NCBI GenBank assembly: GCA_951406725.2
Contig: OX597822.1
Span: forward strand, 95,604,001 to 95,668,000
Length of the DNA stretch: 64,000 bases
Reading direction: 5' to 3'
Source of the DNA: Octopus vulgaris
Lineage: Eukaryota
Under the pieces are notes generated by a model. It was not told where the DNA came from. It saw only the letters and a list, made by a program, of their open reading frames with translations, and searched no databases. Below are positions 1-64,000 of the stretch, piece by piece (positions within the stretch are counted from its first letter, which is position 1; every line of letters begins with the position of its first letter). The translations under genes and the position numbers were made by a program.

Positions 1-32
<32 letters not shown>

Positions 33-212
33 CACATACAAACATACATTCATACATATATACATACATACATACATACATACATTCATACATACATACA
101 TACATACATACATACATTCATGCATACAAACATACATTCATACATATATACATACATATAAACATACATTCATACAAACATACATTCATACATACATTCA
201 TACATACATATA
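1..212. repeat. (TACA)n microsatellite, imperfect
   Basis: Directly visible tandem tacatacata... Confidence 0.95.
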
Positions 213-1091
213 ACCATTTGTCCATCTGGATTCTTGACTTACAAACGTAAACATATGAAAACCACAGTAATAAAGAAGTCCAATAAGAAAAGATCGTTTA
301 AGTGGAAAACACTGTTACATTTCAATAATTTCATGCAGGGCTGACGTGAAAGTATATGCTCAATCGGCTTACAAAATTCGATCTTACAATTCGAACATAT
401 TCAAAATAAAAAGAGAAATGCATAAATTTCACATAGTTCATTCTTTAATTGTGTTCATAATTAAATTGTGATCAACAGCTGTTTCATGAGGTAAAGATGA
501 CTAATTCCATAATTACGTAATTGCCATATAGAATTAGTTAATTAAAGTTAATTCATTTAAAACTGAATAAATTTTATAAGCTATAATTAACCATTTCATC
601 GCGAATATTATGTATTGTATTTAATCAGAAAACGGTTATTGCTTTAAATACAGCAAGGCGAAGGAAACACAGAGAAAAGTAAAAAAAATAATAAAAAGGC
701 TAAATACATACAAATGCAATTACAGACACACATACACACATGTCTGTCTGTCTGTCTTTATGTATATATGTATACATACTAATTACCCACACTTCTACAC
801 ATATAAGCAAAATGTAAGCAATCCTTATATAGATAGATATATAAATGCACAAATAAATAGCTATATATACAGTCATCCATCCATACATACACATTCCAGC
901 ACGCATAAGTAAACTTACACACGTGGACCTAACAGAGAAACACTCAGCTGAGACGCGTCCGCGCCCGCGCCCGCGCACACACACACACACACACATGTAC
1001 ATATACTCATACACACATCTACGCAAATATATGTATATATATGCACATATATACAACCACACGCATATACGCACACAGACATATTCATACA

Positions 1092-1138
<47 letters not shown>

Positions 1139-1139
1139 T

Positions 1140-1337
1140 CTTTACTCTCTTTTTATTTGTTTCAGTTATTTGACTGCAGCCATGCTGGAGCACCGCCTTT
1201 AGTCGAGCAAATCGACATCAGGATTTATTCTTTGTAGGCCTCGTACTTATTCTATCGGTCTGTTTTGCCGAACGGCTAAGTTACGGGACGTAGACACACC
1301 AGCATCGGTTGTCAAGCGATGTTGGGGGACAAACACA

Positions 1338-1385
<48 letters not shown>

Positions 1386-1534
1386 CATACATATATATGA
1401 CGGGCTTCTTTCAGTTTTCGTCTACCAAATCCACTCAAAAGGCTTTGGTCGGCCCGAGGCTATAATAGAAAACACTTGCCAAGTTGCCACGTAGTGGGGC
1501 TGAACTCGGAATGATGTGGTTGGTAAGCAAGCTA
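1140..1534 (-). mobile_element. tRNA-derived SINE family A (CORE-like, internal TA/TG microsatellite)
   Basis: Reverse complement of the copies at 13747, 15263 and 60900; the family has a B-box-like GGTTCAGTCC and a CORE-like CCTTGGGCAAGT motif. Confidence 0.85.
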
Positions 1535-1691
1535 CACACACATACACACACTCATACACTCACGCACACAAACATAAGTTTACATATGCATATAGCTATT
1601 AATATAGTCTTACATACACGTAAAAATTATGTATTCAGAGACCTACACAATCAAACACAAACAGCCCTAGGCAAGTATATATATATATATG

Positions 1692-1753
<62 letters not shown>

Positions 1754-1828
1754 TATTTGAGGGAATAAAATCCAAAACTTACAAAAAAAAAAAAATCAAT
1801 TTAGAAGTACTAAATCAAATTTCACACA

Positions 1829-1884
<56 letters not shown>

Positions 1885-1888
<4 letters not shown>

Positions 1889-2080
1889 GTGGATGCTACT
1901 GTAGTTTGTAGCCCCAGGAAGACACCTCCTCCAGCTGGCTATAGACACACTTTCTGTGCACTATCAGTATTTGCAAAGGGAAGCCATCCTTCCCGTCTTC
2001 AACTTATGATACACACGGACTCGAGTTTCTGGGTATTGACCCGTCATCGGCGTGTGACAATCACAGTTGTCAATGAGACG
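1885..2080 (+). mobile_element. Unclassified ~200-bp dispersed repeat
   Basis: Diverged second copy on the minus strand at ~57925-58130 (tagccccagga...ccagctggct...gtatttgcaaaggga). Confidence 0.6.
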
Positions 2081-2387
2081 CAAGTTGTTTGTCTGTGTGT
2101 GTGTTGTGTGAACCATTTCTTCTCCTACAATTTTCAACTGGATTTCACCAAATTTGTCATGTGAGCTTTCTTTGACTTAGGACGCTTTTTCATATAGTTT
2201 TTTCCTCGAAATTCCGCGCCCCCAACATAAATAGACTACTCTCAACTCGTCTATGATTTGGCATGAGCCAGCGAAAAAGCGTGACGCACACCTAGCTGCG
2301 AAAAATCAATACTTTACTATATCAGCTGTGGCGAGCTCTTAAACGACTGCCTGCACAGTACTGCCAGCGGTATTCATTTGCGAGTTA

Positions 2388-3724
2388 AAGGCGGAGAGCT
2401 GCTAGAAACGTTAGCACGTCGGGCGAAATGCTTAGCGGTATTTCGTCTGCTGTTACGTTGTGAGTTCAAATTCCGCCGAGGTCGACTTTGCCTTTCATCC
2501 TTTCGGGGTCGATAAATTAAGTACCAGTTACGCACTGGGGTCGATGTAATCGACTTAATACCTATGTCTGTCCTTGTTTGTCCCCTCTGTGTTTAGCCCC
2601 TTGTGGGTAATAAAGAAATAGGTATTTCGTCTGCTGTTACGTTGTGAGTTCAAATTCCGCCGAGGTCGACTTTGCCTTTCATCCTTTCGGGGTCGATAAA
2701 TTAAGTACCAGTTACGCACTGGGGTCGATATAATCGACTTAATACCTATGTCTGTCCTTGTTTGTCCCCTCTGTGTTTAGCCCCTTGTGGGTAATAAAGA
2801 AATAGGTATTTCGTCTGCTGTTACGTTGTGAGTTCAAATTCCGCCGAGGTCGACTTTGCCTTTCATCCTTTCGCGGTCGATAAATTAAGTACCAGTTATG
2901 CACTGGGGTCGATGTAATCGACTTAATACCTATGTCCGTCCTTGTTTGTCCCCTCTGTGTTTAGCCCCTTGTGGGTAATAAAGAAATAGGTATTTCGTCT
3001 GCTGTTACGTTGTGAGTTCAAATTCCGCCGAGGTCGACTTTGCCTTTCATCCTTTCGGGGTCGATAAATTAAGTACCAGTTACGCACTGGGGTCGATATA
3101 ATCGACTTAATACCTATGTCTGTCCTTGTTTGTCCCCTCTGTGTTTAGCCCCTTGTGGGTAATAAAGAAATAGGTATTTCGTCTGCTGTTACGTTGTGAG
3201 TTCAAATTCCGCCGAGGTCGACTTTGCCTTTCATCCTTTCGGGGTCGATAAATTAAGTACCAGTTACGCACTGGGGTCGATATAATCGACTTAATACCTA
3301 TGTCTGTCCTTGTTTGTCCCCTCTGTGTTTAGCCCCTTGTGGGTAATAAAGAAATAGGTATTTCGTCTGCTGTTACGTCGTGAGTTCAAATTCCGCCGAG
3401 GTCGACTTTGCCTTTCATCCTTTCGGGGTCGATAAATTAAGTACCAGTTACGCACTGGGGTCGATATAATCGACTTAATACCTATGTCTGTCCTTGTTTG
3501 TCCCCTCTGTGTTTAGCCCCTTGTGGGTAATAAAGAAATAGGTATTTCGTCTGCTGTTACGTTGTGAGTTCAAATTCCGCCGAGGTCGACTTTGCCTTTC
3601 ATCCTTTCGGGGTCGATAAATTAAGTACCAGTTACGCACTGGGGTCGATATAATCGACTTAATACCTATGTCTGTCCTTGTTTGTCCCCTCTGTGTTTAG
3701 CCCCTTGTGGGTAATAAAGAAATA
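2388..3724 (+). mobile_element. SINE family B: ~50-bp head plus 7 tandem 184-bp units
   Basis: Units start at 2437, 2621, 2805, 2989, 3173, 3357, 3541; perfect 19-bp TSD GGTATTCATTTGCGAGTTA at 2369-2387 and 3725-3743; B-box-like GAGTTCAAATTCC. Confidence 0.95.
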
Positions 3725-3956
3725 GGTATTCATTTGCGAGTTATGATTTGCCTGTTTTCACGTGAGCGCTCTTTTTCATATAATTATTCCAGCTCAAACT
3801 AGCCACTTGAAAACTCTTACCCGAAATTAAAAATCCTTAATTCGTTCTGTTTGATTAACATTTTTGCTAACTACATTTTACTATTTTTTTGGTGTTGCAC
3901 ATTTACCGCTTTTTCCATAGAACCGTTTCTAATGTGTAAACTGATAAAATTCCACC

Positions 3957-4850
3957 ATGCCTCGACGCAAAAGATCCAATATATGTCTGCAAACAAATGC
4001 TGCAAAGAAAAGAAAACGTATGCGTGCAAATGAATCTGGCGAGGACGCCGCCAGGAGGAACTCTCTCAATGCATTTAGGATGGCTTCAGCGCGAAGAATG
4101 GAAAGTGAAGACAGCGTTGTGATCGGTTAGCACGTGTCTCTGCGCAACGAATCGCCCAGAGCAACGAGCAACGTTCAGCACGCCAAACAAGAAATTTCTC
4201 CTCTACAGCTGCTGCACGAGCTTCAGAGACTGCAGCACAACGCGCAGATCGACTTACAGGAGATGCTTCCTCAACTGCTGCTGCACGAGCTGCAGAGACT
4301 GCAGCACAATGCGCAGATCGACTTACAAGAAATGCTGCAGCAACTGCTGCTGCGAGCGCTACGGAGACTACAGGGGAAAGGCAACAAAGACTGGAGGCTA
4401 CAACACAGCGAAGGGCTGCACGACGTTCCTACTCAAGGCCATGCTCATCGCGTTGGTCAACGACAGCATTCAACTACGATCCTGCAATTGACTACAGTAA
4501 TCCCCCTGACATTCAAATAGGCTGAAGGTCCACAATCTGCCAATTTTGCGGAGCTAAAAAGTGGCCTGGAGAAACTCCTGGCAGATGCTGCTCCAACGGT
4601 AAGATTACAATACCTCTTTTACAAGATCCTCCACCCCTTTTGACTGATCTTTTGACAAGAGAAACGTGCCTACAACTGTGCGTTCCAAATGACTTCCTTC
4701 GGCGCCAGCATTCTACGAGATGGGCATTTCATGCCTTCCTTTAAAGTGCAAAGGCAGATTTACCATAGAATTGGTTCCCTGCAGCGGCATGACGCTGCCT
4801 CGCCTCAGTTTCTTCAGCTCCACTTCGTGGGAGACTACGCTGAACAGGCA
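3957..4850 (+). pseudogene. Helitron Rep/helicase N-terminal remnant (frameshifted, truncated)
   Basis: MPRRKRSN start, ETAAQRADRL repeats, AFNYDPAIDY, CQFCGAKKWPGETPGRCCSNGK zinc motif, YNCAFQMTSFG...FKVQRQIYHRIGSL...QFLQLHFVG. Confidence 0.9.
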
Positions 4851-4980
4851 TATTTAACAGCCCCGGGCAACGCCGGATATGCCTGCTAGTATATATATAT
4901 ATATATATATAAAGAGGGAGACAGACAAAGAGAGAAAGAGATAGAGAGAGATTGATAGGTGGATAGACAGATAGACAGAC

Positions 4981-5053
<73 letters not shown>

Positions 5054-5184
5054 CAGATATATAGATAGCTAGCTAGATAGATATATAAATATAGATGCAT
5101 ATGAACTCAAACATATAAATACACACACTTACACTCACCTATACAGATACATGTATGTGTGTGGTGTATGTGTCTATAAACGTA

Positions 5185-5237
<53 letters not shown>

Positions 5238-5929
5238 TATATATATGATGATTCGGTTTCTGACTGAAGATTGAAGGCTTCGAATGACTTGTCTGTTTTC
5301 CGTGTTCGTCCCTTCGTGTATTTCACGTTCTTTATATATAAATTTTTATTCCTATATATATATATATATATTGATAAATGACAAACATGTTTATACAAAA
5401 GAATATGAGTTAGAAAACATAAAAGCATAACATAGGTGTTCTTTAGAATAAAACTCTTTATTATAACAAAAGCGTAAGCATACATATTAAGACATAAATT
5501 ATATAGGAAGGATCTTAACTAAAATTACATCTTATTGTTATAGCTTATTTAAACCGATAATTTAGTTCTAAAACTTTTATAATTGTTAATGTAATTAGCA
5601 TTATAGTGATTACTCGCTATCGCATGAAAGAGAAGTGGTGATAGATTTTTATCTCAACGTTTATTGTATCTGGAGAGGAGAAAGGAGTTTAAATGGTTAT
5701 AGTTTGTAATGATATCATGTTCGGAATTCAGAAAAAAATTTAGGTTGGCTTTAACGATCTCTAGAAACTTAGATGTAGATAGCTGGCAGATTTTTCTGCT
5801 GTTTGGAATTAGCGATGTTTATCCCAAAGAAACAGCTATTGAATGCAAATATGAACTATTAAAGTATGAACGATTTGTAATATTTTTGCTTTCATTTTTC
5901 CAACGATCCCTATTGATCAATTTTTTTCC

Positions 5930-6126
5930 TTTCCCTTTCTTTTTCCTCACCTCCCTTTTTTTTTTAAATTTTATTTTATCCCCCCCTTTTTTTGTCCTCT
6001 TTCTTTCCATTTACGATCCCTTTTGATCGAAAACCAAACCCCCTTCTTTTACCCCCAAAAGAAAAGCTCTACCTTGTAATTTTGTCCTGTCTGTGTGCAG
6101 CCTTGTGTGGCTAATAAAGAAACATA
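5930..6126 (+). mobile_element. Probable LINE 3' UTR (L1/Tx1-like) with a tail resembling SINE B
   Basis: Pyrimidine-rich tract ending ttgtcctgtctgtgtgcagccttgtgtggctaataaagaaac before (TATC)n. Confidence 0.45.
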
Positions 6127-6257
6127 TCTATCTATCTATCTATCTATCTATCTGTCAGTCCATCCGTCCGTCTATCTATCTGTCTGTCTGCCTGTCTGCC
6201 TATCTATCTGTCTGTCTGTCTGCCTATATATCTATCTGTCTCTCTGTCTGTCCGTCC

Positions 6258-6296
<39 letters not shown>

Positions 6297-6397
6297 AACC
6301 TATGTGTATGTGAGTATGTGAGTGTGTGTATGTAAACATATGTATATATACGTATGTATGTATATATATGTGTGTGTGCATGTATGTATGTATGTAT

Positions 6398-6590
6398 TTG
6401 TGTGTTTGTGTTTGCCCCCCCCACGTTCGCTTGACAACCGATGTTGGTGTGCTTACGTCTCCGTAAATTAGCAGTTCAGCAAAAGAAACCGATAAAATAA
6501 GTACTAGGCTTACAAAGAATAAGCCCTGGGGTCGATATGTTTGACTAAAGGCGGTGCTCCATCATGATCACAGTCAAATGAAAAAAAGAA
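6398..6590 (+). mobile_element. SINE family A, 3' half
   Basis: gcttgacaaccgatg...aaggcggtgctcc shared with full copies. Confidence 0.8.
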
Positions 6591-6720
6591 TACACACACA
6601 CACACACACACACGCACAAACATAACCGAACGTACACAGAATCTGAGAGGGAGAGATTAGTTAGGGAGAGTAAGTGTAATGGAAGTGAGAGAAAGATGGT
6701 AAGAGAGAAAGGGAGAAGGA

Positions 6721-6755
<35 letters not shown>

Positions 6756-7030
6756 GCAGAGAGAGGGAGAGAGAGAGAGAAGTAGTTGCCTCTTGAATTT
6801 CAACTTTCTGATTCTTGAAACCTTTGAATAAACGATTATGAACAAGACGATCTGTGGCTGAGTAACGATGCAAGTTTCTGCATTTCCACAAAATATTCTG
6901 TTTTTACTTTACTGAGTAAGTATTTATGGTTATACATTGTTTGTACTCTATAGCGCTATCACTGACTTGATCTTGGGGCTTTCCCTATTTAAGTACCTGA
7001 TTCTTTTGAATCCTGTAAATTTATATCAAT

Positions 7031-7165
7031 CATACTAACATTTAGAAATAGCAGTTAAAACTAACTATTTCACTACCATAAGGAAATCTCACAGATGCTA
7101 TCTGGGAGATTTTCTTACAGTAGTAAAATAATTAGTTTTTACTGCTGCTTCTAAATTTCGGTATG
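7031..7165. repeat. Imperfect palindrome (MITE/foldback-like)
   Basis: ~66-bp arms around a 3-nt spacer (cagat gct atctg), roughly 85% complementary. Confidence 0.75.
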
Positions 7166-7224
7166 TGATGAGGCAAATTTTTGTTGAACCCTAATTATAA
7201 TTATACTCATAATTATAAAATTAC

Positions 7225-7600
<376 letters not shown>

Positions 7601-7602
7601 AC

Positions 7603-9886
<2,284 letters not shown>

Positions 9887-10032
9887 GACCGACTACTGGC
9901 CTTTTGGGTCTGGCAACGGTCGTGGTAACATCAACATTTTTTCCTCTGCCCCAAGGCACATTCCTAACACGCCAGCTGAGTTTAATTCGTCTAAGTAGAA
10001 AGACGCCTGTTTGTGACGTCCTGCTATTGTTG

Positions 10033-10091
<59 letters not shown>

Positions 10092-10094
<3 letters not shown>

Positions 10095-10546
10095 TAGTTT
10101 TATTTTTATAGCGTGCTTTCACTTCTTTACCGAGCGCAGCTCGGTGTGCCTTGGGTATGTGCTGTGATTTGTTGTGATGCTCTGATGGTTATTGTATGAA
10201 AGTGTTCTGCGTAGGATGTGTGCAGTGCCTAGTAGTGCAATTTTCTGTATGTTATATGTGTTTGTAAGTCCTGGTGTATTTGTTATGTTATTTTTGTTTG
10301 TTATGTATTTGTCTGAATATTTTTTTTATCATGCCTAATGCACCTACTATGATAGGAATTATTTCTGTTTTTAGATTCCACATACTGTTTACCTCTATTT
10401 CCAGATCTTTGTATCTTGAAAGTTTCTCCATTTCTTTTAGAGACACGTTGTCATCTGCCGGTATTGATACATCAATTAGAAAGCATTTTTTTCTTCATGA
10501 TCTCTGACAACTATATCTGGTGTGCTGGCCTTAATTTCTCTATGTG

Positions 10547-10548
<2 letters not shown>
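10092..10548 (-). mobile_element. 5'-truncated R4/Dong-clade LINE 3' end (restriction-like endonuclease)
   Basis: PDIVVRDHEEKKCFLIDVSIPADDNV...KYKDLEIE-like motif...IIVGALG...IQKIALLGTAHILRRTL; (TAA)n on both sides. Confidence 0.85.
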
Positions 10549-10610
<62 letters not shown>

Positions 10611-10898
10611 GTTTTTGCGTATTAGTTTTTGTATTCATATTCGTGTAACATCGTCCGTTTTTCCGTCCTTGTTTTGTATACATTCGAAGCTTTTTTCCAA
10701 GTAGTCTAATGCGCTTAGCTTAGTTTTTCCTTTGGGTTGGCCAGATTAGAGCAATCTCAAGATTAATCAGCCAAAATTGCGAGGATGATCAGGTTCTTGA
10801 TTGAAGATTGAAGGCTTCGAATGTCCCGTCCGTTTCTTTTTTTGTATCGTCTTCTAAATGTTTTGCCTTCTTGTCTCAGTTTGTATTTTTATATATAT

Positions 10899-11018
<120 letters not shown>

Positions 11019-11484
11019 ATTGAACTTCATAATTTATAATCTAAAGAACCGATTCATTGAGAATGATACATTCTATGCATGCACTGAAGAAGGAAATCCT
11101 TAGGGACTTTAAAATATCTGTTTGGTTGATGCTTGAAGCTAGTCCTTTACGTGCAAGAAAATCCATCTTACTGTCAGAAAATTATGAACCAATATATTTA
11201 AAGTCATTGTCTTCTTTGTGTTGTGTGCCACGGTTGGAACAAAGTAGCAGGTAGCTTTTTATTTTTACAGCAGTATGGTGGAATTTGAATGGAGACTGCG
11301 AAAAATGCCGTCCAAATCGATCGAACAAGGAAGCTATATATCTTGACTCGGAAGGGATGAAATCATATAATTAACATCAGTAGGATTTGAATTAAGGAGG
11401 TAGAAAGCTGAAAGACGTAGCAAAAGACATCCTATCTGCTGCTTTAACGATTCTATCAATTCATCACCCCAAAATGTTCTTGAA

Positions 11485-11856
11485 AATGGCCCAATGTTTA
11501 GGGCAGCGGACTCGCGGTCGTAGGATCGCGGTTTCGATTCCCAGACCGGGCGTTGTGAGTGTTTACTGAGCGAAAACATCTAAAGCTCCACGAGGCTCCG
11601 GCAGGCGATGGTGGCGATCCCTGCTGTACTCTTTCACCACAACTTTCTCTCACTCTTACTTCCTGTTTCTGTTGTACTTGTATTTCAAAGGGCCGGCCTT
11701 GTCACTCTCTGTGTTACGCTGAATATCCCCGAGAACTACGTTAAGGGTACACGTGTCTGTGGAGTGCTCGGCCACTTACACGTTTATTTCACGAGCAGGC
11801 TGTTCCGTTGATCGGATCAACCGGAACCCTCATCGTCGTCCGACGGAGTGCTTCCA
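11485..11856 (+). mobile_element. tRNA-derived SINE family D
   Basis: tRNA-like head with GGTTTCGATTCCC; near-identical copies at 25684, 43358, 52058, 58444. Confidence 0.9.
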
Positions 11857-11869
11857 CCAGTTCTGTGAC

Positions 11870-12199
11870 AAACTAACTCACCGAAATATAACCCCGCCAT
11901 CCTTCTTTTTTTTTATGGGCTACATTAAAGACGGTGTCTGTCATAGAAAAGTTCAAGACTTCAGTGATCTCAACAAAAGAAATCCCCAGACCATATCCAA
12001 CATTGATGAGACGATACTCCAAATCACGCTAGAAATTGAGGATCATCTCTGTGTATTGAGCGTCATTAATGGATCCCATGTGGACGTTTCACGATGTTAA
12101 TGATAACACTTTATTTGTTTAACTAATTTTTCCAATAAACTCTGCTGGGTTATCCCTATTAATTTTTTTTCTTTATTTTTCAAGTTATTTTTATGGATA

Positions 12200-12205
<6 letters not shown>
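11870..12205 (+). mobile_element. Tc1/mariner-superfamily transposase C-terminal remnant
   Basis: ITPPSFFFFMGYIKDGV...NGSHVD resembles the PDITPLDFFLWGYVKD...GxHVE consensus. Confidence 0.65.
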
Positions 12206-12242
<37 letters not shown>

Positions 12243-12414
12243 GTCGGCCTCGAAACCATGTGGTTAAGAAGAAAACTTCTTAACCACACATCCATGCCTG
12301 CTCCTAAAAAATGTATATAGAAGTGTGCAGCATTATTACCTCTTTATCTATATTATGTATATATATATATACATTCACACACACACACGCACACACACAT
12401 ATATGTATACAAAC

Positions 12415-12456
<42 letters not shown>

Positions 12457-12848
12457 GAAATATGTTACGAAAAGAAAATATAAAATAAAAAATATAAAAT
12501 ACATGTGGAAATGTAAGGGTAAAATATGAAAAAATCAACGAAAATGCATATTGCAAATAGAGAAAGGCTATTTATGACAGGTAATGACAAATATATACAC
12601 TTAGATTGACTGAGGTAGTAATACGAGTCATAAAAGTCATTATTATGAGATGATTATAAGATGATAATAAAGTAAGAGAACAAAACGAACCAATGGTTTA
12701 CCAATGAACAACACCGGTTAATATATATATAATAATAATATTAGGGAGTATGGCTCCAAACTTACAGGGAAAAATTAGATTTAGTATTAAATCTAATTTC
12801 ACAGTATAAAAATATAAAATATGAATTAGAGATACAACCACTATTAGG

Positions 12849-12907
<59 letters not shown>

Positions 12908-13029
12908 TAATTATATTTATATTATTCGTTATTTATGTATTGGTTTATGTCTATCACTATTTGAATTGCCTAATAGTGGTTTTATCTCTAATTCATATTT
13001 TATATATATATACATATATATGCATGTGT

Positions 13030-13235
13030 GTGTGTATAGACATAGGTATATATGCGTGTGTGTGTGTGTTTATGTGGTGTGTATAGACATAGATATATAT
13101 GCGTGTGTGTGTGTTTTTGTGGTGTGTATAGACATAGGTATATATGCGTGTGTGTGTTTATGTGGTGTGTATAGACATAGGTATATATGCATGTGTGTAT
13201 GTGTGTGTATGTGGTGTGTATAGACATAAGTATGT
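13030..13235. repeat. Minisatellite of ~45-bp units (gtgtatagacataggtatatatgc(gt)n), ~5 copies
   Basis: Directly visible. Confidence 0.85.
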
Positions 13236-13746
13236 GTATAATAGAACGAAACACGGGAAATTATTCGTAAGTCATTTAGTTACAATGTCTTACGCTGTTT
13301 CATGATCGCATGGTAATTATTAGTTAATCAAAATATAAATGAAACAATCAAAACTTATTGTCAAGCTGTCAGGGACATGTAGCGGAACTTTATTGATTGT
13401 AGACTTGACAGAATGAACTACTACATATGGTGAGCGATTATGTAATTTGAGTTATGTAACTAGTAATCAAGTAGTGCAATCAGAAAGTCAAATGAGATAA
13501 TACAGCTTATAAAAAGCCTCTCATGCTTTGTTCTATTTTCTACTTACACTTTGTCATATCTCCAAACCTCGGATTAGTAACAAATGATATCGATGCAATA
13601 ACACAAAAGGAAATACAGACGGAGTTCTAAGTCATTGTCGCGTAATTTTAATTTTAAATTGCACAATATGAATACAGACACACATGCAAACGCGTACTAA
13701 CACACACACACACACAGGGTAAAATTTTCAATTAAGGTTTAAGAAA

Positions 13747-14152
13747 GTGGCTGTGTGGTAAGTAGCTTGCTAACCAACCACATGGTTCCGGGTTCAGTCG
13801 CACTGCGTGGCATCTTGGGCAAGTGTCTTCTGCTATAGCCCCGGGCCGACCAATGCCTTGTGAGTGGATTTGGTAGACGGAAACTGAAAGAAGCCTGTCG
13901 TATATATGTATATATATATGTATGTATGTGTGTGTGTGTTTGTGTGTCTGTGTTTGTCTCCCTAGCATTGCTTGACAACCGATGCTGGTGTGTTTACGTC
14001 CCCGTCACTTAGCGGTTCGGCAAACAGGGACCGATAGAATAAGTACTGGGCTTACAAAGAATAAGTCCCGGGCGTCGATTTGCGCGACTAAAGGCGGTGC
14101 TCCAGCATGGCCGCAGTCAAATAACTGAAAGAAGTAAAAGAGTAAAAGAGTA
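13747..14152 (+). mobile_element. SINE family A, near full length
   Basis: tRNA-like head, CORE-like motif, (GTAAAAGA)n tail. Confidence 0.9.
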
Positions 14153-14310
14153 AGGAGACATTAAAATGCAGTATCCAAACTTTGTTTCAGGTAAGTCCCA
14201 GGTAGTGTACCTGCCTAGCAGATTCATCACTTATGGCTACCGAGCGTCATCCGTGTCGCGGGATCTACGTCAGGACATCCTAGGTGCATGTTGGGCATAC
14301 ATTAAATGAT

Positions 14311-14517
14311 TGATACAGAAGACGGAGTGTAACGAGAAACTCTCCACAACAATCGTTTCGGCTGCTTTCTGCACTGCACCACGTGGGTGGGAAACGATGT
14401 AATGCATCTGATGTCATTGCATTGTTCCCAACCGACTAGGGAGCAGCGCAGAAGGCGGCCGAAACGATTGTTGTGCTAAATAAAGCTTCTACCTACACTC
14501 TACCCCACCCCGTATCA
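14311..14517. repeat. Long foldback hairpin
   Basis: Core arms 14345-14377 and 14443-14475 match 30/33; inner and outer stems extend the pairing. Confidence 0.8.
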
Positions 14518-15001
14518 AGTTGTTTGTTTTTGATTTCGTCGACTACACAGTATAGTAGGGTCAGTTGGGCACAGTCTGTGAGAAAAACAGCACTATGACA
14601 AAATTCACTCTGCCAGAAATTTGGAAATGACATGTACTGCTTGGCATTCCCGCGGGAAGCTCTAATACGAACATTTTATGTTTCTTTCTGTCCATCAGCT
14701 GCCGGTACGCGGAGAGTTTTCAGGAAAGAAAGAAAGATAAAATGCTTATAAAATGCTTATGTAACATTGTATTGCTTGTTTACAAAATAAATATGAGATA
14801 AAAATAGTCAACTTTTATTATATTCGTTATATATATATTGCTTCTGGTATAGATTAATATTACTAAGAAATATTACCGGACCCTGGCACATTGTAAAAAA
14901 AAACTATCGGAACGCCACATCAGATAGTTTGAGAAGCACTGATTTAGACGACAACTTATTCACTGCACCCTGTGTGTGTATGTATGTATGTATGTATGTA
15001 C

Positions 15002-15225
<224 letters not shown>

Positions 15226-15262
15226 GTCGCTTTGAGATTTTATATATATATATATATATATA

Positions 15263-15660
15263 TGGCTGTGTGGTAAGTAGCTTGTTTACCAATCACATGG
15301 TTCCGGGTTCAGTCGCACTGTGTGGCACCTTGGGCAAGTGTCTTCTACTATAGCCTCGGGCCGACCAAAGCCTTGTGAGTGGATTTGGTAGACGGAAACT
15401 GAAAGAAGCCTGTCGTATATATGTATATATATATGCGTGTGTGTGTGTTTGTGTGTCTGTGTTTGTCCCTCTAGCATTGCTTGACAACCGATGCTGGTGT
15501 GTTTACGTCCCCGTTACTTAGCGGTTCGGCAAAAGAGACCGATAGAATAAGTACTGGGCTTACAAAAGAATAAGTCCCGGGGTCGAGTTGCTCGATTAAA
15601 GGCGGTGCTCCAGCATGGCCGCAGTCAAATGACTGAAACAAGTAAAAGAGTAAAAGAGAG
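15263..15660 (+). mobile_element. SINE family A, near full length
   Basis: Highly similar to the 13747 and 60900 copies. Confidence 0.9.
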
Positions 15661-15690
15661 AGTATATATATATATATGTATATATATATT

Positions 15691-15893
15691 CAGAATGAGA
15701 TAAAAACCAAGGCTGTGAAAATTTTAGAACATTTATAAATAGAAGGTATTTTATCTAAATTAATTATTGCTTAACCATTTTCTCACACCGTCTCCAATGA
15801 AGGGATATAATAAATATCCTGGAAACAGCTGAAAGACCTTCTATTTATAAATGTTCTAAAATATTCACAGCCTTTGTTTTTTATCTCATTCTG
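15691..15893 (+). mobile_element. PLE terminal fragment: ~57-bp inverted repeat around a degenerate hammerhead
   Basis: Arms 15691-15747 and 15836-15893; gtct CCAATGA a GGGATAT..ATATCCT g GAAACAGCTGAA agac. Confidence 0.6.
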
Positions 15894-16049
15894 CAAAAAT
15901 TATATATACACACGCTGGTATATGACCTATGTTGGACTCCTTATTCGCATAATCACCGAACCTGGGGATTAACTGTGGTCTACCCATAGCACTTACTCAG
16001 CATTACCTGACACCTTTGGGTCTTACTGGCACCACTACCTCTCATAACC

Positions 16050-16170
<121 letters not shown>

Positions 16171-16479
16171 GTGTGTGTGTGTATAAATATAATATGTGAC
16201 AATTAGTTGGTTGTCATTATAACACTCAGAGGTTCGGACACCGGGGCTGAAGTCTGCTCCGGCATCTTATCAGTCATTAAGACGAAACGCTATGAAAAAA
16301 CCGTTGAATAAAGGGAAATTACTCCAATAGGCATGGTTAAAATAATACTTCATTCATAGAATCCGCATATGCACACATATACACACACACACATTCATGT
16401 ACGCGCGCACACACACACATGTATCTTTAGTTATTTTGAAAACTCGAGCCTTGTGGTGATGTCTTATGATGGTAGACAA

Positions 16480-17320
16480 CGGCTCGTTTTTCCTCGTAGG
16501 AAGCAATTCTTTCTTGTGTTTTGGGGAGGGCCGAGATCTCATCTACTGTAATTATCGCCGTTCTGCGACCCAAGTATGTAGGTAACAGGCTTATTTCCTC
16601 GTTTCTTAAGGTCTTCGTGGAGACCTTCTTCGCTACGTTAGCCTTTTCGAACTGCGCTTGCACCGACCGTTGCGCTTCTCGTTCCACGGCTAACGAAGGT
16701 TACTTGGTTCCATATTGGGGCCAAACAACTTTCAACGACGTCATTCTTGGCGTCCGTAATTCTTTTTTCTTTAAGGTTGTAAATTTTATATGCAACCGTT
16801 CGCGCATTTATCGTTTACACTGTCTCTGGAGGAGGCAGTAGTTTTGTGTCGCTACCACTTTTCCTGATTAAGTTACGAAACTTAAATAGTTGCTCCATTT
16901 TTACCTCCATTTCCATTATATTGCCGCCTACCGCAGCAAAAACTGGGTCTTTCCTTTTCCTGTGTTTTCGTTTCACCTACACTTTCACTGGTATACATTT
17001 TCTCATCGCGGGAAAATCTTTTTTTTTTATGCAATATTAAATTCTATCATATACTTTTTCTAAATTTCCAAAAATGACAAAAAATGTCAGAATAAATTCA
17101 CTACCCGGCAACGGGTAAAGAATAACAGTTCAGCAATAACTTTCTTTCCACAATAATTTCAAAACAGAATTTTCTGCCTCGTAGGGCGAAAATTACTGTT
17201 CCACGAAGGACAACAGTTCAGTTGAAAGCAAAATACACAAAACTATCATAATACCAGACAAAAACGAATTCACTTTGGTAACAGCAAATTACGACGCAAA
17301 ATATCCGAGTCTGCACGAGA
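16480..17320 (-). mobile_element. Decayed retroelement 5' region / ORF1-like remnant
   Basis: Basic protein-like stretches with stops and frameshifts (LLPTYLGRRTAIITV); class inferred, not proven. Confidence 0.35.
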
Positions 17321-17399
17321 CAATTGTTCTTCTAGAGGTGAATTCTTTATTACAATAATGAATATCATATAAAGATTGGACAATACAGGACAATACACA

Positions 17400-17870
17400 C
17401 AAATGATATGAGTTCTTGTCGAATTGTTTCATTTCGTTGTGTATGTAGATGCTAACGCGGTTACTTGTTTCTGAGGAGTCATATGCACCCGTAGTTACAT
17501 CAAAAACTTCTTTATATTGTTTTTATTGATCCATAAGATATCGCTGTATTTGACAACTGATTTTCATTTTTAGTGATATTTGTGATGGATTTAGCGTAAT
17601 TAATGAAAATCGACATTTTAGGGATGATCAAACTATTTCGTAAATTCCCATCAGCCTGTCGAAGTAGAATGACGTGAAGTTGGAAAGTAAATCAAATCGG
17701 TTTAATTGATAACTAACACGAAGTAAACACAAAACTAAACAACGCTAGCAGTCATACACATCAATTAAGATTTAGCGTTGATGGATTTACAACTGTTAAT
17801 AATGGTGAAGGAGAAAGACTATTAGTTAGAAGATTTAAGCCGTTGGATATTTTTATGAATCGAATACCGG
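17400..17870 (-). mobile_element. Highly decayed PLE RT fragment
   Basis: VFDVTTGAYDSSETS resembles the FDVTMGSYDGAE motif. Confidence 0.5.
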
Positions 17871-17989
17871 AAAAATTATGTGCAAATTCACTTGCTGATA
17901 CACACACACACACACACACACATACAGATATGTAATGATGCGAAAAACGGTCAGCTTGTAAAATCTTACGACTCGAGTTTTATGCAGAT

Positions 17990-19600
17990 TTTAGAAACTC
18001 CTTTGAATGGTAACTGAATAAAGATGTCATTGCAAAAAGTATATGAAAGCCCTCTATTCTATAAATATTACGTGGGATATTGTTCTTCTTGTATACTTTA
18101 GATCTAAAAAGTCCTATTTAAGTTGATATGGTATTGAATTATGCTTTAATGACCAAATGTATGAAGCCAAACAATTCGTCTGTCTTTGTGTTAGCTTATA
18201 AAGGAATGCACATGTAAATATAATCTCGACTTAAATGGCTTTGAGGTCAATCTGAAGTAAGCTTTTGTTTTGTCTTAAACCCGACATTGGTATACAATAT
18301 CCTTAATCATGCATTTAAAATCTATAGGGCAACTATTGGGAAGAGGGAGTTGCACATGTTGGTGTTTTGTTGGTTAATGGCTTTGTTATGTTTTAAATTT
18401 GTAAGTGTTATGATATTTTAAGTTGTAATCAAAGATTTGAAGTTGTAGAGTTGAAAAGTTTAGCAACATTTCTATTAACTATCAGATGATTTTGTGATTT
18501 AAAGGTAAATGTTTCTCAAAGACCTGAAACAAATTCTGAACCAGTAGTATAGACACTGTATTGTTAGACTGAGATAAAATGGTGAGCTGGAGCATAGTTA
18601 GCATGCCGGGCAAAATTCTTAGAGGCATTTCGTCCGTCTTTTCGTCCTGAGTTTAAATTCCGCCCAGTTAAACTTTGCCGTTCATCCTTTCGTTGTCGAT
18701 AAAATAAGTACTAGTCAAGTACTGAGCTCGTTGTGGTCAACTGCCCCCACCATTTCTCTCAAAAATTCCTGGCATAGTGCCAAAATTTGAAACCAATATT
18801 AGAGGGAGATGAGTATCGGTTTGGGTTTCTTTTCCAATTCTTGTTTATAATGTGATTAAGGATAGGTGTTGTTATGTAATAAATTTTATCTTCAAAACCA
18901 CTTCTGGTCAAGTTTTCACTGTAATAAGATGCATTGAGAAACATTTTTTCCGTTAGCTGATGAGGCGAAAATCCTCAGTGACATGTTCGAGACAAGCTTG
19001 TTAGTAATACACCAGAGGAAGTTGACAAAACAACGGATATAATTATGCATTACGGTTCGATTTATGGTTTGGGAAATAAAAATATTTGGAAGGGTGTCGT
19101 GTAACATTAAGATAATTGACTTTCGTGAAATAAACTACGATGTTTTTTCAGAAATCTAGGATCTCAAAAATAGTTTGAAATATTTTAAAAATTCCACGAT
19201 CGGTGCAGGATTAAGAATTCATTATCCCGAAAAAGGATTATGATGACTATGGGGAAAATGCTTTGCTTTCTCTGGAGTAAGTAGAGTCTGTCAGGTCACT
19301 TGTTTTTGCAGAGTTCTCAGCACCTATGTTCACATCAAAAGGTTCTTTGAATTTCTTATTGATCAATAAATTCAAGCTGTATTTGACAACTACTTTTAGA
19401 TCGTGCCTAATGATTTCTGTTGATGCTTGGGATGTATTAAGCGTAAAAGATTGTTTTAGGTGAAGTTATTGATGCATAATTGTCGCTAGTGTCGAATCAA
19501 AAATATTTATATCTGATTTTATCGGAATGGTTTTAATCTGACTAATCACTTCTGCTGTATAATTCTGCTGTACAATTGACATAACTTTATCAAAGATATA
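17990..19600 (-). mobile_element. Highly decayed PLE (RT plus GIY-YIG), interrupted by a SINE B-like copy at ~18578-18800
   Basis: PFDVNIGAENSAK; SGFEDKIYY; CPIDFKCMIKDIVYQC...TSKPFKSRL...ASYIWSLK. Confidence 0.65.
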
Positions 19601-19624
19601 CTTAAAATCTGTCTTATATTGACT

Positions 19625-20100
19625 TTCATGAAATAAGCTCAACAGAAGTGCTCAACAGACTAAAAACTGAAGCTGTAAAGGTTAGCCTGTACTGTAACTC
19701 AGATAATACTGAATACCAGACATTCAATCAAGATTCCGAGCAACCAAATCACCTCTTTGTAAGAAACGGAAAAAAAATTAAGGAGGTTATTGACTTCAAA
19801 TATCTTGGTGCTTGGCTGGAAAGTAGTGAAAAGGACTTTGCTGCGCGGAAGGCACTCACTGAATAAAAACTTGAAGTTCAAGGATGGCACGTAAATTGAA
19901 ATTTAGGTTGTTTATCTTCACGGTGGAGTCAGTTCTGTTGTACGATGCTAAAATTTGGACACTCACCAAAATGCATGAAAAACAAATAGAATGTTAAGAA
20001 TGGTTCTGAATGTTACATGGAAAGCTCATTTAATCAACGACCAGCTTTATTAAGATCTATCCAAAGTGATTAGAGAAGATTCAGCAGATTAGAACGCAAA
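19625..20100 (+). mobile_element. RTE/RTEX-like LINE RT C-terminal remnant
   Basis: EVIDFKYLGAWLESSEKDFAARKA...LFIFTVESVLLY...WTLTK...MLRMVLNVTW. Confidence 0.8.
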
Positions 20101-20587
20101 CGACAGGGGCCTTGTCAAAGATCTTTTATCTTAATTGTATAGAATGCTCAACCGGAGCTTTGAGAGTTGTAGGTTCTGATTCCCTGTGGAGGCTTGCTGG
20201 TCATTTTACCGTCTTCTAGAGGGCACTAACCCGATTTTCTAAGCTGTTTTCACAGCCTTCACGCATTCGGGAATTCCAATATTTTCTGTAGAATATACAC
20301 TTACACATACGAGCATACACACACAAACACGCACATACACACATTTAAATATATTTAATTGGCCAGAGGTTAGAAATGTAACCTCATGGATCGAGAGTTT
20401 CGTTCACGGCACTTACTAGTGTGTGCGTATATGTGATGTGACCGCGCGTGCATGTGTGTATTCTTTTTGACTGCTTCAAGCAGAGACTATTTCAAATTTG
20501 AAAAGTAGATATTTTTATGAGACATGTTCTTTTTATATAAAGAAACGCGTTTCTGCCAATTAAAAGATATATATATATATATATATA

Positions 20588-20707
20588 CTTTATTTAAAGC
20601 AGCAGAAAATTCAACAAAACCTGTTACTCTGAGTTTCCCATTGCCGAACGGCAACGGGAAACTCAGAGTAACCGGTTTTGTTGAATTGTCTGCTGCTTTA
20701 AATAAAG
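20588..20707. repeat. Near-perfect palindrome derived from a PLE-type terminal repeat
   Basis: 59-bp arms, 56/59 match, 2-nt loop; non-inverted relative at 57720-57870. Confidence 0.9.
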
Positions 20708-20776
20708 CATATTACTCTACCACTGGTATTTGAGTACTCTTTTTTCCACCTTGTTTTACATTTATGTGTTTACTCC

Positions 20777-20824
<48 letters not shown>

Positions 20825-21031
20825 GGGAGAGTTTACGAAATAAAAAACAAAAAACGAAGACAGGTGGTGTACAAAACAAACATATGTATTAGTATAACGC
20901 TCAAGAATAGAAAAGGTATTTTACGTTTCGAGCCTACGATCTTCTACAGAAAGGGACACAGAAAAAATCAAGGAGAGAAAAAATGTGTGTAGTCGCTAAC
21001 GATCTATCATCGCGACTATATATATATGTGT

Positions 21032-21062
<31 letters not shown>

Positions 21063-21780
21063 AGTGTGTGTGTGTGTGAGTGTGCGTACGTGTGTGTGCG
21101 TGCGTGTGTGAGTGTGCCTGTGTGTGTGTACATGTATAAAAGAGTACATTAAAATGGCACGACAATGCAGTTTGAAATATAGTAAAATTGAAATAAAATT
21201 AAGCAAAAAGCATACTTTTACATTAAACATTTAATAATCCGACATTCGACATTTTGAATAAAGAGTTTTTCATTTTTAAAGTGAGAACATTGGCTACATT
21301 ACCTTTTCAAGTCTTTATGTGATGTAACAGCGCGTGCTGTTGACGAATGGTGTAAATAATGATAGAGGTTGCGTTACACGGGCCCAAAAGGAAGAAATGA
21401 CTACACTACACAATGAACTTCATTCACGACTTGTTGATGGACTCTTTATATTGTCTGATGATCACAGCTTTTTTTTATTCTCCATTTTGACCCATGACAC
21501 TGATTTCTTAGCTCTGTCATTGATATCTTCTTTGATTCGTATGTACCAGTAACGAATTGCGCTGCAATACCACATTCCACACATGCTGTGGACCCGACTT
21601 AGAAGGTGACGTCAGCTTAAAATCCAATTATATCTGTTTTGCCAATGGATGTGTTAGTATCGGTGCCCTGAACGTCTTTTTGATACTCATTTCCTAAAGA
21701 AAGGCTCTGGAATGTAGCAGCTGTATAGCTAGCCTCATGCATCGAGTAATGTTGTGGATTTCAGCGACTATTTTTGCCGT

Positions 21781-22082
21781 TTGTTTGTTCCTTCTCGAGC
21801 CCTGCCTAGCTCATAAGGACCGGTTTCCCGGTTTCTTTGGCGTATAGGTTCACCACCTGGACGGGACGCCGGTCCGTCGCAGGTGAGCTGCAAGATGCAG
21901 AGGAAAGTGTTAGAGAAAGTTGTGGCGAAAGAGTCAGCAGAAGTTCGCCATTACCTTCTGCCGGAGCCGTGTGGAGTTTAGGTGTTTCGCTCATAAACAC
22001 ACACATCGCCCGGTCTGAGATTCGAACCCGCGATCCCTCGACCGCGAGTCCGCTGCTCTAACCACTAGGCCATGTGCTTCCA
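21781..22082 (-). mobile_element. SINE family C (D-like head with V-domain-like tail)
   Basis: TGGCCTAGTGG and GGTTCGAATC boxes; tail cctgcgacggaccggcgtcccgtccagg...gaaaccgg; (AAAC)n end. Confidence 0.8.
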
Positions 22083-22469
22083 CTTGCTGTTGGAGTTTTG
22101 CAATACCAGGAAAGAGGTATTGAAAGAGTTCTTCTTGAGCATGGGTTCTATTCGGTGACTAGCAACAAATGTTGGTTAGAGTTAACTTGAAGCAGCCGTT
22201 ATTACTTTGTATTGGTAGTTTTGTTTCATTTTCTTGTTGTACATATCATTAATACTTGTGACCTTGATCCATATGTAGTTGCTCTTGGCACTGGTAGGGA
22301 GCCTGATCGATATTAAAATGATGTCCATCCAAAGTTATACTGTATTTTGTGAATTACTAGTAATATTTGAAAGAGTGGTTTGGATTTTTGAGCCAAGCTT
22401 AAGGCAGCAAGCTCGTTTGAGCATCAGTATGTATAACAGAGCTGTACTGAAATATGCAGCCTAACTAAA

Positions 22470-22624
22470 CTGTGTGATAAGAAACTTTGCTTCCCAATCA
22501 CATGGTTCCGTGTTCAGTTCCCCTATGTGGCATCATGGACAAGTGTCTTCTACTATAGCCACGGGCTGATCAAAGCCTTTCGAGTGGATTTTGTAGGTGG
22601 AAACTGAAAGAAACCTGTCATAAC

Positions 22625-22675
<51 letters not shown>

Positions 22676-22890
22676 CGTGTGTGTGTATACATGCATACAC
22701 GTGTATGTATGTCTATGTGTGTGCCTGTGTCTTTGTGTCAGTGTCTGTCTCCATCACCGCTTGACAACTGGTGTTGGTGTGTTTACGTCCTCGTAACTTA
22801 GCGATAGAATGAGTACCAGGCTTAAAGAAAAAAACAAAAAAAGGTACTAGGGTCGATTCATTCAGTAAAAAATTCCTGAAGGCTTTTTTC
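22470..22890 (+). mobile_element. SINE family A, diverged
   Basis: Alignable by eye to other A copies. Confidence 0.75.
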
Positions 22891-24523
22891 CATGCGAAAT
22901 ATCTAAGAGAGACAACTCTGGACAAATTTTATAAACCTTTATGCAAAATACAGCCAGATCGAGGAAAATAGCGAAATATTAGCGCCAAACAGTGTTTAGG
23001 CATACACAAAATTTAGGTTAGTTGAAATAGGCTTGTTATATATTTCAACTGCTAAAAGGGAAATTCATTACAGTTACCGTAGAGAAAATATTTCTCATAT
23101 GATAAAAAGGTGTGAAAATACACTATTTGTTTAGTGTCACCATTCATTAGGAATCCCAGACATCGATGATTCAAGCTACTTGGCTTTTATCAATGGGATG
23201 TACCTAAGAGAGGCAACTCTTTTTACCGTACGCAATTTTATTTCACACACAATTTTATTTCAAGCACTATATAGAATGTTGATTGAGATAGCTCATCATA
23301 TTTGAACCAACATTTTACCTTCTATGCTCTTGGGTATTAGATTTTCTTAATGCATAATCTGGTTTAACACCACCTCATAGAGCTCCGGTAAGTTCTCCTC
23401 AAAGCTGAGATCTTGGGCCAAATCTCTGACCTTAAGAGAGCTAACTTCCTTTTACTGCCGCTAAACTTTGAGGCCCCTGCGTAAGGAGGAGGAGAATGAT
23501 AGGAAGGGGAGTAAGACAGAGAAAATGAAGATAAAGAAGTATTGATAATGATGATGATGATGAGGAGGAGGAGGAAAAGTAGTCGAAGAAGAATGAGAGG
23601 AAATTTTTCAAATTGAACAAACGCATTTCTTTCTCATGGTAAGAACATTAGAACAGATACTGGAGAATGAAAGACATTGGTATCTACATTTTCAAGGTCA
23701 TCTCTTGGTCTCTCTTGGTGCGAGGCCGATTTGAACAAATCTGATTAGTTGACTTAAAACCGGCCCTGAATAAGATTAAATGCATCTTATGGATATTCAC
23801 TTTACTAACCGGGTAAATTCTGTAATATATCATTATTCTCAACTCGGTGGCTTTTTCCGCGAATCTCATTGGTTGTTATTGCTGCATGCTTACTTCTGCA
23901 TCTCTCAACAAATAACTATCTCTATAGTGATACATTGTTTCCTTTACAAGTTTCCAAAACACGAATTAAGGAATATCATTTCAGCGAATGGTAGTTTTCA
24001 CTCGATTGCGACATTTCCCTTCGCTTCTATTTTTATCTAAACATGACCATGTAGTTATGTGCAACCAAGAATAACATCACGAAACTAAATAGATGTAAAA
24101 GTGTGTTATGTTTGGATTTGTGATTATGCCTTTATAGGCAATACATATATTGCTTGCATGTTTTTGTGTGTGTATGTATGTATGTGTGTATGTATGCATA
24201 CATACACTGTAGATTACTGCCCTCTACAGCTATGAGTATATAAAATTATACGAGCATATTTCCCACCTGTAGAACATGAACGAATCTAAACAACACTCAA
24301 GGATAGAAATTCATGTTGAAAATTAATGTATATACACGTTCACCTATACCGCTTTGATTGTAAAGATCATTAATAGACTATAAATGAATATATATATATA
24401 TATATATCACCGTGATCACCGTGACCGACCAGGCTATCAGATGTTGTTACTCATCGCTGGTCACAAAGCGCTTCGCGTTGTTTTAGCCTTCAAATGACGC
24501 CACCCCGCGTCATTATATGTATG

Positions 24524-24580
<57 letters not shown>

Positions 24581-24604
24581 ACATATAAATATATATATAT
24601 ATAC

Positions 24605-24648
<44 letters not shown>

Positions 24649-25322
24649 GTACTGGGAGAATTAGAACGGAACGAAGCGAACGAATCGAATCGAACCGACG
24701 CGAGGGCGCTGTCAAACAATAGTGTAATAAATAAAATATATGCATACATACAAACATATATGTACGTACCTACATCTACATGTATATATACATGCATATA
24801 TAAATATATATACGTGAGTACAGGACAACACAACTAGACGTAGAACTCAACGAGAAACGAAAACGGAAAAAACATTTTTTTACAACAGAAAAACAGAGTA
24901 CAGGACATACTACACATATTTCTCGTATTGTATTTTCTTGTACATAAAAATAAACAAGAAAACAAACTTGTTTTTCTTGTTTGTTTTCTTGTTTATTTTT
25001 ATTTCTCGTATTGTATTTTCTTGTACATGTATTTTTATCTTGTATTTTATTTTGTAGTTTTATTTGTATCGTTTTTACGTCCTGTTTGTGTTACATTTTT
25101 TCTTGCTTGTTTTTACCCCTCTGCGAGGTCATTTTATTTTAATTCTCTCGCAGGAAGGACTAGTTTGGCGAGTCGTGTTCTGTCTTGCCTTCGAAACACG
25201 CTAGAGTCGAAATATTGACAGCTGATGAAGGGGATTTTTCCTTGTGTAGTATGTCCTGTACTCTGTTTTTCTGTTGTAAAAGAAGAACTTAACCTCAAAG
25301 CAAAACATACATACCTACATAT

Positions 25323-25551
25323 ATATTTCTTTACTGCCCAGAAGGGGCTAAACACAGAGGGGACAGACAATGACAGGCAAAGGGATTAAGTCGATTACAT
25401 CGACCCCAGTGCGTAACTGGTACTTATTTAATCAACCCCGAAAGGATGAAAGGCAAAGTCGACCTCGGCGGAATTTGAACTCAGAACGTAGCGGCAGACA
25501 AAATACGGCTACGCATTTTGCCCGGCGTGCTAACGTTTCTGCCAGCTCACC
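25323..25551 (-). mobile_element. SINE family B monomer
   Basis: Flanked by ~18-bp TSD tacatacctacatatata. Confidence 0.9.
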
Positions 25552-25683
25552 TACATACCTACATATATACCAAACATACACCAGAACCTGAGAACCCACA
25601 CTTTTAAAAATAAAGAACACTAAGGGAAGATTCCAATTTAAGCAATAATCCAATGTAAGCACAACTGGCCAGATATGAACATG

Positions 25684-26065
25684 TGGAAGCACTCCGTCGG
25701 TTACGACGATGAGGGTTCCGGTTGATTCGAATCAACGGAATAGCCTGCTCGTGAAATTAACGTGTAAGTGGCTGAGCACTCCACAGACACGTGCACCCTT
25801 AACGGAGTTCTCGGTGATATTCAGCGTGACACAGAGAGTGACAAGGCCGGCCCTTTGAAATACAAGTACAACAGAAACAGGAAGTAAGAGTGAGAGAAAG
25901 TTGTGGTGAAAGAGTACAGCAGGGATCACCACCACCCCTGCCGGAGGCTCGTGGAGCTTTAGGTGTTTTCGCTCAATAAACACTCACAACGCCCGGTCTG
26001 GGAGTCGAAACTGCGATCCTATGACCGTGAGTCCGCTGCCCTAACCACTGGGCCATTGCGCCTCC
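25684..26065 (-). mobile_element. SINE family D
   Basis: Full-length reverse copy. Confidence 0.9.
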
Positions 26066-26625
26066 ACATATGAATATAGAGGATTGAGAACAAAAGTCAT
26101 GCATCATTGTAGAGATCGGCTGTCTAGCGGATGTGGTCTTAAAAAACTGACTGACGTGCTTAAATGTATATATTGGCTTGCATGAATATACTAACGTGTG
26201 TATATACTTCAGTGTATAATTTGCGAAAAGGTAGACATCTACGGACAACTAAGTTAAATATAAAACCTACAGCTCCTATATCCGGTTTAAAGATTTTCGT
26301 TTGTTTCTATTATTATAAGTGCAGTGAGTTACGTAACACCAGGTCTACATAGATACCTAGAAGAAATTGCATTGTCCAAGATACGAAAAAACCCAGATTA
26401 ACTCTCATTGCTCAGAAACAATCCATCAGAGGAAAAGTGAAAATTTGTGAAACATTTCAGGGGTTCTCCATTTTAGATTCGTGCGTGAATATATGAATAC
26501 TACCATTTTTTCCCTCTGTCTTCCCTTCTCTGGATCTTTCCTTCTTTCCTGAGCGTCCAATAATACTATATTTGTTCCACGTCCTTGCGTTGTTGTGCTT
26601 TTTGTGCTTTCTTGTTTGGATTAAC

Positions 26626-26668
<43 letters not shown>

Positions 26669-27307
26669 TTTCATTCTTTCCTTATTTCTAACAGGCCCAT
26701 CACACTTCGTTTATCTCATTCTTCGTGCTTTCGTTCCCCCTCTCTCACATTTCCTGGCCTTCTCTTCGTGCTCACCTTCACTCCTCTTTCACTTCACACT
26801 GTCTGTGTCACTTACAATTTTTCTCGCCCCTCCTTCATTCTTCTATCCCCCTGCCTTTACCTCTCTCACTTCTCTCTCCACGTGACCGGTGTTCGCCAAG
26901 CCTGACCTTTCACATGCGATTATGGAAAAAGCAGAAGCTAAAAACATAACTACATTTAAGTACATCATTTATATCTAAAATAAAAATTCCTTGGTCAGTC
27001 TCAGAACAAAGTGTTGACCTTTCGCCGCTACATATTGTAATGGTTACCGGTCCCCTTTATAGGAAATTGATTCAATATAGAGATAACGAAATTTTAATTT
27101 TCTAAGGGTTAGTTGCCCGCTTTCAGTTCAATTTTCCTGTAACAAGTGGATTATAAGTGGAAAAATCAGTGTATTGGCTTTAGAATAACCTTCTTTAGCC
27201 CTTAATTATAAGATGCTTATACTTCAACCGTAAAGGTTTTTTTAATATACTGCCACGCTTTTTGATGGAATCCTTTTCTGTAGAGAAAGGGACTTCATCC
27301 TATATTG

Positions 27308-27357
<50 letters not shown>

Positions 27358-28350
27358 TATATATATAGGGAGAATTCACGAAAAAAAAGACAAAATACGA
27401 AAACAGGTGGTGTAGAAAACAAACAGATGTATTAGTATAACGCTCGGAAATTGAAAAAGTCTTTTACGTTTCGAGCGTATGCTCTTCCACAGAAAGGAAC
27501 ACAGAAAGAAAAAAGGAGAAAAAAATGTGCTTAGTGGCAACCGATTTATCATATATATATGTGTGCGCGTCTGTTTATCAATATGTATTTATAGGTGTAG
27601 GCGTGGCTGTGTGGTAAGAAGTTTGTTTCCCAACCACATTGTTCCGGGTTCACTTTTATTGCATGGCAACTTGGCCAAGTGTCTTGTAGTGTAACCATGA
27701 GCAAACCGTAATTTTTTAGCTGGATTTCACAGACGGGAAGTGGAAGGAGCTCGTAGTATATCTGTGTCGTGCGCGCGCGTGTATGCGTGTGTGTGTGGGT
27801 GTGTAGACATATACATAAAACATATGTATTTTAGATATGATTGGTTAACAGGTGATACACACAAACATGCGCATACACGCATATGTACATTTAAGTAGAT
27901 CTCTCATATATGTGTGTGCATGTGCTCGGCGCATGAATGTGTGTATATGTACGTATATATATATATATATACAGTCAATCTTCAGGTTAATTGAAATATC
28001 TAAAATATAATCAGAAATATTTAAACAATATTTTTAAGATAATATAATATAATAATTTTACTTATAATAAACTCTATTATCAAACTAGAAACATAAAACT
28101 TAACAATTATGATTATATCAAAATCGACTATAATGTTAAAAATTAATTTTAATTTATAAGGTAGGAAACCCATCAATCATCTAATATCGGTATTAGTCTA
28201 TATCTAAAACTTAAACGAACTTTCGGAAATCTTATGTAAAATACTTATAGAAATAATCAATTCGTAGTAATATAGTATCGAATAAATACTATCAAATAAT
28301 ATATAAATATAAATATAAATTATATATATATATATACACATATATATATA

Positions 28351-28731
28351 CGAGCAAAACGCACCCCCCATTACAATGGACGGTGCTGAGTTGTCAAACA
28401 TTTAAACCAAATTGTCTCAAAACAACTTGTCCGACCGTCCCATAGGCCTCCCCTTTGAGAAACACAGATTTAATCTAAATTTGAGACACCAGCAAAAGAA
28501 GAAATAAAGATAGTCTTTCTTCTATTCCAAGAAAAACGATTTTACAAATGCACGTTCCCACGGCTTTATAGATCGCATCCTCACCTGGAATCGATTTTTG
28601 TAATTTTTTCAAGACTTATACATACCCTGATACCGTCGGTATCTACGTATCAAATTTGGGCGCAATTGGATGGAGGATGCCCGAGATACTAGAAGACACA
28701 CACACAGACAGACAGAACGGATTTATATATA
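28351..28731 (-). mobile_element. Non-autonomous Helitron-like element
   Basis: 5' tatataaa..(tctg)n(tg)n; 3' hairpin GCACC..CCATT/AATGG..GGTGC then CTCG|T (variant of CTAG). Confidence 0.6.
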
Positions 28732-28732
28732 A

Positions 28733-29120
28733 CTAGCAGTATCACCCGGCGTTGCTCGGGTTTGTAAGGGAAATAACTATATAAGCATTTTTAGAGAGTT
28801 ATAGCCAAAAAATACCAAAAAATGCATTAAAAATAGAAAAAAATGATGGTAAATTTTTTTTAAAATCGTTGACTCATCGTAGACATTTTTAGAGAGTTAC
28901 TTCCCTTATATAATAGCGAAAAAAATGCATTAAAATGGAAAAAATGATGGTAAATTTTTTTTTAAATCGTAGACTCATCGTAGACGCGCGCTAATACCCA
29001 GAAGGGCTCAATATGAATCACGACTATAAGATACCCGCTTTTGGTTACACTGCACCGCAAAATGTGGGAGTAGTTAGGAATCTAAATCGTAGGAGACAGA
29101 CACACAACTTCACTTTTATA

Positions 29121-29128
<8 letters not shown>
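28733..29128 (-). mobile_element. Non-autonomous Helitron, same family as 50219, with ~100-bp internal duplication
   Basis: CCCGAGCAACGCCGGG hairpin then CTAG|T. Confidence 0.85.
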
Positions 29129-29178
<50 letters not shown>

Positions 29179-29510
29179 ATAATATATGACATGCATGCGG
29201 ATGGGTAGAAGTCTTAAATGTGTATTGGTGGCAAAGGGAGTGTCAAGAAGCAATAGTTACTTCCGCACTGTTTATTTTTAGTGTCTCTCTCCTGTTAGTG
29301 ACAATCACAACGATATTTACAGGTACTATGTTAACATTAACAATAACAAAGGTCGAAATGTGAATACGGTTTGGTACAAAAAAAAACTAGTTCTATAGCG
29401 CACTGAGAGATATCAGTGTCCTTCATGAGACAGTCTGCCAGTGATATTGTGTTTTCTTCTCAAGTTGTGAAATTTGTGTTTTTGTGATGACGTAGACTGC
29501 AATTCTTGTC

Positions 29511-30512
29511 ATGGACAGGAAGTTAGAACAACGAGCAAACGTGAAAATTTGCGTTAAACTTGGGAAGTCTGCTACAGAGACATTGAACGTGCTTCAGCAA
29601 GCTAACAGCGACGAAGCAATGTGTCGTGCGCAATGTTTCAAGTGGCACGGACGCGTCAAAAGTGGAAAAAACGTCTCCGGAAGATGCTGAGCTATCTGGA
29701 AGACCTGCAACACAAGTCACCCCTAGGAATATAGCAAGATCTCATCAGCTTGTACATGAGGATCGTCGGAGGACAATCAAGACGTTTTGAAGCGCTTGTG
29801 GGAGGACATTCTGCGAAGGCGACTGGATCTATGGAATGTGAAGAATTGGATTCCTTACGACGACAATGCACCCTGTCACCGAGCTCTCCTCACTCGTAAA
29901 TTTCTCGCCCAAAACAACATGGTATCGCTTTCTGGAGGGTGCCGAGCTGGCAGAAACGTTAGCACGCCGGGCGGCCGTTTTCGTCTGTCGTTACGTTGTG
30001 AGTTCAAATTCCGCCGAAGTCGAGTTTGCCTTTCATCCTTTCGGGGTCGATAAATTAAGTACCAGTTACGCACTGGGGTCGATGTAATCGACTTAATACC
30101 TATGTCTGTCCTTGTTTGTCCCCTCTGTGTTTAGCCCCTTTTGGGTAATAAAGAAGTAGGTATTTCGTCTGTCGTTACGTTCTGAGTTCAAATTCCGCCG
30201 AGGTCGAGTTTGCCTTTCATCCTTTCGGGGTCGATAAATTAAGTACCAGTTACGCACTGGGGTCGATGTAATCGACTTAATACCTATGTCTGTCCTTGTT
30301 TGTCCTCTCTGTGTTTAGCCCCTTGTGGGTAATAAAGAAATAGGTATCGCTTCTGTACCCGGTCAATTCACGAGATTTAGCACCCGCATATTTCCATCTC
30401 TTCCCCGCGTATTTCCATCTCTTCTCCAGGATGAAAACGTAGCTTAAAAGTCGCCGTCTTAATACCGTTGTCGAAATCGAGACTTAATTGCAGAAGGGTC
30501 TCGACTCGCTTA
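29511..30512 (+). mobile_element. Internally deleted mariner remnant interrupted by SINE B dimer
   Basis: MDRKLEQRANVKICVKLGKSATET, SGRP, HEDRRRTI, DNAPCH, SRDLAPAYFHLFP. Confidence 0.85.
29935..30342 (+). mobile_element. SINE family B dimer (second unit 30159-30342, 184 bp)
   Basis: TSD GGTATCGCTT(T)CTG at 29921 and 30343. Confidence 0.9.
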
Positions 30513-30925
30513 CGCGTCTGTCGCCATCTAATTCCATTAATGTGAATTTGAATTGGGAGCTTGATTCATAGTGAATCTTTCATAAGCTTATTACCCTAAT
30601 GGAACCGTTTCAGATACTCACTTGATAGTGCTTGGCGATCCTGACTGTTGATGATTTTCTACTGTCACTCCGCTCAACATCAAGGTAAGAAGCAGCGTTG
30701 TCTCAGTTGAGCTCTTCCACTGCCTCTCCAAAATCCGCCATGCAAGCAGTCCCACGATTTAGCCGTATCCTTGGCACAGTGGCTGAACAAGTGCTGTACC
30801 TTGCCAAAGGGCTGCTGTAACTATACAGAGCACGGTCGTCACCCCGTAAGGTATATTCAAACACCCGTATACCCATTATGCAATAAAGAAAGCCATTGCA
30901 CCTGTAGCATAAATTAACATACTGG

Positions 30926-30968
<43 letters not shown>

Positions 30969-31010
30969 GCACATATATACATATACATATACGTACATAT
31001 ACATACATAC

Positions 31011-31071
<61 letters not shown>

Positions 31072-31076
31072 AAATA

Positions 31077-31196
31077 TCGGGGTCGATAAATTAAGTACCA
31101 GTTACGCACTGGGGTCGATGTAATCGACTTAATAATTATGTCTGTCCTTGTTTGTCCCCTCTGTGTTTAGCCCCTTGTGGGTAGTAAAGAAATAGG
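31077..31196 (+). mobile_element. SINE family B 3' fragment
   Basis: tcggggtcgataaattaag...aaagaaata followed by GGTAAT. Confidence 0.85.
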
Positions 31197-31249
31197 TAAT
31201 TAAAAAAGATACTTTCAGAAGTATTGCTATTGAATCTTCCTGGCTGGAC

Positions 31250-31760
31250 TAGTATGGTGGTGGTGATGGTTGTGGTGTTCTGGTTGGTATTGGTGGTGAT
31301 GGTGGTGATGGTAGGGGTGGTGAATTGTGACGGTGGTGTAGATGGTGGCTGTAGGGTTATTGTTGATAATGTTCATACTGTCGGTCCGAGTGGTTGACGG
31401 ATCTAATTATGTTGGTGGTTGGTATTTTGTGATGGTGAAAACGACTTGCTGGTGATAAAGGTGTGGTGGTGGTGAAGTGGTGATGTCAGCGTCGGCGGCG
31501 GTGGTGGTGGTGGTGGTGAAGTGGCACTGAGGAATGTAAGAAAGAATATAGTAGAGGTGGAGTTAGTGTTGATGTTGCTGCTATAAGTTGTAGTAGTGAT
31601 GTTGGTGGCAGTGCTTGTTGTTGGGGAAGGTGATAATGATAGTGGGGGTGGTAGTACTTATTACGGAGATAGTGATGGTGCTGGTGATGAAGGTAGAGAT
31701 AGTGATGCTGAGGCTGATGATGAAGATGCCGGAGTTTGAGGTGGCAGTGTTGGAGCGCCT
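31250..31760. repeat. Degenerate (GGT/GAT)n low-complexity tract
   Basis: Directly visible. Confidence 0.75.
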
Positions 31761-32139
31761 GCAGACGAAATAAGTCAAATATATAAATGGGTTGTTATAA
31801 ATGGTATATTGATTGAGAGCAGCGAAAAGAGTAAGAAATACTAGAAGTGACTGACTGTGTGAGTGACTTTGCTTGTGCGCATGTCTGTTACTGTGCAGGG
31901 CGGTTGGAATAGAAGTGTAGGAGAGAAACAGCAAGAGAATAAGATGAAAGAGAGAGAGCGAGAGAGAGAGAGATGGGGAGAGGAAAGGAGACAGCGAGAG
32001 AGAGTGAGAGAGAGCTTGTGTGTATGGTTGAGAGAGAGAGAGAGGAAGGAAAAGAAGATACTAAATATAGTATGTGTGTACATGTCTTTTTGTATGTATG
32101 TGTATCTGTGTGTGTGTGCATATTATGTACACACACACA

Positions 32140-32175
<36 letters not shown>

Positions 32176-32184
32176 TATATATAA

Positions 32185-32254
<70 letters not shown>

Positions 32255-32972
32255 GCACACACATTTATACACACACAAGCACATCTGCACATACACGTAT
32301 GCACACATATATATTGATGTTTGTTTTTGTCAAGTTATATATAAAGCAATTCGCCATTAAACTGAAAGATTATTCAATAAAACGTTTATAAGGAAAAAAT
32401 TGAGAACTACTTCGAAGTAATTATATACATGCATGCATTTATACATACATACATACATACATACATACATACATACATACATACATACATACGTACGTAC
32501 GTACATACATACATACATACATACGTACGTACGTACATACGTAGGCACATACCTACCTACCTACCTACCTACCTACATACATACATACATACATACATAC
32601 ATACATACATACATACATAAATACATACATACATACATACAAACATATGCATGTATGTATATGTCATTAAAATGCACATACATGCATGCATACATTGATG
32701 CATATACACAGACAGATAATATACATGAAAACACCTTCACACATTCACAAACAATTATTCGTGCGTGGGTCTGCAACGTCCACAAATCATTTCGTAACCT
32801 GGGCATTAAGTTTTCTAGCATGAGATGGAAACACAGCATTACCAATTCTATACAGATATATACTCTCATATTTATTGCTGAAATGTTTTCTTGGTGATGT
32901 GCCGAAGTGTTGTTTTACTTCATAGATGATCCGTTTGTACCCGAGCCTATTATTTGTCAACATCTTTAAACC

Positions 32973-33204
32973 TATTTCTTTATTACCCACAAGGGGCTAA
33001 ACACAGAGGGGACAAACAAAGACAGATATAGGTATTAAGTCGATTACATCGACCCCAATGCGTAACTGGTACTTAATTTATCGACCCCGAAAGGATGAAA
33101 GGCAAAGTCGACCTCGGCGGAATTTGAACTCACAACGTAACGCAGACGAAATACCGCTAAGCATTTCGCCCGGCGTGCTAACGTTTCTGCCAGCTCGCCG
33201 CCTT
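32973..33204 (-). mobile_element. SINE family B monomer
   Basis: 15-bp TSD caacatctttaa(a/g)cc. Confidence 0.9.
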
Positions 33205-34582
33205 TTCCAACATCTTTAAGCCGTTTCCTTTGTACCTCTCGCACATGCTTTTCTTAATTCAGCTAGGAGTAAATTGTCGTTGAGGTAACTGATGCTTCAA
33301 CATTGGCAGGACATGGCCATCTGATCGAAGCTGATGTTTTGTAATAATTGTTTCGATGTAGGAGAGACTGGCTTGCTGGAGTACATTGATATTCTTCTGC
33401 CTCTTCCACCACTGGTTGTGCAAGATTTCTACCATGGTGGTATATATACAACCTATGGAAACCCTACCTATAACTTGCCCTATTTTTCCATGTATAGGTG
33501 ACTTGACACAACAGTTGCTATTTGAGCAACAACTAGAGCTTGTAGTTCTCAGTAAGATTACTTACATACATACATACATACACACACATACATACATACA
33601 TACATACATACATACATACATACATACATACATACATACACACATGTGAACAGGCATTAATCTTCTTTCTTCGTTCTTTCGCACCATAAGGGCTCAACTC
33701 ACCTCCACTATTCATCTGTAAACTATTCAAGTTTACACGGATTTCCACACGCCTCCCACATTCAACTGTCCTCGTCACTACACACCTGCATACCGCTCAC
33801 CTCGATACACTCACCACATATACACCACTATACAGACACCCATACACACTAGTCAACTTGTCACTGACTTCACACACCATTACACACACAGTCATACCTT
33901 CCCACTCCACACACACTTGCACCGACCGCTTCTCAGCACCCACACCGCACACCATTATTCACACATCCACACACAATCTCCAATAAAATCACCACACATA
34001 CCACTATACGAGCAGCCACACACACTGTTTAAATCAGTACACACACCATACATCATCATGCACACTGCCACACCCACACAAGCACATAATGCTACTACAC
34101 AAACAATACATACACACACATAACACGCATAAACACATGCAACACACATAGATAACGTTCTCCAAAAAGCACACATTGTACACATGCACACCATTTGGCC
34201 ATCCCTACACACCCGTTAGACTCATTCGCCCCATTCACACATACACTTACAAACTCACACACAACATTCTCATATACGCACACACGCTTGCGCAACTTCG
34301 TTCGTTGGGATCACCATTATTATCTCCCTTTCATTCAACCTCATTTTCCCAGTCATACGCCATGTTAGAACTCTGAACTCTACATTGTTTTCTTCTCAGT
34401 TTTTTTTTCATTCTCTCTTCATTTTTCCATATTGTCCCTTTCTGTCGAAGAGTATAGGCTCGAAACATAAAAAAACTTTTTCATTTTTCATGAGCGTTAA
34501 ACTAATTCATCTGCTTGCTGTTCCTACACCTGTCTTCGTCTTTTGTTTTTTTTTTTTAATTTCAATTTGGACTCTCTCTCTC

Positions 34583-34624
<42 letters not shown>

Positions 34625-34789
34625 TCTCTGTAAATGTGGTTAGATGATTCAGAATATTTGATTTTCTTTCTTTTCAAGCGACCAGATGCGGTCGGTCCTG
34701 ATGCATTTAATCTGTTAAGTATGAGATCTTGATGCCAAATGGGAATTCCTCGTTAGTGAGGTCGGTTATTGCTGAGAGGAAGATGGAAG

Positions 34790-35945
34790 AGAGTATAGAA
34801 ATAGTTAAGAAACGTATGTATGCATGTTCTGTAGAGGAAATCCACTCCATAGACAACAAAGACTGCCAGATTCTAACATCAACCGGAAATCTTCACAAAA
34901 GTAGTGATATCGACAGGCTCTACTTAAGAGGAGTAAAGGATGTAGCTGCTTGAGATTAGTTCAGACAAACTTTGAATACCGCACTGTCTCTGAGACAGCA
35001 CTTACTAAACAACAGCAGCAAAAATAAATATACACTTAGTGCTGGAAAGTGAAGAAAACCATATCCTACGTGTTTGAAGTGAGCTCTTCAGGAAGAACTA
35101 TCTTCCTGATGACCTTCCATACAACCCCAAATCAGCCGGATAAGCATACCTCAAAGAAGACCTGAAAATCGAACGCTCAGCATATCAAAACAGACAGTTC
35201 ATGGGTATGTTTCTCGTAGACTTGACAAAAAAAAACTTAGTAAGATTGACATGAAGCAAAGCCTCTCTTGGACTCGTCAACATTACAGCAGACCAAACTT
35301 CGAAGGCTAAGTATTTGCAATCCAAGAGGAGGAGATTGCTGCTAAATACCTAATCAACAAAAGAGTCAGTGTTCCAAGATGAAACCGTAAATGTAGATTA
35401 TGTCATATTTCTGTGGAAGACATCCCACATGTGATTACCAGCTGCCCAGGAACGTCATCAACATACTGCCTCCCTATACGACGTTGTCGCAAAAACAAAA
35501 TACAATGAGATTCGCCGAAAATGACTGTTCAGGAATAAATATAGAGAATTGCACTGTTACCGAATACGTGCACAAATACCAGCACAAGGAATACTGGTGG
35601 AATATTTCCATGAAAATATCTGCCAAATGTAAACATAACAGGCCAGATATTATTATTTTTGGATTGACAAGAAAACGTATGTACCGTCTTAGAGGTCAGA
35701 ACTCCTCTTGATGTGAATAGCTCTTTGTAAATCAAAGAGACAGAAGACGAGTATGGACAACCTGATTACACATTTACCTTTATACCAATAAATATTTGGA
35801 GCCCCCGTTTTTGCAAGTAAATGCCTGACTATCAGTCTAGATAATCTAGGATTTTCAGAAAAAAAATCAACCAACTGATTCGACATTACAAATACAATCA
35901 GTAAACATAATAGTGAAACTATGCAAAACTTTTCCCAGGTTTAAA
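34790..35945 (+). mobile_element. Decayed R4-like LINE C-terminus (CCHC finger plus restriction-like endonuclease)
   Basis: HKSSDIDRLYL, FAIQEEEIAAKY, KCRLCHISVEDIPHVITSCP, HNRPDIII. Confidence 0.8.
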
Positions 35946-36064
35946 ATGTGACAATGTTTTCGATATCTACATTCCAAAAACTGAGTTTCGTATCTTTGTT
36001 AAAAAGCAACTCCTTCTTCAGAGGAAGAACATGAATGATTAAATACAGAAGAAACATAGAAACG

Positions 36065-36341
36065 TACATAAATACACACATACACACACACATACATACA
36101 TACATACATACATACATGCATACATACATACATACATACACACACACGCATACATACATACATACATACATACATACATACATACATACATACATACATA
36201 CATACATACATACATACATACATACATACATACACACACACACATACATACATACATACATACATACATACATACATACACACACACATACATACATACA
36301 TACATACATACACACACACATACATACATACATACACACAT

Positions 36342-36376
<35 letters not shown>

Positions 36377-36500
36377 TACATACATACATACATACATACA
36401 TACATACATACATACATACATACACACACATATATACATACATACATACATACATACATACATACACACACATACATACATACATACATACATACATACG
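36065..36500. repeat. (TACA)n/(CA)n compound microsatellite
   Basis: Directly visible. Confidence 0.95.
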
Positions 36501-36775
36501 TATATATCTGCGTATGTTTAAATATAGGCTGTTTAGACGGACATATGACCTATATGGTATTACTTCATTTGCTTAAAAAAGTATTCAAGTATTTAATCAC
36601 CGAGAGTGCTCTCTAAGCATATATAGACACGCACACACACGCATACAGACACGCATACACACACGCATACACATGCGCGTACACACACTAATGCATACAC
36701 ATGCGTATAATTTCATTGATAGACGTATGCGTATGTATATATATGTATGTACGTATCTCTCTCTCTCTCTCTCTC

Positions 36776-36825
<50 letters not shown>

Positions 36826-37482
36826 TATATACATGTGTGTATGAATGTATGTGAGTATGTATGCACGTATGTATGTATATATTTGTGTGTGCATGTGTGT
36901 ATGTGTGTATAACTATGAAGAACGTGGAATGTATGGCAAAAAGAAACGGATAATTGCATGGATACAAGAAACAAGGGAAATATTGCACACATTGGGGTGA
37001 GGCAGACGGCAGGAGAGAAAGTCAGAGGGAGAAGGAAAGAGAGGGAGTGAGTGAGTGAGGATAAAAAAGGAGAGGGAGGAAGAGAAAGAGAAAAAGAGAG
37101 ATAGAAGATGGATGTGGGGAGGATAAAAAGTGGTAAGACCGGTTAGATGGATTATCTAACCATAGACAAGACTATGGATTGGATTAAAGCGCCCAGAGGA
37201 CAGCAAAGAGAAAGAAGAAGAGGAAATGTGGGAGAGAGGGGGAGAGGAGAGGCGTAGACAGAGGGGAAAGCCGGCATTAGGAGAGTAAGTGGAAGTTGAA
37301 GACAGAGAGGTGTTACAGAATATATCTGTTTTTTTTTATATATAGCTAATATAGAGTTTGGGGGCGGGAGGAAAAAATGATGCGTGACTGTGGGGGTTGC
37401 CAACGAGTTTCTATATAGGTATATACATAGATATATTTGCTGGCATACGTGTGTGTATATATACGCACTTTTTCGCTGCATG

Positions 37483-37529
<47 letters not shown>

Positions 37530-37583
37530 GTGCATATGAGTATGGATTTAAACACACATTCGAGCACATATATATATACCTAC

Positions 37584-37657
<74 letters not shown>

Positions 37658-37680
37658 AATATAAATAAATATATATAGAT

Positions 37681-37789
<109 letters not shown>

Positions 37790-37840
37790 TAAATATATAT
37801 ATATATAAATATAAATAAATATATATATATATATACAAAT

Positions 37841-37877
<37 letters not shown>

Positions 37878-37947
37878 TGTATATATATATGTATATATAT
37901 ATATATATATACACTGATACATATATATTATGTATATATATATACAT

Positions 37948-37984
<37 letters not shown>

Positions 37985-38444
37985 CACACAAAGAGAAAGT
38001 GTGTGAGCGTGAAAAGAAAAGGGAGAGAGAGAGAAAGAGAGAGAGAGAGAAAGGAAGAGACAGTGAGTGTTCGTGTGCGTTTGTGTGTGTGTGTGTGTGT
38101 GTGTGTAAGTAAATTAGGATATGTCTTCAAAGCTTCAGATAGGATGACAGAATTGATGAGGGAGAAAGACAGAAACATGAAACGAAAGCATGAATGAATA
38201 AGCACGAAGCAGTGAAGAAACATAGAGAGAACGTATGAAAGAGTGAGAGAGTGCGAAAATAAGAGGTAAAAGAGTGAGAGAGAGAGAGAGAGAGAGAGAA
38301 AAAAGAGAAAGAAAGAGCTAAAGAAACAAAGAGGGTGTATGTGTGTGTGTGTGGTGGGGGGTTGCCAACGAGATTCTATATAGGTATATACATAGATATA
38401 TTTGCTGGCATATGTGTGTGTATATATACACACTTTTTCTCTGC

Positions 38445-38488
<44 letters not shown>

Positions 38489-38648
38489 TATTAATCAAGA
38501 TTAATCAGCCGAAATTGCTACGATGATCCGGTTCTTGACTGAAGATTGAGGGCTTCGAATGTCCCGTCCGTGTTTTTTGTATCTTCTTCTAAGTGTTTTG
38601 CGTTCTTGTCCCAGTTTGTATTTTTCTACATATAATAATAATAATAAT

Positions 38649-38685
<37 letters not shown>

Positions 38686-38885
38686 AACATATAAGGGATG
38701 GCCATAATAGGACATCCGACTCACTAGAAAGAGCAGTTAAACTCCAAACCACTAATAGTTGTAATTCTGAAATGGAAAGAGAAATTTAAACGTTTACCCA
38801 TATATATATATACATATATATATATTTATGTGTATATGAGTATGGATTTAAACACACCATTCGGGCACATATATATACCTACCTA

Positions 38886-40659
<1,774 letters not shown>

Positions 40660-40660
<1 letters not shown>

Positions 40661-41135
40661 GAGACAGGACGTCGCCAACTGTGTAAACAGCATGAAATAC
40701 GTAGACAAACGAATTAAATACTTAAACGACGAGAAAGATGGAAAACAGGACAAGTAAACACAGAGAAACGACCCTCCATCAGTTGTTATCTCTCTATCTA
40801 CTCCTCATTTCGAGCATTCAGCAACAATATGAGTTTCCAAATACAGTTGCTCCTATAAATTCTTAAATAAAATATAGGATTTAGGGAGGGTCAAAGTTGG
40901 GAACAAAAAGACGACATTGGAGTCATACTAGGAAACCGAACGAAAAAAAAAACATGGAGAGTCGTTAGACCAGAATAAGAGAAAAATAGTGAACGGTGGG
41001 AGAAATATTATCTTTGAAGAGAGAAAAGATAGAATAGGGAGAAGAAACACACCCAGTCCTTTCAACGTACGTGTAGGAAAAGAAATATGGTCCCGTAAGG
41101 AAAAGAAAAACGTACGATGGTCACGTGTGAGCAAC

Positions 41136-41173
<38 letters not shown>

Positions 41174-41400
41174 AAAAAACGGTGAAGAGGGAGGGAAAAG
41201 GAAATTATTGAAGGGTGGAGGAAAAAAGCAGTATAGAGTATAAACGCATCAAAAAGTTGAAGATAAACTTACTTGGAAATGGATGCGTAGAGTTCAATTA
41301 AATAATAATAATACATAATATATACATATGTATATACGTATATATATATGTATATGTATGTATATATATATACATATATGTATATATGTATATATATATA

Positions 41401-41431
<31 letters not shown>

Positions 41432-42068
41432 ATATATATATATTATTATTATTATTATTATTATTAAGTAGGAACAGGAAAAATTACATTTAAAAATGCT
41501 CACAGAAGATATACGTCCAAAATAATATTGTATTAATAGATAGATATATAAATATAAATATAAAGTACGATTATTTAAGAAGTTTAAAATATCATATGAT
41601 CGTTTGTGAATGTAATACTCCTCGAAACTTGGGCTAAAAATTTTGAAGAAATATTATACATCCGTGGTTAAAATCATCTGCATTAATCCATAATGGCTGT
41701 GTGTAGATGTCTACACACACTGTTCCTCCAGTGATCCCCGTTTTTCTCTCATTCTGGTCTAACAAACCTCCATGTTTGTTTTCGTTCTGTTTCCTTGTAT
41801 GTCTCCACCGTCCCGTTTTTGATCCCAACTTTGACACTTCGTAAATCCCAAATTTTATCTTAGAATTTATGGGAGCAGCTATCTTTAAAGACTCATATTG
41901 TAGTTCATTCCTCGATATGGGGAGTAGATAGACTGCTGACAACTGATGAAGGGTCGTTTCTTTGTGTTTACTTGTCCTGTTTTCACTTTCTCTCTCTCGT
42001 TGTTTAAGTAACTCGTTTGTCTACATATTTCATGTTCTTTACACAGTCGGTGACGTCATGTTCCTATT
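40660..42068. mobile_element. Inverted pair of a dispersed, probably PLE-derived repeat (40660-41300 and ~41750-42068); third copy ~44830-45450
   Basis: acaggacaagtaaacac...gaccctccatcagttg...gtcaaagttggg versus its reverse complement. Confidence 0.65.
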
Positions 42069-42193
42069 TATGCTTATATATATATATATACTTATACACA
42101 CATATACATATATATATATATATATATATATTAAATAAATATTATATATATATATGTGCATATATACATACGTATGTGTACATACTTCTATAC

Positions 42194-42231
<38 letters not shown>

Positions 42232-42730
42232 ACCGCGTGTGTACCGTTGGCGGAGTTTTTCCTCTGTCTTCCCTTCTCTGGATCTTTCCTTCTCCTTCCT
42301 TTTAATAGTAGTAAACTAATTACTGCTTGCTGCAGGGGGACTTGTAACCACTACAATATGTAGCGGCGGCAAGTCAACAGGTTGTTCTGAGACTTAACCT
42401 ACGAACTTTTATTTTTGGATATTACGGGGTTACTCAGATCTGCTTGTGTTATTCGCTTCCGCTGTTTTCCAGAGGCATGTGTGAGTATCTCACTTATATT
42501 CTCTCGTAAGCTTAACTGAAGACGAACGAACACTTATGGTGTTGATTCCGAAATTGATTCAATATTAAGATAACGAAATTTAAATGTTCCAAACGTAGAG
42601 TTGCCCGCATTTCAGTTCAACTTTCTGTAGCAAGTAGATTAAACGTGGATTTCAGTATATTGGCTTTAGAAAACTTTCTTTAGTCCTTGCTTATAAGATA
42701 TTTATAATTTTAACCGTAAAGGTTCTTTTA

Positions 42731-42786
<56 letters not shown>

Positions 42787-42791
42787 GTATG

Positions 42792-42825
<34 letters not shown>

Positions 42826-42991
42826 TGTATATATATATATATATGTATGTATGTATGTATATATATGTATATATATATATATATATATGTATGTATATAT
42901 ATATGTATGTATGTATATATATATATATATGTATGTATATATATATGTATGTATGTATATATATATGTATGTATGTATATATATATGTATG

Positions 42992-43062
<71 letters not shown>

Positions 43063-43357
43063 CAACAAAAGAATGAGACCTCGATATTTGTAGAAATAGA
43101 GAATTATTTTATATGCTAGAATTAATAGAGCAAACAGCAAACGGTTGTCATTATTACTACGCAACCTTTTGAATGTCGGAACTAAGAGTTACTCCACATT
43201 AATAGCTGACAAGAATATGCAGTAGATCTTACCTCCGACATTCGAAACTCTGAGTACTGGTAACGACAACCGTTTACAGTGTGCTCTATTAATTATAACA
43301 CGCACACACACATATATACATATTATATTTTTCCGTATGAAAATACTTCTTCCGTTT

Positions 43358-43742
43358 GTGGAGGCGCAATGGCCCAGTGGTTAAGGCAGCGGACTTGCGG
43401 TCATAGGATCGCGGTTTCGATTCCCAGACCGGGCGTTGTGAGTGTTTATTGAGCGAAAACACCTAAAGCTCCACGAGGCTCCGGCAAGGATGGTGGTGAT
43501 CCCTGCTGTACTCTTACACCACAACTTTCTCTCACTCTTACTTCCTGTTTCTGTTGTACCTGTATTTCAAAGTGCCGGCCTTGTCACTCTCTTTGTCACG
43601 CTGAATATCCCCGAGAACTACGTTAAGGGTACACGTGTCTGTGGAGTGCTCGGCCACTTACACGTTAATTTCACGAGCAGGCTGTTCCGTTGATCGGATC
43701 AACCGGAACCCTCGTCGTCGTAACCGACGGAGTGCTTCCACC
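43358..43742 (+). mobile_element. SINE family D
   Basis: 13-bp TSD ACTTCTTCCGTTT at 43345 and 43743. Confidence 0.92.
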
Positions 43743-44324
43743 ACTTCTTCCGTTTAGGGCAATGTTCCCTATGTTTCCAAGGATTTTAAATCGTACTTTA
43801 TTTAAGGGATTTCTTTCGTTTCCGTATAAATATATATAAACAAAAAAACAATAGAAGAATCGATTTATTAGACGGAGTCCAATATATATCATGAAATAAA
43901 TGGAACAGGTTTTTATGGTAATATGGATCATTTACTTAATTTAACCAGGCAGCTGTTTCTGTCGCAAAAGACCATTTTTATATATACAATTGAAGAACAT
44001 ATCTTTCAACTATATTATCATGTTTGGGCTATGTAGTATGCAAATTTAATAACATACTTTTTTGTGTGTGTGTTATATTATTTAATATAATTAATAATTG
44101 TATTATTACGTTGGACAGATTTTTATATACATGCATATGTACTTGATACGTATAGGCGCGCAAATGCTTACTAAGGCCATTTAATGTATACATGTTATTG
44201 GGAGTGAGAATTTATATACGACTGCATATACTACTATGTTTATATATTCAGAAATTAGTGCTGGTCAATAAGCTAATACGTTCATGGATCTATTTGTGAA
44301 CAGATATGTATGAGCATATGAAAT

Positions 44325-44364
<40 letters not shown>

Positions 44365-44539
44365 TTATTCTTTCTCTGTTTATTTCCTCGTGTTCCTTTC
44401 CGTTGAAGAGTGTGGGCTCGAAACGTAAAAGACTTTCTCGCCTTCCTGAGCGTCAAACTTATACACTTGCTTGTTGTTCATACATCTGCCTTCGTCTTTT
44501 GTTTATCTGTAAATTTCAACTATATATACGTATATACAT

Positions 44540-44754
44540 ATATATATAATATGAATAATATATATATTTATATATATAATATGAATAATATATATATATA
44601 TATATATAATATGAATATATATATATATATATATAATATGAATAATATATATATATATATATAATATGAATAATATATATATATATATATAATATGAATA
44701 ATATATATATATATATATAATATGAATAATATATATATATATATATATAATATG

Positions 44755-44800
<46 letters not shown>
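44540..44800. repeat. Minisatellite (TA)n-AATATGAATA, ~8 units
   Basis: Directly visible. Confidence 0.9.
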
Positions 44801-44805
<5 letters not shown>

Positions 44806-45816
44806 CATATATATGCACATGTACATACGTCATGAAATGTGTACTACAAAAAATACGAAGTACTAGTACATGGAATATGAGCTATTTTATCGAACAACGA
44901 AAGACACAAATGGAAAACAAGACAAACAACAGAAAGAACGACCTTTTATCGGTTGTTGGCTGTTTTTCTACTCTCTGGTTTTGAGTATTTAACAACAATA
45001 TACGCTTTCGATAAAATAGCTGCTTCCGCAAAGCAAATTAAATAAAATTTGGGATTTTGCGTAGGGTCAAAATTGGTAACACAAACAGGACAGTGAAGAC
45101 AAACAAGAGGGGATGCTAAACCTAAACGAGGTTGTGGTGGTGAACGCGTAAATCAAGCTTGGACAGGAGACAGACCAGAACACGTCTTCATTGTTCCAAC
45201 TACAACGGAGAGAAAGAAACACCAGTTACGAGAAGAAAGAAAGATAGCAGATGATCACGTGGGAGCCACGTGAGCAAGGGAGAGAGAGAGAGTGAAAGAG
45301 TAATGGGATAGAATAGTGGGAGAAGAAGAGGTAAAATAATAAAAGAAAGAAAGAGAGGAAAACAAAAGAGTAAAAAGATCGTATAGAGTGCGCATCAGAA
45401 TTATTAAGATAAAACTTACTTGGAAGAGGATGCGTGGCGTTCAATCATATAATGATATAAATAATAATAATAATAATAATAATAACTTTATTCTGATTTT
45501 ATTTTAGATATTAAAGCGTCATATTGAGAACTATTATAACGTGAGAGTCAGTACCGGTACTATCTTCTTCATAGTCGGATGGTTGGCGACTAAATTGTCT
45601 CCCTCTTTTGAATAGCTTGATACTTTCGTGTGGAGGATATCTGGGCACCCACCAAAACTAAAACCAAGACCTCTTGAAGGATGAATGAGCTTCCACAAGG
45701 CCAACGGCCTTCTAGATGTCGAAGGCAGTTCCAAACATCACTTAATCGGGAAGACTTCCTTTGTCGTGTCTTCAGCACGCTGCAAAACCGCACGATACAT
45801 GACAATATGTACATAT

Positions 45817-46041
45817 ATATTTCTTTACTACCCACAAGGGGCTAAACATGGAGAGGACAAACAACGACAGACAAACGGATTAAGTCGATTACAGTGTGTA
45901 ACTGGTACTTAATTTAGCGACCCCGAAAGGATGAAAGGCAAAGTCAACCTCGGCGGAATTTGAACTCAGAACGTAACGACAGACGAAATAGCGCTAAGCA
46001 TTTCGCCCGGCGCGCTAACGTTTCTGCCAGCTCGCCGCCTT
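45817..46041 (-). mobile_element. SINE family B monomer
   Basis: Reverse copy with a small internal deletion. Confidence 0.85.
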
Positions 46042-46089
46042 ATACGTACTTTAAGTATGTGAGTGCGTGTGTGTGTATGTGTGTGTTGT

Positions 46090-46700
46090 TACGCCGCTTG
46101 TAACATCTTATCAAGAACCTATACCGATTGTACAATCAACTATTTGATGTTGTCATAAAATTTAACAATAATTTATAAATTTTGTCGCAGTGTTTCTTGT
46201 TCAAAATGATCGTAACGAAGAGAAAAAACCGTGATAAATTCTATACTATTAATAGTGGTTTGCATAGAAACGACTGTTTTACTGATACATTATAAATTTG
46301 CACATAGTTAAGAGACACATTTAGGAAAAAACCCCCATAACCGCTTTTAAAAATCCCTTTTTTTTTTTTCTGCCACTCTTCATGAATACTTGAAAAGTGT
46401 CTACTTTCTTGACGTAACATTGAGTTTAGAAATGTCTTTATATAAGCTGTTTGTGAAGCCTGCCATAAAGCTACAATTTAAGGACACATTCTCAAACCTT
46501 TGCGTACTATTAGGGTTTTGGTGAAGAAGGACTTCTTTACATTATATATTCTATCTTCAATTGAAAAAGTTCGATACGATATAATTATAGCCTGCAGTAA
46601 AGCACTCAATACATATTGAAAGTAAACTAATTTTCTGAATAAGTGGTTAAATTCTATATAAATGAACCAGAACAATTGGTCTGCTTAACAAACTTTTTGC
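46090..46700 (+). mobile_element. Very decayed PLE RT remnant
   Basis: KSVYFLDVTLSLEMSLYKLFVKP motif. Confidence 0.45.
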
Positions 46701-47304
46701 AAGGTATATATCTACGAGGTCTATATCTACAAGGTACGGGGTCCATATCCACACGTTGAAAGTGATGCCATCTCTAAACTATTGTAGAAGTATTTTGCAG
46801 CCTCTGCTCGGTCCAAAAATTGTGAAATTTCGTACAGTACGATTTACAATTTTGACCATATATTATTTACTGAATATTCTAATCTTTCTACACAACGCGG
46901 CAACTTTTCCCTTTCTACTTCTAATATTTCTAACTCTATAAATATCGATCCTTGCGCTCGAGCAGAAAACCGCCTGGCAAAAGAATTCTATAGATTCGCT
47001 CTAAATAGGTTCAGCAACTGAAACTATTGTTGGAAGGTTTTGTTAGCACGCTCTGTCGTTCTCTTATCAGAGTAGAGAATCAGCTACGTCTTTATAATGT
47101 CTCTAAAAGACAGCAATAACCTACCCCACCAAATAAGATTAACTGAAGGAACCCCACTTTCCCAAACTAGTGTCATCTTCTTACACCTAAATTTTTAAGA
47201 TTGTTTCCTCTAACTTAAAACTGTTCAACCAATATATAAAACATATTAAACATTCGAAGCTTGGAGGTGTGTCAGAAGTGGTGACACTAAATAATAGCGA
47301 AATA

Positions 47305-48575
47305 TACGAAGAGGCACCCAAAAGTAACCGGAAACGTCTTCACTGGGGCAAGCCCATTGTAGTTCAGGCTTATGCCGCTAATTGCCACTTGATGCGACCC
47401 TCAGATATCAGTCTGCCGACAGGTATCATCCATTGAAGTCGTAATTCCACTCGGTCCATCTTTGCTTAGTCGATTTTTGCGATAGCCGAAACGAAGGAAC
47501 AGCGTGCTTCCATGAAATCCTGTTTTCTGTTGGGGGAAACAGCGGCCGAAGCAGTTCTTATGCTTCAAACAGCTTACGAGGACAATGCTATGAGCAAAAC
47601 ATAAGTTTACCAGTGTTTTTCGCACTTTAGGAATGGTCACCTGTCGCTTGAAGACCAACCTTGCTCAGGACCGTCAACCTTCCGAACGAATGAAAACATC
47701 ATGAAAATTCAAGAACTGATCTTGGGGGACCGTCACAAAACAATTGACGAACTTGTTGGTATGATTGGCATGTCATGGGTCTCCTCCCAACGAATTTTGA
47801 GCGAGGAATTGTGAATGAAAAGAGTTGCAGCAAAATTTGTGCCTCACTTACTCACGGAAGAGCAAAAGCAGTCACGACTGAATGCGTGTCGTGAACTGAA
47901 AGAACAGCTGGAAGTTGACCAGACATTTTTTCGAAAGGACATCACTGGTGACGAAAACTGGTGCTACGGTCACGACCCGGAAACGAAGTAGCAATCAAGT
48001 CAATGGAAGCATTCAATGTCACCACATCCCCCAAAAGTGCGTCAAGGGAAGTCCAATGTCAAAACGATGCTGATTTGCTTCATCGATGCGAAAGAAATTG
48101 TCCACAGAATTTGCTCCTCATGGACATTTTACTTGGCAGTTCTGAAGCATTTGCGAGATGCGGTGTGACAAAAATGTCCCGACCTGTGGCAAAGTGGAGA
48201 GTGGTTGTCTCATCACGACAATGCTCCTGCAGACTTCACCTTCAGTGTGAGACAGTATTTGACCCGAATTGCATGATCCCGCTTACCCTTCCTATTCCCC
48301 TAATCTTGCTCCCCTGCGACTTGTTTTTGCTACCCCGAATGAAATAAATGTCCTCAAAAGAAGTCCTTTTGCAGATGTGGAAGAGGCGAAGAAAAAAATG
48401 ACGGAGGCGTTAAAAGGCATCACTTCGCAAGAGTTCCAGGACCACTTCGAACAGTGGAAAACGCGTCTGGGCCGATGCATTGCTTCAAATGGAGAATACT
48501 TTGAAGGTGCTAAAAGTGTAAACATGTAAAAGTAAGTCAATAAAATAATATTGCAAAATTCCAGTTTCCTACTCT
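47305..48575 (+). mobile_element. Near full-length defective mariner transposon
   Basis: EQRASMK...AAKFVPHLLT...ITGDENWCY...HHDNAPA...SYSPNLAPCD...CIASNGEYFEG; stops and frameshifts; 3' TIR decayed. Confidence 0.9.
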
Positions 48576-49339
48576 GTTTCCACAAACTATCTATAGCTTG
48601 TATTAGGTTGCAAATTTATGGCCATTTTACTAAAATGAATAAACCTTAAAACCCCTATATTCTTTACTGTATAAGAAAAAATAATTAAATAAAGTTTAGG
48701 GCAAATTTTTTATGTCTTAACACGAAAACAACTCCCAAATTGATATACTCGTACCATATTTAAGAAGAGCACATTCCGTGTGATCTCTCTATATTGACAT
48801 GAATACACCTCAAGCGAGATTTTTGCATTTAACAAATACCAGATCAGATCTGATTTCTTTATTAAATTTTATTATACTGTAGTACCTACCCTCAAGCCAC
48901 GCACTCACAAATAATACAGACACATAGAAATACACATGCACGCACACACACATAACACCATGTAACATTAATTTTTCTCTAACTAGGGAGCATAAGAATT
49001 TCAAATTACCAGTAAACTATGTTTAAAAGCGCAGCCTATAAATAGAATATATTCCTTCCGGCATCGTTCCTCCCCTTTTCCTAAATTGATGGGAAGAACG
49101 CCCTTCGATTTCCTTTGCTACTATTCCCTTATTAGTTAACATAAAATTAGAGGATTACCCCACCTTAGAAAGAAATATTTAATACACTATTTTCCACTGT
49201 AAACTAAATATTACCGCATACGCAACTTAAATTAACCACTTAATTTTCTACTTCTGCCAGTACTAAAATCTTTAATACACAAATCCCTCAAGGGCCCAAA
49301 CAAATATGTTAGACAATTTCTAATATTTCCGATTCAGTT

Positions 49340-49892
49340 AAGGTGCCGATCTGGAAGAATCATTAGTATGCCGGGCAAAATGTAAAGCGGCTATTTCGTT
49401 TGTCCTTACGCTCTGAGTTAAAATTCTGCTCAGGTCGACTGTGCCTTCTATCCATTCGGGGTCGATAAAAGAAGTACCAGTTGAGTATAGGGGTTAATGT
49501 AACCCTCTTTCGAAACTGCTGGCCTTGTTACCAAAATCTGAAACCAATATTTTTATTTCATTTAATAAATCGACGATGAAGATCATACTTTCGAAATCTA
49601 CAAGAATTAACTATCTGCTCAAAACCACCCACTACCTTTATTCATTTCCAGTCTGAAGACAGACATTCAACCTATCCTTTTATTACCTTTGTAAATCTTT
49701 TTTATATTGGTATATGCAAAGGCGGAGAACAGGCGGGATCGTTAGCACGCCGGGAGAAATGCTCAGCAGTGTTTCACCCCTCTTTACGTTCTGAGTTCAA
49801 ATTCCGCCGTGGTTGACGTTATTCTCATCCTTTCGGGGACTTATACCCTTCTCCGAAATTGATGGCCTTGTGACAGAATTTGAAGCCAATAT
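49340..49892 (+). mobile_element. Two old SINE B-related copies with a different tail (~49340-49550, ~49718-49892)
   Basis: Head and body like B; tail ggccttgt...tgaa(a/g)ccaatatt also seen at 18578-18800. Confidence 0.7.
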
Positions 49893-50218
49893 TGGTGCAT
49901 GCACCCGCTTATCTTCATTGATAAATAAAATTGACATTTGTAGATACCCACTCTAGTCTACCCATGTAGATTATTGCTATGAATATAAGCATAAATATTC
50001 GAAACCATATCTAACAGATCTAGGAATCCGTTGATATGTATTTAATATATTTTTCAATGTATTCGCTTTCTTTATTCCTTCTTAAAGAATAACATATCTT
50101 AATGACTTGATTACCATGCTTAATTTAACACATTACATACATATTAATTTAGTAATTATTAATCCTCACGAACTACGCCGTAGATAAAAGTATAAAGAGT
50201 TTTTATTTCTTTTTGATA

Positions 50219-50517
50219 TCTTTATATATAAAGGTGAAGTTGTGTGTCTGTCTCCTCCGATTTAGATTCCTAACTACTCCCACATTTTGCGGTGCAGTTT
50301 AACCAAAAACCGGGTATCTTATAGTCGTGATACATATCGAGCCCTTCTGGGTATTAGCGCGCGTCTACGATGAGTCTACGATTAAAAAAAAAAATTACCA
50401 TCATTTTTTCCCATTTTTAACGCATTTTTTGCTATTATATAAGGGAAGTAACTCTCTAAAAATGCTTATATAGTTATTTCCCTTACAAACCCGAGCAACG
50501 CCGGGCGATACTGCTAG
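50219..50517 (+). mobile_element. Complete 299-bp non-autonomous Helitron
   Basis: A|TC...CCCGAGCAACGCCGGG hairpin...CTAG|T, no TSD. Confidence 0.92.
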
Positions 50518-50875
50518 TATTTAATACAAACTAACCACTTACTCGCTTCCAATACAAACATTAGAACTAAACAAAACATGAGAATTACTCATCTGCCCCG
50601 TCATTAACTCCATTAAGTTCGAATTCATTTCAAATATCTAACTTCATTATTCTTTTGGAAAAACAAATGAAAATAGCACATGATGTTGAGGGTTAGCCAG
50701 CAACGGTATATCTGTTAAAATGTTTTGTTTACAAGCTTTAACGTTTTGCTATTAAAATGTCCTTCACCCACCACTACTTTAACAACTTGTAAAATACGCT
50801 TCATTTTAAGTATTTGTTTGCAGTTAGTTAAATCTATTAATTAAATGAATGATAGCCAACTACCCTCTCTTTAAT

Positions 50876-51309
50876 GGGATCTTTTCGGTTTGAACGGCAG
50901 TTTTTTCTAGTGGTGTCATATGAAATTTTCACCCATAATTATGACCCTAGAATCGATCTATTGCATTTCAATCTCTTTTAGGGTTAGGGTTAGTTAGGGT
51001 TAGGGTTAGGGGTGGGGGAAGGGTATCTTCTTTTCTTCACAAATGTAAATAAACCCAATCTGTTTCTTAAACGAGGGACATATTCATAGGGCACAGAATG
51101 CTTTTTAACTCAATAGACGTTACTGATTGCTTGAAATTGCCGAAAGGCAAGAAATTAAAGACCAAACATCTTACAAACTATAGAATTTTCTCAATAAAGC
51201 CAAGAGAAAAAGATGTTTTATAAACACATTCTACCAGTATACGAAGTTGAAATTTTTTTAGTTACCTAGAAATTATGTTAAAAACTGCGGTTCAAACCGA
51301 AAAGATCCC
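50876..51309. mobile_element. MITE with ~30-bp TIRs, 6-bp TSD and internal TTAGGG repeats
   Basis: TIR GGGATCTTTTCGGTTTGAAC(G/C)GCAGTTTTT; TTTAAT on both sides. Confidence 0.9.
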
Positions 51310-51824
51310 TTTAATGCTCCACTTATGTACCACGTGATATACATTCCTTCTGTCTCCTCCACTTCAAATTCTCTAAAAGTCTTTGAAACAGCTTTTGCCG
51401 GAGGCTCTTTTCCATTTAGCTATGTATGCCAATATAACATAATCAAACATCCAACTCTCCTACGCTGTTTTGAACAAGCCACTCAATCGTGAAATTTTTA
51501 AGTCGCTGTTAACCCACATGAAATAACTACAACAAATACATAGATATGCATATATACACACATATATGCATACATAAATATATACACATATACATATACA
51601 TATATATACATACATATATGCATACATAAATATATATACATATACATATATATTCATACATACATACATATATATACATATACATATATATTCATACATA
51701 CATACATATATATACATATACATATATATTCATACATACATACATATATATACATATACATATATATTCATACATACATACATATACATATACATACATA
51801 TTCATACATACATACATACATACA

Positions 51825-51857
<33 letters not shown>

Positions 51858-51939
51858 CTTCATACATACATACATACATATACATATATATTCATACATA
51901 CATACATACATATACATATATATATTCATACATACATAC

Positions 51940-51971
<32 letters not shown>

Positions 51972-52057
51972 TTGTATATCCTTCCATTCATACACCCTAC
52001 CAGACGCTCATAGTTATTCTTTGTATGTACGTCAGTGTACGAATGTATGTATATGAT

Positions 52058-52440
52058 TGGAAGCACTCCGTCGGTTACGACGACGAGGGTTCCGGTTGAT
52101 CTGAATCAACGGAACAGCCTGCTCGTGAAATTAACGTGTAAGTGGCTGAGCACTCCACAGACACGTGTACCCTTAACGTAGTTCTCGGGGATATTCAGCG
52201 TGACACAGAGAGTGACAAGGCCGGCCCTTTGAAATACAGGTACAACAGAAACAGGAAGTAAGAGTGAGAGAAAGTTGTGGTGAAAGAGTACAGCAGGGAT
52301 CACCACCGTCCCCTGCCGGAGCCTCGTGGAGCTTTAGGTGTTTTCGCTCAATAAACACTCACAACGCCCGGTCTGGGAATCGAAACCGTGATCCTATGAC
52401 CGCGAGTCCGCTGCCCTAACCACTGGGCCATTGCGCCTCC
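52058..52440 (-). mobile_element. SINE family D
   Basis: Full-length reverse copy. Confidence 0.9.
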
Positions 52441-52710
52441 AGGTATGTATATAATCCATACATATATATATATATATTCATATGTATTTACATACATAAA
52501 CACATATGCATGTGTATATACATGCATATATATATATATATATATATACAGTATACATATATACGCGTATGTGTAGTGTAAGTATCTATATTATATATAA
52601 TGCACATTATATGTAATATGTACCTCCCTCTCTCACTCTCTTTCTCTTTACGATATATATATATATATATATATATATCAACATATACACGTACATAGAT
52701 ACATACATAC

Positions 52711-53273
<563 letters not shown>

Positions 53274-53283
53274 GTATAATAAA

Positions 53284-54470
53284 TCTCTTGGCTTGGCTTC
53301 ACGAACGATGATTAAGAAGGAGTTGGTCCATGTTGTTTTGCCGGTACACTTGTGGACGACAAGGCCAACGCGGGACAGACACGGGCGAAGTGGCTGCAAT
53401 TGAAAGTTTGGTCAGAAGTTTATGACGTGGTGTTGAGGTTCTTCTTGTTGTGACTTTTGTCCTTGAGAGTAGCCCTGCAGGTGTTTTCGATTGACGAGAC
53501 ATCGTGCTTGATGGTGAAACGCCAGTTGTCACGGTCCTCGGCTAAGGCTGACCATTGGCGATGGGCGATGTGACAAGCTAGAAGGGATTTTTTTCGAACA
53601 ATCCCTGTATCGCTTCTTTGGTGCCGATGGAGAGTTCGCCGTACAACAGGATCTATCTTGGCCTCAGAAATATGGCCTCAATGCTGGTGACCTCTGTCTG
53701 CTTTAGGACTTCAATTTTGGTGACGAAGTCACTCCAATAGATGTTGAGGATGACGTGGAAGCTCTCGAGAAGTCGTGAATGGTGGAGATAAATGACCCAC
53801 GATTCTGAGTCATATAGGAGGGTCGTAAGGGCAATGGCTCTGTACACGTTGGTCATGGTGCTTTTATCAGACGTTTGTTGTTACATATGCGTTTGAAAAG
53901 TCTTCCAAATGTACTGTTCACCATTACTAGACTGTGACAGATTTCCCCGTCGATCTCGGTATCCTATATGATGGTGCACTCTAGGTAGGTGAGCCGATGA
54001 ACTGTTTTCAATTCAGTCTCATTAATGGTGATGAGGGGTGGGCGGTACTCTTCCCAGGGTGCAGGCTGGTGGAATATCTTCGTCTTCTTTATGTTGCCTT
54101 CTAACACAAAGAGCTGCACAGCCTCTGCGAAGCCGGACGTGAGGCACTTCAAGGTTCCTTCTGTATGGTCAACAAGAGCAACATCATCAACAAAGATGAT
54201 GCCTCAAATCCGTTGTTCCAGGGTCTTTTGCATTGATATCTGGGGTTGAATTCATCATCGACAGTTGCGAATATCTAAACAATGGCAAATGTATTCAAAA
54301 CAGATGGAATCATTACTGCCATGAATACAGAGGTATCGATTGCTCGCCGACAGGTTTATGGTCGAACCTGTGGCAGTTTAGACCGCCGGAGTTCTCGGCC
54401 CCCGAACCATATCTCTGCTCACTGCTGTGGGGCGGAGGTGACTATCCGCAAGTGCTAGCCCCGTGAGTCA
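53284..54470 (-). mobile_element. Decayed RTE-1/BovB-like LINE 3' part
   Basis: FVDDVALV...KKTKIFHQP...LTYL...VYRAIALTTLLYDSESW...SRVGLVVH; tail gaagccaagccaaga. Confidence 0.85.
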
Positions 54471-55623
54471 GAGTGACTGTTCAATTTTGTCTGCTCGGAC
54501 CACGTGATGGCCTGAATTACAGGAAATCCAGAAAAATGTAAGCTTACTACACGAACTATAAACTTACACAACCCCTCTTCACGAAAAGCAGAGATAAGCC
54601 AGAAGCAAATAGCAGCACTGATGGTGATGTAGATGACTCTGCTTATAGTTGCTTCTTGGTTATCGTTATATTCATATAAAAGTTCATCACTCTTATTGCA
54701 TTATTCAGAAAGTGCATGTTTAACAGAGGAGTCATAACAATCTGTGACACTTCTGAGAAGCATTTCACATACAAATTAGTGTTAAACAGAGAAGGTAAAG
54801 AAAATCATCATAAGGTCTCTCTGTGTGGATATAATGTAGTCTGGGTCGACCAGTGAGCATCTTAGTATATAGTGTTATTCAGTGGAGGGCACAAATAGTA
54901 AGGATTAGGCAAAATAATTGAAATGGAGCACAGGTAGATGAAATACAACCAGGCTGTGTGGAGAGTTCCAAGAGAACACACCCACCTGTTGAGTACAAAG
55001 TTTGTTAAAGTGTAAATATCTTGCTCTAAATTAGATGTCTTTAGAATCAATCGCTGATAATGCGTTGAGAAATTGTCAATAATTTGCTAATTAAGGGGTA
55101 CGTTGTATCAGCTGTAGCGTCTAATGAGACGGGCAGTATGTAATTATTTTGTGAAATACATGAAAAAAAATTAATCAAGTATGTGTACGTATGTATGTGA
55201 GTGTGTGATGGGTGCGTGTGTATGCATACGTTTCTATATGTATGTATTACGCACACAAAGACGTACGCACATAGAAACACGCACACAAACTCATATACAA
55301 ACATACATATACATATATTATGATTTCACTTGGACGTAGAGATACTAATCACCAGTTTTTAGAACTCAGTATGCATATGCTTTACACTAAACTGTTGGAC
55401 GAGTGGGGAGCATAATATTAATTAATTATTTTTAAAAACTAATTAATGAAAAAAATACAGGAGCTACGTATCCACGTTCATTAGCTAACAACAGTTTCTG
55501 CTATGAGAAGCAGTGAACTCAGAGCTGAGTGCTTGTGCACCGTCTAATAGTAGAAAGTGCAAACTAATGAAGGTGATTACGTAAATCTTAATCTTTTGGC
55601 ATTCAATATATATATATGGATGA

Positions 55624-55924
55624 AAGGCGGCGAGCTGGCAGAAACTTTAGCACGCTGGGCGAAATGCTTCGCGGTATTTCGTCTGCCGTTACGTTGTGAG
55701 TTCAAATTCCGCCGAGGTCAACTTTGCCTTTCATCCTTTCGGGGTCGATAAATTAAGTACCAGTTACGCACTGGGGTCGATATATAATCGACTTAATCCG
55801 TTTGTCTGTCCTTGTTTGTCCCCTCTGTGTTCAGCCCCTTGTGGGTAGTAAAGAAATAGGTATTTCGTCTGCCGCTACGTTCTGAGTTCAAATTCCGCCG
55901 AGGTCAACTTTGCCTTTCATCCTT
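55624..55924 (+). mobile_element. SINE family B monomer plus partial second unit (from 55859)
   Basis: Same aaagaaata|GGTATTTCG junction as the 7-mer. Confidence 0.9.
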
Positions 55925-56143
55925 AATAATTTTTCTAATAAAAAACTCTATTATCAAATTAGGAACTTTAAACATTATGATTATGTCATACAACCCAATT
56001 ATTATGTTAAATATTAATTTTTAAGGTAAAAAAAATAGATAGAAAAATGTATTTATCTATTAAGATATAATATGGCTTTTTAAAAAAACATAATAAACTC
56101 ACGAATATCCTAATCTCAGTTATAATCAATATCTAATTACCAA

Positions 56144-56180
<37 letters not shown>

Positions 56181-56184
56181 TTGT

Positions 56185-56269
<85 letters not shown>

Positions 56270-56270
56270 G

Positions 56271-56355
<85 letters not shown>

Positions 56356-56361
56356 ATTTAG

Positions 56362-57365
56362 GGATGGTCATGTTGCCAGTTTAGCCAATAAAAACACACG
56401 CACTACATATTTGGTGTTATTTGCTTCAGCTTTATTTATTTTTTACATTAATCTTCTTTCGGCCAGAGTTCTTTCGTCACACTTCTGTGACCTCATCAGC
56501 GGTCCTTTGTTTTCTTCTTTCTTATTTGTGTATCTCTCCTTACTAACGGTCAACCATTTTGTATTATGTATTCGTATTGTATGTGACTTTATTTGTGCGT
56601 GCGTATACCCCGATGTGTGTCTATGTTTAGTAAGTGCATGTGTGTGTGTGTGTGGGGGGGGAGTGCCTGTATTATCTGAATCCCCTGTTTATACACGTTC
56701 ATGTAATCTGTTTTTATTTATTTTGTTCATGTGTTTATACCTACTTATTATTTTTGTATTTAATTTAACACCATTGGCTAAACTGGCAGTAAATGACATT
56801 GGTAGAAAGGCAGGTAACGGAGTTGGTGATATGATAAAGTAGGATGATCGGTGCCTGTGAGGATGCTGGTGTGGGTAGGGTGGGAGGAGGAGAAGTTAAG
56901 ATAAGTGTGAGTCGCTGTGTTTGTAGTGGATGGAGGTAAGGAGGGCGGAGTGATGTGTATTGACCGAAATGTCGGGGAAATGTGATGGAAGTGTTGGAAA
57001 TAGTGCAGGAGAATTTGAGGGCAGGATGGAAGGATTGGAGAAAGAGAAGAAGGATTCTGGCTGTTCGTGCAAGAGTGAGGTTGCACTGATACAGTAATCA
57101 ATATAAAGACCGTACAGTCCGGGAGTGGGACCGGTGAATCGTGAGAATATTTGGCCTCAACGTAGCGAACGTACAGTTTCGCATAGTTAGGGACCATTCT
57201 CGTTCCCATGGCCACCCACACGAGCCTGTCGGTAAGAATTCCCCCGCAAACGAGAAGCAGCCAGACGAAGAAGTGTGGCGGTGTCAGGTTGCTGATTTGG
57301 TCGAAGGTCTCGGAAGAGTTTGAGTGCAAAAAGTCCTTCGTTGTGTGGGTTCACCGTACATAGTT
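56362..57365 (-). mobile_element. Decayed Penelope-like element (RT remnant plus pLTR with hammerhead)
   Basis: PHNEGLFAL...PDTATLLRLA, VAMGTRMVPNYAKLYV, TYLNFSSSHPTHT; short inverted repeat ~56368-56389/56773-56797. Confidence 0.8.
56461..56505 (-). ncRNA. Minimal type I hammerhead ribozyme motif, intact core
   Basis: ggaccg CTGATGA g GTCACA-gaag-TGTGAC GAAA gaac TC tggcc. Confidence 0.65.
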
Positions 57366-57417
57366 TCTTGATATTAAGAGTGAATATATACACATATATA
57401 TATATTTATGCGTATGT

Positions 57418-57645
57418 GTGTGTGTGTGCGCGTCTGTGTTTGTCCCCCACCCACCATCGCTTGACAACCAATGTTGATGAGTTTATGTCCCCGTAACCTA
57501 GCGGTTTGGCAAAATAGACCGATAGAATGAATACTAGGCTTACAAAGAATATTTTGTGCGGTCGATTTCTTCGACCAAGACCCTTTAAGGTGGGGCTCCC
57601 GCATGGCCGCAGTCAAATGACTGAAGCATGTAAAAGAGGAAAAGA
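57418..57645 (+). mobile_element. SINE family A, 3' half
   Basis: Homologous to other A copies. Confidence 0.8.
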
Positions 57646-57675
57646 AATTATGTATGTATGTATCTCTCTCTCTCT

Positions 57676-57720
<45 letters not shown>

Positions 57721-57823
57721 GGAGTAAACACATAAATGTGAAACAAGGTAGAAAAAAAGAGTACTCAAATACCAGGGATAGAGTAATATGTTTTATTTAA
57801 AAGTAGCAGAAATTCAACAAAAC

Positions 57824-57861
57824 CTGTTACTCGGAGTTTCACGTTCCCGTTCGTCGGACAG
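57824..57861 (-). ncRNA. Hammerhead-like motif with U4C core change
   Basis: ctgt CCGACGA ACG-ggaa-CGT GAAA CTC-c-GAG TA acag. Confidence 0.55.
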
Positions 57862-58167
57862 TTTAAATAAAGTATATATATATATATATAAAAGTTACTG
57901 GAAAAACAATAAGTATTTGCAAACAGGTCTCCCTTCATCGAAAACCGGTGATTGCCGTAAGCCGAAGACAGGCAAATACCTAGAAACTGCAGTCCGTGCG
58001 TATCACTTAGGTTTACGAGAGAGGGATGACCTCCCTTTGCAAATACCATAAGGGCACAGGAAGTGTGCCTAAAGCCAGCTGGAGACGATGATCTCCTGGG
58101 GCTAAAAGCTACAGTAACACCCACCCTCAGTGGTTAGCCATATTGAGATGGCTAGTATACTTTACGT

Positions 58168-58228
<61 letters not shown>

Positions 58229-58237
58229 CTTTTCTTT

Positions 58238-58890
58238 AAGACCAGGCTATCAGTTGTTGCTACACATCGCTGGTCACAATGCGCTTCACATTGTTGTAGC
58301 CTTCAAATGACGCCACCCCGCTGGCTAGGCGAGCAGGCCAACAGAAGAAAGAGTGAGAGCAGGCTGTGGCGAAAGAGTACAGCAGGGATCGCCACCACAT
58401 CCTGCCGGAGCCTCGTGGAGCTTTAGGTGTTTTCGCCCAATATTGGAAGAACTCCGTCGGTTACGACGACGAGGGTTCCGGTTGATCCGATCAACGGAAC
58501 AGCCTGCTCGAGAAATTAACGTGTAAGTGGCTGAGCACTCCATAGACACGTGTACCCTTAACGTAGTTCTCGGGGATATTCAGCGTGACACAGAGAGAGA
58601 CAAGGCCAGCCCCTTGAAATACAGGTACAACAGAAACAGGAAATAAGAGTGAGAGAAAGTTGTGGTGAAAGAGTACATCAGGGTTCACCACCATCCCTGC
58701 CGGAGCCTCGTGGAGCTTTTAGGTGTTTTCGCTCAATAAACACTCACAACGCCCGGTCTGGGAATCGAAACCGCGATCCTATGACCGCGAGTCCGCTGCC
58801 CTAACCACTGGGCCATTGCGCCTCCACCTTCACCCAACAAACACTCACAACGCCCGGTCTGGGAATTGAAACCGTGATCGTACGACGGCT
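58238..58890 (-). mobile_element. SINE family E (D-like head, third tail) with nested SINE D at 58444-58825
   Basis: E body 58238-58442 resumes at ~58833; tail also found at ~24408-24508. Confidence 0.8.
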
Positions 58891-59169
58891 AGTCGTAGGA
58901 TCACGATCCTTGAGACTCCAAGGCAAGAACAGACCATAACTAACGTAATTTCGAAATGTAAAGATATGTAACTAAACACGCATCGGAAACCAATATCGAT
59001 ATTTAATATCGGTTCATGATATTTCATATGCCCAGAACCAAATTCGGTTTCATCATTAAGGATTATTTTAAATATACATACATACATGTATATCTATCCA
59101 TCTATCTATCTATCTATCTAGCTATTTGTCTGCCTCTCTATCTGTTTGACTGCCTGTCTGCATATAGAT

Positions 59170-60760
<1,591 letters not shown>

Positions 60761-60825
60761 ATACTTTGATAGGTATATCGGCCATATATATGCCCATACA
60801 TATATATATATATATAGCACCACCT

Positions 60826-60899
<74 letters not shown>

Positions 60900-61310
60900 G
60901 GCGCAGGAGTGGCTGTGTGGTAAGTAGCTTGCTTACCAACCACATGGTTCCAGTTTCAGTCCCACTGCGTGGCACCTTGGGCAAGTGTCATCTGCTATAG
61001 CCCCGGGCCGACCAATGCCTTGTGAGTGGATTTGGTAGACGGAAACTGAAAGAAGCCTGTCGTATGTATGCATATATATATGTATGTATGTGTGTGTGTT
61101 TGTGTGTCTGTGTTTGTCCCCCTAGCATTGCTTGACAACCGATGCTGGTGTGTTTACGTCCCCGTCACTTAGCGGTTCGGCAAAAGAGACCGATAGAATA
61201 AGTACTGGACTTACAAAAGAATAAGTCCCGGGATCGATTTGCTCGACTAAAGGCGGTGCTCCAGCATGGCCACAGTCAAATGACTGAAACAAGTAAAAAA
61301 AAAAGAGAAA
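60900..61310 (+). mobile_element. SINE family A, full length
   Basis: ggcgcaggagtggctgtgtggtaag head through gactgaaacaagtaaaa tail. Confidence 0.9.
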
Positions 61311-61801
61311 AAGAGAGAGAGACATATATATGTATTATATATGTATATATAATAATATGTAATAATTCATATAATTGCAAGAGGATAGTCTTTTTAAAGC
61401 AATCAATAATGCTAAAATTTAATTTTTATTTTTCAATCCAGGGTGTAATTGTTTATTTAAGCAAACATAACTGATAATCTGCGTCTAATTATGAGGAAAA
61501 TGCCTGAAGTAGCTGATGATGATTATGTCAAATGTTGCTGAAGATAATTAAAAAGCATACAATGAAATATGGACGAAATTTTCTTATTATTTCTGAATTT
61601 CTCGAAATATTTTTTGTTATCTAAACAAACACTAATTTCTTTAACACCTTCTCCACCGATTATGTCACTGGACATTTACAAAACAAACATTTGATGTATC
61701 TTTCAAATAATTTTATGCAAACATAAAAGTAAGATAGAGAATCATGTCATGGGTGTTCATGTTTACTGCATATATCAAACATCATATACAGTATATTATA
61801 T

Positions 61802-62033
61802 AAGGCGGCGAGCTGGCAGACACGTTAGCGCGCCGGGCGAAATGCTTAGCAGTATTTCGTCTGCCGTTACGTTCTGAGTTCAAATTCCGCCGAGAGCGAC
61901 TTTGCCTTTCATCCTTTCGGGGTCGATAAATTAAGTACCAGTTACGCACTGGGGTAGATATAATCGACTTAATCCGTTTGTCTGTCCTTGTTTGTCCCCT
62001 CTGTGTTTAGACCCTTATGGGCAATAAAGAAAT
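61802..62033 (+). mobile_element. SINE family B monomer
   Basis: Approximate TSD gtatat(t/a)atat. Confidence 0.9.
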
Positions 62034-63121
62034 GTATATAATATATCATATATACACCTCTCCACACACACACACACACACACATACACACTCACACACA
62101 TAAAAAATTGATTGATAGATATAACATTTAAATCAGCTCTGTAGGGATTAAAGTTTCATCGGTGGATAGTTTACGTCCATCTCATCAGATATTCGAGGAA
62201 GAGTGAGAGATTAAAATAAATTGAAGATATCTTCCAAAAAGTCTCTATTGGTTAGCTCAGGTCACGTGCTCAATATGCTATGAAAATGACATAGATTCAT
62301 TTCCTTCATCAACATAATATTCCGATAAATAAATGATTATTTTATTCCCCTACGACAGAACTACGAATTCAAATTCGACAGTATTATTTGTGACTCACGT
62401 GGGAGAATTTCTGGAGGGAGATACGAATTCACTTGTCTTTATAAATGTGGATATGCTGATTAGCTTCTGTATGCCCGATGTCGCCTGTTCGGAATATGGA
62501 GGGTAAGATTTCCTAGCATTTCTAGATGTATCTATCAGAATATTATGTTGATGAAGGAAATGAATCTCTGATTCTAATCCAGAAACGTATGCATCCATAA
62601 TTGACCGGAGACTGTTTGATTTCATTATTTTTCTTGTTTTTTTTTTCCATAGTGAGTTACAAATACTGTTGTCTGTGGGACATATTTTTGAAGTAAAAGA
62701 AATAACAGTCTTCTGGCTGCTATTTCTAATACTTTCGGTATGTGGTCTAGCAACCTGTTGCAAAGACCCTCATTTTTATAATGTATGTATATATATATAT
62801 ATATATATTAATTTATTATATAGAAGGAGCTTCTACAGGACTAGAACTGTTTCATTCAAGAGAAATCATCATATATATACATCATACATATATATAAGTA
62901 TATATATAAAAATATACATACACATAAGGTTACAGATAATTAATTAATTATATTGCAATATACATATACATCCACATCAATGGGTACATATACAATGTTC
63001 ATTATATTTCCAATATTATTATTATTATTATTATTATATTAACATTAGACTATGTGCATTCTGCTATTCACAATACATAGTAAAGGAAAAATACAACATA
63101 ATATATAGTATACTATAATAT

Positions 63122-64000
63122 AATACTTTGATACTTACTTTGATAGGTTTCGGCCATTATTGGCCCAGGCCATGTCTAACTTAATAGCACCACCTGGTGA
63201 AGTATTTCAAGTCGGAATTTGGGCACTATGGCCCACTCAAGTAGAGAGTTATTGTTTACAGAGACATATCCGGGTGTAGGGGGTTTATCCGGGATTTCTT
63301 GAAGGAATCTGTCCAAAGACTTCTTGAACCCTATAGGGTCAGTTTCTGTTTTAATGTGTTTTGGTGTAATGTTAAAGAGAGCGGGGCCAATTGAGGTGAA
63401 ATAATTGTGCCGTATTGTTGTTATGAGATGAGAGTGCGATTTTTGTTTTGGGCGGATGGCACGGGGCCCAAGCCTTGGATGTACCTTAAAGGTGATGCCA
63501 ACATCATTTGGGCAATGCTGATGGAATATTTTCCACATCATGCAGATGATGTAGCGCTCACGACGACGTTGGAGAGAATAGAGTTTTAGCTTTTCTAGTC
63601 GACCCCAATAGTCGAGGCCTGTCATGCCATCTATCTTTTTTGTGATTGCCCGTTGAGGTGCTTCAACTTTTATGATACCTTGTATTGTGTGGGGAGACCA
63701 CAGTGGACAACAGTATTCAAGGTGGGGTCGGGCAAAAGTGGAGAAGAGAAGGATAATGGTGTGGATATCTCTCGACTGGAAAGTTCTGAGAATCCAGGAA
63801 CACATTCTGCGGGCCATGTCAACTTTGGTGTTTATATGAGTGGCCCAGCTTATGTTGTTGTCCACAATTACTCCCAGGTCTCTGATGTTGTTGGACGCCG
63901 CGAGAGTTTCACCTGAAGGAAGGGAGTATGGGAGTTTCAGGGCATCCTCTTTTCCAAAGTGGATTAGCTCAAATTTATCCTCGTTCAGCAGCATATTGTT
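63122..64000 (-). mobile_element. CR1-group LINE 3' end, extends beyond the window
   Basis: Open ORF2 C-terminus; short 3' UTR with GGCC-aataat-GGCC hairpin and (AGTATCAA)-like tail. Confidence 0.9.
63176..64000 (-). CDS. LINE ORF2 reverse transcriptase C-terminal part (partial, uninterrupted)
   Basis: RDLGVIVD, RPHLEYCCPLWSP, QRAITK, LYSLQRRRER, FKKSLDRFL motifs. Confidence 0.85.
   Translation of the reverse strand, partial: NNMLLNEDKFELIHFGKEDALKLPYSLPSGETLAASNNIRDLGVIVDNNISWATHINTKVDMARRMCSWILRTFQSRDIHTIILLFSTFARPHLEYCCPLWSPHTIQGIIKVEAPQRAITKKIDGMTGLDYWGRLEKLKLYSLQRRRERYIICMMWKIFHQHCPNDVGITFKVHPRLGPRAIRPKQKSHSHLITTIRHNYFTSIGPALFNITPKHIKTETDPIGFKKSLDRFLQEIPDKPPTPGYVSVNNNSLLEWAIVPKFRLEILHQVVLLS

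What the first reader, a model, noticed from the sequence alone, without database searches (positions are those of the whole stretch)
2369..3743. Concatemeric SINE: one head plus seven 184-bp units inside a single perfect 19-bp TSD
Seen: seven near-identical units follow one ~50-bp head. Each joins the 3' end (aaagaaata) to internal position ~50 (GGTATTTCG), and the head is never repeated. Essentially the same junction recurs independently at 30159 (dimer with its own TSD) and 55859 (1.3-mer). Inference: a junction shared by three loci is unlikely to come from local slippage. It fits a multimeric or circular 184-nt RNA reverse transcribed by rolling circle (as described for retrozymes, but here on a tRNA-type SINE with no visible hammerhead), or homology-guided insertion into its own copies. 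The unit is structured (CCT-TTCG-GGG, CCAGT/ACTGG, GTCGAT/ATCGAC hairpins). Internal AATACCTAT is complementary to ATAGGTATT, which exists only across the junction; the 55624 copy lacks this helix, so it is not required.
Basis: partly seen in the sequence, partly recalled or inferred. Interest (0 to 1): 0.8.

Follow-up and report, generated by a model that had tools for sequence, protein, structure and literature searches.

The report
Self-targeting SINE builds tandem arrays
A short mobile element sits here as one head plus seven near-identical bodies, and the six letters that follow its end match a spot inside its own body, so it likely inserts into its own copies and the doubled piece then likely multiplies as ordinary tandem DNA rather than being copied from a circular RNA.

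Summary
Real: one 49-bp head, seven 184-bp units (2437-3724), exact 19-bp TSD. All 4 window loci with the tail-complementary or related arm and an intact 3' end continue with GGT, and 3 left TSDs start GGTATT, GGTAT, GGC, so the junction is tail/target microhomology. Laid contigs show the junction family-wide, other junction classes (to positions 1, 17, 20), and host-to-head joints that fit self-insertion at internal GGT sites, including position 50. Against a circle: no ribozyme motif, circular fold z +0.36, a G-A-G-A-A-A-A polymorphism across units, and a head more diverged than the units. Best reading (0.45): a new copy inserted at position 50 of an older copy with a seamless homology-guided 5' join, then DNA-level expansion. 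The architecture is in print for blood clam and squamates. The scan noted a looser analogue on another genome (e1-7881736), none by sequence. New variant of a known kind; interest 0.45.

The parts
2369..2387 (+). Left TSD, 19 bp; its first six bases (GGTATT) equal element positions 50-55
2388..2436 (+). Head, 49 bp, single copy; A-box-like stretch near 2400-2414 (motif recalled) with two adjacent changes at 2402-2403; 4 differences from the window majority (positions 8, 15, 16, 32)
2407..2459 (+). Predicted long hairpin of head with unit start; 4-nt loop at 2433-2436, so position 50 is the first base after the loop
   Evidence: prediction
2437..2620 (+). Unit 1 (element positions 50-233); B-box-like stretch 2464-2474 (motif recalled); G at position 159
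2557..2565 (+). Internal arm (positions 170-178), 9 of 9 complementary to the 9 bases across the 3' end (2618-2626); pair probabilities 0.51-0.83
   Evidence: prediction
2621..3724 (+). Units 2-7; units 2, 4, 5, 7 identical; unit 3 has 3 private changes and G159; unit 6 has 1 private change; all share T at position 64; no run of 4 T in head or units
3725..3743 (+). Right TSD, identical to the left one
29921..30355 (+). Dimer: TSD 14/13 bp starting GGTAT, damaged head with a deletion, unit 2 from 30159
55624..55924 (+). Full copy plus 66 nt of a second unit (positions 50-115) from 55859; older-type internal arm; no TSD found
32958..33222 (-). Monomer 33204-32973 with 15-bp TSD whose left copy starts GGC and right copy GGT, i.e. 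the third base at the 3' junction likely comes from the element's tail
31077..31194 (+). 5'-truncated monomer followed by GGTA
25324..25556 (-). Older-type monomer followed by TATAT, TSD about 18 bp in TA-rich DNA
45818..46041 (-). Older-type monomer followed by TATAT
61802..62034 (+). Older-type monomer followed by TATAT

Best explanation
This is a tRNA-type SINE array whose outer target duplication and every unit begin with the same hexamer, GGTATT, and it likely arose in two steps: a new copy likely inserted at position 50 of an older copy, and the doubled body then likely grew to seven units by DNA-level duplication. Step 1 (inferred): the RNA's 3' tail pairs with a nicked GGT(ATT) target to prime reverse transcription, and position 50 of any genomic copy is such a target. 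Step 2 (inferred): because the host's head and the first ~16 bases of its body lie just upstream and match the end of the cDNA, the cDNA anneals there and leaves no second head. Result: host TSD, host head, new body, host body, host TSD. Step 3 (inferred): unequal exchange or slippage between 184-bp direct repeats adds units without touching the TSD. Shown: the anatomy, the hexamer identity, GGT after 3' ends, the junction classes in contigs, the variant pattern. Not shown: the partner LINE, transcription, order of events.
For: Targets: left TSD copies start GGTATT, GGTAT and GGC at the 3 GGT-tailed loci that have a TSD; GGTAT occurs at 118 and GGT at 1200 of 128000 strand positions. At 33204 the right TSD copy has T where the left has C. 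Overlap of 3' tail and target is documented for CR1, L2 and RTE elements (PMC6007223, passages). Self-insertion: among X3 contig joints shown, host sequence runs to position 65, 107 or 168 and is followed by a new head; GGT sites lie at 50, 93 and 152, giving 16, 15 and at least 17 bp, like the 14-19-bp TSDs in the window. R2 proteins make mostly seamless 5' joins when cDNA end and upstream target match, and sometimes a join that duplicates the shared stretch (PMC11371274, passages); both forms are seen here. Variants: the one change private to the array and shared by all 7 units (T64) and one shared dimer change (T63) lie in the 50-65 zone that would come from the host; first and second units differ at sites polymorphic in the family beyond it (159; 73; 66 and 73). 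G-A-G-A-A-A-A at 159 needs one difference plus four block duplications. Head 3 events in 49 bp versus 6 in 1288 bp of units, Fisher p 0.003 (0.016 with the TSDs counted); monomer heads are not more changed than their bodies (4/189 versus 31/736). X23 raw reads show shorter tandem units built from the 3' part, one keeping the position-50 junction (41 and 23 reads), so this DNA forms tandem arrays.
Against: 2 of the 4 notable variants shared by first and second units lie outside 50-65 (G99 in the 30159 dimer, A97 at 55859), which fits a common template better than an unrelated donor and host. In the 30159 dimer the first unit, not the last, is the more changed. Head versus ancestral body of the array is not significantly different (3/49 versus 3/184, p 0.11). 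One host-to-head joint (position 119, 6 contigs) has no GGT site 14-19 nt upstream. The joints are contig joints from another species label, show one side only, were 15 and 12 rows shown of 326 and 327, and are no copy counts. The array has no T4, so read-through and whole-array transposition stay open. Head changes could have been inherited from a source copy.
Confidence: 0.45

Rival explanations
1. A multimeric source locus is read through by Pol III from its single head, and the partner LINE primes after any unit, inserting 1- to n-mers whole, each with one head and one TSD. The GGT tail of monomers would be a relic of the junction.
For: No T4 in head or units; first T4 at 3755. TSD perfect. 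Copies with GGT after the 3' end mostly have an internal arm complementary to the 9 bases across the junction (9 of 9 pairs in 3 of 5 such loci; 6-7 of 9 in the other two and in the 3 TATAT-followed monomers). The 55624 copy ends inside unit 2 in a TTT run. Junction is family-wide.
Against: The head has two changes in the A-box-like stretch, a poor source (inference). No other window copy shares T64 or the head's set of changes (0 of 7). The three multimers share no unit-level signature except G73 in unit 1. It still needs a first dimer.
Confidence: 0.18
2. During one insertion the reverse transcriptase reaches position 50 of a linear RNA and jumps, through the shared hexamer, to the 3' end of the same or a sister RNA, several times, finishing through the head (pseudo-rolling circle, no ligation).
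For: Terminal redundancy of 6 nt; position 50 is the first base after the loop of a strong predicted hairpin; R2 proteins jump templates in vitro and give head-to-tail repeats (PMC11371274, passages); units within a locus share variants; 3'-end-to-position-1 joints exist (19 contigs in X3).
Against: One template cannot give G-A-G-A-A-A-A without two parallel changes; head and units should be of one age, but differ; no headless multimer among 3.
Confidence: 0.17
3. Purely DNA-level origin: slippage or repair between the 6-bp repeats at position 50 and at the start of the right TSD duplicates the body in place; no second retrotransposition.
For: The two multimers with a TSD have 5-6-nt matches between TSD start and position 50, the monomer with a GG-starting TSD only 2; explains all shared variants and the intact TSD; SINE-derived tandem repeats are ascribed to unequal recombination (PMC10702118 Discussion; PMC11481361 passages).
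Against: 3 of 8 young loci is too frequent for a 6-bp-seeded 184-bp duplication (inference, no rate measured); unit 1 versus unit 2 differences fall on family polymorphisms in all 3 loci.
Confidence: 0.1
4. A covalent 184-nt circle, made by cutting the hairpin loop at 46-49 and ligating to the 3' end, is reverse transcribed by rolling circle.
For: Fixed junction next to a predicted loop; the junction is the consensus continuation of 193 contig ends in X11, a run only guessed to be RNA.
Against: No Rfam ribozyme hit (1 match, E 2.8); no hammerhead, twister, pistol or hairpin core by pattern, only loose HDV-like partial hits lacking the P1.1 pair; circle z +0.36, 125 of 200 shuffles fold as well; head at 3 of 3 multimers; other junction classes; in the 30159 dimer unit 1 has C at 50 but unit 2 has G.
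Confidence: 0.06
5. The junction is real but the count of seven, or some unit differences, come from assembly or polishing.
For: No reads were laid on the array; A159 is a family variant (about 10% of summed contig depth) that mis-mapped reads could bring in.
Against: Units carry private changes and a shared private T64; flanks join through an exact TSD.
Confidence: 0.04

Closest known systems
TSD1-(SINE)n-TSD1 arrays of blood clam Scapharca broughtonii (PMC11481361; passages read)
   Same: One outer TSD, only the first element with a full tRNA head, following units truncated at the same head position; arrays of 4-15 units reported; a mollusc SINE.
   Different: There the first and inner units also lack part of the tail; here every unit has the full 3' end. 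In the passages read no tail-equals-internal-target rule is given; the authors point to unequal recombination.
SINE-derived satellites (sSat) of squamates (PMC10702118; part 1 of 5, passages and Discussion read)
   Same: Tandem units of 70-290 nt covering part of a SINE, with a longer terminal unit reaching a SINE end; origin put down to unequal recombination or insertion into the same locus.
   Different: The words TSD and microhomology do not occur in its main text; here a TSD is intact and a defined hexamer fixes the junction.
Animal non-LTR retrozymes (PMC7229834 and bioRxiv 10.64898/2026.07.22.740005; passages)
   Same: Tandem units of 150-450 bp, sometimes with TSDs.
   Different: Defined by a type I hammerhead in the units and highly self-paired circular RNAs; neither motif nor stable circle is found here, and a tRNA-type head leads the array.
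R2 'anneal' and 'join' 5' junctions, tail-target annealing (PMC11371274; PMC6007223; passages)
   Same: Works like it: tail pairs with target, cDNA end pairs with matching upstream DNA.
   Different: Shown for R2 at rDNA and as short overlaps for CR1/L2/RTE; here the matching target would be the SINE itself, and the partner LINE is not identified.
Octopus tRNA-SINEs OK, OR1, OR2 and the MetaSINE domain (recalled resemblance; names seen)
   Same: tRNA-type head, conserved middle, simple 3' end.

Membership tests
tRNA-derived SINE | A- and B-box-like internal promoter in a tRNA-like head | tested here: inconclusive
   Box-like motifs at positions 13-27 and 77-87 by eye against recalled consensus; ARAGORN 0 genes and Rfam no tRNA hit.
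tRNA-derived SINE | Short, non-coding, dispersed high-copy repeat | tested here: met
   8 loci at 87% or more in 64 kb; 81875 and 285001 contigs laid in X11 and X3.
tRNA-derived SINE | Variable-length TSDs, 5' truncations | tested here: met
   TSDs of 19, 14/13, 15 and about 18 bp at 4 of 8 loci; one 5'-truncated copy.
tRNA-derived SINE | 3' end shared with a partner LINE | not testable with these tools
   No repeat library or genome; only an 81% tail fragment at 6081-6122 in the window.
Non-LTR retrozyme | Type I hammerhead ribozyme in each unit | tested here: not met
   Rfam scan of 2300-3000; core patterns absent on both strands of three units.
Non-LTR retrozyme | Highly self-paired circular monomer | tested here: not met
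   Circular fold -33.9 kcal/mol, z +0.36, 57% paired; a prediction.
Non-LTR retrozyme | Circular RNA detected in vivo | not testable with these tools
   Only contigs for RNA-like runs.
TSD1-(SINE)n-TSD1 array | One outer TSD, full head only in the first element, same 5' truncation in the rest | tested here: met
TSD1-(SINE)n-TSD1 array | First and inner units usually 3'-truncated | tested here: not met
   All 7 units reach position 233.
SINE-derived satellite (sSat) | Tandem part-SINE units with an extended terminal unit, at least four middle units | tested here: met
   Five middle units, head-bearing first unit (definition).
MetaSINE or octopus OK/OR1/OR2 | Shared central domain sequence | not testable with these tools
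   Motif searches in supplements found nothing; figures not held; one file unreadable.

The most novel reading that the evidence does not exclude
A ribozyme-free, tRNA-type SINE whose RNA is terminally redundant (tail equals positions 50-55, right after a hairpin loop) and is copied round repeatedly by its LINE's reverse transcriptase, as a linear pseudo-circle or as a loop-cut, ligated 184-nt circle, delivering ready-made concatemers in single insertions.
Probability: 0.2. Interest if true: 0.8.

Novelty: new variant of a known kind. Interest (0 to 1): 0.45.

Why it matters
Single-head SINE arrays are reported, but in the passages read their first duplication is left to chance recombination or repeat insertion. 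Here a concrete rule is visible: the bases that follow the element's 3' end are also an internal site, so the family would seed tandem repeats at one fixed joint at many loci. That makes the step from SINE to satellite testable by a census in one long-read genome, and warns that one TSD around a concatemer is no proof of rolling-circle insertion. If the bolder reading holds, it would be a ribozyme-free route to concatemeric retrotransposition.

Tried and rejected
No whole genome is held, so no unit-number census. Pattern scans of viral, metagenome and prokaryote-genome contigs gave 0 hits each. The two raw WGS runs gave only 13 and 180 laid reads of 12.9 million each, far too few for a census; reason unknown, so the X23 tandem reads are of uncertain origin. 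X11 is only guessed to be RNA, and contigs cannot tell a circle from a tandem. Summed contig depths were used only as rough allele shares, not copy numbers. A first pairing test of the terminal stem used a wrong index (zeros) and was redone. Loose HDV-like pattern hits (6, plus strand) come from the palindromic GTCGAC repeated in the next unit and lack the P1.1 pair; rejected. The idea that multimer heads in general are older than bodies was dropped as unproven (p 0.11 for the array). No other window copy of the host DNA covers the insertion site, so no empty site. Pfam and PDB did not confirm the transposase-like flank of the dimer. Earlier scan notes: none by sequence, place or mechanism words. 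Nine paper searches listed no description of this family's arrays or of a tail matching an internal target; the library lacks most subscription papers, including the 1994 octopus SINE paper, and no Dfam or Repbase search was possible.

Full report
Observation. The array is as described: a 49-bp head (2388-2436), seven 184-bp units (2437-3724; period 184, 99% matches, score 2546) and an exact 19-bp direct repeat at 2369-2387 and 3725-3743. A BLAST of the monomer against the window finds 8 loci at 87% identity or more, 3 older relatives and one tail fragment; 3 of the 8 carry the 3'-end-to-position-50 junction. The 30159 dimer has a 14/13-bp TSD with one indel; the 55624 copy has 66 nt of a second unit and no TSD that I could find. 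The host looks like an octopus-type genome from recall only; nothing here tests that.

The TSD starts with GGTATT, the same six bases as element position 50. The dimer's TSD starts GGTAT; the monomer at 33204 has a 15-bp TSD starting GGC on the left and GGT on the right; the truncated copy at 31077 is followed by GGTA. Three older monomers are followed by TATAT. GGT stands at 1200 and GGTAT at 118 of 128000 strand positions, so this is target choice by the element's 3' end, as documented for CR1, L2 and RTE elements (PMC6007223, passages). ATAGGTATT is thus not confined to junctions. The internal arm pairs with it 9 of 9 in the array, the dimer and the 33204 monomer, and 6-7 of 9 in the other five copies, which suggests, by inference, that the tail is part of the RNA of the younger subfamily. 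Two things follow. The junction point cannot be placed within the six bases. And one intact TSD does not show that seven units came in at once, because units can be added between the two copies.

Family-wide data. No genome was held and the three collections had no copy. I laid 4 of 24 listed runs on the monomer at 32800-33400. The raw runs gave 13 and 180 reads, too few to count. In X11 (contigs, RNA only guessed) 193 contigs leave the reference after the 3' end plus GGT, and their consensus (agreement 0.7, median 14 letters) continues into position 53 onward with the family's majority alleles; upstream of the body the consensus of 100 loose ends is the head (0.79). So the junction is widespread but is not the majority context. 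In X3 (another species label) the joints shown link the 3' end to position 1 (19 contigs), 17 (15), 20 (5) and to the position-50 region (10; masked by a 1-nt gap in the reference), and link host sequence ending at 65, 107, 119 or 168 to a new head. Three of these four fit insertion at the internal GGT sites 50, 93 and 152 with 15-17-bp duplications; 119 does not. Only 15 of 326 joints and 12 of 327 between-letter rows were shown, and contigs are not copies. X23 reads show tandem units of about 79 and 70 nt made from the 3' part, the first keeping the position-50 junction (41 and 23 reads; 17 and 11 reads); their origin is uncertain.

Variants. All seven units share T64, seen in none of the other 7 loci, and G73. 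Position 159 reads G-A-G-A-A-A-A; A is about 10% of summed contig depth in both contig runs. One template copied once needs two parallel changes; one difference plus four block duplications also gives the pattern. The units have 4 private changes in 1288 bp, three of them in unit 3; the head has 4 changes (3 events) in 49 bp, two in the A-box-like stretch; Fisher p 0.003, or 0.016 with the unchanged TSDs. Monomer heads are not more changed than their bodies. In all three multimers units 1 and 2 differ at family-polymorphic sites (159; 73; 66 and 73). Of four notable shared variants two lie in 50-65 (T64, T63) and two outside (G99, A97), the latter against my reading.

RNA. The monomer folds at z -3.0, with a long hairpin whose 4-nt loop (46-49) ends just before position 50. 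The unit alone does not beat shuffles, linear or circular. Rfam gives one chance-level match and pattern searches no ribozyme core. There is no T4 in the array, so Pol III could read through.

Mechanism. Most likely (0.45) a new copy primed at position 50 of an older copy, and its cDNA end annealed to the host's matching head and bases 50-65, giving one head, two bodies and the host's TSD; DNA-level duplication then raised the count. R2 proteins make just such seamless joins, and sometimes joins that duplicate the shared stretch (PMC11371274, passages); the X3 host-65-then-head joint would be that second form. For this array it explains T64 (host-derived zone), G versus A at 159 (donor versus host) and the older head. 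Rivals: whole-array transposition from a read-through source (0.18), repeated template jumps on linear RNA (0.17), pure DNA seeding (0.10), covalent circle (0.06), assembly error in the count (0.04). All mechanistic steps are inferred.

Known systems. Blood clam has TSD1-(SINE)n-TSD1 arrays with only the first head complete (PMC11481361, passages); squamates have SINE-derived satellites with an extended terminal unit (PMC10702118, part 1, passages and Discussion). Retrozymes need a hammerhead and a self-paired circle (PMC7229834 and bioRxiv 10.64898/2026.07.22.740005, passages); both tests fail here. PMC4824008, PMC5804259, PMC13282606 and PMC4758252 were read as passages and gave no sequence to compare; one supplement file of PMC4824008 was unreadable and might bear on family naming. 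Nine searches listed no account of a SINE tail that matches its own internal target. An earlier scan note on another genome (e1-7881736) describes a 334-bp tRNA-like concatemer with an inverted head; no inverted head is seen here and I did not test that note.

Verdict. A real, well-formed example of a known architecture with a new, testable rule for its fixed junction. The rolling-circle reading is not excluded but has no positive support. New variant of a known kind; interest 0.45.

Noticed in passing
window 29802-29933 and 30344-30403: The DNA on both sides of the dimer translates in a way that resembles a mariner-type transposase, with the TSD residues repeated on both sides (resemblance recalled; Pfam and PDB gave no hit).
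   Followed up: partly
window 3960-4525: Right flank has a 69-bp coding-like tandem repeat (4187-4373) and a frame with a sub-threshold STPR match (E 0.0002, 22 bits against cut-off 27); likely a Helitron-type remnant (recalled). Left flank 1890-2076 is 77% like 57935-58123.
   Followed up: partly
run X23 on window 32970-33040: Reads show two short tandem repeats derived from the SINE's 3' part: about 79 nt (positions 50-62 fused to 168-233) and about 70 nt (positions 180-233 plus a 16-nt spacer starting GG).
   Followed up: partly
window 2557-2565 and matching sites in all copies: The two changes that mark the younger subfamily (positions 173 and 177) both turn mismatches into pairs with the bases across the 3' end; either selection on a 3' stem or templated correction.
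   Followed up: partly
element position 73 at 29936, 55624 and 33204: In both dimers unit 1 has G and unit 2 has C at position 73, although the two loci belong to different arm types; unexplained.
   Followed up: partly
window 32800-33400: X3, filed under another species label, holds both flank junctions of the 33204 monomer (records 9 and 16), so that insertion is shared.
   Followed up: no
window 18575-18742, 49340-49502, 49719-49838, 6081-6122: Older relatives (76-78%) share head and middle but have other 3' ends; 6081 shares only the tail.
   Followed up: no
window 7806-8443: Broken frames resembling a Penelope-type reverse transcriptase end (recalled; no convincing Pfam hit).
   Followed up: partly
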